Assembly: GCA_031289315.1 (NCBI GenBank)
Contig: JAITPR010000032.1
Location: forward strand, 7,866-71,865
Length of the DNA: 64,000 nucleotides
Reading direction: 5' to 3'
DNA from: Clostridiaceae bacterium
GTDB taxonomy: Bacteria; Bacillota; Clostridia; Christensenellales; CAG-917
The translations under genes and the position numbers were made by a program. Below, in pieces: positions 1 through 64,000 of this stretch. The first letter of the stretch is position 1. Every line of letters begins with the position of its first letter. The notes beneath the pieces are model-generated. The model was given only the letters and a program-made list of their open reading frames with translations. It searched no databases and was not told where the DNA came from.

Positions 1-30
1 TGCAAATTTGATTTCAAATTGACTTTTTAA

Positions 31-56
31 GGATTGTCAACACATTGTCCACGCCC
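31..56. repeat. Remnant of MITE-like element arm(s) (ggattgtcaacac + attgtccacgccc)
   Basis: Matches the right terminal arm (GAATTGTCCACRCCC) of the family seen intact at 10 other sites; no partner arm. Confidence 0.35.
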
Positions 57-114
57 TATCGCTGGCGGAAACACGGATATGTCGCGGGGTAATCGGACGC
101 AGCTTCCATTTGAC

Positions 115-1092
115 TTAAAATTCCACGCCGAGTTGTCGGTTAGCTTCTTCAAGCACGCCCATCACCGCGACGGTAACGGCTTCGGACATGAGGGGACTTT
201 CGGTTGCGCCGGCTAAGAGGAGGGCGTTGAAGTGCTTTATCTCATAGGTGAAGTCCGGGAAGGGAAAGCGGTAATGCTTAGGCAAAAGCCGGCCGTTTTT
301 AAAGACCTTAAAGCCGGTACCCCAATGGAAGTGAGGGATTTTGATTTTGCCGTTTTCGCCTTCGATTACAAAGCCAAATTTAAGAGGCTTTGCAGTTGAG
401 GAGCTGCGCAAGAGCGCTTTTGTGCCGTCTGCGTATGTAAGGGTAATGGTGCAATCAGTGTCCACGCCGTTTTGAACGACGCCTTTCGCCGATACGCTTT
501 CGGGCGCGCCCTTTAAAAAATGCGAATAAGCCGCGTTATACACCATTAAATCGAGCATGGTACCGCCTCCGCGAGCCTTGTCGAACACGCGGTGCTTTTT
601 GTTGGTGAAGATACCGATCATGGCGCCTGTCATAGAGGTAATTTTGCCGATTTCGCCGGCGTGTATCACTTCGAGTAGCTTTTCCGTACACGGAATAAAG
701 CGCGTCCACATGGCTTCCATGACAAGCTTATCGGCAGTTCTTGCCGCCGCGAACATCTCTTCGGCTTCGGCGACGGTTAGGGCGAAAGCCTTTTCACACA
801 ATACTGGAAAGCCGGCTTTTAAAAATGCGACGGTGTTTTTCACGTGGTCGTTCATGTTTGTGCATACGTAAACGGCGTCCGCCCCGTTAGAGGTAAGAAA
901 TTCATCGTAAGTGTAGGCGGCTTCCAACCCGTAGCGCTGCTTGAAAGCCTCCGCGCGTTCCTTTGAGGACGACACGCACGCAGTGACTCTTGCGTTTTCC
1001 ACCTTTGACGCGGCGCGCATGAAGGCATGGGAAATAGAACCCAGTCCGCAAACAGCCCAACGGACTACGGATTTATCGGATATGTCTGACAT
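115..1092 (-). CDS. Gfo/Idh/MocA family NAD(P)-dependent oxidoreductase
   Basis: 325-aa ORF; N-terminal Rossmann motif VCGLGSISHAF, family EK-motif (VLCEKAFAL), C-terminal alpha/beta domain typical of the family. Confidence 0.8.
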   Translation of the reverse strand: MSDISDKSVVRWAVCGLGSISHAFMRAASKVENARVTACVSSSKERAEAFKQRYGLEAAYTYDEFLTSNGADAVYVCTNMNDHVKNTVAFLKAGFPVLCEKAFALTVAEAEEMFAAARTADKLVMEAMWTRFIPCTEKLLEVIHAGEIGKITSMTGAMIGIFTNKKHRVFDKARGGGTMLDLMVYNAAYSHFLKGAPESVSAKGVVQNGVDTDCTITLTYADGTKALLRSSSTAKPLKFGFVIEGENGKIKIPHFHWGTGFKVFKNGRLLPKHYRFPFPDFTYEIKHFNALLLAGATESPLMSEAVTVAVMGVLEEANRQLGVEF

Positions 1093-1132
1093 TTATGTTC
1101 TCCTCCTAATGGATAGTGCGCGCGGCGTATGG

Positions 1133-1972
1133 TTAGACGAACGCCCACCAAACTATTTTGGGATAATCGGGCAGAGGGAAGGAGGTTATTATCAGTCGAC
1201 TCCTGTCCTCTCCGTACGGTTTATTTTCGATTTTTACATGCCCCGCAAAACGTTCCGTATAGGAAATTTTAACGGTATCGCTACTTTTTTCTATCGTTAT
1301 ATCAGAGTTAACTTTGGATTGTTCTATTTCGGCGACGCCGTAATATATTACAGTCACGGGAACCGGAAGCACAGAAAACCCGTATGATTCGCGTAAGTCG
1401 CGTGTTTCATTGAGCCATGTCGTATGCGATAGACCGTTAAAAGCCAGCGACAAGGCAAACAGCACTAGAGTGCAAATAAGAAAGACGCGAAGAGGTTTTT
1501 TAAGAAATTTTTCGCAAGCGGCGGATTCCGCGACGGCGTAGGGCTTAGCGGGTATCAGCGCGGCGAAAAAAGCCATTGCCGCCACCGTAAGGAATAGCGC
1601 GGCAAAGGCGAATATCACTAAGAATAGCAGAAGAGAATTCGCGTATGTGGCGACCGTTATTGCATATATCACGGCAAGTAGTGAGGCAAGCGCGGCAAGC
1701 GCGGACAGAGAAAGTAAGGCTACGGCGATTATTTTGCGTGCGGATAGTGAAAGCGGAGTAGGGCGTTTGAACGCGCGGAACTTAGTTTCTCCGCTTGCAG
1801 TTGCCTGTTCTGAAGTCACCGTGCCGAAAATGTCGCTTGCGGTCGGTTCGTCGCCCCGTCCGCTTTGTGAAGGGCGTACGGGAAGCTTTCCAGTGTCGCA
1901 AGCGGGTTGAGCGGCATTTTGAGAAAATAATGCCTTAAATGATACAATAGACTGTTTTACAAAGGTTTTCAT
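1133..1972 (-). CDS. Hypothetical membrane protein (3-4 TM helices, C-terminal extracytoplasmic domain)
   Basis: 279-aa ORF with long hydrophobic stretches (IIAVALLSLSALAALASLLAVIYAI, LLLFLVIFAFAALFLTVAAMAFFAALI, VFLICTLVLFALSLAF); no family recognised. Confidence 0.55.
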   Translation of the reverse strand: MKTFVKQSIVSFKALFSQNAAQPACDTGKLPVRPSQSGRGDEPTASDIFGTVTSEQATASGETKFRAFKRPTPLSLSARKIIAVALLSLSALAALASLLAVIYAITVATYANSLLLFLVIFAFAALFLTVAAMAFFAALIPAKPYAVAESAACEKFLKKPLRVFLICTLVLFALSLAFNGLSHTTWLNETRDLRESYGFSVLPVPVTVIYYGVAEIEQSKVNSDITIEKSSDTVKISYTERFAGHVKIENKPYGEDRSRLIITSFPLPDYPKIVWWAFV

Positions 1973-2083
1973 TTATTAATAGTATATCCGCATAAATCGT
2001 TTTAGTCAACGTATATCCTATGATAGGGCAAATTTCACCATAAACGCAACCTAACAATGCGAACAAACTGTCGCGTGTAAGAG

Positions 2084-2154
2084 GGGCGTGGATAATCCGC
2101 AGTGATGACTTGCCGGCTAAGAAGATATTTTGTCGCCGCGAATTGTCCACACAC
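2084..2154 (+). mobile_element. MITE-like palindromic element, standard 71-bp form
   Basis: gggcgtggataatccgcagtgatga-cttgccggctaag-aagatatttt-gtcgccgcgaattgtccacacac; flanked by direct repeat gtaagag (2077-2083 / 2155-2161). Confidence 0.7.
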
Positions 2155-2398
2155 GTAAGAGTTCCCGAATTCAAGTAGTCATATGCGGACACCGCCGCGC
2201 ATATCCATTTAAAAGGAAGCATTTGAGCCGTCGTTCAAGTTTGGAGTGCGGGCTGTTCGGCTCCGATTTAAGGGGGAAGTGCGCATCCGTGCTTTTCGGG
2301 CGGTATGGCGCGAAGGTATGTCAAAAATCGACAAGATTCCGTCAAAATTGGCAATTTATACGAGGCATTTATGCTGTATAGTTTTAGGAGAGAAAAAA

Positions 2399-3172
2399 AT
2401 GTTCTACGTGGTTAAGCGACGAAATGTCGTCTTGGTATTATTGCTGGCAGTCTGCTTTGTTGCGGCATCCTTAGGGTTGGCGTTTACGGGAGCGGCGCAA
2501 GTATTTTTCAATCAAAGCATGCGTAAAATACCGGTCTACGCGGTTGAGCCGGACGACGACAAGGTAATTGCGTTGACGTTCGACGCGGCGTGGGGTTCGG
2601 ACAAGACGGAGGATATATTGCGCATTTTGCGGGAAAATGAAATTTCCGATGCGGCGACATTCTTCCTTGTAGGCTTCTGGGTAGACAGATTCCCGGAACT
2701 TGTCAAGAAGATACACGAGCAAGGCATAGAAATAGGCAACCATTCGAACAATCACCTACATATGTCAAAACTGTCGGAGAGCGAAATAGCCAACGAGATA
2801 GCCGCGGTGAACGACGCGGTATACGAGCTTATCGGCAAAAAGCCACAATATTTCCGCGCACCGTTCGGAGAATACAATGACCGCCTTTTGACGGAGGTGG
2901 AAAAGTCGGGAATGGTGGGCGTGCAGTGGAGTGTCGACTCGTTGGACTGGAAGGCATTGCCGGCAAAGGAAACCTGCGACAGGGTGCTGTCGCGTGCTAA
3001 AAGCGGCGACATAGTGCTTTTCCACAATAATTCGGAGTACATTTTGGACATATTGCCGGTGGTGATTATGGGGTTGAAAGCCAAAGGGTTCCGTTTCGTA
3101 TCGCTGGACGAGCTTGTGGCGGTAGACAATTACACAATCGACAACAACGGTATACAGCATAAGGCGCAGTAG
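2399..3172 (+). CDS. Polysaccharide deacetylase (NodB domain), PdaB-like
   Basis: ATG at 2399 follows AGGAGAG; N-terminal TM anchor; NodB motifs TFDAAWG, FFLVGFW, GNHSNNH, RAPFGEY. The longer ORF from 2246 lacks an RBS. Confidence 0.8.
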   Translation: MFYVVKRRNVVLVLLLAVCFVAASLGLAFTGAAQVFFNQSMRKIPVYAVEPDDDKVIALTFDAAWGSDKTEDILRILRENEISDAATFFLVGFWVDRFPELVKKIHEQGIEIGNHSNNHLHMSKLSESEIANEIAAVNDAVYELIGKKPQYFRAPFGEYNDRLLTEVEKSGMVGVQWSVDSLDWKALPAKETCDRVLSRAKSGDIVLFHNNSEYILDILPVVIMGLKAKGFRFVSLDELVAVDNYTIDNNGIQHKAQ

Positions 3173-3257
3173 GCGGAGCCGCAGACGGAAGAAAGAATGA
3201 TAGGCGGATATGCCGCATAATACGGAACAAAAAACAATAGTCGAATACGGATTGCAT

Positions 3258-3308
3258 GGGGAGGATTTCCCCCTCGTGTCACCCTGAGCGGAGTGCGGCG
3301 CGCCGCAC
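3258..3308 (+). repeat. Copy of dispersed motif family 2 (GGGAGG-ATTTCCCCC-TCGTGTCACCCTGAGCGGAG + GC palindrome)
   Basis: ggggaggatttccccctcgtgtcaccctgagcggagtgcggcgcgccgcac; related modules at 4547, 12482-12812, 17812, 29682-29794. Confidence 0.6.
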
Positions 3309-3642
3309 ACAGACGAATGGGGTCCCTAATGGGTGCATAAACCCTTACGTGACGCCTCAATGCAATCCGCATAAAATCGGTGGCTGTTGCCGTGGACGGA
3401 GAAGTCTTCATCTTCGATATATGGGACCCATTCGACACGAGAACGTTTCGGTTATCACCGCAACGTTCTCGGCTCATGGTGGCAATCTTCGCGAAATACG
3501 ACTTCACTTAAGGTAACAGTCCACGCCAAATCGGCATAAAATTAAAAAGGCTTAAACCCGCACAGCGTGCGGGCAAGTAAATAAAAAACATCCGGCAATC
3601 GTAATAAATACTTTGCGGCTTGCCAAAAGAAAAGGGAAAACT

Positions 3643-4284
3643 ATGAACATCATGAATGAGGAAATCACCAGTAATAAGGTTTATCTCTGCGGACACATTG
3701 TCGGCGAACCGGTATATAGCCACGAGGTTTGGGGGGAGGGCTTTTATGACGCGTCGCTTTCGGTAAAACGTCTAAGTGGGCAGGACGATATAATTCCGCT
3801 TACGGTTTCGGAAAGGCTGCTAATAGGGCGGTCTTCGGCGGATGGTAACGCCGTTGCGTTGAATGGGCAATTCAGAAGCTACAACAAAATTGAAGACGGT
3901 AAATCGCGGCTGATTTTGACGGTATTCGTGCGCGAATTTATAGAAGCGGAGGAGAGCCGCAATCCGAATACCGTTGAACTTCACGGATATGTGTGCAAGC
4001 CGCCAATTTTTAGGGTAACGCCGTTCAAGCGCGAGATATGCGATATACTTATAGCGGTTAACCGCGCCTATAACAAGTCCGATTATATACCGTGCATAGC
4101 GTGGGGCAGAAATGCGCGGTATGCGGGAAACTTTGCCGTGGGTGACCGCGTGGAGGTAGCCGGACGCATACAGTCGCGCGACTATCAAAAATTTGTAGGT
4201 GAACAGGCGGTAAAAAAGACGGCTTTTGAGGTTTCAATAGGAAAAATCCTTTCAGATAACGGTTATATAGATATAAATCAATAA
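3643..4284 (+). CDS. SSB-like protein with two OB folds, no acidic C-terminal tip
   Basis: ATG 3643 after AAAGGGAAAA. The second half (VELHGYVCKPPIFRVTPFKREICDILIAVNR...IPCIAWGRNARYAGNFAVGDRVEVAGRIQSRDY) follows the SSB OB-fold pattern. The first half is a diverged copy. Confidence 0.6.
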   Translation: MNIMNEEITSNKVYLCGHIVGEPVYSHEVWGEGFYDASLSVKRLSGQDDIIPLTVSERLLIGRSSADGNAVALNGQFRSYNKIEDGKSRLILTVFVREFIEAEESRNPNTVELHGYVCKPPIFRVTPFKREICDILIAVNRAYNKSDYIPCIAWGRNARYAGNFAVGDRVEVAGRIQSRDYQKFVGEQAVKKTAFEVSIGKILSDNGYIDINQ

Positions 4285-4343
4285 CTTAATAATAAAATAA
4301 ATTAAGCAATAAATAAATTAATAACATATTAAGTTATATATTT

Positions 4344-4388
4344 CCCCGTTGCTGTCCCTCCGATAAGGGACAGCAACGGGGAATTTTC
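4344..4388 (+). terminator. Rho-independent-type terminator hairpin after SSB-like gene
   Basis: ccccgttgctgtccct-ccgataa-gggacagcaacgggg (15-16 bp stem) followed by aattttc. Confidence 0.55.
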
Positions 4389-4459
4389 TAATGCGGTCTG
4401 ACAGCATGGGGCGCATTAATTCCGTGCAGATTTGTCATCCTAAACGAAGTTATATTCCG

Positions 4460-4528
4460 GGTGTGGACAATTCGCGGTGACACAATATTTTTTGGGAAGG
4501 CAAGTCTTAACCGCTGATTGTCCACTCC
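4460..4528 (-). mobile_element. MITE-like palindromic element, standard 69-bp form (reverse polarity)
   Basis: ggtgtggacaattcgcggtgaca...ggcaagt...ccgctgattgtccactcc; perfect 10-bp flanking direct repeat ttatattccg (4450-4459 / 4529-4538). Confidence 0.75.
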
Positions 4529-4546
4529 TTATATTCCGTGCCGATT

Positions 4547-4630
4547 GTCACCGTGAGCAGACCCATGAATAAGGTCGTAGTCGAAAGGTCCCCTTGCGCG
4601 AAGCCGCATACGCTTACGTCCACGGCAAAG
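4547..4630 (+). repeat. Mosaic copy of motif family 2
   Basis: gtcaccgtgagc ... gtagtcgaaaggtcccc ... gccgcatacgcttacgtccacggcaaag; sub-modules shared with 12771-12900, 17812-17960 and (inverted) 3390-3410. Confidence 0.45.
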
Positions 4631-4750
4631 TTCCCCCGCTTTGATTTGGCGAAGCCCCCGTTAAAATTTTTTCGTCGATGTCCTTTAAAGAATTGTATTT
4701 AACTTGCTTTATCTTCTAAATTAATATATAATACGTGCGCGAGGTGTGAA

Positions 4751-5548
4751 TTGGAGATAGGAGTTTCTACCGCTACGTTTTTCGGCAAGGCATACACGGA
4801 GGACGCGCTCAAAATAATATCGGGGCTTAAAACCGGAGTCGCGGAGGTTTTCCTTGCGACTTTTTCGGAGTTTGAGCCGGAATTCGCGGATAGACTTTTA
4901 CAAAACAAGCGCGCGGGGTTGAGAGTACATTCCGTGCATTCTTGCAACACAATTTATGAGCCGCAGTTATTCAACCGGAGTCCGCGCGCACAAGGGGACG
5001 CGTTTGTCTATTTTAAAAAGGTCATAGACATTGCGGCGGCGATAGGCGCCAATGCCAACACCTTTCACGGCGCCACGCGCAACAAATATTTGAGTGCGCA
5101 CAACTACGATTTTAAAGCAGTCGGCTACGTCATGGAGGAGCTGATTAATTATTCGTCGGCAAAGGGCGTGGACGTTACGTTTGAGAACGTGTATTGGGCG
5201 ATGTTTGCCGAACCGGAGTTTTTCCGCAAATTAAAGGAGTATTCGCCGCGTTTGCGTTCCTGTTTGGATATTAAGCAGGCGGTGCGGTCGGGGTATTCGG
5301 TCTATGAATATATAAAGGCGATGGGCGACACAATAAAAACCGTTCACGTATTGGATCTAACTGTCGACGGTGAAACCTGCCTTCCCGGCAGAGGAAGTTT
5401 TGATTTTTACGGGCTGTTTTCCGCGCTTTACGACGTAAATCCGGATGTACCCGTAATGCTGGAGCAATACCCGGAGGACTTTGCCGCCGCGTCCGAAATC
5501 GACGACGCGATAGACTACCTAAACGGCATACTGGCGCGCGTGAAGTAA
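4751..5548 (+). CDS. Sugar phosphate isomerase/epimerase (xylose isomerase-like TIM barrel)
   Basis: 265-aa ORF, TTG start after GAGGTG; overall pattern (IGVSTATF..., VHSVH, FHG, FENV, LDIKQ) fits the AP-endonuclease-2/xylose-isomerase-like barrel family. Confidence 0.7.
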   Translation: MEIGVSTATFFGKAYTEDALKIISGLKTGVAEVFLATFSEFEPEFADRLLQNKRAGLRVHSVHSCNTIYEPQLFNRSPRAQGDAFVYFKKVIDIAAAIGANANTFHGATRNKYLSAHNYDFKAVGYVMEELINYSSAKGVDVTFENVYWAMFAEPEFFRKLKEYSPRLRSCLDIKQAVRSGYSVYEYIKAMGDTIKTVHVLDLTVDGETCLPGRGSFDFYGLFSALYDVNPDVPVMLEQYPEDFAAASEIDDAIDYLNGILARVK

Positions 5549-5598
5549 ACCGGCTTGTCCCAAACAATAAAAAATAAATCCGCAAAGGGGTTTTGAAT

Positions 5599-7005
5599 AT
5601 GGAAAAAGTATCAATAAAATTCGATTACAACAACATGATGAGTGAGTTCGTAGGGCGTCGCGGCATCAAACGCGAGGAAGTCGCGGCATTAAGCTCAAAG
5701 GCGCAGGAAGCGTTTTACGACGTAGGGCGCGAACGCGGGACCGGCATGCTTGGTTGGACGGAGCTTCCGTACAATCAGGAGGATGCGGTAAAGGATATTT
5801 TATCCGCCGCCGCCCAAATACGCGAAAGGTTTGAAAATTTCGTGGTATTGGGAATAGGCGGTTCGGCATTAGGACCCACCGCGGTATTCACGGCGCTTTG
5901 CCACTTCCGTTACAACGACCTGCCCAAAGAAAAGCGCGGCGGTCCGCGGTTTTTTGTCGAGGATAACGTCGACCCCGAACGCATGAACGCGCTTTTGGAC
6001 GTGATAGACGTGGAAAAGACGTGCTTCAACGTCATTACCAAAAGCGGCGCCACAAGCGAAACTATGAGCCAATATCTCATAATAAGCGAGTTGCTTAAGG
6101 AGAAATTGGGCGACAAGTACCGCGACAACATAGTTGCTACCACGTCCGCCAAAAAGGGGAATTTAATTAAGCTTGCCGCCGACGAGGGTTTTAAAACCTT
6201 TTATATTCCGGAGGGCGTGGGCGGCAGATTTTCCGAGCTTTGCCCGGTAGGGTTGCTTCCCGCCGCCGTGTTGGGTATAGACATAAAGTCGCTTTTGGAC
6301 GGAGCGGCGGCAATGGACGAGAAGTGTTCATCGGCTACATGCACCAAAAATCCCGCGCTCATGGCGGCTGTCTTACAGTATATAGCCATGGAGAAAAAGA
6401 GCGCCAACATTTCCGTAATGATGCCGTATTCGGACGCGCTCAAATACTTTGCCGACTGGTACTGTCAGCTTTGGGGCGAAAGCTTAGGAAAGGCTACGGA
6501 CAAGCGCGGCGAAAAGGTTTACGCGGGGCAAACTCCCGTCAAAGCCTTAGGCGTGACGGACCAACACAGTCAGGTACAGCTTTATGTGGAGGGTCCGTTC
6601 GATAAGGTTATCACGTTTATAGCGGTGGATAAATTCAGAAGCGACGTAACCGTCCCCGCCGGAGCCGAGGCTTTTCCGGACGTGAATTTCCTATGCGGAC
6701 ACACGCTTCAAGAGCTTATAAACACCGAGAGAAAGGCGACGGAGTACGCGCTTACCAAAGCGGGTAGGATGAATAACGCAATAATATTGCCGGAAATAAA
6801 CGCCTATACGGTGGGGCAATTGCTGATGTTTTTCCAACTGGAGACGGCTTATTGCGGAGCACTTCTCAACATTGACACCTTCAATCAACCGGGAGTTGAG
6901 GGAGGAAAAAACGCCACCTACGCGTTGTTTGAGCGTGCGGGCTACGAAGCAAAGAAAGCCGAAATTGATGCCGCGCCTAAGAAAAACGACAAATATATAA
7001 TATAA
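5599..7005 (+). CDS. pgi: Glucose-6-phosphate isomerase (short bacterial type)
   Basis: Motifs VLGIGGSALGP, VITKSGATSET, GVGGRFSEL, TDQHSQVQLYVEGP; ATG 5599 lies 8 nt after AAGGGG. Confidence 0.92.
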   Translation: MEKVSIKFDYNNMMSEFVGRRGIKREEVAALSSKAQEAFYDVGRERGTGMLGWTELPYNQEDAVKDILSAAAQIRERFENFVVLGIGGSALGPTAVFTALCHFRYNDLPKEKRGGPRFFVEDNVDPERMNALLDVIDVEKTCFNVITKSGATSETMSQYLIISELLKEKLGDKYRDNIVATTSAKKGNLIKLAADEGFKTFYIPEGVGGRFSELCPVGLLPAAVLGIDIKSLLDGAAAMDEKCSSATCTKNPALMAAVLQYIAMEKKSANISVMMPYSDALKYFADWYCQLWGESLGKATDKRGEKVYAGQTPVKALGVTDQHSQVQLYVEGPFDKVITFIAVDKFRSDVTVPAGAEAFPDVNFLCGHTLQELINTERKATEYALTKAGRMNNAIILPEINAYTVGQLLMFFQLETAYCGALLNIDTFNQPGVEGGKNATYALFERAGYEAKKAEIDAAPKKNDKYII

Positions 7006-7155
7006 ACCGCAACACTAATTTACGCGGAATTATAATGAATTCGTCGACAAAAGTCGCCGGTAAAATCCGACACACGCCGCCGGTAGTCCGACAAAAGCCG
7101 ACGATAAACCTGACATAAACTGTCGGTAAACCCGCCCACTGCGGCAAAGGTCGCA

Positions 7156-7752
7156 ATGCCGAACATGAAAAACAAACGAAGCTATAATTTTTACGCGCTG
7201 CTGTCGCGCATGCGGTATATCGAAAGATGGCCTCTAATGCGCAATACTCAAAAGGAAAACATACTGGAGCACAGCGCGGATGTGGCGATATTCGCACAAG
7301 CGTTGGCAATCATCGACAACGAGATTTTTGGCGGCGACGCGGATGTAAATTTAGCCGGTTCGCTGGCGCTTTACCACGACGTTTCGGAGGTGATAACGGG
7401 CGACCTTGCGACACCCGTCAAATACTTCAATACGGAAATCAAGAAGGCGTATAAGGATTTGGAGCGCGTTGCGGAGGACAAGCTTATGTCCATGCTGCCG
7501 CTGGCGCTTGCCAAACGTTATGAAAAGCTAATGCGTCCGGACGTCGGTATATACGAGTACAAGCTTGTGAAAGCGGCGGATAAAATATCGGCATACCTAA
7601 AGTGTGTTGACGAGTTAAGTGCCGGCAACAACGAGTTTTCGCTTGCGGCGGATAAGCTAAGGTCGCAGATAGCCGAATTGAAATGCCGTGAAGCCGACTA
7701 TTTTCTGGAAAACTTCACGGACGGATACGGCAAGCCGTTGGACACGCTGTAA
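7156..7752 (+). CDS. yfbR: 5'-deoxynucleotidase, YfbR-like HD-domain phosphohydrolase
   Basis: Co-linear with E. coli YfbR as I recall it: RMRYIERWPLMRN, ENILEHS, LYHDVSEVITGDLATPVKYFN, KAADKISAYLKCVDELSAGNNEF. Confidence 0.85.
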   Translation: MPNMKNKRSYNFYALLSRMRYIERWPLMRNTQKENILEHSADVAIFAQALAIIDNEIFGGDADVNLAGSLALYHDVSEVITGDLATPVKYFNTEIKKAYKDLERVAEDKLMSMLPLALAKRYEKLMRPDVGIYEYKLVKAADKISAYLKCVDELSAGNNEFSLAADKLRSQIAELKCREADYFLENFTDGYGKPLDTL

Positions 7753-7754
7753 AC

Positions 7755-7824
7755 GAGTTTGGACAATCGCGGTGACGACTTGCCTGCCAAGAAAATATTT
7801 TATCACTGCGAATTGTCTACACCA
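7755..7824 (+). mobile_element. MITE-like palindromic element, standard 70-bp form
   Basis: gagtttggacaatcgcggtgacga-cttgcctgccaag-aaaatatttt-atcactgcgaattgtctacacca; perfect 8-bp TSD ctgtaaac (7747-7754 / 7825-7832), the first copy holding the yfbR stop codon. Confidence 0.8.
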
Positions 7825-7864
7825 CTGTAAACAACAAAAACGATTTTAAGACTACGGAGAAATA

Positions 7865-8920
7865 ATGCTTAAAATAACCGACTTACAAAAGCAATACACT
7901 GCCGGAAGCGTTGCAGTTTCGCACTTTAACCTTGACGTTAATGACGGCGAAATCGTCGCGCTACTGGGAAACGAGGGCTCCGGTAAAACCACCGTTCTTA
8001 AACTCATAGCGGGCGCCACGCCAAAAAGCGGCGGCACGGTTTTACTTGACGGCAATACGCCGGAGATGAAAGACATGATTATGGTCTTTGACGACCTTGC
8101 GCTCAACAAGGGGAAAACCTTGCGTAAAAACTTAGAATTTTCCTTAAATAAGCGCAATACAAGGAAGGACGTGGTTTCCACGCGCGTCGCGGCGGCGGCG
8201 GAATTTCTAAAGCTTACCCATCGTCTTGATTACAAGGTGAAGGAGCTTACGGAGTTTGAAAAGAGAAAGGGAGCGTTGGCGAGGCTACTGGTGCGTGATG
8301 ATTATAAGCTTGTTTTGGTCGATGATATATGCGGAAAGCTAGGTACATCGGAGAGGCGTACGCTTTGGAATTATGCGCTCAGAATTCTGTCGAACCTAAG
8401 CGTGTCGGTGATTTTTTCCACGACGGAGCATAGCGAAGCGTATTCGCTTGCCGATAGAGTTGTGGCGTTGGATCACTCCGAGGTTAAGCAAATAGGAGCG
8501 CCGGATGCGATAATTGCGGCGCCGGCAAACGTGAGTGCTGCTAAATTAACTGATGGGCGGTATAATATAATTTCCGCGATTTTGATTGAAAACGGCGGTT
8601 TAGCGTTGAAAATAGACCAAGCCATCCTAAGTATAAAGGATTTAGCGCCGCGGCTTTGTTCGCGCGACTACATAGGAGAGAAGGTTTTGGTAGGCTTCAC
8701 CGCGGACGCGACGGCACCATTTGAAAAGGGCGTAAAGGTTAGAGTACTCTACGAGGAAAAGGCGCCCGGAGGCAGATATTTGCACTGCATATACGACGAG
8801 GGCGCAATTCAGGTTTTCGATAAAAACAACGAAATAACGGACGGCGAATATTCCTTCCTTCCGTGGCGCGACAAGATATGCTTGTTCGACTTCGAAAACG
8901 AAAACTGCATATTGATTTAA
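7865..8920 (+). CDS. MalK/MsmX-like ABC ATPase homologue with degenerate catalytic motifs plus C-terminal TOBE-like domain
   Basis: Walker A kept (GNEGSGKTT). Q-loop Gln lost (MVFDD), signature LSGGQ replaced by LTEFE, Walker B DE replaced by VLVDDI. C-terminus is MalK-regulatory-like (ICLFDFENENCI). Stop at 8920, ruvC ATG at 8922. Confidence 0.7.
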   Translation: MLKITDLQKQYTAGSVAVSHFNLDVNDGEIVALLGNEGSGKTTVLKLIAGATPKSGGTVLLDGNTPEMKDMIMVFDDLALNKGKTLRKNLEFSLNKRNTRKDVVSTRVAAAAEFLKLTHRLDYKVKELTEFEKRKGALARLLVRDDYKLVLVDDICGKLGTSERRTLWNYALRILSNLSVSVIFSTTEHSEAYSLADRVVALDHSEVKQIGAPDAIIAAPANVSAAKLTDGRYNIISAILIENGGLALKIDQAILSIKDLAPRLCSRDYIGEKVLVGFTADATAPFEKGVKVRVLYEEKAPGGRYLHCIYDEGAIQVFDKNNEITDGEYSFLPWRDKICLFDFENENCILI

Positions 8921-8921
8921 C

Positions 8922-9413
8922 ATGATTATATTAGGCATAGACCCCGGGCTGGCTACTATCGGCTACGGAGTAATAAAATCGGAAAAGGGACAATTTACCG
9001 CTATAGACTGCGGCATAATCTCCACACCCGCAAAGATGTCCGTACCGGAACGGTTGAGCCTTATAGAAAAGGGAATTTTATCCGTCACGGAAAAATATTC
9101 GCCGGACGCGGCGGCAGTAGAGGAATTGTTCTTTACCAAAAACATAACCACGGGCATAACCGTGGCGGAGGCGCGCGGAGTTATTTTGCTTACGCTTTTA
9201 AAAAGCTGTAAGCAATTGTACGAGTACACCCCCAACGAAATTAAAAAAGCGGTTACCGGCTACGGCAGCGCGGACAAATTTCAGGTGCAACAGATGACGA
9301 CGGCGCTTCTGCGGCTTGCGGAGATACCCAAGCCCGACGATGCGGCGGATGCTCTTGCTATCGCGCTGTGCCATGCGCAAACGGGACGACTTTCCGGCGC
9401 ATTCAAAATGTAA
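8922..9413 (+). CDS. ruvC: Crossover junction endodeoxyribonuclease RuvC
   Basis: ILGIDPGLATIGYGVI, AVEELFF, PNEIKKAVTGYGSADK, DAADALAIALCH. Confidence 0.95.
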   Translation: MIILGIDPGLATIGYGVIKSEKGQFTAIDCGIISTPAKMSVPERLSLIEKGILSVTEKYSPDAAAVEELFFTKNITTGITVAEARGVILLTLLKSCKQLYEYTPNEIKKAVTGYGSADKFQVQQMTTALLRLAEIPKPDDAADALAIALCHAQTGRLSGAFKM

Positions 9414-9521
9414 TGGCGTGTAAAATTCACTGTGATGACTTGCCTGCTAAGGAAATCTTTTCGGCTCTTTTTGGTTTAAAATTGCCTAAAAATATTTTGT
9501 CACCGTGAATTGTCTACACCC
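9414..9521 (+). mobile_element. MITE-like element, long 108-bp variant
   Basis: Arms as in the family plus a ~37-bp internal expansion (tcttttcggctctttttggtttaaaattgcctaaaaa); 8-bp TSD aaatgtaa (9406-9413 / 9522-9529), the first copy containing the ruvC stop. Confidence 0.75.
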
Positions 9522-9546
9522 AAATGTAACAAGGAGCGGAATATAT

Positions 9547-10131
9547 ATGTACGCGTTTATAACGGGAACCGTAGCTGCGGTTGCCGAGGGACAAATCGTC
9601 CTTGAAAATAACGGAATAGGGTATGCCTTGCAGGTTTCCAACGGCACGGTTTTCGAGTGCGGCACAATAGGGAAAACCTTGCGGCTTTACACCTATCTTC
9701 AGGTAAAAGAGGACTTATTTTGTCTTTACGGCTTTGCGTCCGAAACGGAAAAAGACATGTTTTTGCGGCTTATAGGCATAAGCGGAATAGGACCTAAGGC
9801 GGCGCTTGCGGTGTTGTCCGGTTGCGACGTCAACACGCTTTCCGTGTGTATAGCGACGGGCGACGTGAAGACGCTTTCAAAGATAAAGGGCTTAGGCAAA
9901 AAGACTGCGGAACGGATAATTTTGGAGCTTAGAGAAAAGGTTGTCGACGACGGTTTGACGACGATGTTCGGCGAATCGGGAGCGAGCGGCGGAGCGGCGT
10001 CCGACGCGGTGAGCGCGCTTATTGCTTTGGGCGTGTCTAAAGCGGAGGCGGCGAAAGCCGTCGCGGAGGCGGCTAAGAAAACGGACAAGACGGACGAGCT
10101 TATAGCGCTTGCGCTGAAAAGACTAAGTTAA
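9547..10131 (+). CDS. ruvA: Holliday junction DNA helicase subunit RuvA
   Basis: ATG 9547 after AAGGAG; MYAFITGTV..., HhH motifs (ISGIGPKAALAVLS, IKGLGKKTAERIILEL), C-terminal domain III. Confidence 0.95.
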   Translation: MYAFITGTVAAVAEGQIVLENNGIGYALQVSNGTVFECGTIGKTLRLYTYLQVKEDLFCLYGFASETEKDMFLRLIGISGIGPKAALAVLSGCDVNTLSVCIATGDVKTLSKIKGLGKKTAERIILELREKVVDDGLTTMFGESGASGGAASDAVSALIALGVSKAEAAKAVAEAAKKTDKTDELIALALKRLS

Positions 10132-10245
10132 AAATTAGCACGCACGGATCGGCGCTTGCGCTGAAAAGACTAAATGTTAAAAATTAGCGCGTACGGACTA
10201 GCGCTTACTCTAGAAAAACCGCAAAATTAAAACACGCGGAACGGG
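10104..10245 (+). repeat. Tandem ~48-bp triplication of the ruvA 3' end (including stop codon)
   Basis: gcgcttgcgctgaaaagactaaGttaaaaattagcacgcacgga / gcgcttgcgctgaaaagactaaatgttaaaaattagcgcgtacgga / diverged third unit gcgcttactctagaaaaaccgcaaaattaaaacacgcgga. Confidence 0.75.
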
Positions 10246-10251
10246 ATAAAA

Positions 10252-11433
10252 ATGTTTGAAGACGACGAGAACAGACTGGTTACCGGCTTAAAGCTTTCGG
10301 ACGACGACGCGGAAAATACTCTGCGACCGAAAACGCTTGCCGAATACGTCGGACAGGAAAAGATAAAATCTAATCTGTCCGTATTTATAGCCGCGGCAAA
10401 AAACAGAGGAGAAGCACTTGACCACGTGTTACTTTCGGGTCCTCCGGGTTTGGGAAAGACGACGCTGGCGCACATAATAGCCAACGAACTGAATGCTCAA
10501 ATCCGCGTTACGTCGGGTCCGGCAATCGAACGCGCCGCCGACCTTGCCGCTATTTTGACAAACCTAAGCGACAACGATATACTTTTTATTGATGAAATCC
10601 ACCGTTTAAACCGCAATATTGAGGAAATTCTCTATCCGGCGATGGAGGATTTTGCCTTGGATTTTGTGATAGGAAAGGGTCCGGGCGCAAGAAGCGTCCG
10701 CCTTGCCATAAAGAAATTTACTTTGATTGGCGCAACCACGCGCGCCGGCATGCTTTCCTCTCCCTTGCGGGATCGTTTCGGGGTACTGTTCCGTTTGGAG
10801 ATATACCGCCCGGAGGAGCTTAAAGTGATAGTGCGGCGTTCGGCGGGGTTACTGGGCGTAAGCATAACCGACGACGCAGCTTTGGAAATTGCCTCTAGAA
10901 GCAGGGGGACGCCCCGTATTGCCAACCGATTGCTTAAGCGCGTACGCGATTTTTCGGAGGTTCAGGGCAAGACGTCGGTTAGCTTATTCGACGCGATGTC
11001 CGCGTTAGAAAAGATGGAAATCGACGCGTTGGGGTTGGACGTAATCGACCGCGTGTTACTGGAAACTATTATAAATAAGTTCAAGGGCGGTCCCGTGGGG
11101 CTTGACAATCTTGCGGCGGCAACGGGAGAGGAAGCCGCGACCATAGAGGACGTTTACGAGCCGTACCTAATGCAGTTGGGCTTTTTGGCGCGTACTCCGC
11201 GCGGACGCATAGCGCTTGCGGGCGCGTACGAACATTTAGGTTGTATGCCTCCGCCGGACGATAAGGCGCGTCAGCTGTCGATTTTCGAAAACAATTCCTT
11301 TAACGGCGACGTCAGCGGGGAAAGCGTCAACGGGGCAATCGGCGGAAACGGCAACAGTGATACCGGAAACGGAGCAACCGGAAACGGCGTTAACGGAAAA
11401 AACGGGGGCGGGAGCAATAACGGAAACCGATGA
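10252..11433 (+). CDS. ruvB: Holliday junction DNA helicase RuvB with ~50-aa Gly/Asn-rich C-terminal tail
   Basis: Walker [10 protein letters not shown], Walker [11 protein letters not shown], sensor [15 protein letters not shown], winged-helix region; tail [43 protein letters not shown]; stop overlaps the queA start (ATGA). Confidence 0.95.
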
Positions 11434-12467
11434 AAACCAAGGATTTTTATTACGATTTGCCGGAAGAGTTAATAGCGCAATTGCCGGCGGAGCCGCGTGA
11501 CGCTTCGCGGCTATTGGTTCACGACGGCGCGACGGGGGAGATATTTCACCGTCGTTTTTACGATATAGGGCGCTATCTGCGTGACGACGACTTACTTGTC
11601 GTAAACAACACCAAGGTGATACCGGCGCGTCTGTTCGGCGTCAAGCTTGACGCAAGCGGCGTTGACGGCGGGGCGGCGGTGGAAGTTTTGCTTTTAAAGC
11701 GGCTTGACCTTACCAACTGGGAAGCGCTTGCCCGTCCCGGTAAGCGGATAAAAAAGGGAACGGTCATACGCTTTTCCGACGGGCTTACCGCCGTTTGTGA
11801 GGCGGACTGCGACGAGGGAGTAAAGCGCTTCCGCTTTGTTTACGACGGCGTATTCGAGGACATAATAAACCGTATAGGCGTGATGCCTCTACCTCCCTAT
11901 ATAAAGGAAGCCTTAAAGGAAAAATCACGCTATCAGACGGTGTACGCAAAAACGGACGGCTCCGCCGCGGCGCCCACCGCCGGCTTTCACTTTACGGAGG
12001 AGCTTATGGCTTCGCTTAAGGGCAGGGGAATAGAGTTTGCGGAGGTGCTTTTGCACATAGGGCTTTCCACCTTTCGTCCGGTCAAGTCGGACGAAATAAG
12101 CGGGCATAAAATGCATGAGGAATACTACGAGATAGGTGCGGACGCCGCCGACAAGATAAATCGCGCCAAAAAAGACGGGCGGCGCATAGTCGCGGTAGGC
12201 ACCACTTCGGTAAGGACGTTGGAGAGCGCGTCGGACGAAAACGGTCTTTTACAGCCTTGTTCCGGCACTACGAGTATATTTATCCATCCGCCTTATAGGT
12301 TTAAAGTCGTAGACGCGTTGATAACCAATTTTCATTTGCCGGAGTCCACGCTGATAATGCTTGTGTCGGCGTTGGTCGGACGTGAGGAAGCCTTGCGTGT
12401 CTACGGGGAAGCCGTAAAGGAAAGGTACCGCTTTTTCAGCTTCGGCGACGCGTGCTTTTTTTACTAA
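11430..12467 (+). CDS. queA: S-adenosylmethionine:tRNA ribosyltransferase-isomerase
   Basis: [64 protein letters not shown]. Confidence 0.95.
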
Positions 12468-12530
12468 GCAAAGCCACCGGTGTCACCCATTGGGAGCGGG
12501 TTTTCCCCGTGTCACCCGGAATGTAACCGC

Positions 12531-12770
12531 CACGCCTTATGGGAGCGGGTTCGTTAGACCGTCACCTTATAGGAGCGGGTTCGTTAGACCGTCACCTTAT
12601 AGGAGCAGGTTCGTTAGACCGTCACCTTATGGGAGCGGGTTCGTTAGACCGTCACCTTATGGGAGCAGGTTCGTTAGACCGTCACCTTATGGGAGCGGGT
12701 TCGTTAGACCGTCACCTTATGGGAGCAGGTTCGTTAGACCGTCACCTTATAGGAGCGGGTTCTTTAGACT
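12531..12770. repeat. Tandem array: 8 head-to-tail copies of a 30-bp unit GTCACCTTATRGGAGCRGGTTCGTTAGACC
   Basis: Units start at 12531, 12561, 12591, 12621, 12651, 12681, 12711 and 12741. They differ only at two R positions, plus degenerate first and last units. Diverged related copies lie at 12482-12530. Confidence 0.95.
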
Positions 12771-12812
12771 GTCACCTTGAGCGGAGCGCGGCATGCCGCG
12801 CGAAGTCGAACT
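12771..12812 (+). repeat. Motif family 2 core abutting the tandem array
   Basis: gtcaccttgagcggagcgcggcatgccgcgcgaagtcgaactg; same core as 29687-29712, 17832-17846 and 3279-3296. Confidence 0.6.
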
Positions 12813-12959
12813 GAGCCGACAAATTGCGAAAGCAATTTAGGCACTTTTGAAGTGTAAACGGAAAAAGTGCAGATAGGCGAGGGAAAGGTCCCCCTAATAG
12901 GTGCTTACCCTTTTACGCTACGTTTCCATGCAACGCGCATAAAGATTTCTGCGTATTAG

Positions 12960-14093
<1,134 letters not shown>

Positions 14094-14263
14094 CGGTTGG
14101 GCGTTCTCCTTGAAGCGCGCTTCAAAGCGATTTCCCGTCTGATGTCTTCGAAGAAAAAACGCTTTTTGACTGCCGATTTCCGGTTTTGTGCGATATAACT
14201 AAAATTTTTACGCATGCGGAATGTTTACTTAATTAATATATCTTTTATAAACTTGTATTTTGC

Positions 14264-14292
14264 TTGCATTATTTTTTGAAATAAGGTAATAT
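14264..14292 (+). promoter_or_regulatory. Putative sigma-A promoter upstream of yajC
   Basis: TTGCAT-17 nt-TAATAT in an AT-rich stretch 70 nt upstream of the yajC ATG. Confidence 0.35.
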
Positions 14293-14363
14293 ATATACAT
14301 ATCCGCAAAAATGCGGAAAGGACGCGGTTAAAAAAATCCGCGCGTAATAAGGAGTATTTATAA

Positions 14364-14750
14364 ATGTTCGGTACAACGCTTGCTTTGGACACACAATACA
14401 CGATGCTGATTATTTTAGGCTTATTTTTTGTGGTTATGATGGTCATGACTGTCATTCCCCAAAAGAAGCGCAAAAAGCAACAACAAGAAATGATGAGTTC
14501 ATTGGGTATAGGCACTAAGGTTATGACGATAGGGCGTATGATAGGCACGATTGTTGCCATCAACAACGCGGAAAATCAAATTATCTTGAACGTCGGCTCC
14601 GATGAGAACCCCACTCTTATCACAATCGACAGAGGCGCAATCGGCATGGTCGTTAACCCGACGATAGTTTCCGCTTCATCCGACGATACCGTGGATGATA
14701 ACCTCGTAATTGATTCTTCCGACGCAAACAGCGACGATACGCAAGCATAA
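14364..14750 (+). CDS. yajC: Preprotein translocase subunit YajC with acidic/Ser-rich C-terminal extension
   Basis: Single TM (MLIILGLFFVVMMVMTVI), then PQKKRKKQQQEMMSSLGIGTKVMTIGRMIGTIV matching the YajC core; AAGGAG RBS; located between tgt and secDF. Confidence 0.85.
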   Translation: MFGTTLALDTQYTMLIILGLFFVVMMVMTVIPQKKRKKQQQEMMSSLGIGTKVMTIGRMIGTIVAINNAENQIILNVGSDENPTLITIDRGAIGMVVNPTIVSASSDDTVDDNLVIDSSDANSDDTQA

Positions 14751-14847
14751 AAGTACGATAATAACGGGGCGGTATCGGTCGCCTTGAATTCTTTGGATAT
14801 ACCCGTGTTATACGGGTTATGCCGCCAATTTTTGAATACCGCCGACA

Positions 14848-14934
14848 AAGGTTTTAGGACGCATGTCTTAAGCCGGAGTTTACGGAAGATAAAGGTTCTA
14901 GGGCGCAGTCCTAAGCTAGAGTTTACGGCAGATA
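14848..14934 (+). repeat. 44-bp tandem direct repeat (2 good copies, a third diverged to about 14980)
   Basis: aaggttttaggacgcatgtcttaagccggagtttacggaagata / aaggttctagggcgcagtcctaagctagagtttacggcagata. Confidence 0.7.
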
Positions 14935-15107
14935 AGGGTACCGGCAGAGAAGTTTGGTAATCTAAGTTACGGTTTAGATGAAAAATTTTAACCTCGAATT
15001 ACTGTAGACAAGGGCGCGGATAATATTATCCGACACAAACCGCTTAAAAGCGGGTGTGCGGTTAATCCGTTAAAATTACATATGATAATAAGGCTTAAAA
15101 TTGCCCA

Positions 15108-15152
15108 AAGGCACCCTCCGTTGAATTTTTCGACGGAGGGTGCCCTTTTTTT
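15108..15152 (+). terminator. Strong rho-independent terminator
   Basis: ggcaccctccgt-tgaatttttcg-acggagggtgcc (12-bp perfect stem) followed by cttttttt. Confidence 0.8.
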
Positions 15153-15181
15153 GGGTGTGGACAATCTCTTTTTTGTCGCTA
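15153..15181. repeat. Internally deleted/truncated MITE remnant
   Basis: gggtgtggacaatctc + ttttttgtcgc matches the left arm and the start of the right arm; the rest is missing. Confidence 0.45.
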
Positions 15182-15264
15182 CGATATTTATAAAAACTTA
15201 ATTACACAACAATAACATCAACCGAACCGCGCATGCATATCCTTAATGGGGGAGTGATGACGGC

Positions 15265-15678
15265 ATGAAAAAAGACGGAAATGCGGTAAAGTTTTTTATA
15301 GCGGATACGGTAAAAACGACGTTAATAGCGCTCATTGTATCGCTTATTTTGATTTTGTTATTCGCGTTTATAGTAAAAGCGGCGGGCATCGGTGAAAACG
15401 TGATTACGCCGGTAAATTATGTGATTAAATTTATAAGCATACTCGTAGGCGCGATTTTAGGCATTTCAAGAAAGAAGGACGGCGCGCTTAAGGGTGCGGC
15501 GGCGGGAGCGCTTTATATACTGGCGGCTTTTACGGTATTTTCGCTTTTGGGCGGAGGCTTCGACGGCGCGCGGTTTAATTTTATAGACCTTGCGGGCGGC
15601 ATAGTTTCGGGGGCGATATGCGGCGTAATAGCCGTAAATTTTAAAAAAGAGGTCCGGGTAAGCAAGGCGCGCGTTTAA
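15265..15678 (+). CDS. Small polytopic membrane protein (resembles the TIGR04086/YrzE-type family found beside yajC/SCIFF loci)
   Basis: 137 aa, 4 predicted TM helices rich in G/A/I; RBS GGGGGAG; family assignment is from memory of conserved clostridial synteny. Confidence 0.6.
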   Translation: MKKDGNAVKFFIADTVKTTLIALIVSLILILLFAFIVKAAGIGENVITPVNYVIKFISILVGAILGISRKKDGALKGAAAGALYILAAFTVFSLLGGGFDGARFNFIDLAGGIVSGAICGVIAVNFKKEVRVSKARV

Positions 15679-15734
15679 TTGCCGCACTTTACCTTGACAC
15701 CTCTAAGCGCCCATGCCAACACGCCCTATGACAT

Positions 15735-15804
15735 GTGTGTGGACAATCCTCTGTGACAACTTGCCGGTCAAGAAAATATTTTGTCATCGCGAATTGTCCA
15801 CGCC
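15735..15804 (+). mobile_element. MITE-like palindromic element, standard 70-bp form
   Basis: gtgtgtggacaatcctctgtgacaa-cttgccggtcaag-aaaatatttt-gtcatcgcgaattgtccacgcc; flanking repeat only imperfect (ccctatga / cccatga). Confidence 0.65.
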
Positions 15805-15814
15805 CATGATATGA

Positions 15815-15834
15815 TTTTTTCCGTACGGTAAAAA
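15815..15834. promoter_or_regulatory. GTAC-centred 20-bp palindrome (candidate operator 1 upstream of scfA)
   Basis: TTTTTTCCGTACGGTAAAAA, preceded by ccatgat. Confidence 0.35.
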
Positions 15835-15880
15835 TGCCCGAAGACATAATCAGGTTGCATTTCACACGGGGCGCCATGAT

Positions 15881-15900
15881 TTTTTTGCAGTACTGTAAAA
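15881..15900. promoter_or_regulatory. GTAC-centred 20-bp palindrome (candidate operator 2 upstream of scfA)
   Basis: TTTTTTGCAGTACTGTAAAA, also preceded by ccatgat; 66 bp from site 1 and 18 bp upstream of the -35. Confidence 0.35.
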
Positions 15901-15917
15901 GTAGCCCGTCAATACGC

Positions 15918-15946
15918 TTGAAAAAAACGGCGGGTTGTGGTAAAAT
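15918..15946 (+). promoter_or_regulatory. Putative sigma-A promoter for scfA (extended -10)
   Basis: TTGAAA-17 nt-TAAAAT with TGg immediately upstream of the -10; about 75 nt upstream of the scfA ATG. Confidence 0.45.
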
Positions 15947-16022
15947 TAATTCACAATTAACAAACAAAGACGCGCTTCTGACAACGCTCCGACGGAAATG
16001 ATGCGCGGACGGAGAAAATAAT

Positions 16023-16196
16023 ATGAAACATTTCACAAAAGTAGTCGTTTCTTCCATGAAAAAGGACGGTAAAATCGGTTGCGGAGAATGTCAATCGAGT
16101 TGCCAATCCGCTTGCAAAACAAGCTGTACGGTAGGCAATCAGTCTTGTGTCAACAAGGACGAAAAGATAATGGTCAAGGAAACCGGCAATAAATAA
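16023..16196 (+). CDS. scfA: SCIFF (six-cysteine) ranthipeptide precursor, 57 aa
   Basis: Absent from the ORF track (<60 aa). MKHFTKVVVSSMKKDGKIGCGECQSSCQSACKTSCTVGNQSCVNKDEKIMVKETGNK contains the hallmark GCGECQSSCQSACKTSCTVGNQ core; GGAGA RBS; sits directly upstream of the SPASM radical-SAM maturase. Confidence 0.92.
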   Translation: MKHFTKVVVSSMKKDGKIGCGECQSSCQSACKTSCTVGNQSCVNKDEKIMVKETGNK

Positions 16197-16282
16197 GACG
16201 GCAAATCCCTACACCGATAATTCTCACTCCGGATTTTCGTACCGCGAAACGCCGCTTTTGAGTGAATGACTTATAATGTCGG

Positions 16283-16389
16283 GGTGTATACAATCCTCGT
16301 TGACGACTTGCCGGCTAAGAAAATCTTTTCGGCTCTTTTAGATCTAAAACCGTCTGAAAATATTTTGTCACCGTGAATTGTCCATACCC
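16283..16389 (+). mobile_element. MITE-like element, long 107-bp variant, between scfA and scfB
   Basis: ggtgtatacaatcctcgttgacga-cttgccggctaag-aaaatcttttcggctcttttagatctaaaaccgtctgaaaatatttt-gtcaccgtgaattgtccataccc; 9-bp TSD with one mismatch, taaTgtcgg / taaCgtcgg. Confidence 0.75.
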
Positions 16390-16406
16390 TAACGTCGGAT
16401 AGCGCA

Positions 16407-17768
16407 ATGGTTTTTGCTTTTTCAGCGACCGTGAAAGACGGCGCCGTCGGTTATTATATTTGGGACAGCGAAAGCGGCAGTCTGCTCCGTGAGGGTCGGG
16501 CTGCTTTTTTAGTATGTAAAAACCGCTTTCAAACGCTTGACGACGAAGAAAGGGCGGCGTTTGCGGAAATTTCCGCGAGCGAGCGCGCGGAGATAGAGGT
16601 GGAACTGGACGAGTTGGAAAAGGAAGGCACGATAGGGGGTAAGGACACGCCGCTAAAGCTTCCGTTTACGGGGGATATAAAGGCGCTTTGCCTACACATC
16701 TGCCATGATTGTAATTTGCGTTGCCGCTATTGCTTCGCTGCGGAGGGAACCTATAATACCGCGCGCGATTACATGACGTTTGAAACCGGCAAGGCGGCGT
16801 TGGATTTTCTTTTCGTGCACAGCGGGCGTAGAAAAAATTTAGAAGCCGATTTTTTCGGCGGAGAGCCGTTAATGAACTTCGGCGTTGTAAAAAAAATCGT
16901 CGCCTACGGCAGAGAAACGGCGGCGAAATTCGGTAAAAATATCGGTTTTACCATGACGACAAACGGCGTGTTGCTTAACGCGGAGGCGCGCGAATACCTT
17001 AACCGCGAAATGGACAACGTGGTTATTTCCATAGACGGACGGCGCGAGGTACACGACGCGTTGAGAAAAACGCCCAACGGCAAGGGTTCGTATGACACCG
17101 CCGTAAAAAACGCCTTAGAATTTAAGCGGATACGCGGAAATAAAAAATATTACATACGCGGCACCTTTACAAGAAACAACCTAGATTTTGCCTCCGACGT
17201 GTTGCACCTAAATGATTTGGGCTTCGACCAAATATCACTTGAGCCGGTTGTGCTTGACCCGTCCTCTCCGGAGGCTTTCTTGCCGGAGGACTACGCGGTT
17301 ATACTTGCGGAATACGATCGATTGGCGGCGGCGTATTCGGAGCGGCTTAACACGCCCAAACGCTTTAATTTCTTCCATTTCATGTTGGACTTAAACAAGG
17401 GACCCTGTGCGATAAAGCGCCTAAAGGGTTGCGGAGCCGGTGAGGAATACTTAGCCGTTTCTCCGCAAGGGGAAATTTATCCGTGCCACCGCTTCGTGGG
17501 CGGAGATAAGGCGTACCGCATGGGGGACGTACACACGGGCGCGTTCGACCGCGATATACAAAAAAACTTCGCCGACGTGAGCGTGTACTCTAAAAAGGAA
17601 TGCGCGTCATGTATAGCCAAGTATTATTGCAGCGGCGGTTGCGCGGCGAATTCGCTGTTCTTTGCGGGCGGGCTTGACAAACCGCACAAGGAAAGCTGCC
17701 TGCTTATGAAGAAGCGCTTCGAGCTGTCGCTTGCGCTTGCCGCGGAGAATTCACAATCGTCAATCTAA
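16407..17768 (+). CDS. scfB: SCIFF radical SAM/SPASM thioether-forming maturase
   Basis: CLHICHDCNLRCRYCFA (CxxxCxxC), GGEPL, C-terminal SPASM Cys clusters (CGAGEEYLAVSPQGEIYPCH, CASCIAKYYCSGGCAAN); adjacent to scfA. Confidence 0.92.
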   Translation: MVFAFSATVKDGAVGYYIWDSESGSLLREGRAAFLVCKNRFQTLDDEERAAFAEISASERAEIEVELDELEKEGTIGGKDTPLKLPFTGDIKALCLHICHDCNLRCRYCFAAEGTYNTARDYMTFETGKAALDFLFVHSGRRKNLEADFFGGEPLMNFGVVKKIVAYGRETAAKFGKNIGFTMTTNGVLLNAEAREYLNREMDNVVISIDGRREVHDALRKTPNGKGSYDTAVKNALEFKRIRGNKKYYIRGTFTRNNLDFASDVLHLNDLGFDQISLEPVVLDPSSPEAFLPEDYAVILAEYDRLAAAYSERLNTPKRFNFFHFMLDLNKGPCAIKRLKGCGAGEEYLAVSPQGEIYPCHRFVGGDKAYRMGDVHTGAFDRDIQKNFADVSVYSKKECASCIAKYYCSGGCAANSLFFAGGLDKPHKESCLLMKKRFELSLALAAENSQSSI

Positions 17769-17811
17769 GCGTAGTTGAAAAGGAAGGCGGACGGATAAGT
17801 TACCGCTAAAC

Positions 17812-17888
17812 GGGAGCGGATTTTCCCGACTGTCACCTTGAGCGCAGTCAAATTCCGCGTCCGTTGTCATGTTGAGCAAAGTCGAAAC
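17812..17888 (+). repeat. Motif family 2 copy (two GTCAYNTTGAGC cores)
   Basis: gggagcggattttcccgactgtcaccttgagcgcag ... gttgtcatgttgagcaaagtcgaaac. Confidence 0.55.
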
Positions 17889-18022
17889 ATCACCTATGTC
17901 GTAGATGCAAGCGCTTCCGTCCACGGCGAAGCCGCCGCAATTGCGCCGCATACGCTCCGCGAACGGCGAAAACAGTGCCGTTACGGAGATATGTGTATAA
18001 TTTCCGTTAAATTTTCCGAAAA

Positions 18023-18051
18023 TTGACTTATCTATACTTGACTATTATAAT
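18023..18051 (+). promoter_or_regulatory. Putative sigma-A promoter for secDF
   Basis: TTGACT-17 nt-TATAAT, 87 nt upstream of the secD GTG; the leader contains a gcgcgca...tgcgcgc hairpin. Confidence 0.5.
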
Positions 18052-18137
18052 TAAGTAACTTATAATCTATAAGTAACTTTTTGCGCGCATGGCGGATATA
18101 CCGCACACGTGCGCGCGTTACGTAGGAGGCAACCTCG

Positions 18138-19427
18138 GTGAGCAAAAAGAAATCAATCGCGGTTTTCGCGATAGCGGGGATATTCATCGTTCTTATGGCG
18201 GTGTTCGGAGTTATAAGCTTCGAATCCGGCTTATACGATTATACCGGCTATGTAAAGACCATTAAACTGGGTTTGGATTTGGCGGGCGGCGTAAGTGCTG
18301 AGTTTACCGTCGTAGCCGACGGCGACGAAAATTTCGACGCAAGAGTAACGGGTACGCGTGATAGCTTGGAGTCGTTGCTTGTGTCTAAGGGTTACTCGGA
18401 AGCGCAAGTGACCTATCAGAACGGGCGTATGCGCGTTGAGGTTCCCGACGTGGACGACCCCGACCGCGTTTTCGACCTTATCGGTCGTCCGGCAAGTTTG
18501 GAGTTTAGGAGCGCGGCGGATTACGCAAGCGGCAATCTCCTTATCGAAGGGAAGAAGCATTTAGACTCTGCGGCGGTTACGACCGACGAAAACGGCGGCT
18601 ATGCGGTAGGGCTTAAATTCAACAAAGAAGGCACCGAAGTATTTGCGCAGGTTACCACGGAGTATCTCAATCAAGCGATATTCATCTTCGTAAACGGCGA
18701 AAATATATCGGGTACGAACGGTATTAACGTGCAGTCGGCGATTGTCAACGGCAACGCGATTATAACCGGCGACTACGATTATCAAGCGGCAAACGATTTG
18801 GCGACTAAGCTTGAAGCGGGTACATTCGGAGTTACCTTAGAGATTATCGAAAGCAACTTGATTAGCGCAACGCTGGGCGCCGAAGCAATTAAAACAAGCT
18901 TGATAGCCGGCGCGGTAGGCGTTCTGTTGGTCTTCATCTTTATGGTGTTGGTGTATAGAATGCTAGGCGTGCTTGCGGACATTGCGCTTTCCATTTATAT
19001 TTTGATAATTCTTTGGTTTTTCGCGGTGTTCCCGTGGGTTCAGCTCACGCTCCCCGGTATCGCGGGTATCCTGCTTGGTATAGGTATGGCGGTAGATGCG
19101 AACGTCGTTATTTTCGAAAGAATAAAAGACGAGTATAAAAACACCGCAAAGGCTATACCGTCGGCGATAAAATCCGGCTTCAGGCGCGCGGCGGCGGCGA
19201 TTATCGACGGCAACGTCACGACCATAATCGGCGCGGTTGTGCTTTGGTTGGTGGGTACGGCGTCTATACAGGGCTTCGGAATAACGCTTTTCATAAGCAT
19301 TCTGGTGTCAATGTTCACGGCGCTTCTTATCACGAGATTGCTCATAAACTGCACGCTGCCATTCAACAGCGAAAGCGAAAAATTGTACGGACTTAAAAAG
19401 GCGGAGGTGGTTACCGATGAAGAATAA
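18138..19427 (+). CDS. secD: Protein translocase subunit SecD
   Basis: GTG start 8 nt after AGGAGG; LGLDLAGGV, periplasmic domain, C-terminal 6-TM block with GMAVDANVVIFERIKDE. Confidence 0.92.
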   Translation: MSKKKSIAVFAIAGIFIVLMAVFGVISFESGLYDYTGYVKTIKLGLDLAGGVSAEFTVVADGDENFDARVTGTRDSLESLLVSKGYSEAQVTYQNGRMRVEVPDVDDPDRVFDLIGRPASLEFRSAADYASGNLLIEGKKHLDSAAVTTDENGGYAVGLKFNKEGTEVFAQVTTEYLNQAIFIFVNGENISGTNGINVQSAIVNGNAIITGDYDYQAANDLATKLEAGTFGVTLEIIESNLISATLGAEAIKTSLIAGAVGVLLVFIFMVLVYRMLGVLADIALSIYILIILWFFAVFPWVQLTLPGIAGILLGIGMAVDANVVIFERIKDEYKNTAKAIPSAIKSGFRRAAAAIIDGNVTTIIGAVVLWLVGTASIQGFGITLFISILVSMFTALLITRLLINCTLPFNSESEKLYGLKKAEVVTDEE

Positions 19428-20625
19428 AAGTGCTTTTTTGGAAACGGTAAAAACTGCGCCTATAAGCGCGAAATGGCGGATTTGGTTTATAATTCCCATT
19501 CTCATTATAGTAGCCGGTTTGATGACGTTCTTTATCAAGGGCGGTCTTGCCGACGACCTTTCAAAGGGTGTAAACGCGGGTATCGACTTTACCGGCGGCA
19601 CGATTTTGACGGTGCGTTTGGGTAACGACGAAATTGACAACAACAGAGATTTTCACGAGGAACGCGTTCGTTCCGTCGTAGAAACCGCCGGCGGTAGCGT
19701 TACCTACGTGCAGAAGGCGACAGGTACGGCAAGCGAGAACTCCGCACTGGAATTCAGATACCAAAATATCGGGAACACCGACGCGGAAGCCGACCTCAAA
19801 AACAAGGAGATAAGAAACGCCGTTGAGGCACTGTATTATCCCGAAGGCGGCACCCCCGTAAACTTTATCACTTACAGCGCTATTTCCGCTACGGCTTCGC
19901 AATCGTTGATAAATAAGACGATACTTGCGGTAGCGATATCTATGGTTCTTATCCTTATATATATAGTTATAAGGTTCGAACCTATGAGCGCGATAGCCGC
20001 GATAGTGGCGCTTATCCACGATATAGCGATGGTGTTCGCAATTACGGCTATAACCGGCTTGCAGATAAACAGCTCGTTTGTGGCGGCGATAATCACGATT
20101 ATATCCTATTCTATCAACAACACCATAATCATATTTGACCGCGTGCGCGAAATTAAAAAGCCCTACGGCAAAAAGGCGCGCTTCAACTATGAGGAGGTCG
20201 GCGACCAAGCAATTCGCAGCACCGTCAACAGGTCCATCTATACGACCTTGACCACGTTGTTCGCAATCGTCATTTTGGCAATCATAGGCGTGCCGGCAAT
20301 ACGCGAGTTCACGCTTCCCATAATAATCGGTTTGCTTGTCGGTCTATATTCGTCATTGGTAGTTGCGACGCCGTTGTGGTGCTTGCTCATGCGTTGGGCG
20401 GAGAACTTCTCCATAAAGCGCGAGCGCAAGAATAACCCCGCGTATGTTGCGGCGGACGGCGATGTAAACATCGTCAAAACCCAATCCGGCTATGTTGCGG
20501 TAAAATCCAAAGATGAAAAGGATGTTGCCGACGGTGAAGCCGTAGCGCCGAAGTCCAAAGCTAAGAAGCCGGAGTATAAGCACATATCCTATAAAAGCAA
20601 GAAAAATACTAAGTTTAAGAAGTAG
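19417..20625 (+). CDS. secF: Protein translocase subunit SecF (with Lys-rich C-terminal extension)
   Basis: Overlaps secD by 11 nt; GIDFTGGT, IHDIAMVFAI, SINNTIIIFDRVRE; tail KSKAKKPEYKHISYKSKKNTKFKK. Confidence 0.92.
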   Translation: MKNKSAFLETVKTAPISAKWRIWFIIPILIIVAGLMTFFIKGGLADDLSKGVNAGIDFTGGTILTVRLGNDEIDNNRDFHEERVRSVVETAGGSVTYVQKATGTASENSALEFRYQNIGNTDAEADLKNKEIRNAVEALYYPEGGTPVNFITYSAISATASQSLINKTILAVAISMVLILIYIVIRFEPMSAIAAIVALIHDIAMVFAITAITGLQINSSFVAAIITIISYSINNTIIIFDRVREIKKPYGKKARFNYEEVGDQAIRSTVNRSIYTTLTTLFAIVILAIIGVPAIREFTLPIIIGLLVGLYSSLVVATPLWCLLMRWAENFSIKRERKNNPAYVAADGDVNIVKTQSGYVAVKSKDEKDVADGEAVAPKSKAKKPEYKHISYKSKKNTKFKK

Positions 20626-20730
20626 TATGCGGCGAACGCGCGGCTTGTCCGATTGAGTGTGAAGCGGTGGAGTTAGTCTGCCGGAGTAAGGCTTAACGCG
20701 TCCGCAAATTGCCTAAACCAAAATAACAAC

Positions 20731-20761
20731 AGTGCCATTCTCCGATAGGGAATGGCACTTT
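20731..20761 (+). terminator. Hairpin downstream of secF (weak T-tract)
   Basis: agtgccattc-tccgatagg-gaatggcact, 10-bp stem; only tt follows. Confidence 0.35.
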
Positions 20762-20763
20762 GC

Positions 20764-20865
20764 CTACTAAAAATATGAAATATTTAGCGATGCAAACCCG
20801 ACCGTGCGTCGGGGCAATCGTTTTGTGGGTCTACTAAAAATATGAAATATTCAGCGATGCAAACC
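20764..20865 (+). repeat. 35-bp direct repeat duplicating the recJ ribosome-binding region plus first 8 codons
   Basis: ctactaaaaatATGaaatattTagcgatgcaaacc (20764-20798) versus ctactaaaaatATGaaatattCagcgatgcaaacc (20831-20865); 32-bp spacer containing hairpin ccgaccgtgcgtcgg. Confidence 0.85.
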
Positions 20866-23340
20866 TATAACGACGAAGCCGCCGCCGCACTTTCCGGGGC
20901 GACGGGTTTTTCGCCGCGGTTTTGCGGATTGCTGATAGACCGCGGAGCGGATACGCCGGAAAAGGTAAACGCCTTTTTAAAGCCTTCCGTTTCCGGACTG
21001 TCCGACCCGTATCGAATAGCCGGTATGGATGCGGCGGCGGCGCGTCTTTTCCGCGCGTTAAAAAACCGCGAAAAAACGGTTATTTACGGCGACTATGACT
21101 GCGACGGAATATGTTCTATATCCATGCTCATGCTGTGCTTCGGGAAGGAGCTTCCGGATTTGGAATTTTTTATCCCCGACCGCAATTTGGACGGCTACGG
21201 CATGAGTATGCGACTGCTACAAAGCATAGTCGAAAAATCAAAGCCGTCGCTGATTATAACGGTGGATACGGGCATAACGGCGGTTGACGAGGCGGTTTAT
21301 TTGAAGTCCTTAGGCATAGACCTCATTGTAACCGACCATCACGAGCCGCAAGGAGTATTGCCGGACGCGATAATCGTAAACCCGAAGGTCGAAAAAAAGG
21401 GCTTTTACGAATTTTGCGGCGCGGGCGTGGCGTTCAAGCTCATAGAGGCGGTCAAGGGCAGAGAAAAGGCGTTGGAGTACGCGGATTTAGCCGCGCTGGC
21501 CACGATTGCCGATATTGTGCCGCTCAACGGCGAAAACAGAATTATAGCGGCGCTTGGGCTGAAGTCCATAAACAAGAAGCCGCGCTTAGGTATAGAGCTG
21601 TTAATCAACAACGGAGAGTCTAACAAGGGCGGTGCGCGCAAAACCGACGCCGGTGATATAGCCTTTAAGCTTGCGCCGCGGCTCAATGCGGCGGGGCGTA
21701 TAGACCACGCGGCAAAGGCGGTGGAACTGTTTTTGTCGGAGGATTACTTCTTGTTGAAGTGCCTTGCGGGGGAGCTTTGCGCCGACAACCGCGAACGGCA
21801 GGAGCGTTGTGAGACCATAATAGCCGATGCAAAGGCGTTGCTTGCCGCTGCGGGAGTTGCCGACCGCGCGATAATAATGTTGTCAAGCCCCCTGTGGGAC
21901 GCAGGTATATTGGGAATAGCCGCGGCGCGCTTGACGGAGGAATTCGACCGTCCGACGATACTGTTTTCGGAGAGCGACGGGTTTTTAAAAGGTTCCGCCC
22001 GCAGTGTGAAAGCCGTCAATATTTTTGAGCTTTTGAAGCGTTTTTCGCGGCTTTTTGAGAAGTTTGGCGGACACGCTCAAGCGGCGGGTTTGTCGCTAAA
22101 AGCGGAAAATTTGCCGCTTTTTGAAGCGGAAGCCGAAAAATATTTGCATTCCGTAATAGGTGCGCGCGATGCGGAGACCGTTTGCGACGCGGAGCTTACC
22201 GTAAACGGCGCGGACATCGGGTTCGCTAAGGAACTGGAGCTTTTGGAGCCGACCGGTTACGGCAACCGCAAGCCACGTTTTTTTCTAAGAACGGACGGGT
22301 TGCGCTTTCAGCCGATAGGCACTACGAAGCACTTAAAATACCGTGAAAAGGATTTCGAATTGGTAGGATTTAACCGCTCCGACGAAGCGCTTGCCCTTTC
22401 GGGTAAATGTGTAATAGAATTTTCATTGGGCGTGAACGTGTTCGGGAATGTAGAATCCGCGCAGGGCATTATCCGCGCGGTCACGCCGGAGCCTACGGGA
22501 GAGGACTACGACCTTACAAACGCATACATAAAAGCGCTGTCACTTACGGAAGAAAAAGAAAATATAAGCCAAGCCGACGTTAAAACCGCCGGAAATAAAA
22601 ACGGTACCCGCGCCGGGACACAAGACGGCACACGCGCAAAGGAAGACCGCAAGGACGGAGGGGAACCCGTAAGCGGCGCAAGCACAAGGGAAGACCGCAA
22701 GGACGGGGAGAAAACCGTTTTACATGAAACTTCGCGTCCGGCAAAGGCGGTATATACCGACAATATTTATTCGGAGGCGGAAAAATATTCGCGTACCGGC
22801 GAGGGCAACCTTTACGTAGCATTCTCAAACGTGACTTATCGGACGTTTTTAGCAAGCCGCGCGGAAGCCGTGGAAGCGTTGTCTGTGGCGGTTTCGGCAT
22901 CCTTAAATCCGATAAACAGGTTGGCATTGGTGCCGCCGCACGATTTTCCGTGGGGCTATTACGAAAAAATATTTTTTTTAGAAGCACCCCCGTCGGAAGC
23001 CTACCTAAACGCGGTATTGCGTTCGGCGCGGCGTGACGTAACCGTGTCGACGGACAAAAAATATTTAGACGTAGCGGATATTCCGTCCGATGCCGAGTTG
23101 AGAGAATTTTATACGCGGTTGCGCGCGCATGACGGAAAAAGGGCGGAAAAAGAGGGTTTTAGCAAGCTTTTTGCGGGTGCGGCGCCCGGGTGGAGCGTCT
23201 TCAAAACGGAGGCGTCCGCGGCGGTACTTGCGGAATTAAAGCTGATAGACCTAAGCGGCGGCATGTTGAAGGTGTTTTCAAATAAAACTGCATTGGAAAA
23301 CTCCGCACTCTACGTAAACCTAAGAGCGCTTCATAAGTAA
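20842..23340 (+). CDS. recJ: Single-stranded-DNA-specific exonuclease RecJ (long form)
   Basis: DHH motifs GDYDCDGI, FIPDRNLDGYG, ITVDTGITA, VTDHHEP; DHHA1 GGHAQAAG; long C-terminal region with a low-complexity insert. Confidence 0.9.
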   Translation: MKYSAMQTYNDEAAAALSGATGFSPRFCGLLIDRGADTPEKVNAFLKPSVSGLSDPYRIAGMDAAAARLFRALKNREKTVIYGDYDCDGICSISMLMLCFGKELPDLEFFIPDRNLDGYGMSMRLLQSIVEKSKPSLIITVDTGITAVDEAVYLKSLGIDLIVTDHHEPQGVLPDAIIVNPKVEKKGFYEFCGAGVAFKLIEAVKGREKALEYADLAALATIADIVPLNGENRIIAALGLKSINKKPRLGIELLINNGESNKGGARKTDAGDIAFKLAPRLNAAGRIDHAAKAVELFLSEDYFLLKCLAGELCADNRERQERCETIIADAKALLAAAGVADRAIIMLSSPLWDAGILGIAAARLTEEFDRPTILFSESDGFLKGSARSVKAVNIFELLKRFSRLFEKFGGHAQAAGLSLKAENLPLFEAEAEKYLHSVIGARDAETVCDAELTVNGADIGFAKELELLEPTGYGNRKPRFFLRTDGLRFQPIGTTKHLKYREKDFELVGFNRSDEALALSGKCVIEFSLGVNVFGNVESAQGIIRAVTPEPTGEDYDLTNAYIKALSLTEEKENISQADVKTAGNKNGTRAGTQDGTRAKEDRKDGGEPVSGASTREDRKDGEKTVLHETSRPAKAVYTDNIYSEAEKYSRTGEGNLYVAFSNVTYRTFLASRAEAVEALSVAVSASLNPINRLALVPPHDFPWGYYEKIFFLEAPPSEAYLNAVLRSARRDVTVSTDKKYLDVADIPSDAELREFYTRLRAHDGKRAEKEGFSKLFAGAAPGWSVFKTEASAAVLAELKLIDLSGGMLKVFSNKTALENSALYVNLRALHK

Positions 23341-23430
23341 ACTATGGGAGTGAAAAATCCCTAAACTATAATAAAAGAATACGCGCCGCAGATAAACGGT
23401 AAATGCTTGCAAAAAACGGAAGCGCGGCAA

Positions 23431-23545
23431 TCGAAAAACTACGAAAAAAAAGTACTTACAAGGAAAGTAACTCCTTAAAAAAAGTATCGAAAAAACTACG
23501 AAAAAAAAGTACTTATATATAAGATAACTCCTTAAAATAAGTATC
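23431..23545. repeat. 56-bp tandem direct repeat (2 copies), A-rich
   Basis: tcgaaaaactacgaaaaaaaagtacttacaaggaaagtaactccttaaaaaaagta / tcgaaaaaactacgaaaaaaaagtacttatatataagataactccttaaaataagta. Confidence 0.8.
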
Positions 23546-23620
23546 AAAAAAGTATCAAAGAATACGGCGGAAGCCGGAAATTACGTACAAGGGCGACCGA
23601 GGTCGGGAGGGAACACGGCT

Positions 23621-25765
23621 ATGGATTCCGAAAAATTATTAGAGGTTATAAAGGAGCGTTTCCCCACGCAGTTTGAGGAAATTAAAAAGGCGTACGACTT
23701 CGCAAAAGCCGCGCACGAGGGACAAAGGCGTATCTCCGGAGAGGAGTACATCATACACCCGTGCGCCGTCGCGGAAATTTTGCTTGTCTTCGGCATTGTG
23801 GACCACTACATGCTGATAGCCGCCTTTTTGCATGACGTTTTAGAGGATACCGAAACCACGGCGGAGGAAATAAAAAAAGAGTTCGGCGATAAAATTTTAA
23901 TGATAGTCGAAGGGCTTACCAAGCTGTCAAAAATCAAGTACAACAACAACGAGGCAACCAAAGCGGAAAATATAAGGAAAATTTTCTTCGCTATGGCAAA
24001 GGACGTACGCGTTATACTTATAAAGCTTGCCGATAGAGTTCACAATATGCGTACGCTAGATGTGCGCACCCACGAAAAACAAATCGAAACCGCGCTTGAA
24101 ACATTGGAAATTTACGCCGGACTTGCCGGACGTTTAGGCATTTCATTTTTCAAGTGTGAGCTTGAAGATTTAGCCATGAAATACCTTTATCCGGAGGACT
24201 ACAAATTTATAGGCGACTACGTAAGGGAAATAAAGGAAAAACACAGCTTTGCATTGGAAGCGGTGAGCGGCGAAATAAAGGAAAAATTTAAAGAATACAA
24301 GATTGACGGAGAGGTCAGCGGCAGATATAAGCACCTGTACAGCATTTATAAAAAGCTGAAAAAGAACAAGGATATTAAGGATATTGCGCAGATATACGAC
24401 CTAATCGCAGTACGCGTCATAGTGCCGGACAACGAAACCTGTTATCACATGTTGGGCGTGGTTCACGGCATGTGGAAGCCCATTCCCGATCGCATAAAGG
24501 ACTACATCGTCGTACCTAAGGAAAACGGTTATCAATCCCTGCATACCACGGTTATGACGGAATTTAACCTTACCTTTGAGATACAAATCCGCACGTTTGA
24601 GATGCACAAGATTGACGAATACGGCGTCGCTGCGCACTGGAAGTATAAGGAAGGGACATTAGGCGACGAAAGCGAATTGGACGATACGGTTCGTTGGATA
24701 CGCGAGGTTTTAGACACGCAGAGGGACACCGCTCCGGAGGAGTTTTTGGACTCTCTGAAAATCGACTTAAAGGACCACGTTTTCGTGTTTACGCCGAAGG
24801 GCGACGTGTACGACCTTCCGGAAGGCTCTACTATAATCGACTTTGCGTACGCCATACACAGTCAGGTGGGCAACAAGTGCGTAGGCGGTCGTATCAATAA
24901 GAAGATGTCGACCATAAGCACAAAACTCAACACCGGCGATATAGTGGAAATACTCACGTCAAACAGCAGTAAAGGACCCTCTTCGGATTGGCTTAAAATT
25001 GCCAAAACAAACGCCGCCCGTGTTAAAATCAAGCAGTTTTTCAAGAAGGAACACCGCGATGTCAATATAGCGCGTGGCAGAAACATGCTGGAACACGAGG
25101 CAAAACGGCGCGGCTATGCGCTTTCGGAGTTGTTTTCGGAACAGTATTTGGATTACATGTCGAATAGGCAGCGGCTTCCCTCCGCAGACGACATTCTTGC
25201 CGCGGTGGGTTACGGAGAGCTAACCACCAATCAGGTGATTTTAAAGGCTTCGGAATACTGCAAGCCGGCGGAACCGCCGCCGGTTCAAGAAATTGTTCCG
25301 CCTAAAAAGTCCGCCGCCAAAAAATCGACGGGAGGCGTACTCATCAAGGGTTCGGACGGTTTTTCGGTCAAGCTTGCGCACTGTTGCAAGCCGGTACCGG
25401 GTGACCCGATTGTGGGCTATCTTTCGCGCGGACACGGCGTAACCGCTCATAAGTCGGACTGTCCCAACTTAAAGGGCTTCGAGGCGGAGCGGCTCATTGA
25501 GGCTTCGTGGGACATAAAAGGCTCCGGCACCTATACCGCGTCGTTTAACATCGTGGCGGAAAACCGCACGGGCATACTGGCGGAGGTTACGGCGGTCATC
25601 AGCAACCGCAAAATATCCATAGTCGGCGCAAACATAAACACCAACACAGTGGACGGCACCGTGATTATGAATATCTCCGTAGAGATTCACAACGCGGAGG
25701 AGCTGGCGGACTTACTTGTTAAAATCAGGGCGTCCTTCCGTGAGATAATCGAAATAAGAAGATAA
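23621..25765 (+). CDS. relA: Bifunctional (p)ppGpp synthetase/hydrolase (RelA/SpoT homologue)
   Basis: HD hydrolase (HPCAVAEI...FLHDVLEDT), synthetase (DLIAVRVIV, YQSLHTTV, IQIRT), TGS (VFTPKGDVYDLPEGSTIIDFAYAIHSQVG), C-terminal ACT. Confidence 0.96.
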   Translation: MDSEKLLEVIKERFPTQFEEIKKAYDFAKAAHEGQRRISGEEYIIHPCAVAEILLVFGIVDHYMLIAAFLHDVLEDTETTAEEIKKEFGDKILMIVEGLTKLSKIKYNNNEATKAENIRKIFFAMAKDVRVILIKLADRVHNMRTLDVRTHEKQIETALETLEIYAGLAGRLGISFFKCELEDLAMKYLYPEDYKFIGDYVREIKEKHSFALEAVSGEIKEKFKEYKIDGEVSGRYKHLYSIYKKLKKNKDIKDIAQIYDLIAVRVIVPDNETCYHMLGVVHGMWKPIPDRIKDYIVVPKENGYQSLHTTVMTEFNLTFEIQIRTFEMHKIDEYGVAAHWKYKEGTLGDESELDDTVRWIREVLDTQRDTAPEEFLDSLKIDLKDHVFVFTPKGDVYDLPEGSTIIDFAYAIHSQVGNKCVGGRINKKMSTISTKLNTGDIVEILTSNSSKGPSSDWLKIAKTNAARVKIKQFFKKEHRDVNIARGRNMLEHEAKRRGYALSELFSEQYLDYMSNRQRLPSADDILAAVGYGELTTNQVILKASEYCKPAEPPPVQEIVPPKKSAAKKSTGGVLIKGSDGFSVKLAHCCKPVPGDPIVGYLSRGHGVTAHKSDCPNLKGFEAERLIEASWDIKGSGTYTASFNIVAENRTGILAEVTAVISNRKISIVGANINTNTVDGTVIMNISVEIHNAEELADLLVKIRASFREIIEIRR

Positions 25766-25818
25766 AATTTTTTTCGGCGTCGAAAAAAAACAAACAATAT
25801 TTTTTCTAGAGTAGTGTT

Positions 25819-25920
25819 TCGGAACGGTTGAGATACCGCAACGTGGTCAAAAAAATAAAAAAAAATTTTCGAAGGCAGTACGTCGGAACGGTTAAGATAC
25901 CGCCATGTAGTCGAAAAAAA
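25819..25920. repeat. 64-bp-period direct repeat pair in relA-MBL spacer
   Basis: tcggaacggttGagataccgcAaCgtGgtcAaaaaaa versus tcggaacggttAagataccgcCaTgtAgtcGaaaaaaa; weaker similarity to the relA 3' end (ccgtgagataatcg). Confidence 0.7.
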
Positions 25921-25937
25921 ATTAAGGAGGTTTCCTC

Positions 25938-26564
25938 ATGAAATACACAACGGTAATTGTCGGCGATTTGGGCAATAACTGCTACCTCGTCAAGGACGAC
26001 GCGGGACGCGGATTTATAGTAGACCCCGGCAGTGAGTTAGATAAAATCAAGGAAGCCGTAAGCGCGTTCGGGTTAACGCCGCTAGCCGTGCTGTTGACGC
26101 ACGGTCACTACGACCACATGAATGAGGCACATTATTTTCAAGCGCAGGGCATTCCCGTATACGTACACTCGGACGACGAGGTTAAATTGCATACGTACAA
26201 GGGCATGTCGCTATGGGCGGGCGTGTCGCACAACGGCATTCGCGCGGACGTCACGCTGTCCGGCGGCGAAGCCTTAAAGTTCGGCGACTTGCGCGTGGAG
26301 GTTATTCACACGCCGGGGCATTCCGCCGGGGGAGTGTGTTACAAATGCGGCAATTTGCTTTTCACAGGCGATACCGTTTTCAAGAGGGATTACGGCAGAT
26401 ACGACTTCTACGACGGCGACTTCAAGACGCTCAAAAATATGATAGTCAATAAGCTTTTTAACTTGAACGGCGAATACGAGGTTCTTCCCGGACACGGCGA
26501 CGCCAGTACGCTTTCCTATGAAAAAAAGTTTAATCCTATCCTCATGGATACCGGTACGGACTGA
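25938..26564 (+). CDS. MBL-fold metallo-hydrolase (glyoxalase II-like)
   Basis: LLTHGHYDHM metal motif, HTPGHSAGG, GDTVF, PGHG; AAGGAGG RBS. Confidence 0.85.
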   Translation: MKYTTVIVGDLGNNCYLVKDDAGRGFIVDPGSELDKIKEAVSAFGLTPLAVLLTHGHYDHMNEAHYFQAQGIPVYVHSDDEVKLHTYKGMSLWAGVSHNGIRADVTLSGGEALKFGDLRVEVIHTPGHSAGGVCYKCGNLLFTGDTVFKRDYGRYDFYDGDFKTLKNMIVNKLFNLNGEYEVLPGHGDASTLSYEKKFNPILMDTGTD

Positions 26565-26632
26565 AACGGGAAAGAATCCACACTGACGCATTGCACAAAC
26601 AAACCGCCGGGGAAATAACGGTATTACGAAAA

Positions 26633-28075
26633 ATGATTGTTAAAACCGCATTCGAAAAATACGACAACGATATACAGGAGCTTGTGAAGTCATTTGAAAT
26701 GATGGGCGACACCGGCAATTATTCGCTATTTGTCGACGGCGGTTGGCGGAGCGACGACGAGTTCAACGTAACCGTTACCGGCGACGCATTCGGAAACTTC
26801 ATAAAGGTTTATAGCTTCAAGGTAACCGACACGGATAGGCTGTATGAGGGCGGTTCGCTGTCCCTTGCGGCGGACGCGGTCGCGAAGCGGTTGGAGAAGC
26901 GGTATTTAAAGATAGCGTTATACCGCACGATGAGTTTTTTAACGGGAATAAATTTACCTTACGGGGCGCTTACGGGCATAAGACCCTCAAAGCTGTACAC
27001 GGAATTAAAGGGAACCGGACTCGTCGACGATATTTTTTCAAAGGACTTTTCGGTATCTCCCGACAAGCTTTCACTTATCAAAAAAATTGCGGAAAATCAG
27101 GAAAAATCACGTCCCGAAAGCGACAAATGCGTCAACGTATTTATAAATATTCCGTTTTGTCCCACTAGGTGCGCCTACTGTTCGTTTATCTCCGCCACGA
27201 CGGCGAAATACGCGGATAAATTGGAGTACTACAAGGATTGCCTTATAAAAGAATTGGCACTGCTTAAAACAATCGTAGACGAAAATAATTTTGTTGTCCG
27301 TAGCGTTTATGTCGGGGGCGGCACGCCCACGTCGTTTTCGACGCCGCTTCTTTCGGAAATTTTGGCGACGGCGGCGGACTTTAACCCGCGGGAATTTACC
27401 GTGGAAGCCGGGCGTCCCGATACGCTAAACGCGCAAAAGGTCAAGGCGCTTAAGGCGGCGGGCGTAACGCGTGTTTCCGTAAATCCTCAGACATTCAACG
27501 ACAAAACGCTGGAGACGATAGGCAGAGCACATTCTGCAGAAGACACGGTTAAAGCGTTCAAACTCACGCGTAAACATTTTATCACGAACATGGACTTAAT
27601 TGCCATGCTTCCGGGAGAGGATTTTTCCGACTTTAAATACAGCCTTGACAAGGCGGTTTCGCTTGCGCCCGACAACATAACCGTGCATATGCTTTCCATG
27701 AAAAAGGGTTCGGTTTTGAAGCTTTCCGACTATAAGGTGGAGAACTCCGCTTTAGCGTCGCAAATGATTGACTACGCGGCGGAAGCCTTGCGCGTCGCCG
27801 GCTACAATCCTTATTATATGTACCGTCAAAAATACGCCGGCGGCAGCTTAGAAAACACGGGCTATGCGCGCCATGGCAAGGAATGCGTATATAATATTGA
27901 TATTATGGAGGAGCGTACCTCCATACTTGCCGCGGGCGCGGGGGCGATTTCCAAAAAGTTAATTCCGGCGGAGAATCGCATAGAGCGTCAAGCCGATTTC
28001 AAGGGCATAGACGACTATTTGAACCGCTTTGAAGAGGTTCTTGAAAGAACCCGCAGTTTATGGAAAAAGTCCTAA
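26633..28075 (+). CDS. HemZ-like oxygen-independent coproporphyrinogen-III oxidase family radical SAM protein
   Basis: FINIPFCPTRCAYCSF (CxxxCxxC), VYVGGGTPT, HemN-like C-terminus; start uncertain (ATG 26633 preferred over in-frame TTG 26591). Confidence 0.8.
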   Translation: MIVKTAFEKYDNDIQELVKSFEMMGDTGNYSLFVDGGWRSDDEFNVTVTGDAFGNFIKVYSFKVTDTDRLYEGGSLSLAADAVAKRLEKRYLKIALYRTMSFLTGINLPYGALTGIRPSKLYTELKGTGLVDDIFSKDFSVSPDKLSLIKKIAENQEKSRPESDKCVNVFINIPFCPTRCAYCSFISATTAKYADKLEYYKDCLIKELALLKTIVDENNFVVRSVYVGGGTPTSFSTPLLSEILATAADFNPREFTVEAGRPDTLNAQKVKALKAAGVTRVSVNPQTFNDKTLETIGRAHSAEDTVKAFKLTRKHFITNMDLIAMLPGEDFSDFKYSLDKAVSLAPDNITVHMLSMKKGSVLKLSDYKVENSALASQMIDYAAEALRVAGYNPYYMYRQKYAGGSLENTGYARHGKECVYNIDIMEERTSILAAGAGAISKKLIPAENRIERQADFKGIDDYLNRFEEVLERTRSLWKKS

Positions 28076-28220
28076 AATTTATTTTTATTTTTTGCGGCTA
28101 TGTCGATGTAATAAATTACCTAAAATATGTAATAAACGGATTGCAAAAACGGAGTGAGTGTGGTAATATCTAAATAATGAGTTCGGCAGACGAATTCTCA
28201 AACGGAGGAAAAATTCAACA

Positions 28221-29555
28221 ATGAAGAAAAGAAAGCTTTTTATCACCACGGCTATTCTAGCGCTCGTACTTATATTGGCGTTGGCTTTGACGGCTTGTAC
28301 GGGAGGAGAGGTAACCGGAGAAATAACCAATTCCGAGGACTGGAATAAGGCGTTAGATGCTACCGTCGCCGCGCTTACAGCGGCGGAGCCGAACTATTCG
28401 ATGACCATGGAAATGGTGGAAGACGGTTACATAGTTGGCGTGGACATTAAGGTTGCCGGCAAGTCGGCTTCCGGGCTTATGACGGAAACCTCCGGCGGCA
28501 AGGAAACAATTTCAGAAAAGTTTATAGTTATAGGCGGCGAGACCAAAAACGACGGCTATACATGGGACGAAGACGTGCAAAAATGGGAGTATGAGGAACT
28601 GTCCGAAATCGAAGCCGACGAAATGCTAGATTCGGTGAACGGTGACTTGTACGGTTATACTGAGTTCTTTGACCTTATTAAGGATAGATACGAATTTTTC
28701 GATTATAGCGTTGAGAGAGCCGAATATGTTATCAACTTAGAAAGAGTTCGTGCTTCCCAAGAAGACAGTGAGGATTTTGAGGATGTACCCGAAGACGCGG
28801 ACATGTCAATATCCTTTAGAAATGGTAAGGTAACGAAAATTGCACTCTCTTCAGATTCGGAAAGAGCAGGTGTCGCTATTTATTTTACATTTGGCGGAAT
28901 TACCGTGCAAGCACCCGCGGATAAGGACGTAATATATCCTACCGAAAATAAAAAGGGCGATGCCTTGGCAAATTCGGCGGCATGGAACGCCGCGATTAAC
29001 GCGACAAGAGCGGAAATCAACGCAGAAGACGGAAACTATTCGTTGGTAATGAGTATGACGGCGAGTGGACCGGTTTCCATTGACGCGGAAATTCGGGTTG
29101 ACGGTAATTCCTATTACGGATACGCAAAAACCGTTTATGCCAGTACGGTTGCCGAAGATAAATTTATGATTATCGACAACGAAGACGGAACCTTTGACGT
29201 CTATTTATGGGATTTCGATCAGGAAAAGTGGTTATATTCCACAATTGATGAGGACGATGAGTTCTTTGACGAAGACCCTTTGGCAAACATAGCCATCGCG
29301 TATGAATCATTATGTGATGCCATGCTAAATAAATACAGCTCATTTGATTTTGACCCGGAAACCGGCGCTTATGTAGTCAAACCCGGCAGTGCGGCTGCAA
29401 CAGTCGGCACCGGCGGACATGCGGAGCTTTATTTTAAAAACGGAAGGCTTATCGAATTGTCCATGGATGGCTCCGGGTCAATAGTATTTATGGAGTTCGG
29501 GTTCGGAGATATTGAAATAACCGCTCCCGACGCAGAGGATGTAATATCGGCGTAA
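28221..29555 (+). CDS. Lipoprotein of unknown function made of two homologous ~200-aa halves
   Basis: Signal peptide plus lipobox (LALALTAC). Both halves start W-N-x-A-(L/I)-x-A-T and end F-x-FG-x-I-x-(V/I)-x-AP-x-x-(K/E)-DVI. Confidence 0.7.
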   Translation: MKKRKLFITTAILALVLILALALTACTGGEVTGEITNSEDWNKALDATVAALTAAEPNYSMTMEMVEDGYIVGVDIKVAGKSASGLMTETSGGKETISEKFIVIGGETKNDGYTWDEDVQKWEYEELSEIEADEMLDSVNGDLYGYTEFFDLIKDRYEFFDYSVERAEYVINLERVRASQEDSEDFEDVPEDADMSISFRNGKVTKIALSSDSERAGVAIYFTFGGITVQAPADKDVIYPTENKKGDALANSAAWNAAINATRAEINAEDGNYSLVMSMTASGPVSIDAEIRVDGNSYYGYAKTVYASTVAEDKFMIIDNEDGTFDVYLWDFDQEKWLYSTIDEDDEFFDEDPLANIAIAYESLCDAMLNKYSSFDFDPETGAYVVKPGSAAATVGTGGHAELYFKNGRLIELSMDGSGSIVFMEFGFGDIEITAPDAEDVISA

Positions 29556-29625
29556 AAAGCTAAATAAAGCTTAAACGCACCGGTGTAACACCGGCATAAA
29601 ATGCTCAAAAAGTTTAACATGCGAA

Positions 29626-29657
29626 AACGCCGCCCCTTAAATCGGGCGGCGTTTTTA
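29626..29657 (+). terminator. Rho-independent terminator after lipoprotein gene
   Basis: aacgccgccc-cttaaatc-gggcggcgtt followed by tttat. Confidence 0.65.
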
Positions 29658-29681
29658 TATGGTGGGGTGTAGTGTTTCTTT

Positions 29682-29738
29682 CACGTGTCACCTTGAGCGG
29701 GGCGCGGCATGCCGCGCCCCGCTCAAGGTGACAACGTG
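29682..29738. repeat. 57-bp near-perfect palindrome built from motif family 2
   Basis: cacgtgtcaccttgagcggggcgcggcat|gccgcgccccgctcaaggtgacaacgtg; a third inverted module (gcgctcagggtgacacgaagggaacccc) lies at 29767-29794. Confidence 0.9.
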
Positions 29739-29873
29739 TGCTGAGTTCGATTATGCACAAGGTGTAGCGCTCAGGGTGACACGAAGGGAACCCCGCCGGC
29801 ACGTTGCTCTCGTCGTAAAACTCTGCAAAAAGTCTTATTCTAGCAAAAATTTGGCGCCCCACGTTTAAAACGG

Positions 29874-29902
29874 TTTACAAGCCGTATAATTTATGGTATA
29901 TT
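29874..29902 (+). promoter_or_regulatory. Putative sigma-A promoter for rpsO
   Basis: TTTACA-17 nt-TATATT about 100 nt upstream of the rpsO ATG. Confidence 0.4.
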
Positions 29903-30004
29903 ACTTTCGTACTTTAACCAAGGTTTTACGAATACGGGAAACCTCCGACGTTCTACTTTGATTAAAGCGAATTATTTATCCGAATATAAGGAGGCTAATT
30001 AAGC

Positions 30005-30268
30005 ATGGATAAAATTAATAAGCAAGATATAATTGCTACCTACGGAAGAGTGGAAGGGGACACCGGTTCGCCGGAAGTCCAAATTGCGTTGCTTACGTCG
30101 CGCATTAAACTTTTGAACGAACATCTTGCCACTCACAAGAAGGATTTCCATTCAAGACGCGGTTTGCTCATGATGGTAGGTCGTAGAAGAAATCTTCTCA
30201 ACTACCTCAAAAACACCGATATTGAGCGTTACAGAGCTATCATACAGAAGCTCGGTTTAAGAAAATAA
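30005..30268 (+). CDS. rpsO: 30S ribosomal protein S15
   Basis: 87 aa; [42 protein letters not shown]; AAGGAGG RBS. Confidence 0.97.
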
Positions 30269-30278
30269 TGAATACCGA

Positions 30279-30312
30279 AAAAGAGGCGGCATTAGTTTGC
30301 GCCTCTTTTTTT
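30279..30312 (+). terminator. rpsO terminator/attenuator hairpin before pnp
   Basis: aaaaagaggcg-gcattagtttg-cgcctcttttttt. Confidence 0.75.
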
Positions 30313-30436
30313 GGAGTTTTCGCTTATTTTCGGCACAAAACGCGCTTAGTCGCGTAGGCTCACTTAAGTTTAGGTTACAATAAAATAAACGATATATGAT
30401 AGGAGCGAGAGGTTCGCTCCGACTCGGGAGAAAAAA

Positions 30437-32536
30437 ATGATACCTGAAAGAAAAATTTTCAACACAACAATCGGCGGTAAAGATGTAACCGTCGAAATCG
30501 GAACCTACTGCGGTCAAGCGGGCGGTTCTTGCTTGGTGAGATGCGGCGATACCGTCGTTTTGACCAACGCTACAATGGCGAAAGAGCCGCGTGAGGGTAT
30601 GGACTACTTCCCGCTCGGCGTCGACTTCGAAGAAAAAATGTACGCAGTGGGCAAAATTCCCGGCGGCTTCAAGAAAAGAGAGGGCAGACCCAGCGATAAG
30701 GCAATTTTAACCTCACGGTTAATCGACCGCCCCCTGCGTCCGCTTTTCCCCAAAGGCTTCTATAACGACGTGTCCATAGTTGCCACCGCACTTTCCGTGG
30801 ATACAAACATTCCACCCGAAGTGTTCGGCATGATCGGAAGCTCTATCGCGCTTTCCGTTTCCGACATTCCCTTTGCCGGTCCCACCGGCTCCGTCGTGGT
30901 CGGATTAGTTGACGGTGAGTACGTCATCAATCCCGATAACGAACAACGCGAAAAAAGCAAATTACACCTCTCCTTGTCCGGTACCGGCGACGCCATTATG
31001 ATGGTCGAAGCCGGCGCAAACGAGGTTTCCGAGAAGGAAATGCTGGACGCAATCCTTTTCGGTCACGAGGAAATAAAAAAGATTGTCGCCTTTATAGAAA
31101 GCGTTCAAGCCGCTATAGGCAAGCCCAAAACTGAAATCGAATTGGAACACGTCCCCGAAGATATAGACAAAGCCGTTCGGGCTTTCGCCGCCGCAAAGGT
31201 GGATTGGCAGCTTTCCACCTTCGACCGCGCCGAAAGACAAGCCCGCGAAGAGCAAGTCTCCGCCGAAACCTTGGCGCACTTCGCCGATAAGTTTAACGAC
31301 GTTCCCAAAAAGAAAAAATTTATCTTAGATACGTTGTACTACCTCCAAAAGGAAAAAGTCCGCGCGAAAATCTTGCACGAGGGCGTTCGCCCCGATGGCA
31401 GAAAGCTTACCGAAATCCGTCCCATTTGGTGCGAAGTCGGCTTGCTCCCGCGCGTTCACGGCTCCGCCGTCTTCACCAGAGGGCAGACACAGGCTTTGAC
31501 GACCGCTACGCTGGGTTCTATCAGCGAGGTTCAAAAGCTTGAAGGTCTTGACGAGGATTACTTTAAGAGATACATGCACCACTACAACTTCCCCGCCTAC
31601 TCAACCGGCGAGGCTAAACCCCTCCGTAGCCCCGGAAGACGCGAAATAGGACATGGCGCTCTTGCCGAACGCGCCCTTGAACCGGTGCTTCCCTCCGAAG
31701 CCGAATTCCCCTACGCAATCAGAACCGTATCCGAAATTTTAAGTTCCAACGGCTCTACGTCGCAGGCAAGCGTTTGTGGCTCCACGCTGTCGCTTATGGA
31801 CGCAGGCGTTCCCCTTAAGGCACCCGTCGCCGGTATCGCCATGGGGCTTATAAAGGACGAGGATCACCACAAGGTGGCTATCCTATCCGATATTCAAGGA
31901 CTTGAGGATTTCTTGGGCGATATGGACTTCAAAGTGGCGGGTACCGAAAAGGGTATCACCGCAATCCAAATGGATATAAAAATAAAAGGTATAAATGAAG
32001 CTATCTTGACGCATGCGCTTGCGCAAGCGCGCGAGGGTAGGCTCCACATCCTAGGAAAAATGCTCGAAGTCCTCAACGCGCCGCGTAAGGAACTCTCTAA
32101 GTACGCCCCCAAAATCGTTTCCTTCGAAATACATCCCGATAAAATCCGTGAGGTCATCGGCTCCGGCGGTAAGGTTATCAATAAGATTATCGACGAAACC
32201 GGCGTTAAAATTGATATATCTGACGACGGCATGGTCTACATCGCTTGCGAAGATACCGAACGTATCGAAAAAGCCCGCAAAATTATTATGGCAATCGTCA
32301 AAGACCCCGAAATCGGCGACATCTACGACGGTCCCGTCGTGCGTATCCTCGAATTCGGCGCTTTCGTCAACATCGCCCCCGGTAAGGACGGCATGATCCA
32401 TATCTCCAAGCTTGCTAAAGAACGCGTCGAAAGAGTTACCGACGTCGTTAACGTGGGAGATAACGTCCGCGTCAAAGTCCTTAACATCGACGAAAAAGGG
32501 CGTATCGACCTCCGCTTAGTTACAAAACTTATATAG
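30437..32536 (+). CDS. pnp: Polyribonucleotide nucleotidyltransferase (PNPase)
   Basis: Two RNase PH domains ([43 protein letters not shown]), KH ([10 protein letters not shown]) and S1 ([18 protein letters not shown]) domains. Confidence 0.97.
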
Positions 32537-32628
32537 TGTAAGAGTATAGTTTGCGCTTGTTCTTTCTTGCACGCGCAAGAAAGAACCAAAGAAGCGCGCA
32601 AGCTTGAAGCTTGACACTGATTACTTGA

Positions 32629-32677
32629 AAAACGCGGTTGACGCAGGATTATATCCTTAGCGTCAACCGCGTTTTTA
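32629..32677. terminator. Bidirectional-looking terminator hairpin downstream of pnp
   Basis: aaaaacgcggttgacgc-aggattatatccttag-cgtcaaccgcgttttt; A-tract 5' and T-tract 3'. Confidence 0.65.
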
Positions 32678-32925
32678 AATTTATTAGTTTTAATCTCCCC
32701 TCTTATCGTCTTTTATTTTCTCCATGTCCCATTCCTACAACACGCATTTTTAAATCTATTCAGTGTTAATCCCCTCGCTTATCGTCCTTTACTTTCTCTA
32801 TGTCCCATTCCTACAACACGCGTTTTTAAATCTATTCAGTGTTAATCCCCTCGCTTATTGTTCTTTATTTCTTTATATCCTCTTACCAAAAACACATTCT
32901 TAAATTTATTAGTGTTAACGCAACT
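32672..32925. repeat. ~75-bp tandem repeat, about 3.4 copies
   Basis: Units begin tttttaaat at 32672, 32747 and 32823, with a partial unit at 32898. Units 2 and 3 are nearly identical over the first ~40 nt (tttttaaatctattcagtgttaatcccctcgcttat). Confidence 0.85.
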
Positions 32926-33015
32926 CTTTCGTTTTATTTTTCATCTTAGACGTAGAAATGGAACGAAAGGCGCACCAACTTTCGGTTCCTTTTGGGCGCC
33001 CCAAAGGAACTATAC

Positions 33016-33978
33016 TCAAAATCGAACGGTGTTTTTGGCTTGGAGAGCGGAGCGGACGGCTGATATGACATCGGCAGTTTCCATATTAAACGCTTTACGG
33101 AGGTAGGGCATTTTCCCAACCTCACCGAACTTTTCTTTGACGCCGACGGAGCGCATAACCGTGGGACAATACTCGCCCAAAGATTCCGCCACGGCGCTCC
33201 GGAGTCCTCCCATAACGTTATGGTTTTCCACGGTGACGACGGCGCCGGTTTTACGTGCGGAGGCGACTATTGTGGTATAATCCAACGGTTTAACGGTAGG
33301 CGACGCTATTACTTCGACGGAGATACCTTCCGCGGCAAGTGCCGTAGCGGCGTCCAACGCAGTGGAAACCATGATACCGGCAGCGACAATTGTCGCGTCG
33401 TCACCGGCTTTAATCACCTTGGCTTTAAATAATTTAAAGTCCGCACACGCACCTTCGTCATAGACGGGCGGCGGCGTTTTTCTGTACATACGGACGTAAA
33501 CCGGACCCTTGTGCTTAAGTACTTGTGGCAACGCTTCTTTAAATTCCACGTTGTCGGTAGGCTCGTATATAACGATATTAGGAATACTGCGCAGCACTCC
33601 TATATCCTCAAAGGGCATATGGGTACCGCCGTTAAGCTCCGCGGTAATACCGGGGTCGGAACCGATAATTTTGACGTTCTGTTTGGCGTAGCACACGGAA
33701 ATCATTAGTTGGTCGCACATACGGCGCGACGCGAACGGTCCGAACGTGTGAATAAAAGGTATAAATCCGTACGCCGACAAACCCGCCGCCACGGAAGCCA
33801 TGTTCTGTTCGGCAATGCCGACGTTTATAACGCGCTCCGGAAACTCCTTCATCAACGGATAAACGCCCGAACACTTGGCAAGGTCGGCCTCAAGCGCAAC
33901 AACCTTGCCGTTCTTTTCGGATAAACGTTCCCGCAAAAAATCCACGTATATATCTTTCATAAGCTTATCTTTTAACAT
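33016..33978 (-). CDS. Transketolase, C-terminal (pyrimidine-binding) subunit
   Basis: 320 aa; INVGIAEQNMASVAAGLS, FGPF, split-type tkt arrangement directly downstream of the N-terminal subunit gene. Confidence 0.9.
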   Translation of the reverse strand: MLKDKLMKDIYVDFLRERLSEKNGKVVALEADLAKCSGVYPLMKEFPERVINVGIAEQNMASVAAGLSAYGFIPFIHTFGPFASRRMCDQLMISVCYAKQNVKIIGSDPGITAELNGGTHMPFEDIGVLRSIPNIVIYEPTDNVEFKEALPQVLKHKGPVYVRMYRKTPPPVYDEGACADFKLFKAKVIKAGDDATIVAAGIMVSTALDAATALAAEGISVEVIASPTVKPLDYTTIVASARKTGAVVTVENHNVMGGLRSAVAESLGEYCPTVMRSVGVKEKFGEVGKMPYLRKAFNMETADVISAVRSALQAKNTVRF

Positions 33979-33994
33979 GCCGCATTTTCCCCCT

Positions 33995-34816
33995 TTAACC
34001 TTTAAGCTCCGCGAACGCCGTTTCCAACTGTTCCTTGCTTATGGACATGCTGTGGCAACCGACCTTCGCGGCTTCGGCGAACGACACGCCCTTGCCCTTT
34101 ACGGTATTGAGTATAATCATGGTAGGCACACCTTTTGTGCGTTTAGCCTTTTGTACCGCGCCGACAATCGCTTCCACGTCGTGTCCGTCCACGACAATGA
34201 CCTTAAACCCGAACGCCTCCCATTTTTTGTCAAGCGGCTCAAGACTGTTTATCTCCTCCACCGTGCCGTCTATCTGCATGTGGTTATAGTCGGTAAAAAC
34301 CGTGAGGTTGTCAAGCTTTTTTTGAGAAGCAAGCATAGCCGCCTCCCAAATTTGCCCCTCTTGACTTTCGCCGTCGCCGACGATAGCGTATATGCGCGCG
34401 CGGTCGCCCTTTATTTTGGAGCCTATCGCCATACCCACCGCACAGCTCAAGCCTTGCCCTAGCGACCCCGCCGTCATATCCACGCCGGGGGTCTTGTTCA
34501 TATCGCAGTGACTGGGCAACATAGTACCGCCCTGATTAAGCGTTTTGAGGGCTTCCTTTGGGAAATACCCTTTCGCGGCAAGCGCGGCGTATACACCCGG
34601 TCCGGCGTGTCCCTTACTGCAAACTAAACGGTCCCGCCCGGTCTTATGCGGGTGTGTGGGGTCTATGCGCATTTCTTTGCCGTATAGAACGGCAAGAACA
34701 TCGGCTATGGACAAGCATCCCCCTATGTGTCCAACGCCTAAACTGCCTATGCAGTCGACAATGTTGATGCGGATTTCCTTAGCCAAAGCCCGCACCGGTT
34801 GGTAATCAAAACTCAT
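33995..34816 (-). CDS. Transketolase, N-terminal (TPP-binding) subunit
   Basis: 273 aa; GHIGGCLSIADVLAVLY, SKGHAGPGVYA, GSLGQGLS, VGDGESQEGQIWEA. Confidence 0.9.
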   Translation of the reverse strand: MSFDYQPVRALAKEIRINIVDCIGSLGVGHIGGCLSIADVLAVLYGKEMRIDPTHPHKTGRDRLVCSKGHAGPGVYAALAAKGYFPKEALKTLNQGGTMLPSHCDMNKTPGVDMTAGSLGQGLSCAVGMAIGSKIKGDRARIYAIVGDGESQEGQIWEAAMLASQKKLDNLTVFTDYNHMQIDGTVEEINSLEPLDKKWEAFGFKVIVVDGHDVEAIVGAVQKAKRTKGVPTMIILNTVKGKGVSFAEAAKVGCHSMSISKEQLETAFAELKG

Positions 34817-34958
34817 AATTCCTCCTTAATACGCCGCCGATTTCTGTAGCCCGACGGCACAAACCGCTTAAAATCCTGACGGTATGCCCGAACGCGGTAT
34901 TTTTTTCAATGATAAACGCAATAAAAATGCAGTCGGCGTACGTTTGGTATACGCGGCA

Positions 34959-37900
34959 TTATTCGGGCTTAACCATCGGGGTGATAACGATAGTTTTCAC
35001 CTCAAACGCGCCGAATTCCAAATCCCCCGGGATGCTTAACGGGGACGGATTTTTAAATAACATATCGGTTTCCGCTACGGATTCATAACGAATGTTTATC
35101 TTCAATGCCGCGCGCGACGGTCTTCCCTTAGCTTCGTATATGCGCAACGCAACGCCTCCGTCCGCCGTAGCAAGCACGGTTTCAAGTATTACGCCGTCGC
35201 CTACGACCTCGGCTATGGGCAAAATCCTTGCCGACTTATCCGTTAAAATGAGCGGATTATTTACCTCGTAGCCCGCCTTTAGTAGGTCGCTGTCCATAGC
35301 GGCGCCGACGTGCGGATAGACGGCGAACGTAAATCTATGGTCGCCGCGGTCGGCGGTCTTGTCCGGATAATCGGGACTTCTCAAACAATTGAGGCTGATA
35401 AGTCCGTCCTTTACGCGGTGTCCGTACTTGCAATCGTTTAAGACGGCAAGCCCGCGACCGTTTGCCGTCACGTCTACCCACTTATGCGCGGGGATTTCAA
35501 ACTGCTCTTTTTCTATGCTTTCGACGGTCCGCGTGCTGCGCAAGATATTGCCGAACTGGATGTTACAAAGCACCTCGTCGCCGAAATTCTTCGGATAGAA
35601 ATCGACGCGGAGCATTTTATGCGACTCGTGCCACCCGACGGTGCATTCGGCGACAAGATACGGAACGCCCTCCGTAAGCACGTAACGCACCGTCATAGCC
35701 GAACCGCCGTAGACATAGGTGTTCTCCATGACGGCGGCGTAACCGTCTATATAGGCTTTGCCGGACGTAAATTTCATGTCGTGCGGCGGTATTTTAACGT
35801 AGTTTTTATCTATGTCCCATGCGTCGTAGGGGTGATTTTTCTTATCCTTGTAGATGCGCGGAGCGGCAATAACGCCTCCGGCGTAATCGTATCCGTCCGC
35901 CTTTGATATAAGCTCTACGACTTGCCCTTTATCATTGAAAACCACGCTTAATATATCGTTTTCGATACGGTTATTTTCGGCTTTAATTTTTTTACTGTCT
36001 ATCGTACATTCGCGAAGACGACCGGAAGAATACGGAGCCACATCGTAGATATACCATTTTTCGTCCTTTTTTATAAAGCCCTTGCGCTTAAAACCTATGG
36101 GATTCACCGCGGACGGCGCGTATTCCTTGCCTAAAAATTCGCGGAGCGCTTCCTCTATAAGAGTACCGGTTTCACTGCGCAAGCGCTTATAGGCTATTTT
36201 ACATTCGGCATAAACGCGGTTTATGGACGACCCCGGCAATATATCGTGGAACTGATAAAGCAACACTTCCTTCCAAATTTTATCCAACCTTTCGCGCGGA
36301 TACGGTTTTCCGTTAAGCGAAGCAAGCGCGGACAACCATTCCGCATTGTGGAGAAACCTTTCTGTAAGGCGGTTACTGCGTTTATTTTTTGCCTGCGTGG
36401 TGTAGGTGCCGCGGTGTTTTTCTAAATACAACTCACCCTTGTAGGAAGGATAGCGGTCTTTTCCCTCCGCCAGCTCTTTAAAAAACGCTTCACCGGTAGA
36501 GAATTTTACATGCGGCAAGCCGGGCAGCTTCTCTTCGCGCGGAATTACGCTTACGGAGTATTCACCGGGACCGCCGCCGCCGTCGCCCGCGCCAAATGGC
36601 ATGAGCGCAATGTCGGAAATAGCGCGTTCGCGGTAGTTCTTTTCGATTTTACTGATTGCATGGGGCGAAGACGTCGAATTATAATCGCCTTCCGGAGGCA
36701 TATGCACCAATACGCGGCTACCGTCCAACCCTTCCCAATTAAAAGTATGATAGGGGAATTTATTTACGGCATTCCAACTTAATTTAATGGTCATGAAGTT
36801 ATCGGTGCCACATTTTTTCATTATCTGTGGCAACGCCGCCGTATAACCGAACACGTCAGGCACCCAAAGCATATTAGATTCCTTGCCGAACTCCTCTTGC
36901 CAAAATCTCTTCCCGTAATAAAATTGTCTGATAAGACTTTCGCCGCAAGGTATATTGGTATCGGGTTCCACCCACATACCGCCTTGCGCTTCGATATTAC
37001 CGTTCGCGATGGCGACCTTGATTTTCTCAAACAGCGCCGGATATTCGTTTTTCATCCACTCGAACTGTTGCGGCTGACTGGCACCGAACACATAGTCCGG
37101 ATTTTTTTCTATGTTATAAAGCGCGTTGGTGAAGGTACGTACGGACTTGCGTTTGGTTTCGCGGATAGGCCACAGCCACGCCAAATCAAGGTGCGCGTGT
37201 CCAACCGCGTGAATAGTGAAATTCGGTTTTGCCGCGCCGGTGTACATGTCCGCCAATATGTAGCGCGCCTTCTTCACCTCTTCCAGGCTTACCCTTCCCA
37301 CCGCCGAAATGGCTTTTGCAAGCAAGGCGGTTACGCGTTTCTTCTCGCCCGCGGCTATCGCATCCGCATTCATGTTGCGGCAGGCAAGATAGCCCGTCAT
37401 GATGTCGTAATACAAGGCAACGCAATCCTCTCTGCATTCGTACAAGGCGGCGGACTTCAAGGACGCTTGCCCAGTACTCTTGCCGCCTCTTCCGTTGTTG
37501 CCGGCGTCCACCCAAAACTTAACCTCTCCGCTTGTCTTGTCAAAGCCTATGCGGTTAAGCGGCACCATACGTTTGGCAATCACGGTCTGAAAAAGGTCCG
37601 TCGATTGCATGACGTTTGTCAAACCCTGCACGGGTCCGTCGCCGTTGTATACGCAGCCCTCTCCCGACAGATTGAGAATAACGACCAAATTGTCCTTTTC
37701 CCTATCCTCCGCGTTCAGCGTGCATGTAAATTCAAACCACGCACAATCGAAAAAGCCGCCCCAGTCGTCGCCGACGGAAAACGGCTGAAATTTTAACTTG
37801 TCAACCTCCGCAAAGGGAATAGGCTCACTGCTCTTAAAGCATGCGATAGCCGGCTGAGAAATCTTCTTATATGCCGATTTTTTAAGTTTGTTTAGCACGC

Positions 37901-37961
37901 CGCCATAACGCGGAGCACTAATCTGTTGCCAAATCGTCCCAATAAAGGCTGAAAAATCCAT
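34959..37961 (-). CDS. Glycoside hydrolase family 38 alpha-mannosidase
   Basis: 1000 aa; GH38 catalytic signature AVGHAHLDLAWLWP, WVEPDTN, FGAGDGGGGP, HRGTYT, FHDILPGS. Confidence 0.85.
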   Translation of the reverse strand: MDFSAFIGTIWQQISAPRYGGVLNKLKKSAYKKISQPAIACFKSSEPIPFAEVDKLKFQPFSVGDDWGGFFDCAWFEFTCTLNAEDREKDNLVVILNLSGEGCVYNGDGPVQGLTNVMQSTDLFQTVIAKRMVPLNRIGFDKTSGEVKFWVDAGNNGRGGKSTGQASLKSAALYECREDCVALYYDIMTGYLACRNMNADAIAAGEKKRVTALLAKAISAVGRVSLEEVKKARYILADMYTGAAKPNFTIHAVGHAHLDLAWLWPIRETKRKSVRTFTNALYNIEKNPDYVFGASQPQQFEWMKNEYPALFEKIKVAIANGNIEAQGGMWVEPDTNIPCGESLIRQFYYGKRFWQEEFGKESNMLWVPDVFGYTAALPQIMKKCGTDNFMTIKLSWNAVNKFPYHTFNWEGLDGSRVLVHMPPEGDYNSTSSPHAISKIEKNYRERAISDIALMPFGAGDGGGGPGEYSVSVIPREEKLPGLPHVKFSTGEAFFKELAEGKDRYPSYKGELYLEKHRGTYTTQAKNKRSNRLTERFLHNAEWLSALASLNGKPYPRERLDKIWKEVLLYQFHDILPGSSINRVYAECKIAYKRLRSETGTLIEEALREFLGKEYAPSAVNPIGFKRKGFIKKDEKWYIYDVAPYSSGRLRECTIDSKKIKAENNRIENDILSVVFNDKGQVVELISKADGYDYAGGVIAAPRIYKDKKNHPYDAWDIDKNYVKIPPHDMKFTSGKAYIDGYAAVMENTYVYGGSAMTVRYVLTEGVPYLVAECTVGWHESHKMLRVDFYPKNFGDEVLCNIQFGNILRSTRTVESIEKEQFEIPAHKWVDVTANGRGLAVLNDCKYGHRVKDGLISLNCLRSPDYPDKTADRGDHRFTFAVYPHVGAAMDSDLLKAGYEVNNPLILTDKSARILPIAEVVGDGVILETVLATADGGVALRIYEAKGRPSRAALKINIRYESVAETDMLFKNPSPLSIPGDLEFGAFEVKTIVITPMVKPE

Positions 37962-38140
37962 AAATTACCATCCCGTACACAACAATTTTCCGTTAGTACG
38001 TATATATTATAAACTATAAGCCCTATAAGTTCAATAGTAAAATTAAATTTTTTGTAGATTAAGTATTTACTTATTCGCATATATAATGTAAAATGTTTTT
38101 AGAAACCCTAAAAGCCTTTACGGGCAAGGAGAAACACCGT

Positions 38141-39826
38141 ATGAAATTTAAAAATAACCGCTTGCGATTGATATTATTGTTTCTGACGTTGGTGTCCGCC
38201 GCAGTTTTATTTGCCGCGTGCAACGAAGAACCGCCCGCCGCCGAACCCGTCGCAAAATATATAGTTTTACAGTTTACGGACGGCTCTCAAAAAACAATTT
38301 ACGGATATGAGGAGTTCTTCCATTCCTCCGCAACTCCGGAAGCCGGCTATGATTTTGTAGGTTGGTATTTCACCGTAAGCGATAAAATCGGCTTTACCGA
38401 TGCGGACGATTATCTGCTTTCGCAAGAATACGCATACAACCAAAACAACATATCGCTATTTTTTAATTTTATAGCCGACTCGCCCGCATGGATTCTTTTA
38501 AACATGTTTCCGCGTTTTATTAAGGTGGATAGCGTTCCGTTTACAGCGGGAGAGGAAATATATCTGGGGCTTTCGCGGCACGCGGCGTTGTATCTTCCAA
38601 CCATGCATGATGCATACGCCGATAGGTTCTACAGAATAGACATATCGACTTATTTTATGCCGCCCCATAGCGAAGAAATCGTCTTTGACTTATATATAAA
38701 CGGAAAATCCGTTGAATACTCACCTGAAAAGGTATATTTTATTGAAGGGCTTCCCGCATATTTCAAAATAATTCCGACGACGGACGGTAAAGAAATTTAT
38801 TCCGCGCCGCTTTCGATAAAGTTAACTCCGGTTGGGCATGAAGAGGGCTTCGATTTAAACTTAATGGGGCTTCCGTCCGGCGTTCGGGATGATAACGGAT
38901 ATTACAATAGCCGTTACTTCACCTTCCCGGTCGACATTAAAACGGAGGGCTTCTACAGCTTTTCATTTGCTGCAGAGGGTGTCGCCACGCAAACCGCCTC
39001 CGTTAGCCTTGATAATTATTCGTGGTCGTCCGATATTCACTACTACGGTTATTATTACGGAGAAAACCGTAATGCTTTGTCTGCCGAGGGCGACACAGGT
39101 GTAATTGCCTACTGTATAGAAGGAATTTATAACGTTAAGGTTAACGCAATAGGCATAACGGATGCCGGCGCAACACACAAAGGACACTTGACGATAGAAA
39201 AATATACACCCGATGAGATTAAAAGCGGCGACAAGATAACATTTACCGATAATAACGCTGTCATACGCATGTTTACGCCTATCGAAGGCGGTCGGTTGTT
39301 TAGTCGCTTACTAGATGCGGAAGGCAACAAAGAAAGTGCGTCAATCCGTATTTACGATGCGACGATGAGGTATTCCGCGCTGATGGTAACTTATCCGGAC
39401 TTAGGCGCGGAGATGTATTTGGAGGCGGGCAAAACCTACGCTTTAATTTTATCTCCACCCTTTACGGGAGCCTTAGGCGAATACACTTTTTCCGTTTACA
39501 AAGACACGGTATTTGGAGATGGGGGAGAATGGTATGTAAGCGGATTACGCATATACGACTACTATGTCGTTCTTCCGCGCGGCGACCTATCAAAATCCTA
39601 TTCCGAACGGGTACACATCGAGTTTAGGCATCCGAACGGAGTAATCGACTATTATGAAGAGGTCACTCACACACAATCACCTCCGACATTCACCTTCGAA
39701 AACTCTCCTTTGGGCGGTACATACCTTATTTATTATAATTATTTGACGCCCACGCAACGAGTGATTTATGCGAAGCCAAGCGGTTCCTTGCAATACAACT
39801 ACTGTTTAACGGTGTATGTCGTTTAG
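38141..39826 (+). CDS. Lipoprotein of unknown function with one Listeria-Bacteroides (Flg_new-type) repeat
   Basis: ATG 38141 after AAGGAG; lipobox LFAAC; PEAGYDFVGWYF matches the repeat motif as I recall it; divergent from the GH38 gene. Confidence 0.6.
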   Translation: MKFKNNRLRLILLFLTLVSAAVLFAACNEEPPAAEPVAKYIVLQFTDGSQKTIYGYEEFFHSSATPEAGYDFVGWYFTVSDKIGFTDADDYLLSQEYAYNQNNISLFFNFIADSPAWILLNMFPRFIKVDSVPFTAGEEIYLGLSRHAALYLPTMHDAYADRFYRIDISTYFMPPHSEEIVFDLYINGKSVEYSPEKVYFIEGLPAYFKIIPTTDGKEIYSAPLSIKLTPVGHEEGFDLNLMGLPSGVRDDNGYYNSRYFTFPVDIKTEGFYSFSFAAEGVATQTASVSLDNYSWSSDIHYYGYYYGENRNALSAEGDTGVIAYCIEGIYNVKVNAIGITDAGATHKGHLTIEKYTPDEIKSGDKITFTDNNAVIRMFTPIEGGRLFSRLLDAEGNKESASIRIYDATMRYSALMVTYPDLGAEMYLEAGKTYALILSPPFTGALGEYTFSVYKDTVFGDGGEWYVSGLRIYDYYVVLPRGDLSKSYSERVHIEFRHPNGVIDYYEEVTHTQSPPTFTFENSPLGGTYLIYYNYLTPTQRVIYAKPSGSLQYNYCLTVYVV

Positions 39827-39900
39827 CCTTGCGCGAAAAAATTTAAACCGGCATGGCGGCTGATTTGAAAAACTTCAACCGGTAAACTGAACGCACGCCA

Positions 39901-39955
39901 CGGTGCGGACAATTCGCAGTGACAAAATATTTTGTCACGGCTGATTGTTCGCACC
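39901..39955. mobile_element. MITE-like element, minimal symmetric 55-bp variant
   Basis: cggtgcggacaattcgcagtgac-aaaatatttt-gtcacggctgattgttcgcacc; lacks the CTTGCC..GGCAAG module; ends 2 nt from the hisIE stop codon. Confidence 0.6.
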
Positions 39956-39956
39956 A

Positions 39957-40613
39957 TTATTTTAGCTTTTCTTGTTTGACTTTGGTGTCGACGACATGGC
40001 GAGAGGATAACTGTTCAAGAATTTCTTGTTCGGAGATGCTCTCTTCAACCATTAGTACCAACAAGTGATATATTAAGTCGCAGATTTCAAATATCGTTTC
40101 GGTGCGGTCGCCGCCTTTAGCGGCTATAACTACCTCGGTACACTCCTCGCCGACCTTTTTCAATATCTTATCCAGCCCCTTTTGAAATAGGTATGTTGTA
40201 TAGGAGCCTTCCTTTTGGTCGGTTTTTCTGCCCTCTATGAGTTTATAAAGTGCGTTTAGCGAAAATTCCTTGATTTCATCGCTCAAATAGACATCGTTTA
40301 AATCGAAGCAGCTTTCCGCGCCGGTGTGACAAGCGGGACCCGCCTTGACAACCTCCACAAGCAACGCGTCGCCGTCGCAATCGCCTTTAATCGAAACGAT
40401 ACGCTGAACGTTTCCGCTCTCCTCGCCCTTGCGCCAGAGCTTCTTACGCGAACGGCTGTAAAAGCACGTCCTGCCCTCCGCAATGCTTATGCCTAAGCTT
40501 TCCGCATTCATATAGGCGACGGTCAAAACCTGCTTAGTATAGTGGTCTTGTACCACCGCCGGAATAAGCCCGTCCTTATCAAATTTAAGCTTAACTTTTT
40601 TGCTGTTATCCAT
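39957..40613 (-). CDS. hisI: Bifunctional phosphoribosyl-AMP cyclohydrolase / phosphoribosyl-ATP pyrophosphatase
   Basis: [28 protein letters not shown] (HisI) followed by a HisE helix bundle (YTTYLF..., [16 protein letters not shown]). Confidence 0.95.
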
Positions 40614-40665
40614 AATAAATATCCTTGTATTCCCGTCCGGGATTTCATGTCAAAGTGACGCCGCG

Positions 40666-41430
40666 TCAAATTCTCATGTTTATTCCGTTATTTTTAAGCT
40701 CCCGCTTCAAGCCGTCTATAGACACTTCCTTGAAGTGAAAAATCGACGCCGCAAGCCCCGCGTCAACTCCGGGAACGGCGTTAAACAAATCGACGAAATG
40801 CCGTATGCACCCCGCACCGCCGGAGGCTATGACGGGAATTGTCACGCGGGAAGAAATTGCGGTAAGCATTTCTATGTCGAAGCCGTCTTTAACGCCGTCG
40901 GTGTCTATACTGTTGACAACAAGCTCACCCGCGCCGTGACGCTCTCCGAATACCGCCCATTCCACCGCGTCAAGCCCCGTAGGAACACGACCGCCCTTTG
41001 CGTAAACCATGAACCTGCCGTTTTCGCGTTTAACGTCCATAGACAGCACAACGCACTGATTGCCGTATTTTTGCGCCGCCTCCGCAATAAGTCCGGGGGC
41101 TTTTATCGCGCCGGAATTAACGCTAACCTTGTCGGCACCGCATTTTAAAACGCGGTCGAAGTCGTCTACACCGTTTATGCCGCCGCCCACGGTAAGCGGA
41201 ATAAATATTTCGCTTGCCGCCTGCCGCAATATGTCCGTGAACAGCTTGCGCTCCTCAAACGAAGCGGTTATGTCGTAAAACACAAGCTCGTCGGCGCCGC
41301 TTTCATTGTAGAACTTGGCAAGCTCCACGGGGCTTTCGACATCGCGTATACCGCTGAAATTAATGCCCTTTACCACACGTCCGTCGCGCACGTCTAAGCA
41401 CGGTATAATTCTTTTTGTAAGGCTGTTCAT
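40666..41430 (-). CDS. hisF: Imidazole glycerol phosphate synthase cyclase subunit
   Basis: RIIPCLDV, ADELVFYDITAS, PLTVGGGI, GADKVSVNS, GAGELVVNSIDTDG. Confidence 0.96.
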   Translation of the reverse strand: MNSLTKRIIPCLDVRDGRVVKGINFSGIRDVESPVELAKFYNESGADELVFYDITASFEERKLFTDILRQAASEIFIPLTVGGGINGVDDFDRVLKCGADKVSVNSGAIKAPGLIAEAAQKYGNQCVVLSMDVKRENGRFMVYAKGGRVPTGLDAVEWAVFGERHGAGELVVNSIDTDGVKDGFDIEMLTAISSRVTIPVIASGGAGCIRHFVDLFNAVPGVDAGLAASIFHFKEVSIDGLKRELKNNGINMRI

Positions 41431-41462
41431 GTATTCTCCGTCGCGGAACCTTTATATATTCC

Positions 41463-41533
41463 GGGTGTGGACAATCCATGGTGACAACTTGCTAGGCAAG
41501 AAAACATTTTACCACCGCGAATTGTCCACGTCC
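41463..41533 (+). mobile_element. MITE-like palindromic element, standard 71-bp form, between hisA and hisF
   Basis: gggtgtggacaatccatggtgacaa-cttgctaggcaag-aaaacatttt-accaccgcgaattgtccacgtcc; imperfect flanking repeat atattccg / atattaccg. Confidence 0.65.
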
Positions 41534-41650
41534 ATATTACCGCGTCCACGTTTGTCCGTATAACTGCTATTGATACCGTTGCCGCCGATTGTAAGGAATG
41601 GCATGGTTGCGCGTCCGCGTTTGTTCACACCAATAAGATATCAACGGCGT

Positions 41651-42361
41651 TTATTTTGCAAGCGTAAGTGCGCGTTCAAGCGAAAGCTTGCCCTCGTACA
41701 GGGCTTTTCCCAATATAGCGCCGCTTATGCCCATAGCCTTAAGCGCGGTTATTTCCCGCTCAAAGGTTATTCCGCCGGATGCGATTATGTCTATGCCGAT
41801 ACCGTTTATTTGAGAGTAAACCTCAAGGTTTGTACCCGCAAGCGTACCGTCGCGCGCAATGTCCGTGTATATCACCGTTTGCACGCCGGAGTTTTTAAGG
41901 CGAACCAAAAATTCCGATGCCTTAACCGCCGTTACCTCTTTCCAACCGTTGACGGCGACATAGCCGCCGGAAGCGTCCACACCTACCGCCACCGCCGCGC
42001 CGAAACGCGAAACGGCTTCTTCCGTAAAGGCGTAATTTTTTACGGCGACCGTACCCAAAATCACACGCCCCGCCCCGGCATTTAAATACTTTTCTATGCG
42101 CGCAATGTCGCGAATGCCGCCGCCGACCTCTACGAATACGCCGCCCGCCGAAACAAGCTTCTTAACGGTATCGAAGTTGCTTAGCTCTCCGTCCTTTGCA
42201 CCATCCAAATCCACGACATGCAAGCAGTCGGCGCCCGCCGCCTTGAAGCCCTCTAAAACGCTTTCGGGAGATTCGGAGTACACCTTCATCAGCCCGTAGT
42301 CGCCGCGGGTAAGCCTCACGGCTTTGCCGTCTTTTATGTCGATTGCCGGAAAAATTTTCAT
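41651..42361 (-). CDS. hisA: 1-(5-phosphoribosyl)-5-[(5-phosphoribosylamino)methylideneamino]imidazole-4-carboxamide isomerase
   Basis: IFPAIDIKDGKAVRL, HVVDLDGA, VEVGGGIR, GVDASGGYVAVNGW, YTDIARDGT. Confidence 0.95.
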   Translation of the reverse strand: MKIFPAIDIKDGKAVRLTRGDYGLMKVYSESPESVLEGFKAAGADCLHVVDLDGAKDGELSNFDTVKKLVSAGGVFVEVGGGIRDIARIEKYLNAGAGRVILGTVAVKNYAFTEEAVSRFGAAVAVGVDASGGYVAVNGWKEVTAVKASEFLVRLKNSGVQTVIYTDIARDGTLAGTNLEVYSQINGIGIDIIASGGITFEREITALKAMGISGAILGKALYEGKLSLERALTLAK

Positions 42362-42364
42362 CTC

Positions 42365-42976
42365 TTATAACTCCGAAAAGGCTTTCAATATTTTTAATCC
42401 GGCGGTTCCGCTTTTCTCAGGGTGGAATTGAGTGCCGAAAACATTTTTTTTGCCAACCGCCGCGGTAAGCGGAATTCCGTAATCCGCATACGCAAGCGTA
42501 TCCTCCGCGCAGTCGCGCGCGTAATAGGAATGCACAAAATATACGTAGTCGCTGTCCTTGTTATACTTGAAAAGCGGGGAAGGCTTTGTAAAGCGCAAGG
42601 CGTTCCAGCCCATGTGAGGTATTTTTAAGCTCACGGATTGCAAATCGTGTTCTATGGCTCTCACCGTTCCGGGAATAAGCCCTAAGCCTGCGTGTTCGCC
42701 GTACTCGAAGCTTTTATCGAATAACATCTGCATTCCTAAGCATATGCCCAATAGCGGCTTGCCGTCGTTCACCACCTCGTAAAGAGGCACGTCAAGTCCG
42801 CTTGCGCGTAGCTTACGCGCGGCATCCTCAAACGCGCCGACTCCCGGAAGAATAACCCTGTCGGCATGCAAAATATCGGCTTTTTTATCGGAAATTTTGC
42901 TTTCTACGCCTAAGCTTTTTAACGAGCTTGACAGAGAAAATAAATTTCCCACTCCGTAATCAATTATAATAAGCAT
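42365..42976 (-). CDS. hisH: Imidazole glycerol phosphate synthase glutamine amidotransferase subunit
   Basis: IIDYGVGNL, ILPGVGAF, LGICLGMQ (catalytic Cys), HSYY, FGTQFHPEKS. Confidence 0.96.
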   Translation of the reverse strand: MLIIIDYGVGNLFSLSSSLKSLGVESKISDKKADILHADRVILPGVGAFEDAARKLRASGLDVPLYEVVNDGKPLLGICLGMQMLFDKSFEYGEHAGLGLIPGTVRAIEHDLQSVSLKIPHMGWNALRFTKPSPLFKYNKDSDYVYFVHSYYARDCAEDTLAYADYGIPLTAAVGKKNVFGTQFHPEKSGTAGLKILKAFSEL

Positions 42977-43018
42977 TTTAGCGTCCCCGCTTACAACAAA
43001 ACCGCTTCCGGTTATAGT

Positions 43019-43134
43019 AAGCCCTCAAGAGGGTACCTCTTTAATACGCCGCGTCGGGCGAAACAGCTTCCGATTTACAGCAAGCCTTTAGTGGAGGGTA
43101 CCTCGTTTAAATACGCCGCATCGGGCGAAACAGC
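43019..43134. repeat. Tandem ~63-bp duplication of the hisB 3' end (including stop codon)
   Basis: Intergenic aagccctcaagagggtacctctttaatacgccgcgtcgggcgaaacagc versus CDS end aagcctttagtggagggtacctcgtttaaatacgccgcatcgggcgaaacagc (about 85% identity by eye). Confidence 0.8.
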
Positions 43135-43662
43135 CGCGCGTAAGCTACGTGCAAACGCCTTGAATACCGCTTCTATGACGTGATGAGTATTTTTTCCGGC
43201 AAGGCTTTTTACGTGAATGGTAACCGCTGCAAATCTAGCAAAGCCCTCGAAGAACTCCTCCGTCAATTCCGTGTCAAAGTCACCGACCTTAGCCGCAGCA
43301 AAGGGTACGTCAAAGGAAAGGTGCGCCCGTCCGCTTATGTCTACCGCGACAAACGCCAGTGCCTCATCCATGGGAATGGTGACCGCGCCGTAACGCGCAA
43401 TACCCTTTTTATCTCCCAAACACGCTTTGAATGCCTCGCCTAGGGCTATGCCGATGTCCTCAACGGAGTGATGGTAGTCCACTTCCTTGTCGCCCTTGCA
43501 ATTTACCGACAAGTCGAAACGCGCGTGTGAGGAAAAAAGCTCCAACATGTGGTTCAGAAACGCACAGCCGGTGTCTATTTTGCCTTGCCCTTTACCCTCC
43601 AATACCAACTCTAGGTATATATCAGTTTCCTTTGTTTTTCTCGTAACCGTCGCTTTTCTCAT
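43075..43662 (-). CDS. hisB: Imidazoleglycerol-phosphate dehydratase
   Basis: RKTKETDI, GCAFLNHML, DYHHSVEDIGIALG, GKNTHHVIEAVFKAFARSL. Confidence 0.96.
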   Translation of the reverse strand: MRKATVTRKTKETDIYLELVLEGKGQGKIDTGCAFLNHMLELFSSHARFDLSVNCKGDKEVDYHHSVEDIGIALGEAFKACLGDKKGIARYGAVTIPMDEALAFVAVDISGRAHLSFDVPFAAAKVGDFDTELTEEFFEGFARFAAVTIHVKSLAGKNTHHVIEAVFKAFARSLRAAVSPDAAYLNEVPSTKGLL

Positions 43663-43759
43663 AGCTGTACACTCCTTTTTTGTTGCTCACGGTAAGGTTC
43701 CTAAATGCCGAAACAAAACCGTAAGTCTTTTTTACTTGCTCAAATTAATTCTTTAACGG

Positions 43760-43855
43760 GTGTGGACACTCCGTGGTGACAAAATATTTTTAGACTAAAA
43801 AGAACCGAGAAGATTTTCTTGGCAGGCAAGTCGTCAACGAGGATTGTCCATGCCC
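43760..43855 (-). mobile_element. MITE-like element, long 96-bp variant (reverse polarity), overlapping the hisC 3' end
   Basis: gtgtggacactccgtggtgacaaaatattttt...cttggcaggcaagtcgtcaacgaggattgtccatgccc; perfect 10-bp TSD tctttaacgg (43750-43759 / 43856-43865); 43834-43855 encode GMDNPR plus the stop of hisC. Confidence 0.8.
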
Positions 43856-44901
43856 TCTTTAACGGTCTGAATGAGAGTTTTCATGTCCTTTTTCGAGCCT
43901 ATAGTGATGCGGACAAAGCCGCGTAGCCGTTCTTTGTCGAAATAACGCACCAAAACGCCACGCGCCTTTAATTCCTCATACAGTCGCTTGCCGTCCTTAT
44001 CCGCGTGTCCGGCAAAAATAAAATTCGCCTTTGACGGAAGCACCGTGAAGCCTAACTTTTTTAATTCCTCAACCGTAAATTCCCGCACCCGTATAATTTC
44101 CGCAACGCATTTACCGAAGTATTCGGTGTCCTCTATTGCGGCTTTACCGGCAAGCGCGGTAAGACGGTTGACGTTGTAGGGGTTGAAAGAATATTTTATT
44201 TTCTTTAAATCCGCTATGATTTCCTCTGACGCCGCGCAAAACCCCAACCGTGCGCCGGCAAGCGAACGCGACTTTGAAAACGTTTGCACCACAATGAGGT
44301 TTTCGTACTTCTTCAAAAGCGGAATTGCGCTTTCGCCGCCGAAGTCTATGTACGCCTCGTCGACTATAACCAACCGTCCCGCGTTTTTCTCCGCCAACCG
44401 TTCTATGTCGGTTAAGCTTAAACAAATGCCAGTAGGCGCGTTAGGGTTGGCTATCACAACGTGCTTCCCGCGTCCTAAGTATTCGTCGACATCCACGGTG
44501 TAGTCTTCCTTCAACGGGACGGAACACGGCGGTTCGCCTATGAGCGCGGAAAAAACCGGATAAAATCCGTAGGAAATCTCCGGATATATCATGCCATTTT
44601 CCTTGTCCGAAAACGCGGTATATATAAAAGCTAAGATCTCGTCGGAGCCGTTGCCGCAAAGCACCTGCGCTTCACTTATGCCGTAGTAGTCCGCAATCGC
44701 GCGCGTCAAAGCCCGTGCCTCCGGGTCAGAATAAAGCCGTAGCTTCTTCACCTCCGCGGCACTAAGCGCCTTTACGACGGCGGGCGACGGCGGAAACGGC
44801 GATTCGTTTGTATTCAGCTTTACGTAGCGCATATCCTGCGGCTGTTCACCGGGAATATACGGCTCTAAAGCCTTGTATTTTTTTATTAGATATCTGCTCA
44901 T
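43834..44901 (-). CDS. hisC: Histidinol-phosphate aminotransferase
   Basis: KLNTNESP, GNGSDE, NPNAPTG, VIVDEAY, QTFSKSRSLAGARLG (PLP Lys); the last 6 codons and stop come from the MITE arm. Confidence 0.92.
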   Translation of the reverse strand: MSRYLIKKYKALEPYIPGEQPQDMRYVKLNTNESPFPPSPAVVKALSAAEVKKLRLYSDPEARALTRAIADYYGISEAQVLCGNGSDEILAFIYTAFSDKENGMIYPEISYGFYPVFSALIGEPPCSVPLKEDYTVDVDEYLGRGKHVVIANPNAPTGICLSLTDIERLAEKNAGRLVIVDEAYIDFGGESAIPLLKKYENLIVVQTFSKSRSLAGARLGFCAASEEIIADLKKIKYSFNPYNVNRLTALAGKAAIEDTEYFGKCVAEIIRVREFTVEELKKLGFTVLPSKANFIFAGHADKDGKRLYEELKARGVLVRYFDKERLRGFVRITIGSKKDMKTLIQTVKEGMDNPR

Positions 44902-44926
44902 ATTTTACCGTTTTTTTTTGTGTCCG

Positions 44927-46204
44927 TTACTTTCTAAATCTGAAAGAAACAGAACGCGCGTGCGCTTCTAAGCCCTCTCTTTCGGCAAAGTCAACCACCC
45001 TGTCTTTAAGCCCTTCTAATGCGTCCTTAGTATAGAACATGTAAGAGGACTTTTTAACAAAGTCGTCCACGGAAAGCGGTGACGAAAAGCGCGCCGTACC
45101 GGACGTGGGCAACGTGTGATTGGTACCCGCCATGTAATCGCCCAACGCTTCCGGAGAATACTGCCCCAAAAATACGGAACCCGCATTCTTTACCGACTTC
45201 AAGACCTTGAACGGCTCCTTTACCAAAAGCTCCAAATGCTCCGGCGCAATCTCATTGGAGATCGCCACGGCTTCGTTTATGTTGCCGACTATGATAATTT
45301 TACCGTTATCATCTATGGATTTCCTGGCAATATCCGCACGTTTAAGCGTAGGAATAAGCGTTTCAACGGCGGATTGCACCAATTCGGCAAGCCTAACGCT
45401 GTCCGTTACCAACACCGAAGACGCTAAAACGTCGTGCTCTGCTTGCGACAAAAGGTCGATTGCAATAAGTGACGGGTCGTTGTCGCCGTCGGCTATGACA
45501 AGTATTTCGCTGGGACCGGCAAACATATCTATGTCCACCGCGCCGAAAACCTGTTTCTTAGCCGTAGCCACGTAGATATTGCCGGGACCAACTATTTTGT
45601 CCACCTTGGGGACACTGTCCGTACCGTAAGCGAACGCGGCTATCGCTTGAGCGCCGCCCATCTTAAAGATTTTCGTAACGCCGGCAATCTTCGCCGCCGC
45701 CAAAATTTCATCCTTAATTTTGCCGTCGCGCCCCGGAGGCGTCGCCATATATATTTCCGGAACCCCGGCGACAACCGCCGGAATAACGTCCATGAGTACG
45801 GTAGACGGGTATGCCGCCGTGCCTCCCGGCACGTATACTCCCGCGCGTTCTATCGGCGTAACCGTCCGACCTAAAACCGAACCGTCCGACCTTTTTATCT
45901 CATATCCCTTTTGGATTTGTTTTTTGTGATATTGTCTTATGTTGGCGGCGGCTATCCGGAGGGTTTTTTTAAACTCACCGTCAACCGCGGCACACCCGGC
46001 TTTTATTTCCTTTTCGGAAACCTCAAAGGAACGCAGGTCCGCCTTGTCGAATTTCAACGTATATTCGTATAACGCCGCGTCGCCGCGCGTGCGTACGTCG
46101 GAAACGATGCCTCTTACCACCGTTTCCACGCATAGGTCTTCCTTGACCTCGCGCGTCAATATATCCTCTTTGCGGCAATCCGCCGCCCGAATGATTTTCA
46201 GCAT
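44927..46204 (-). CDS. hisD: Histidinol dehydrogenase
   Basis: VYVPGGTAAYPSTVLM, GGAQAIAAFAYGT, IVGPGNIYV, SQAEHD, APEHLEL, GDYMAGTNHTLPT. Confidence 0.96.
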   Translation of the reverse strand: MLKIIRAADCRKEDILTREVKEDLCVETVVRGIVSDVRTRGDAALYEYTLKFDKADLRSFEVSEKEIKAGCAAVDGEFKKTLRIAAANIRQYHKKQIQKGYEIKRSDGSVLGRTVTPIERAGVYVPGGTAAYPSTVLMDVIPAVVAGVPEIYMATPPGRDGKIKDEILAAAKIAGVTKIFKMGGAQAIAAFAYGTDSVPKVDKIVGPGNIYVATAKKQVFGAVDIDMFAGPSEILVIADGDNDPSLIAIDLLSQAEHDVLASSVLVTDSVRLAELVQSAVETLIPTLKRADIARKSIDDNGKIIIVGNINEAVAISNEIAPEHLELLVKEPFKVLKSVKNAGSVFLGQYSPEALGDYMAGTNHTLPTSGTARFSSPLSVDDFVKKSSYMFYTKDALEGLKDRVVDFAEREGLEAHARSVSFRFRK

Positions 46205-46256
46205 GTATTCTCTCCCTCAAGGCTTATTCCCGCTGCACTTAAATGCGAAAACGATT

Positions 46257-46420
46257 ATGAATTCACAATACTATTAAGCGACGTTTGCTTGGTGATTTTT
46301 GTCTGCAAGGCGTATATAATTAAGAATTCACAATATTATTGCGCGTCCCCCGCCTTGCAATTATTTTCTACTGGGTGCAGATGGGCTAAGAATGCACAAT
46401 ATTATTAAGTGACGCCGCCA
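46257..46420. repeat. Three ~65-bp-spaced copies of the hisG 3' end (one in the CDS, two in the hisG-hisD spacer)
   Basis: ctaagaatGcacaatattattaagtgacg (CDS end, 46386) / ttaagaattcacaatattattgcgcg (46321) / tatgaattcacaatactattaagcgacg (46256). Spacer copies also carry the inverted pair tgcaaggcg / cgccttgca. Confidence 0.75.
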
Positions 46421-47009
46421 AATCCGATACCGCCTCATGCTTAAATTTGAGCGACGTTTTATTACATATCAGGCGCGCACTTATAGGCATAATCACGGTT
46501 TTGACCTCTAAGCCGTTCTCCTTTAAGGTAGTACCCGTTTCCACTATATCCACAATCACGTCCGCCATATTTAGGAGCGGCGCAATCTCCACGGAGCCGT
46601 TTAAGCCTATTATTTCCACCTCACGGTTTACTGACGCAAAGTAATCCTTTGCAATGTTTGCAAAGGACGTAGCCACGCGCAGAGGTCTGTCGTAGTCCTC
46701 AATAAACTCTTTTTTAGCAGCTACCGTCATGCGGCAAACACCGATTTGCAAGTCAAGAAGCTCGTATACTTCCGGCTTTTCCTCCAAAAGAATGTCCTTC
46801 CCGACTATACCCACATCCGCTGCGCCGCGTTCCACGTACACGCCCACGTCGGAAGGCTTCACCAAAAAGAAGCGGACGCCTATCTCGGTATTTTCGAAGA
46901 TTAGCTTGCGCCCGTCCTCAAACAAGCCGTCGGCAAAATAACCCGCCGCCCTTAGTAAATTATAAACCTTTTCGCCTAAACGCCCTTTGGGCAAAGCAAT
47001 ACTAAGCAT
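46386..47009 (-). CDS. hisG: ATP phosphoribosyltransferase, short (HisZ-dependent) form
   Basis: 207 aa; LSIALPKGRL, VKPSDVGVYVERGAADVGIVGKD, IVETGTTLKENGL. Confidence 0.95.
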   Translation of the reverse strand: MLSIALPKGRLGEKVYNLLRAAGYFADGLFEDGRKLIFENTEIGVRFFLVKPSDVGVYVERGAADVGIVGKDILLEEKPEVYELLDLQIGVCRMTVAAKKEFIEDYDRPLRVATSFANIAKDYFASVNREVEIIGLNGSVEIAPLLNMADVIVDIVETGTTLKENGLEVKTVIMPISARLICNKTSLKFKHEAVSDLAASLNNIVHS

Positions 47010-48123
47010 CGTTTGCCTCCTTTAGCCGTCCGTCGGCGAATTTATAGACCCGCTTATATATTATATCACGCGGTAGCTCCTTGCCTATCCAAAAGCTTTT
47101 ACCCGCGTCCAGAAGCTTCGCCGCCTCCTTGTAAAGCTTTGCGCCCGCGTCCGTACCGTCGTAAAGTATTACCACGTCAACGGAAAACGGTTCCGACGGA
47201 TAAGCGCCGGCAAGCTCGTCAAGATAAAGCGCAAACCCGATCGCACCCAAATCGTTGGAAAACCTTTTTAATAGGTTGTCGTATCTTCCGCCGGAAAGCA
47301 CATGCCGCGGGACCTTAGCCACATAACCCTTAAAAATCAATCCGCCATAATAACCGATGTCGTTTATGATGGAAAAATCAATGCGTATATTCTTAAAAAG
47401 CGTATCCGCACGGACAATATCCGTGCATTCCGAAAGCTCCTTGACGGCGGTTTTCATGCGCTGATTTTTGCAAAGCTTCTTCGCGACCTTTAAGACCTCC
47501 GCCGCCGATCCGGACAAAAGCGCGGTTTCCTTAACCGCCGCCGCGTCTGCTTCGGATAAGCCGTGTTTCATGCATACAGCCGTCAAATCGTGCGGATTTT
47601 TGGCACCGATACACTCGGTAATTTCCGCAACCGCGCTTGCCGGAAACTTGAAAAACTCAAATAATCCCTGCAAAAAGCCGGTGTGCGAAATATCTAAAAC
47701 AAACTCCGAATCAATCTCGTTTAGGCTACGTAGGGCGAGCAACACTACTTCCGCCGTTTCAAAAGCGCCTATGTCGCCCAATAGCTCTAAGCCCATTTGA
47801 CTTATTTCTTTGAACGCCTTGCTCTGTTGTGAAAAACGGTATACATTTTCTATGTAATAGAATTTTTCCGCATTCTGCCTTGTCGCTTTAGTGTTCTTGA
47901 CTATAGATAACGTAACGTCCGGCTTTAGCGCAAGCAATTTGCCGTCTATGTCGTTGAACGTCAAAATCCTCTCCGTGCCTAAAAAATTCTTGTTTTCGGC
48001 ATAAAGTGAGAACTCCTCGAAGCGGGACATGCGGTATTTTTTATAACCGCATTTCTCGTAAAGTCCGCGAAGGGAAAGTGACACCTTCTCGTCCTTTTTT
48101 AACATATCCAAATAAAACTTCAT
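47002..48123 (-). CDS. hisZ: ATP phosphoribosyltransferase regulatory subunit (HisRS paralogue)
   Basis: ATG 48123 (MKFYLDMLKKDEK) after GGGGA; class-II aaRS-like core without an anticodon domain; overlaps hisG by 8 nt. Confidence 0.85.
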   Translation of the reverse strand: MKFYLDMLKKDEKVSLSLRGLYEKCGYKKYRMSRFEEFSLYAENKNFLGTERILTFNDIDGKLLALKPDVTLSIVKNTKATRQNAEKFYYIENVYRFSQQSKAFKEISQMGLELLGDIGAFETAEVVLLALRSLNEIDSEFVLDISHTGFLQGLFEFFKFPASAVAEITECIGAKNPHDLTAVCMKHGLSEADAAAVKETALLSGSAAEVLKVAKKLCKNQRMKTAVKELSECTDIVRADTLFKNIRIDFSIINDIGYYGGLIFKGYVAKVPRHVLSGGRYDNLLKRFSNDLGAIGFALYLDELAGAYPSEPFSVDVVILYDGTDAGAKLYKEAAKLLDAGKSFWIGKELPRDIIYKRVYKFADGRLKEANDA

Positions 48124-48287
48124 ATTTTCCCCAAATAACAAGGCATAAGCCCCGTCATCTCTACTGCATAAGAACAACCGTCATGCTTGCGTTTTTTCGG
48201 TTCCTTTTATGTACGTATAAAACGCACATAAAAAGAAATCGGCTTCTTCTGTGTGCGCATAAAGCGAACACCACGAGAAATTGCCTG

Positions 48288-49550
48288 TTAAAACATGTAT
48301 TTCTTAAGCGCTTCGGGTATCTCAAAGGTACCGTCCGCCTTTTGGAACTGCTCCACAATCGCGGGTATAACCCGGCTGGTCGCAAGCCCCGAACCGTTCA
48401 ACGTATGCACGTACTGAATTTTTCCCGCCGCGTCGCGAAAGCGTGTATTGTTGCGGCGCGCCTGATAGTCGTTGGCGTTGGATACGGAACTGACCTCCTT
48501 ATAAATTTCCATACTGGGTATCCACACCTCAATGTCGTAGGTTCTTGCCATGGACGCGCTGCAATCTCCCGCCGCTAGCTTGCTGACACGGTAATGTAAG
48601 CCTAAGCCTTCCACAAGCGCGGCAGCCTTATTGACAAGCTCCTCAAACGCTTGCGCGGAGTTTTCCGGTTGGGCGTACTGCACCATCTCCACCTTGTTAA
48701 ACTGATGCCCTCTTATCATGCCGCGCTCCTCCGCGCGGTAGCTTCCGGCTTCCTTTCTGTAACACGGCGTATAGCCGAACATCTTCAAGGGAAGCTTAGT
48801 CCCGTCGATAATTTCACCGGCATATAGGTTGACAAGCGCCGTTTCCGCGGTGGGAAGTAAAAACGCGCTCTTCTTCTTGTCGTTTTCGCCGTTGTCAATC
48901 CAGTAAACCTCGTCGGCAAATTTCGGGAATTGTCCCGCCCCTAAGCCGCAGTTATAACCCAACATGTGCGGCGGCAATATGAATTCGTAGCCGTCCTTTA
49001 AGTGGTTTTCGATAAAGTAGTTAAGCAAAGCCCACTCAAGCTTGGCGCCTAAGCCGCGGTAAAGCCAGTATCCGGAGCCGGCAAGCTTTGTGCCGCGGTC
49101 GTAGTCGATTAGCCCCTGCGCGGTGCATATATCCACGTGATTTTTAACGGGAAAATTGAACTTCGGCTTTTTGCCGCCCGTTCTCACAACCTTGTTGTTC
49201 TCCTTTTCGCCGGGCAGTAAGTCCGCGTCCGGCATGTTGGGAAGCCTCAGCAAGAAGTCGTTTATCGCCTCCGACAACTCGTCTATCTTTTTATCGCCAT
49301 CGGCTATGCGGTCACCCAAAACACGCATTTCTTCAAAGATGGCGTCCACGGGTTGTCCTGCTTTTTTAAGCTTCGGTATTTCGCCGGAAACCTTGTTGCG
49401 TTTGGCTTTCATTGCCTCTATTTCCGAAAGCAGCGCCCTCTTTGCGGCGTCGTTTTTCAGTAGTTCCGTAAAGTCGACGGTATACCCCTTTTTTAAAAGG
49501 GTGGCGGCGACTGCTTTTGCATCGGTTCTGATGAGATTTAAGTCTAACAT
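48288..49550 (-). CDS. serS: Seryl-tRNA synthetase
   Basis: N-terminal coiled coil (MLDLNLIR...), class-II motifs FILPPHM, LLPTAE, GYTPCYRKEAGS, RGHQFNKVE, LNGSGLATSR. Confidence 0.96.
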   Translation of the reverse strand: MLDLNLIRTDAKAVAATLLKKGYTVDFTELLKNDAAKRALLSEIEAMKAKRNKVSGEIPKLKKAGQPVDAIFEEMRVLGDRIADGDKKIDELSEAINDFLLRLPNMPDADLLPGEKENNKVVRTGGKKPKFNFPVKNHVDICTAQGLIDYDRGTKLAGSGYWLYRGLGAKLEWALLNYFIENHLKDGYEFILPPHMLGYNCGLGAGQFPKFADEVYWIDNGENDKKKSAFLLPTAETALVNLYAGEIIDGTKLPLKMFGYTPCYRKEAGSYRAEERGMIRGHQFNKVEMVQYAQPENSAQAFEELVNKAAALVEGLGLHYRVSKLAAGDCSASMARTYDIEVWIPSMEIYKEVSSVSNANDYQARRNNTRFRDAAGKIQYVHTLNGSGLATSRVIPAIVEQFQKADGTFEIPEALKKYMF

Positions 49551-49590
49551 AATTTTTTTCCTCCCGCTTCAAAGCGTGCTTTTCATATTT

Positions 49591-49659
49591 TAGGTTGCCG
49601 GTTGCGGCGTGCTTGCCGTTATCGTAATTAGGTTGCCGGTTGCGGCGCACTTTGCCGCT
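49591..49659. repeat. 38-bp direct repeat pair in leuS-serS spacer
   Basis: taggttgccggttgcggcgtgcttgccgtt (49591) and taggttgccggttgcggcgcactttgccgct (49629). Confidence 0.8.
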
Positions 49660-49686
49660 CACCGCATGATATGTGGTTTTATGCCT

Positions 49687-52116
49687 CTAAAGAATGATGT
49701 TAATCAGGCGTTTAGGCACAACTACTATTTTCTTTATTTCCGCACCGCTTACAAGCGCCGCAATCTGCGGCTGCGAAAGCGCAAATTCCTTGACGCCGTT
49801 CTCGTCAAGCGCCGACGGCACGTTAAGCTTTGCCTTGACGCGGCTGTTTATCTGTACGGCTATTTCCACCTCGTCTAAGGTAAGCGCGCTTTCGTCGATT
49901 ACGGGGTAGCGCTGTTTAAATACGGAGACGGTGCCGCCCAAACTTTCGTTGAGTTCCTCTGCAAAGTGCGGCGTCATGGGTGCCATAAGCAAAATCAAAT
50001 CCTTGACGGCGGCTTTGAATACGGCGTGCTTTATATCCGGGTTGCGGTTGTCGTAGGCGTAAAGCGCGTTGGTCAATTCCATAAGGCGCGCAACGGCGGT
50101 ATTAAAACCGAAGGCTTCCATATCGCGTGTAACGCTCTTAATCGCGGAATTGCGGATATAATTCAATTCCTTTTCTTCCTTGCCGTAGTCGGATTTAGAC
50201 AAGTCCGCCGCCGCCGCTTTTTGCGCCAATCTTTCAACGCGTTCCATGAAACGCACAACGGACTCTATGCCCTTATCGCTCCACGGTCCGCCCTCGATAT
50301 ACGAAAAACCGAACATGAGATAAAGTCTAAAGGCATCCGATCCGTATTTTTTTATCGTTTCGTCGGGCGAAACGACGTTGCCTAAGCTTTTCGACATTTT
50401 ATTGCCGTCAGGTCCCAAAATAAGCCCCTGATGAACCAACGATAAGAAAGGCTCGTCGAAGTTAAGATAGCCCATATCCCTAAGCGCCTTTGTGAAGAAG
50501 CGCGCGTAGAGTAGGTGCATACACGCGTGTTCCGCGCCGCCTATATACTTGTCTACCGGCAACATCTTGTTAATCCAATCACCGTCAAAGGCTTTTTTCT
50601 TGTTTTTGTTGTCCGGGTAGCGCAAAAAGTACCACGAAGAACACACAAACGTATCAAGCGTATCCGGCTCGCGTTTTGCCGGCGCTCCGCACACGGGACA
50701 CTTGACGTTCATAAACTCGTCGCTCTTCAAAAGCGGTGATTTGCCGTCCGGCGTAAAATCCACGTTATACGGCAACAAAACCGGTAAGTCCTTTTCGGGA
50801 ACGGGTACCGCTCCGCAATGCGGACAGTGAATTATGGGTATCGGCGCGCCCCAATAACGCTGGCGGCTGACAAGCCAATCGCGCAAACGGTAGTTTGTTT
50901 TAAGCTCTCCCTTTCCGTTCTTTTGCAATTCCTGCACTATGGCAATTTTAGCTTCATCCGTGGTTAGCCCGTCGAACCTACCGCTGTTTACGTTTACGCC
51001 GTATTCGACGTAAGGCAACTCGTCCGCGCTTCCGTCCGCCGATTTAACCACGCGTTCTATGGGAAGCCCATACTTTTTTGCAAAGATAAAATCTCTTTCG
51101 TCGTGCGACGGAACGCCCATTACCGCGCCCGTGCCGTAACTGGCAAGCACGTAATCCGCAATGTATACGGGAACCTTGCGTCCGTTTATCGGATTTATCG
51201 CGTACGCACCTGTAAAAATACCGCTCTTCTCACGCGCCGTGGACAGCCTCTCGATTTCGTTAACCTTACCAGTATCCGCAACGTACGCCGCGACCGCCGC
51301 CGCCCTGTCCGGAGTGGTAAGCTTCGCTACCAAAGGGTGTTCGGGCGCAAGCACCACGTAGCTAACGCCGAAAAGCGTGTCCGCGCGCGTCGTGAAAACC
51401 TTAAATGACTGACCGGTTAAAACGGTGAATTCTATTTCGCCGCCGTACGATTTGCCTATCCAGTTCTTTTGCATGAGTTTGGTTTTTTCCGGCCAGTCCA
51501 ACCCGTCCAAACCGGCAAGAAGCTCGTCCGCATAATCCGTTATCTTGAAAAACCACTGCGTGAGATTTTTTCTAACCACAACGGAACCGCACCGTTCACA
51601 ATCGCCGTCCTTTACCTGTTCGTTGGCAAGCACCGTCTGACAAGAGGGACACCAATTAACGGGAGCTTCCTTTCTATATGCAAGCCCCGCCTTTAACAGT
51701 TGCAAAAAAATCCACTGCGTCCAACGGTAGTATTTCGAGTCGGCGGTTATCACCTCGTAATTCCAATCGTAGGTGGCGCCGATTGCCTTCAACTGCTTTT
51801 CCATCGTCTTGATGTTTTTAAAGGTGCTGTCCTTAGGATGAATACCGGTCTTTATCGCGTAGTTTTCCGCAGGCAATCCGAACGCGTCAAAGCCCATCGG
51901 GTGAAATACCTCGTATCCTTGCATGCGTTTGAAACGTGCGTAGCTGTCCGAAGGTCCATAGTTATACCAATGCCCTACGTGGAGCTTTGCTCCGGACGGA
52001 TAAGAAAACATCTCAAGAACATACTTCTTTTCCCCTACCTTCTCCGGATCGAATTTGTACGCCTTTTCGTCCTTCCATTTCTTTTGCCATTTTTTTTCAA
52101 TCTTTTTATAGTCCAT
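49687..52116 (-). CDS. leuS: Leucyl-tRNA synthetase
   Basis: 809 aa; HIGH-type signature ([10 protein letters not shown]), KMSKS (NKMSKSLGN), CP1 editing domain, zinc-like CPSC...CERC. Confidence 0.97.
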
Positions 52117-52212
52117 TCTATCCTTACCTTCCGTTTTCGTAATATGGATTTTGGTAAATACCTATCCTACGGGTACGGCATAACATCACGGCAACAATTG
52201 CACCGTTGATAT

Positions 52213-52241
52213 ATTTTATATCTAAAGATATATAAAGTCAA
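52213..52241 (-). promoter_or_regulatory. Putative sigma-A promoter for leuS
   Basis: On the minus strand TTGACT-17 nt-TAAAAT, giving a ~90-nt leader. Confidence 0.5.
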
Positions 52242-52564
52242 TTTATTATGGGTTTATTATCGTCAAACATTGTAAATTTAGCTATTCAATGCCCTTTTTT
52301 TAGAGCGACTAAAGCCTTATTAAAGTTTTTGTATGTTTTGAGGCAAATAGGTCTTTCGCAAAATTCTATTATGCGTGTAATCTCTTCTTCCGAAAGTCTA
52401 CCGTTTTATGGACGGGTAAAAAATCTTTACAAGACACTTAACCGCGTTCTATCGTTTAATATTTTATGTATCACTTCCGCAGGTTTTGCGCAACAGCCTG
52501 TGAACCGTCGCAAATATAATTCATAATGTTACATAATCTCAATTTAAAGCATAGCTCAAACCGC

Positions 52565-52594
52565 TTGACAATATTGTGCCGTTCAGAATATAAT
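52565..52594 (+). promoter_or_regulatory. Putative sigma-A promoter for the glycyl-radical enzyme cluster
   Basis: TTGACA-18 nt-TATAAT, about 170 nt upstream of ATG 52768. Confidence 0.5.
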
Positions 52595-52600
52595 ATAAAA

Positions 52601-52630
52601 CATATATGATAAGTATGTTTCATATATGAT
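52601..52630 (+). promoter_or_regulatory. Direct repeat CATATATGAT x2 spaced exactly 20 bp apart, just downstream of the -10 (candidate operator)
   Basis: catatatgat at 52601-52610 and 52621-52630; the first sits inside the hairpin aaacata-tatgataag-tatgttt. Confidence 0.3.
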
Positions 52631-52767
52631 GTAAGATATAAAAGAAAGACTTGAAGCGCGGTATTGCAAAGAAAGATGCCTTTTTATCGGGTCGTCGCAA
52701 TGCGGCAGGAAATAAAAAACAACACGCAAAAACCGCCTTAATTCAGGCTTATAAAACGGAGATAGGT

Positions 52768-55290
52768 ATGGCGAAAATTACAACGCGACAACCGGCAAAG
52801 CAAGCACAGAGTTCTTTACTCGACGGCACGGTAGGTGGCGCGGTGCTGTCGGAACAAGAAAAACGGCTTGCGGGCATGGCGCGAAGCGTTCGGGGCGGAC
52901 GTGTCAGTGAGCTTCTGAAAGCGTTCAAAAACGCGCGTCCGTCTATTGACATAGAGCGTGGACGGCTTTTTACCGAATCGTTCAGGGCAACGGAGGGTCA
53001 ACCGCTTGTTTTGCGGTGGGCTAAGGCGTTGTATAACTATGCCGAAAACGCCACCGTTTACATCGACGGGGGACAATTGATTGTGGGGCGCGCGGGGAAA
53101 CCCGGACGTTACGGCTTGCTGTACCCCGAACTGGACGGCGATTTTTTAGACGAGGCAATCAAGGCATTGCCCCTGCGCAAGTCCTCTCCTTTCGACATTT
53201 CGACGGCGGACGCAAAGGTCGTAATTGAAGAAATTTCCCCGTATTGGAAGGGCAAAACCTTTCACGAGGCACTGGCAAAGGCGTTGCCGGAGGACACCTT
53301 TCGCTTGACGTACAATGCCGATGCGGAGCTGTCGTCGCGTTTTATCGTTAACGAAACCGCCTCCTTTCGTTCGTCGATACAATGGGTTCACGACTACGAA
53401 AAACCACTTAAAATCGGTTTTTCTAGAATACGTGAGGAAGCCGTATCCGCGCTAAACGCACTTGATGAGTTCAGTCCTACGGACAACACCGAAAAAAAGC
53501 CGTTTTTAGAAGCGGTTATCCTGACGGCGGACGCCATAATATTATTCGCCGAACGCCACGCGGAGGAAGCGGCACACCTTGCGGCGGCGGAACGCAACAC
53601 CGCGCGTAAAAAAGAGCTTCTAGAGATTGCCGACATATGCCGCAACGTACCCAAAAACAAGCCGCGTAGCTTCCGTGAGGCAGTTCAAAGCCAGTGGTTC
53701 ATACAGCTTTTTTCGCGAATCGAACAAAAAACGGGGACGATAATTTCCAACGGCAGAATGGACCAATATCTGTATCCGTTCTACAAGGCGGATAAGGAAA
53801 AGGGTATTTTAACGGACGACAGCGCGCAGGAATTGTTGGAATGCGTCTGGGTATGCATGGCGCAATATATAGACCTCTATCTTTCCAAAGCCGGCGGCGC
53901 TTTTAACGAGGGCTACGCGCACTGGGAGGCGGTTACGATAGGCGGGCAAAACCCCGACGGCGCGGATGCGGTAAATGAATTAACATATTTGTTTTTAAAG
54001 TCGAAACGCGAATTCCCGCTTAACTATCCCGACCTTGCGGCACGCATTCATACGCGTTCGCCTAAGCGGTATTTGCACGAGGTAGCCTTGACGGTAAAGG
54101 ACGGTTCCGGATTTCCGAAGCTAATTAACGACGAAGAGGTGGTGCCTCTGCTATTGTCGAAGGGCGCGCGGTTCGACGAGGCATACGACTATTCGGTATC
54201 CGGCTGCGCTGAATGCAGGATGCCCAACCGCGACACCTACACCTCTCCGTGCGCCTACATCAACTTTGCCGCCGCTACGGAAATGACGCTTTTCAACGGC
54301 AAGATGATAAAATACGGCAACGAGATAATAGGCTTACAAACCGGTGAGGACTTCGCGACCTTTGAAGAATTTTTAAACGCCTATTTAAAGCAACAGAAAA
54401 ATTTTCTTAAGCACGCTTTCGTGCAACAGCATGAAATTATACGGCTTCGCGCGGATCATTTCGCTTCCCCTTTGGGTTCCTCCTTGCACGCGCTTTGCAT
54501 GAAAGAAAAAAAAGATATACACGCTCCGCACATCGAAGGCGGTATTGATTTAGGCTACTTCGAATTTATCGGTTACGGCACCGTCGTAGACTCGTTGTCG
54601 GCTATAAAAAAGACCGTCTATGAGGACAAAACGCTGACGCTTAGTCTTATAAAAGAGGCAATCTCACATAATTTTGAGGGCTATGCGGAGGTGCGCGCCC
54701 TTTTGAAAAATGCGCCCGCCTACGGAAACGACGATCCTTACGCCGACGAATTAGGCAAGCTTATAGACAAAGAAGCATTGGATTTCACCGTGAAATACTC
54801 TGCGGAGTTGGGCGTACATTTAGATTTGCGGCTGGTTCCGTTCACTTCGAACGTGCCGTTCGGCAAGGTTGTTGCGGCGTCGCCCAACGGCAGAAAGGCG
54901 TTTACCCCCCTGTCCGACGGCTCTTCGGCTTCACAGGGTGCGGACGCAAACGGTCCTACCGCCGTGCTTTTATCCAACTTCGCCACCAAAAATTACAGCT
55001 ACAGCCACCGCGCGGCACGGCTTTTGAACCTGAAATTAAGCCCCGCTTGCGTGGAGGGCGACGACGGCACTAAAAAGCTTGTCGCCTTTGTCGAAGCTTG
55101 GCGTTCGCTGAAGCTTTGGCACCTGCAATTCAACGTCATAAACCGCGATACACTCATCGCCGCTCAAACCGACCCCGACGCGTACCGCAATCTTTTGGTG
55201 CGCGTGGCGGGCTACAGCGCGTATTTCTGCGAGCTTTCCAAAGATTTGCAAGACGACATAATCTCCCGTACGGAGCACTCATCTATTTAA
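52768..55290 (+). CDS. Glycyl radical enzyme, 1,2-eliminase (PFL2/glycerol-dehydratase-like) class; candidate isethionate sulfite-lyase-like C-S lyase
   Basis: 840 aa from ATG 52768 (GGAGA RBS); glycyl radical motif VRVAGYSAYF near the C-terminus; Cys loop VSGCAEC (Cys-x-Glu); GRMDQYLYPFY, IGGQNPDG-DAVNELTYLFL, SPNGRKAFTPLSDGSSASQGADANGPTA. Confidence 0.9.
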   Translation: MAKITTRQPAKQAQSSLLDGTVGGAVLSEQEKRLAGMARSVRGGRVSELLKAFKNARPSIDIERGRLFTESFRATEGQPLVLRWAKALYNYAENATVYIDGGQLIVGRAGKPGRYGLLYPELDGDFLDEAIKALPLRKSSPFDISTADAKVVIEEISPYWKGKTFHEALAKALPEDTFRLTYNADAELSSRFIVNETASFRSSIQWVHDYEKPLKIGFSRIREEAVSALNALDEFSPTDNTEKKPFLEAVILTADAIILFAERHAEEAAHLAAAERNTARKKELLEIADICRNVPKNKPRSFREAVQSQWFIQLFSRIEQKTGTIISNGRMDQYLYPFYKADKEKGILTDDSAQELLECVWVCMAQYIDLYLSKAGGAFNEGYAHWEAVTIGGQNPDGADAVNELTYLFLKSKREFPLNYPDLAARIHTRSPKRYLHEVALTVKDGSGFPKLINDEEVVPLLLSKGARFDEAYDYSVSGCAECRMPNRDTYTSPCAYINFAAATEMTLFNGKMIKYGNEIIGLQTGEDFATFEEFLNAYLKQQKNFLKHAFVQQHEIIRLRADHFASPLGSSLHALCMKEKKDIHAPHIEGGIDLGYFEFIGYGTVVDSLSAIKKTVYEDKTLTLSLIKEAISHNFEGYAEVRALLKNAPAYGNDDPYADELGKLIDKEALDFTVKYSAELGVHLDLRLVPFTSNVPFGKVVAASPNGRKAFTPLSDGSSASQGADANGPTAVLLSNFATKNYSYSHRAARLLNLKLSPACVEGDDGTKKLVAFVEAWRSLKLWHLQFNVINRDTLIAAQTDPDAYRNLLVRVAGYSAYFCELSKDLQDDIISRTEHSSI

Positions 55291-55293
55291 ACT

Positions 55294-56112
55294 ATGGACG
55301 GCGGCGGCACGGTATTCAACATACAACGCTATTCACTGCACGACGGACCGGGTATCCGCACGGTTGTTTTTCTAAAGGGCTGTCCGTTGCGTTGCGCATG
55401 GTGTTGCAATCCGGAATCCCAACGCGCCGAAGTGCAAATAGGCTACGACCGGGAAAAATGTCTTTATTCATCGGGTTGTCGCCGTTGTGAGGAAGCGTTC
55501 GGCGCCCCCGTAAGCGACGGAAATGTATTCTGTTTGAGCGGTGCGGACGCGGCAAAAACCGATTGCTGTCCGACAAAAGCCTTGTTCGCCTACGGCGCGT
55601 ACAGAACGGTTAAAGAGGTTCTCGACATATGCGAACGCGACGAGATTTTTTACGGCGAAGACGGTGGCATAACCCTTTCCGGCGGTGAACCGTTTTTTCA
55701 AAGGGATTTCGCCCTAGCGTTACTTTCCGGCGCAAGAGAACGGTTGATAAATACCGCGGCGGAAACCGCAGGGGCAATTCCTTACCCGGTTTTGCGTGAA
55801 GCCGCTCCGCTGTTGGACTATCTGCTTTACGATATAAAGCACCTTGACGCTAGCAAACACAAGGCATGGACGGGAGCGGACAACCGGATTATTTTGGAGA
55901 ACTTCGACGCGCTTTGTAAGGAATTTCCAACGCTTCCAAAAAAGGTACGCACGCCCATAATAAACGGCTTCAACGACGGCATATTGAAGGAAATCGCGGC
56001 TTACGCCCATGTGCACGGTGCGGATTTTGAAGCGTTGCCGTTCCATGCCTTCGGCACAAATAAATATGCGTGCCTCAAAAGAGAGTATGCGCCGCACAAT
56101 AAGTTAACTTAA
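55294..56112 (+). CDS. Glycyl-radical enzyme activating protein (radical SAM)
   Basis: GPGIRTVVFLKGCPLRCAWCCNPES, Cys-rich ferredoxin-like insert (CLYSSGCRRCEE...CCP), GGITLSGGEP. Confidence 0.92.
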   Translation: MDGGGTVFNIQRYSLHDGPGIRTVVFLKGCPLRCAWCCNPESQRAEVQIGYDREKCLYSSGCRRCEEAFGAPVSDGNVFCLSGADAAKTDCCPTKALFAYGAYRTVKEVLDICERDEIFYGEDGGITLSGGEPFFQRDFALALLSGARERLINTAAETAGAIPYPVLREAAPLLDYLLYDIKHLDASKHKAWTGADNRIILENFDALCKEFPTLPKKVRTPIINGFNDGILKEIAAYAHVHGADFEALPFHAFGTNKYACLKREYAPHNKLT

Positions 56113-56343
56113 CAAACTTAGTGCGATAAACGCCGCGTTGTAAAAAACACGGCACAAAAACTGTGCCTCTCAAAGCCGTACACTAGGCTAGCTTAACAAA
56201 CCTCAACGGCATAAAAGCCACATTACGAAAAACACCGCACTGCATAAGCCGGCACCGTCCCAACCTTGCCCGCGCAAAAAAACCGCGCCGTTCAATTTTG
56301 TTAGGCACGGAAAAACATCCTTACTTCATGGAGTGAAACTCAT

Positions 56344-57432
56344 ATGATACCGACATTCGAAGCCGTAAATCCGGTGAAAATCATATTCGGCAGCGGCACC
56401 TTTGCCCGTCTGGACTCCGTGCTTTCGGAAGCCGCCGTTCGTAGCACGGTTATCGTTACATTGCCGTATTTCCTGTCGCAAGCGGAAGAGCTATTAAAAA
56501 AAAATAAAATCTACAGCGGAATATTTTGTGGAATACGCGAAAATCCTCAACTTGCGGACACGGAAAAGCTGATAGACCAAATACGGAAAAGCGATGCCGG
56601 CGCGGTGGTCGCAATAGGCGGCGGAAGTGTAATCGACGGGGCAAAATTCGCGGCGGCGCTAAAATTCGCGGACGGCGGCGCGGAAGACTATTTTCTCCGT
56701 AAAAAGCCCTTTCCCGCGCGGCGAATACCCTTGATTGCCGTACCCACCACGGCGGGAACCGGCTCGGAGGTTACGCAAGTGTCCGTTATCAACCGGGGCA
56801 AGGAAAAGGTGACGCTTAACGACCCCGCATTCCGTCCCTACGCCGCCATAGTCGACAGCCTATTTACGCACTCGTTGCCGCCTAAAATCACCGCAATAAC
56901 CGGGCTTGACGCGCTTGCGCATGCCTTGGAAAGCGTTTGGAGCAAAAACCGAACGCCTTTGACGGATTTATATGCGGCGGAAAGCGCCCGTCTTATCGCG
57001 CGGCATTTGGAAACCGTACTGAACCGCCCGAATGACGCGGACGCGCGCGACGGCATGAGTTACGCCTCCCTTTTGGCGGGATTGGCGTTCGCCGTCACAA
57101 AAACCGCGGCGGTACACGCGTGTAGTTATCCTCTTGCGGAGCTGTACGGATTGCCGCACGGCGAAGCGTGTGCGCTTACCTTAAGCGGCTTCATAAAAAT
57201 AAATAATGACGACCGCTTAGAGAAAATTTCCCGTGAAGCAGGCTTAGGCTCCTCCGCGGGGCTTGCCGAATTTGTGGAAAAAATCAAGCATAAGGCGGGG
57301 CTGACAACCTCTCTGAGCGGAGCGTTTCCGCCGTCGCTTATCACCGACGCGGAAAAACACCCCCTATCCGCGAACAATCCCGTTCCCGTTACCGCAGAGC
57401 TTTTAATCGAATTATTCAATAGCTTGAAATAA
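56344..57432 (+). CDS. Group III iron-containing alcohol dehydrogenase (short, 362 aa)
   Basis: VVAIGGGSVIDGAKF, AVPTTAGTGSEVT, metal-site His motifs (LDALAHALES, AVHACSYPL, LPHGEAC). Confidence 0.85.
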   Translation: MIPTFEAVNPVKIIFGSGTFARLDSVLSEAAVRSTVIVTLPYFLSQAEELLKKNKIYSGIFCGIRENPQLADTEKLIDQIRKSDAGAVVAIGGGSVIDGAKFAAALKFADGGAEDYFLRKKPFPARRIPLIAVPTTAGTGSEVTQVSVINRGKEKVTLNDPAFRPYAAIVDSLFTHSLPPKITAITGLDALAHALESVWSKNRTPLTDLYAAESARLIARHLETVLNRPNDADARDGMSYASLLAGLAFAVTKTAAVHACSYPLAELYGLPHGEACALTLSGFIKINNDDRLEKISREAGLGSSAGLAEFVEKIKHKAGLTTSLSGAFPPSLITDAEKHPLSANNPVPVTAELLIELFNSLK

Positions 57433-57508
57433 ACAACGACAAGCTGAAAACAACTCAATTCAACTTTCACGGTCACAAAACGACCGCATAAAACGAGGTA
57501 TATAATTT

Positions 57509-58840
57509 ATGTCAAAGCTGACAAAACAACAGGTCGTCGAATACGACAAGACCTATAATCAACATCCGTGGCTCATAGGAAACATAGACCCGCTTGCAGT
57601 AGAGCGTGCGGAGGGTATTTATTTTTATGATTACGACGGCAAGCGTTACTATGACATGTCCTGCCAGCTTTCCTGCGCGAACATAGGCTTCGGACATCCC
57701 GAAATATCGGAAGCTATAAAAAAACAGCTTGATATCCTCCCCTACAACGCGCCCGCCTATGCCACCGCGCCAAAATCCGAGCTCGCCAAACGCATAATCG
57801 GGCTTGCTCCCGACAACATGGCGAAGGTGTTCTTCACTTGCGGCGGTTCGGATGCCAACGAAGCCGCAATCAACATAGCGCGCACGGTAACTGGAAGAAG
57901 CAAGATTTTTTCGCGGTACAGAAGCTATCACGGTTCGACGTTGGGCGCGGGCAATTTATCCGGCGACCCTAGACGGTTTGATTTAGAGCTTCCCGCCGCA
58001 CCCGGCTTCGTCAAGTTCGCAGACCCGTACCTATACAGAAGCGGATTAAAATTTAAAACCCCCGCGGAAGCCTCCGCGCATTACCTCCGTTTGCTTGAAG
58101 AGCAAATCGTATACGAGGGAGCGGATAGAATTGCCGCTATCGAAATTGAAACGGTAACCGGCGCCAACGGAGTCATAATTCCGCCCGATGGCTACCTGCA
58201 AGGACTGCGCGCACTTTGCGACAAATACGGCATACTGCTGATATGCGACGAGGTTATGGCGGGCTTCGGCAGAACGGGAACAGCTTTCGCCGTTGAACAC
58301 TGGGATGTAAAACCCGATATAATCGCTTTTGCAAAAGGCATTACTAGCGGTTATATTCAGTTGGGCGGCGTAATTATAAGCAAGCAAATTGCAGACTTTT
58401 ACAAGGATAAGGTCTTTCAATACGGATTGACATACAGCGGACACACCTTAGCCTGCGCCGCCGGTATCGCTTGTCTTGATTTCTACGAAAAATATTCAAT
58501 TTTCGACCACGTGAAAACACTTGGCAAGGTATTCGGAAAGTTGCTTGAAGAACAGAAGAAAAAGCATGTATGTATAGGTGAGGTTCGGTATATAGGGCTG
58601 TTCGGGGCAATCGAACTCGTCAAAAACCGTGAAAACCGTGAACCGCTTGTTCCCTACGGCGGTGATAAAAAGGGCGTTATGAAACGTATCTTCGGCTTAC
58701 TGCGTGAACGCGGATTCGCCACCTATGGACGCGAAAACAATATAAATATTTGTCCGCCGCTTATAATAACCGAACAAGAACTACGCTCCGCTTTTGAAAT
58801 CTTAGACAGCGTTCTCTCTATCGTGGACAGCGAATTGTAG
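57509..58840 (+). CDS. Class-III (omega-type) PLP-dependent aminotransferase
   Basis: 443 aa; FTCGGSDANEAA, LICDEVMAGFGRTG, PLP-Lys AFAKGITSGY, GLTYSGH. Confidence 0.88.
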   Translation: MSKLTKQQVVEYDKTYNQHPWLIGNIDPLAVERAEGIYFYDYDGKRYYDMSCQLSCANIGFGHPEISEAIKKQLDILPYNAPAYATAPKSELAKRIIGLAPDNMAKVFFTCGGSDANEAAINIARTVTGRSKIFSRYRSYHGSTLGAGNLSGDPRRFDLELPAAPGFVKFADPYLYRSGLKFKTPAEASAHYLRLLEEQIVYEGADRIAAIEIETVTGANGVIIPPDGYLQGLRALCDKYGILLICDEVMAGFGRTGTAFAVEHWDVKPDIIAFAKGITSGYIQLGGVIISKQIADFYKDKVFQYGLTYSGHTLACAAGIACLDFYEKYSIFDHVKTLGKVFGKLLEEQKKKHVCIGEVRYIGLFGAIELVKNRENREPLVPYGGDKKGVMKRIFGLLRERGFATYGRENNINICPPLIITEQELRSAFEILDSVLSIVDSEL

Positions 58841-58846
58841 AAAACC

Positions 58847-60220
58847 TTATAACCCAGCCTTAACGGCGTCGGCATACGCGTCAATATCGTCATCGGTGTG
58901 CGCGACGGAAAGAAAACACGCTTCGAATTGCGACGGGGGAATATAAAATCCTTTGCCGAACACATTGCGAAAATATTCGGCGTAGCCATCACGCAAACAA
59001 GCCTTTGCATCGGCATAATTTCTAACTTTCGCCGTTCGCCCGATAAAAACCGTGTGAAGCGAACCGATTGAATTGACGGTCGCAGTTTTACCGATATACA
59101 ATTCGGTTGCCGCATAATTGCCGTTCACGCAAATTGCTTTCATGCCGCCTTTTACCGCGCGGTTTTTGCAGATATTTTTATTGTCATTGGCTTCCTCCGA
59201 AAATATCGTCTTAAGCCTATCGTTCAAATGGGCGGAAAGCCGCGCCAATTTTTCGTAAACGGCGGGGGTGTTTTTAAGAATTGACAACTGCGATATGCCC
59301 GCGGCAACGGATATGGGATTGCCGCTCAACGTCCCCGCCTGATAGACCTTTCCCTCCGGCGCTAAGCAATTCATAACCTCGTCCCGTCCGATAATCGCGC
59401 CCACCGGGAGTCCGCCGCCGATTATTTTACCTAGCGTAGTGATGTCCGGATTAAGTCCGTAAAGCCGCGCCGCACCCGTGTACCCGAACCGGAAGCCGGT
59501 TATCACCTCGTCCGCAATGAGTAGCGCTCCGTATCGGCGGCAAAGCCCTTCAACGATCTTTAAAAATGCCGGTTCGGGAAGCACAACGCCCATATTGCAA
59601 GGTATTATTTCTAGTATAACCGCCGCAACCGTGTCTTTATTCGCGCAAAATAGTTCATTAAATCCTTTTTCATCATTAAATTCGGCTACCAGCGTATCCG
59701 CTGCCATACCCGCCGTCAGCCCGCCGTATGCGGAAAATTGCGCCGCGCCGCTGCCGCCCTCTATGAGAACCGCGTCCGAATGACCGTGATAACAGCCGGA
59801 AAATTTTATTATTTTGGAGCGTCCCGTCACACCGCGCGCTAAGCGTACCGCCGTCATCACCGCTTCGGTACCTGAGCTTACAAGCCGCACCTTACCGGCA
59901 TCAGGGAAGGCGCTCAACACAAGCTCCGCAAGCTCTGCTTCCTTGTCGCAAAGCGCACCAAAGCTTGCGCCGTCCGCCGCCGTCCGCGCTATACTTTCGG
60001 TTATTTCCTCACGCGCATGTCCCAAAATAGCCGCTCCCCACGAACACACAAAATCAATATATTCCTTGCCTTCAACGTCAAAAAGGCGTGCGCCCTTGCC
60101 CCGCCTTATGACGGGCGGCGTACCACCTACATGCTTAAACGCGCGCACGGGACTGTTGACACCGCCGACAAGCACGCGTTTTGCTCTTTCAAAATAAATT
60201 TCGTTCCCGTTGTCTTTCAT
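58847..60220 (-). CDS. hemL: Glutamate-1-semialdehyde 2,1-aminomutase
   Basis: GGVNSPVRAF, SWGAAILGH, SGTEAVM, IADEVITGFR, LGKIIGGGLPVGA; start at ATG 60220, or in-frame GTG 60229; contains a ~30-aa insertion relative to the typical length. Confidence 0.9.
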   Translation of the reverse strand: MKDNGNEIYFERAKRVLVGGVNSPVRAFKHVGGTPPVIRRGKGARLFDVEGKEYIDFVCSWGAAILGHAREEITESIARTAADGASFGALCDKEAELAELVLSAFPDAGKVRLVSSGTEAVMTAVRLARGVTGRSKIIKFSGCYHGHSDAVLIEGGSGAAQFSAYGGLTAGMAADTLVAEFNDEKGFNELFCANKDTVAAVILEIIPCNMGVVLPEPAFLKIVEGLCRRYGALLIADEVITGFRFGYTGAARLYGLNPDITTLGKIIGGGLPVGAIIGRDEVMNCLAPEGKVYQAGTLSGNPISVAAGISQLSILKNTPAVYEKLARLSAHLNDRLKTIFSEEANDNKNICKNRAVKGGMKAICVNGNYAATELYIGKTATVNSIGSLHTVFIGRTAKVRNYADAKACLRDGYAEYFRNVFGKGFYIPPSQFEACFLSVAHTDDDIDAYADAVKAGL

Positions 60221-60238
60221 GCTTCTCACTTATTTAGA

Positions 60239-60263
60239 GCGTGGACAATTTTGCCGCACCCGT
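60239..60263. repeat. Collapsed MITE (left terminus abutting right terminus)
   Basis: gcgtggacaat|tttgccgcacccg compared with the intact copy gtggacaat...gagttgtccgcaccc at 61362-61432. Confidence 0.45.
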
Positions 60264-60323
60264 TCTGTTTTACACATTTCTCTTTATGCGTTTACGCGCG
60301 CGGCACGCGTTTTTGACCTTGCG

Positions 60324-61307
60324 TCAGTCCTTTTCTCTCAACCAAACCGCCAATTCCTTAGCGTGATAGGTTATCAGTATGTCCGCACCCGCACGGAACG
60401 CGGCAAGCGCACTCTCCGTCACCGTACGTCTTTCATCAATGTATCCGCGTTCCGCCGCCGCCTTTATCATAGCGTATTCACCGCTAACGCTGTACGCCGC
60501 AAGCGGAAGCAAGGTGTTTTTTCTTATTTCCGCAAGCACATCTAAATAAAACATCGCCGGCTTCACCATGAGTATGTCCGCCCCCTCCCGTTCATCCGTC
60601 AAGGCTTCGCGCAAGGCCTCACGCTTGTTCGCCGGGTTTATCTGATAGCCGCACCTATCCCCGAACGACGGTGCGGACGCCGCCGCTTCGCGAAAGGGCG
60701 CGTACAGAGCGGACGCAAACTTCGCCGAATACGCCATAATAGCCACGGAGGAAAAACCGTTTCCGTCCAAAATCTCCCGTATCGCCGCAACCTGAAAATC
60801 CGCCATTGCCGACGGCGCAACTACGTCCGCACCCGCTTCTGCGTGACTTAGCGCGGTTTTTTGTAGCAGTCGCAAAGTCTTATCGTTGTCAACCACCCCG
60901 TTTACAAGCGCGCCGCAATGACCGTGCGAGGTATATTCGCACAGACAAACGTCGGTTATAACGGTGAATTCGCCCATGCCTTTAAGCTTTTTCACGGCGG
61001 TCTGAACTATGCCGTCCTTTGCGTAAGCGCCGCTACCCGTCTTATCCTTTTCGGTGGGCAAACCAAAAAGCAATACGTTTTTGACACCCGCGTTCCGTAA
61101 TTCTTCGGCGGCGCGGTCCAGCGTATCTATGCCGTATCTATACTGCCCGGGCATAGACGGAATTTCCTCAAAAACGCCCTTTCCCTCTTTTATAAACAAC
61201 GGATACACCAAAGCTGACTTTTTTATTTCAGTTTCGTTTACTAAACATCTTATTTGAGGGTTTGCACGCAAGCGTCTTAATCGCGTTTGTGTTTCCATAA
61301 TTTGCAT
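60324..61307 (-). CDS. hemB: Porphobilinogen synthase (delta-aminolevulinic acid dehydratase)
   Basis: RLRRLR, LVYPLF, DVCLCEYTSHGHCG (Zn Cys site), PSAMADFQV, SAKFASALYAPFR, ADILMVKPA, YSVSGEYAM. Confidence 0.96.
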   Translation of the reverse strand: MQIMETQTRLRRLRANPQIRCLVNETEIKKSALVYPLFIKEGKGVFEEIPSMPGQYRYGIDTLDRAAEELRNAGVKNVLLFGLPTEKDKTGSGAYAKDGIVQTAVKKLKGMGEFTVITDVCLCEYTSHGHCGALVNGVVDNDKTLRLLQKTALSHAEAGADVVAPSAMADFQVAAIREILDGNGFSSVAIMAYSAKFASALYAPFREAAASAPSFGDRCGYQINPANKREALREALTDEREGADILMVKPAMFYLDVLAEIRKNTLLPLAAYSVSGEYAMIKAAAERGYIDERRTVTESALAAFRAGADILITYHAKELAVWLREKD

Positions 61308-61361
61308 CCTTTAACGATTTCATTCACCTGTACGGGAACGGAGCGTATTTTATTACCCTTC

Positions 61362-61432
61362 GGGTGTGGACAATCCGTGACGACAACTTGCTACTCAAGA
61401 AAATATTTTATCACCGCGAGTTGTCCGCACCC
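61362..61432 (+). mobile_element. MITE-like palindromic element, standard 71-bp form, between cobA-hemD and hemB
   Basis: gggtgtggacaatccgtgacgacaa-cttgctactcaag-aaaatatttt-atcaccgcgagttgtccgcaccc; imperfect flanking repeat cccttcgg / cctttcgg. Confidence 0.7.
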
Positions 61433-61465
61433 GCCTTTCGGCACTTAATATCATTTTTAAACAAG

Positions 61466-63082
61466 TTATTTTCTGCATTCGTTTAACAGCGCTGCAAACA
61501 ATCCTTCGTCGTTTGCCTCCGCCGAAACGCATATCTTTTTAAATCCGTGCACTGCCGCAGCCTGCGCCGTAATCTCTCCTATGCAAACGGCTGATACTCC
61601 GGACGGTTGCGAAAAAATTTCCGTAAAGTGACGCACCGCCGACGGACTGCAAAAAACCGCCGTTGAAAATCCGCCTTCCTTTAATTTTTCCTCTACGAAT
61701 TTGTTTCGCTTTGCGCAAGGCAGAGTTTCGTAAGCGGCAATTTCAATGAAGTCGGCTCCTCTCACGCTTGCGGCGCGTGAAAGTTCGTCGGACGCGTCCT
61801 TAGCTCTTAAATAAAGCGTTCCGGGCAATTTTTCCGCGCGCGTTGCCTTTTTATCGGGTATTGACGAACTTTTTATGCCCTCTCCGTCTTTTGCTCTTAC
61901 GGAAGCGGCTACGGAAGAATTTTTTAAGCCCTTGCCGTACTTTGCTTTTGCGAAATCGGAATCCGTTACGTTTGGGAACAGCATCCTTGCAAGTGCCGCG
62001 GAATTTTCGGGTTTTGCCGTTATATCTGCGATTATCCCAAATTTTTTCAACGCCGCCGCCGTCTTTTCGCCGATAACGGCAAAGCTTATTTGGGAAAATG
62101 CCCGTGCATCAACTCCGTTTTTATACGCCGCCGCAACAAAGCTTTTCACCGCCGCCGCACTGGAAAAAGCTATGCGCATGACGCCGCCCGACATAGCGGC
62201 GAACAATTCCCGCGATATTTCCAACGGAACAGTTTCGATTGCCGGAAAAATTACCGCCTCTCCTCCCACCGCATTAACGCGCTCAAACAGCGGCAAATTT
62301 TTCTCAAACGGACGTGTCAAAACCACGCGCCTGCCTGCAAGCGATCTAGAAAATTCCGCAAAGCCCGTAGCGCCTACCGCAAGCACGGCGGGAGCGGTTA
62401 TCCCCTCCGTTTCGACGGTTTCCATAAGCTTGAACAGCGGCGCGGTTATTGCGCGCTCTCCGTATCCGCCCGCGCGCTCTAAAAACACGCAAGGCGTATG
62501 GGAGTCAAGACCCGCCGCAAGCAATGCGGTTTCTATGTCCAAAATTCTTGATACGCCCATCAAGAATTCCGCGACGCCGCCCGCATCAACCGTGGCTTTT
62601 GCGGCATTTATAACGGAAATATCGGCTTTTTCTCCGTCCGCGCGCACCGTCGACGTCGCGAAAACACCCGCCGAACCGCCGCGTTTTGTGAGCGACAACC
62701 CCAGCCGCGAAGCCGCGCCGGTTATTGAACTTACGCCCTCTACTAAGTCGAACGGCACTCCGTTTTCCTTTAAAAATTCCGCCTCCTCAAAGCCGCGCCC
62801 GAATATAAAAGGGTCGCCGCTTTTTAGACGCGCCACGGTTTTACCATCATTTGCGTAACGCAAAAGCATGCGGTTTATATACGCCTGTCGCGCCGCGCCG
62901 CCCTCCGACGGTTTGCCGACATCAATAAAAATTTTATCCGGCGGTATCCGGGAAATCAGCGACAGGGAAATTAATCGGTCGAATACGATTACATCGGCGG
63001 AAAGCGTCAAGCTCAAGCCACGCGCCGATATGCCGCCACCGCCCAATAGCCCCGCGCCTATCAAATAGACTATGCCTTGCAT
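61466..63082 (-). CDS. Fusion protein: uroporphyrinogen-III C-methyltransferase (CobA/SUMT) + uroporphyrinogen-III synthase (HemD)
   Basis: ATG 63082 after AAGGAG; N-terminal half VYLIGAGLLGGG..., LKSGDPFIFGRG, LVEGVSS; C-terminal half HemD-like (two Rossmann-like lobes) with a Lys/Ser-rich ~45-aa insert. Confidence 0.85.
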   Translation of the reverse strand: MQGIVYLIGAGLLGGGGISARGLSLTLSADVIVFDRLISLSLISRIPPDKIFIDVGKPSEGGAARQAYINRMLLRYANDGKTVARLKSGDPFIFGRGFEEAEFLKENGVPFDLVEGVSSITGAASRLGLSLTKRGGSAGVFATSTVRADGEKADISVINAAKATVDAGGVAEFLMGVSRILDIETALLAAGLDSHTPCVFLERAGGYGERAITAPLFKLMETVETEGITAPAVLAVGATGFAEFSRSLAGRRVVLTRPFEKNLPLFERVNAVGGEAVIFPAIETVPLEISRELFAAMSGGVMRIAFSSAAAVKSFVAAAYKNGVDARAFSQISFAVIGEKTAAALKKFGIIADITAKPENSAALARMLFPNVTDSDFAKAKYGKGLKNSSVAASVRAKDGEGIKSSSIPDKKATRAEKLPGTLYLRAKDASDELSRAASVRGADFIEIAAYETLPCAKRNKFVEEKLKEGGFSTAVFCSPSAVRHFTEIFSQPSGVSAVCIGEITAQAAAVHGFKKICVSAEANDEGLFAALLNECRK

Positions 63083-63179
63083 ACACGCTCCTTCAACCCG
63101 TCCGCCGGTATCTCCGCAACGTACGGATTTTCCATCTCCGAACACGCCGAAGCTTGCACCGTTGCAACCAAAATGTAGC

Positions 63180-64000
63180 TCATTTTAGACATACACGTTC
63201 CTTTAATTCGTCCGCAAGCCGTTCAGCTTCGTGCAAAATTTTATCTGCGGACGCGCTCACCTTGCCCTTTGCGACCTGTGAGCCTTCCGAATACATCAAA
63301 CTTACCGTGGCGTTGCCACCGGCAAATTCCGCGTATGCCGCATGGGGAGAAGCGCAACCTCCCCCAAAGCGTGTCATTAAATCGCGTTCCAAAAGAGCGG
63401 CACGCCTGCTGTCCGCATCGTCTACGGCGGTGAGATAGGCGTAATCTCCTGCTGGATGTCCTTGCACCGCCAAAATACCCTGTCCTGCGGCGGGAACCAC
63501 CTCGTCTACGGAAAAGTACCGGCAAATTCGCCGTTCCAGCCCCAACCGGATAAGCCCCGCCGCCGCAAGCACAAGTGCGCCGTATTCGCTCGCATCCAGC
63601 TTTTCAAGGCGGGTAATTACGTTACCGCGAACGGGCTTGACCGCGGCGCTAGGAAACAGCACGGCTATCTGCGCGTTTCTGCGCGCGCCGGAAAAGCCTA
63701 TCGGCGACGGTGTGTCCGCCATTATGTTGCCGCCGAATTTATTTTCTATTGCCGGCAAAATCAACGCGTCGCGCGGGTCGGCGCGCTTGCCGTAGGCATA
63801 AATCGGGAAAGGCGAATCAAAAGGCAAGTCCTTCAAGCTGTGTACCGCTATGTCTATCTCACCCGACGCAAGCGCAGCTTCAAGGGAGTCGGAAAACTGT
63901 CCCTTTGCAGTGAGGTAATCGACGGACGCGTCCGCCGTAAGGTCGCCCGAAGCGTTTATTTCCACGGTTTCAAAGGACAGTTCCGAATGCGCGCGGGAAA
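63180..64000 (-). CDS. hemC: Porphobilinogen deaminase (hydroxymethylbilane synthase), 5' end beyond the window
   Basis: EIDIAVHSLKDLP, RADPRDAL, RGNVITRLEKL, VPAAGQGILAVQ, GGCASPHAAYA; the frame stays open from 63965 to the window edge. Confidence 0.88.
   Translation of the reverse strand, partial: SRAHSELSFETVEINASGDLTADASVDYLTAKGQFSDSLEAALASGEIDIAVHSLKDLPFDSPFPIYAYGKRADPRDALILPAIENKFGGNIMADTPSPIGFSGARRNAQIAVLFPSAAVKPVRGNVITRLEKLDASEYGALVLAAAGLIRLGLERRICRYFSVDEVVPAAGQGILAVQGHPAGDYAYLTAVDDADSRRAALLERDLMTRFGGGCASPHAAYAEFAGGNATVSLMYSEGSQVAKGKVSASADKILHEAERLADELKERVCLK

Follow-up and report, generated by a model that had tools for sequence, protein, structure and literature searches.

The spacer between a yfbR-like gene and an ABC ATPase gene in an uncultured Clostridia lineage carries a short palindromic sequence that recurs elsewhere in the same DNA, which raises the question of what this repeat is, how its copies came to lie where they do, and whether they serve the host. 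A sequence-only reading of the window, the whole 64,000-nt (64-kb) stretch analyzed here, had described a dense family of MITE-like palindromes flanked by target-site duplications. MITEs are non-coding, internal-deletion derivatives of insertion sequences and are moved in trans by the transposase of the insertion sequence. The best explanation of the evidence below, with a probability of roughly 0.9, appears to be a non-autonomous MITE family that spread by transposition and has since decayed neutrally. Judged by its sequence, the family appears to be new, inactive today (a fossil MITE), and apparently confined to one lineage.

Copies and modular anatomy of the family

A search with nhmmer, based on a profile of the aligned copies, detected exactly 10 full copies of 55 to 108 nt in the 64-kb window, at positions within 1 to 2 nt of those first reported. 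Repeat finding independently recovered the same MITE family as sets of direct and inverted repeats, and the right-arm 23-mer GTCACCGCGAATTGTCCACACCC matched the window nine times with three or fewer mismatches, versus zero matches expected from 100 dinucleotide-preserving shuffles. Read in one orientation, the element consists of a left arm (GGGTGTGGACAATCCGCGGTGAC, 23 nt), module A (RACTTGCCNGCYAAG, 15 nt), an optional module B (27 to 37 nt, beginning with AAAATCTTTTCGGCTCTTTT), the core AAAATATTTT, and the right arm. The ends of the element are GGGTGTGG, with GGGTGTGGACAAT on the left, ATTGTCCACACCC on the right, and GGG termini; the arms form imperfect terminal inverted repeats of 23 nt with the consensus GGGTGTGGACAATYCGCGGTGAC.

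Prokaryotic MITEs are defined as being ~50 to 800 bp long and without coding capacity of their own (PMC11602168, PMC6382973), a range that includes copies of this size. The 23-nt arms exceed the inverted repeats of at least 10 to 15 bp that characterize such elements, and the copies are multiple and dispersed. Both orientations occur, as had been claimed: the copies that start at 4459 and 43758 have an unmistakably reverse orientation; the one at 39901 fits marginally better on the minus strand. The terminal inverted repeats and the polarity of the element were likewise upheld, in that the 23-nt arms differ consistently between left and right. Position 14 of the arms is usually C on the left against T in the complement of the right arm, and it pairs in 3/9 copies; such a common asymmetry points to descent from a master copy whose inverted repeats were already imperfect.

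Short, long, and minimal forms fit one modular alignment, with six copies of 70 to 71 nt, three that carry module B (108, 108, and 98 nt), and one of 56 nt that lacks module A. Module B is flanked by the direct repeats AAAATCTTTT and AAAATATTTT, so that the short form can be derived from the long one by a single deletion. The 71-nt form plausibly arose from the 108-nt form by deletion between these two repeats, the conversion having probably run from long to short, and loss of the CTTGCC module would have given the 56-nt form.

The interval originally singled out, 7747 to 7832, does resolve into a left duplication (7747 to 7754), a short-form element on the plus strand (7755 to 7824), and a right duplication (7825 to 7832). 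The duplication, CTGTAAAC, is perfect, and its left copy includes the TAA stop codon of the yfbR-like gene, beyond which lies the ABC ATPase gene. Upstream, a plus-strand short-form copy (2084 to 2154 in the profile search, 2084 to 2153 between its duplications; 2076 to 2161 with its flanks) occupies the divergent promoter region that separates pdaB from an ORF of 279 aa (1133 to 1972, minus strand), between the 7/8 duplication TGTAAGAG (2076 to 2083) and CGTAAGAG (2154 to 2161). A reversed, minus-strand short-form copy with the perfect 8-bp duplication TATATTCC (element, 4459 to 4529; 4451 to 4537 with flanks) is found between the ssb terminator (4342 to 4383) and a gene for a protein with an AP-endonuclease fold. 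The first long-form copy, 108 nt on the plus strand (element, 9414 to 9521; 9406 to 9529 with flanks), is bounded by the perfect duplication AAATGTAA and separates ruvC from the ribosome-binding site of ruvA, the ruvC stop codon forming the end of the left duplication. Two further plus-strand copies surround scfA (16023 to 16196). One, of the short form (15735 to 15805 in the profile search, 15736 to 15805 between its duplications; 15728 to 15813 with flanks), lies between the gene for a TIGR04086 membrane protein and scfA, with the 7/8 duplication ATGACATG/ATGATATG; the other, of the 108-nt long form (element, 16282 to 16389; 16274 to 16397 with flanks), lies between scfA and scfB, with the 7/8 duplication TAATGTCG/TAACGTCG.

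The minimal 56-nt form (39901 to 39956) consists of the two arms and AAAATATTTT, lacks the CTTGCC module, and has no recognizable duplication. In the his operon, a plus-strand short-form copy (element, 41463 to 41533; 41455 to 41541 with flanks) separates hisA and hisF and has a degraded duplication, TATATTCC/ATATTACC. A reversed long-form copy on the minus strand, reduced to 98 nt by a 10-nt internal deletion (element, 43758 to 43855; 43750 to 43863 with flanks), has the perfect duplication TCTTTAAC. The last full copy, a plus-strand short form (element, 61362 to 61432; 61354 to 61440 with flanks), lies between a hemD/methylase fusion gene and hemB, and its flanks, TACCCTTC and GCCTTTCG, are weakly alike.

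Three remnants previously noticed are genuine, although short, since they retain exact end sequences of 12 to 14 nt. The remnant at 31 to 56 consists of two partial right-arm-like pieces (GGATTGTCAACAC and ATTGTCCACGCCC), the terminal 13 nt of which match the 15735 copy perfectly at its right end. At 15153 to 15181 (plus strand), a lone left end, GGGTGTGGACAATC, with an exact match of 13 to 14 nt at 15153 to 15166, follows directly after the intrinsic terminator of yajC (15110 to 15144). The remnant at 60239 to 60263, downstream of the hemB stop codon (hemB, 60324 to 61307, minus strand), is a collapsed pair of left and right ends, GCGTGGACAAT and TTGCCGCACCC. A Logan contig (L005) that reaches 2.4 kb past the left edge of the window holds an additional degenerate half copy just beyond that edge, corresponding to the left half of the long form (positions 8189 to 8250 of the contig).

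Target-site duplications and genomic placement

The ends of each copy were defined as lying 8 nt outside the invariant ACAAT/ATTGT block, and with all ends in this common register, the duplication has a uniform length of 8 bp, within the 2 to 10 bp of the fixed-length duplications of MITEs. The flanks are identical (8/8) in four copies (TATATTCC, CTGTAAAC, AAATGTAA, and TCTTTAAC); a fifth copy matches at 7/8 in exact register, and two more (TGTAAGAG/CGTAAGAG and ATGACATG/ATGATATG) match at 7/8 after a one-base shift of the boundary. The remaining three copies are without a clean duplication. At random sites with the same spacing, flanks of at least 7/8 arise with a probability of 0.0006 per site in exact register and 0.0058 when ±1 nt of slop is allowed, and duplications in seven of ten copies are far beyond chance. 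The direct repeats proposed in the sequence-only reading are thus genuine and much commoner than in the control, but their length is fixed and does not vary from 7 to 10 bp. The variable length was abandoned after common-register alignment; readings of 9 and 10 bp arose because a G that by chance closes the flank extends the match into the GGG start of the element. Six copies had been credited with duplications, but the count is seven (4 perfect and 3 at 7/8), and GTAA, said to occur in four of six duplications, was counted in three of six. The duplications are 70% A+T, versus 51% for the window, and the 8-mer TATATTCC was used at two sites, beside opposite arms of the 4459 and 41463 copies, which suggests that transposition had a target preference.

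The window is a housekeeping stretch that includes pdaB, ssb, pgi, ruvCAB, queA, tgt, yajC, the SCIFF genes scfA and scfB, secDF, recJ, relA, rpsO, pnp, the his operon, serS, leuS, a gene for a glycyl-radical enzyme, and hem genes. Approximately 86% of it is coding, and 12.7% is intergenic once the elements are removed. All 10 insertion points nonetheless fall between genes or in the final three codons of one (P ~1e-9 if insertion were random), and this confinement to intergenic DNA and gene 3′ ends indicates purifying selection on insertions. Six copies lie between cotranscribed genes, and the neighbors named at the outset were recovered on reexamination (ruvC/ruvA, scfA/scfB, hisF/hisA, hisB/hisC, and the hemD fusion/hemB). 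Orientation relative to transcription is unbiased, with 5 copies in the sense and 3 in the antisense direction.

The 43758 copy was inserted three codons before the stop codon of hisC, and the gene now terminates inside the element. The C terminus of HisC has become ...TVKEGMDNPR, with the last seven codons and the stop codon supplied by the element. Excision of the element together with one copy of the duplication restores a hisC that ends in ...TVKELI, with an in-frame stop three codons on.

These features are consistent with a simple course of events. Several DDE insertion-sequence families yield 8-bp duplications, and such families, which may offer a lead to the parent, include IS1595, ISL3, IS256, IS6, and IS66 (ISfinder). 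The enzyme was probably a transposase of the DDE type, which would have bound the ~23-nt terminal inverted repeats (GGGTGTGGACAATYCGCGGTGAC) and cut its targets, chosen in AT-rich DNA, with an 8-nt stagger, so that gap repair left 8-bp duplications. The family would have multiplied in ancestors of this uncultured lineage of Clostridia, once these had diverged from the closest relatives sampled. Insertions would have persisted solely where they fell between genes or at the very 3′ end of a gene, and the copies would then have decayed neutrally.

Decay, hairpins, and possible host effects

The copies are 82 to 91% identical to the consensus and 77% identical to each other in pairwise comparison. 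Divergence is 17.6% at consensus G/C positions versus 7.7% at A/T positions (Fisher P = 1e-4), and C>T and G>A together make up 40/90 changes. Arm positions were paired in 80.3% of cells, compared to 81.1% after right arms were shuffled among copies, and compensatory double changes among the 10 copies were no commoner than in such shuffles. Within a copy, therefore, each arm decays independently of the other, and RNA structure under selection was ruled out on the ground that the arms do not covary. Divergence in the core AAAATATTTT is 3%, versus 12 to 17% in the arms. The apparent conservation of the ACAAT block and of the core, which consists of A/T only, is explained by the mutational bias from G/C to A/T; some constraint on the core besides this bias may exist. 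Overall, the pattern of substitution looks like that of old, neutrally decaying relics rather than of an RNA or DNA structure under selection.

All copies fold into long, imperfect hairpins with energies between −22 and −35 kcal/mol (z-scores, −2.3 to −8.9). The most stable of these, at −34.7 kcal/mol, is formed by the 39901 copy, which is followed by the T-rich sequence TTATTTTAGCTTTT, lies between convergent genes, and is the sole terminator-like copy. A terminator scan flagged none of the ten copies as an intrinsic terminator, and 9/10 are without a U-tract. Eight copies contain in the right arm a weak, inward-pointing sigma-70-like motif (TGGACA-16 nt-TATTTT; 9/12 matches). This motif aims at the next gene in four copies (the 279-aa ORF, the AP-endonuclease-fold gene, hisF, and hemB) and against the adjacent operon in five; it could be a relic of the promoter of the parental transposase or a source of spurious transcription. 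The earlier suggestions that the stems attenuate transcription, recruit RNases, or stabilize upstream mRNA found no support in the substitutions, which are neutral-like and without compensatory changes, in the orientations, which show no bias, or in the 9/10 copies that lack a U-tract. Today the copies are probably passive hairpins that are cotranscribed in operons, and any regulatory effect would be incidental.

The stable folding of all copies, the position of six of them between cotranscribed genes, the T-rich tract behind the 39901 copy between convergent genes, and the sigma-70-like motifs, four of which face a downstream gene, also fit a history in which the copies were MITEs by origin and some or all were later co-opted as hairpins for the processing or stability of operon mRNAs or as weak promoters. 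Precedents exist in ERIC sequences, which alter mRNA stability, and in Correia elements, which undergo processing by RNase III (PMC2229807). We nevertheless regard co-option as unlikely: the arms lack covariation, orientation is unbiased at 5 sense versus 3 antisense, substitutions track mutational bias and not structure, the promoter match is weak and faces against the adjacent operon in five copies, and the corresponding operons of relatives do without the element. The strong hairpins, together with the invariance of the ACAAT/ATTGT and AAAATATTTT blocks, could alternatively mark a structured ncRNA family or palindromic operators of a DNA-binding regulator that are kept by selection. The invariant positions, however, are almost all A/T and are accounted for by the decay bias from G/C to A/T; compensatory pairs and a match in Rfam are absent; both orientations occur; and many copies lie at gene 3′ ends and not at promoters. 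Duplications, moreover, have no reason to exist at a binding site or an RNA gene, all of which makes this reading very improbable.

Extragenic palindromes of the REP/BIME type, whether mobilized by a RAYT transposase (Y1, IS200/IS605-like) or formed in situ, would likewise be palindromic, intergenic, abundant, and without a DDE transposase nearby. REP sequences, however, are 20 to 40 nt long, have GTAG/CGTC heads, and make no duplication (PMC3733652), none of which describes elements of 55 to 108 nt that start with GGG between 8-bp duplications. The window also contains no RAYT-like ORF among the ORFs scanned, and the probability that we assign to such an origin is close to negligible. The preference for transposition over REP-like evolution in situ, expressed when the family was first noticed, is borne out by the 8-bp duplications, the asymmetry inherited from a master copy, the modular sizes, the placement of the copies, and their absence in syntenic relatives.

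Parentage, relatives, and comparison with known families

No transposase was present among the window ORFs scanned, in line with the initial view that the copies are non-autonomous. Three ORFs of the window are without any family match; they are single-copy and are not bounded by element ends. No autonomous insertion sequence whose ends match turned up in the window or in the species genomes, JGI metagenomes, IMG/VR, plasmids, or phages searched. A query that combined the right arm and core into a 24-nt degenerate pattern matches 7/10 window copies, and it had no match in 185,579 species genomes (one per species). Its matches in JGI metagenomes (three) and IMG/VR (one) were rejected (one unrelated coding sequence or chance, without the partner arm). 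A pattern made of the ends only had no match in the viral contigs of IMG/VR; its six matches in species genomes fell in unrelated high-GC MAGs, none with the partner arm, and were discarded. A gapped pattern of both arms gave one actinophage-like match in viral contigs, which was dismissed because its inner arms are not complementary. Comparison of the long form by blastn with plasmids and phages returned only chance matches of 20 to 24 nt, and a text search of the literature for the end sequences returned only unrelated primers. Rfam gave no match at the gathering threshold, and the sole match with an E value of ≤1 was unrelated, at 30279 to 30339.

The autonomous partner would by now have been lost or would reside elsewhere. 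A bolder version, which we consider quite unlikely, would make the family the footprint of an undescribed lineage of insertion sequences or transposases, with a subset of copies perhaps co-opted as operon-internal promoters or RNA-processing sites. Once found, the parent insertion sequence would assign a transposase that makes 8-bp duplications to these ends.

Among 5.8 billion proteins, the closest RuvB is only 73% identical, which shows the lineage to be isolated. The three lineage representatives that are strikingly syntenic (L006 and L007/L008/L009, including two "Clostridia bacterium" MAGs from NCBI; RuvB, 72 to 73% identical) share a gene order that runs from an AP-endonuclease-fold gene, pgi, a yfbR-like gene, and an ABC ATPase gene, and after an interval through ruvC, ruvA, ruvB, queA, tgt, yajC, (DUF3792), scfA, scfB, secD, secF, and recJ to relA. 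No copy occurs in any of these relatives, and the element is thus absent at all their syntenic sites; they are only 72 to 73% identical to the window in RuvB. The gap between the yfbR-like and ABC ATPase genes measures 112 nt in the window and 34 nt after subtraction of the element and one duplication; it is 2 nt in L006, and the genes overlap in L007. For ruvC/ruvA, the corresponding gaps are 133 nt and 17 nt in the window, 75 nt in L006, and 15 nt in L007. These lengths fit excision, and the relatives display the pattern of empty sites, but at a large evolutionary distance. Within the species, the only other assemblies, Logan contigs L001 and L005 from a single sample (SRR14710897), match the window at 100% identity and provide no alternative allele.

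Comparison by features with the families treated in PMC2229807 showed that the TA termini, TA duplications, and family-specific ends of Correia, RUP, and ERIC sequences are missing here; given its 8-bp duplications and different ends, the family is none of these three. Correia (NEMIS) elements of Neisseria resemble it in being small, non-coding, and abundant, with ~24-bp inverted repeats, and in being cotranscribed in operons. They form two size classes, ~107 and 155 bp, that differ by an internal block (PMC2229807), an architecture paralleled by the 71- and 108-nt forms, and their open frames let the tails of ORFs run into the element, as is the case for hisC. In contrast to the TA duplication, TA termini, and IHF site of Correia elements, the family described here has 8-bp duplications, GGG termini, no sequence in common with them, and a host among the Clostridia. 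RUP is a MITE of ~107 bp in a Firmicute, with about a hundred intergenic copies that are mobilized in trans (PMC2229807). RUP, however, has a parent, IS630-Spn1, uses TA targets, carries stops in all frames, and has similar copies indicative of recent activity, whereas the present family has no known parent, duplicates 8 bp, has four of six frames open (in the consensus, by eye), and consists of old, diverged copies. In L001 and L005, gene callers predicted no ORFs that span the copies.

MITEAba12 of Acinetobacter is alike in being short (113 bp), with imperfect inverted repeats and a long duplication of fixed length (9 bp) (PMC6382973), the last of which argues for a DDE insertion sequence as parent. 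MITEAba12 is an active element of few, barely diverged copies, and it matches the ends of ISAba12; our family, in contrast, is dense and ~13% diverged from its consensus, and no insertion sequence matches it. ERIC (IRU) sequences of enterobacteria are also old, imperfect palindromes with size variants in transcribed intergenic regions. They are unlike the present family in their length (127 bp), short inverted repeats, and TA termini, and the two have no sequence relationship. An influence on mRNA stability that depends on orientation is documented for ERIC sequences (PMC2229807) and could serve by analogy as a model for what the copies here might do.

The window contains 156 copies per Mb, amounting to 1.24% of its DNA. 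In a census of 183,232 genomes, the highest total MITE load was that of Wolbachia, at 123.4 per Mb and 1.23% (PMC11602168). The density here equals or exceeds that maximum, within a window whose 64 kb cannot be extrapolated to the genome. If it held genome-wide, the load would be among the heaviest known for a single MITE family in a bacterium and would amount to a natural experiment on the tolerance of long hairpins in essential operons (ruvCAB, his, hem, and SCIFF). The element itself is an ordinary kind of selfish DNA; what sets it apart is its density, its insertions inside essential operons, its missing parent, and the lack of a match in collections. A poorly sampled Clostridia lineage gains with it an annotated repeat family, one that accounts for inflated intergenic spacers and for at least one altered protein C terminus (hisC). 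It also explains breaks in assembly, in that Logan contigs of the source organism terminate within the 7755 copy.

Promoter-like motif, hisC end, and assembly breaks at MITE copies

A weak sigma-70-like motif recurs in the right arms (the 23-nt ends) of the MITE copies, reading inward (TGGACA-16 nt-TATTTT, 9/12 matches). Examples lie on the plus strand at 4464-4491 and 43763-43790 and on the minus strand at 7819-7792, 9516-9489, 15800-15773, 16384-16357, and 41534-41506. This motif may be a leftover of the transposase promoter of the parental insertion sequence. At 43834-43863, the stop codon of the present hisC falls within a MITE copy, the insertion of which swapped out the last two residues of the protein (...VKELI* to ...VKEGMDNPR*). 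Two Logan contigs from the same sample (L001 and L005, SRR14710897) both end within the MITE copy between the yfbR-like and ABC ATPase genes (window positions 7772-7800), where they overlap by 29 nt; short-read assembly therefore breaks at the MITE repeat.

A second repeat family and tandem duplications in spacers

Distinct from the MITE, a second repeat family is present in the window, with a core, TGTCACCTTGAGCGG, that is mostly followed by a GC-rich hairpin, GCGCGGCATGCCGCGC. The only sequence that it has in common with the MITE arms is GTCACC, and it had no match in Rfam. The family forms a tandem array at 12475-12834 (TRF call, 12535-12778), having grown in the queA-tgt spacer to a 30-bp array of ~8 to 10 tandem units, and this array also contains an end of L001. 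Related units lie at 3256-3308, 4547, 17809-17847, and 29668-29780; single units are found 3′ of pdaB, scfB, and the 444-amino-acid open reading frame (ORF), and one unit makes a perfect 46-nt palindrome at 29687-29732.

Tandem duplications are also unusually frequent in the intergenic spacers of the window (10103-10206, 14847-14939, 23430-23551, 25778-25905, and 32664-32918). These comprise 47 to 49 nt ×2 between ruvA and ruvB, 43 nt ×2 in an intergenic spacer, 57 nt ×2 between recJ and relA, 64 nt ×2 3′ of relA, and 76 nt ×3.4 3′ of pnp, the last adjoining an inverted repeat (32608-32696).

RNA features and predicted proteins

Across the whole 64-kb window, Rfam yielded no matches at the gathering threshold and a single, unrelated match at E ≤ 1. 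T-box leaders are common in Firmicutes 5′ of genes such as serS, leuS, and the his operon. All three are present in the scanned 64 kb, in which no T-box leader was detectable; the window has no tRNA gene either.

Three sizeable ORFs had no family assignment: those of 279 amino acids (1133-1972, minus strand) and 577 amino acids (38093-39826, plus strand) matched neither Pfam nor NCBIfam, and that of 444 amino acids (28221-29555, plus strand), scanned against Pfam only, had no match there. Two of the three adjoin MITE copies, and none is bounded by MITE ends. RuvB (10252-11433) has 393 amino acids here versus about 345 to 360 in relatives; because the family profile stops near residue 331, its C-terminal extension is ~60 amino acids. 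The SCIFF precursor (16023-16196) carries a tail of ~15 residues beyond the conserved Cys-rich core.
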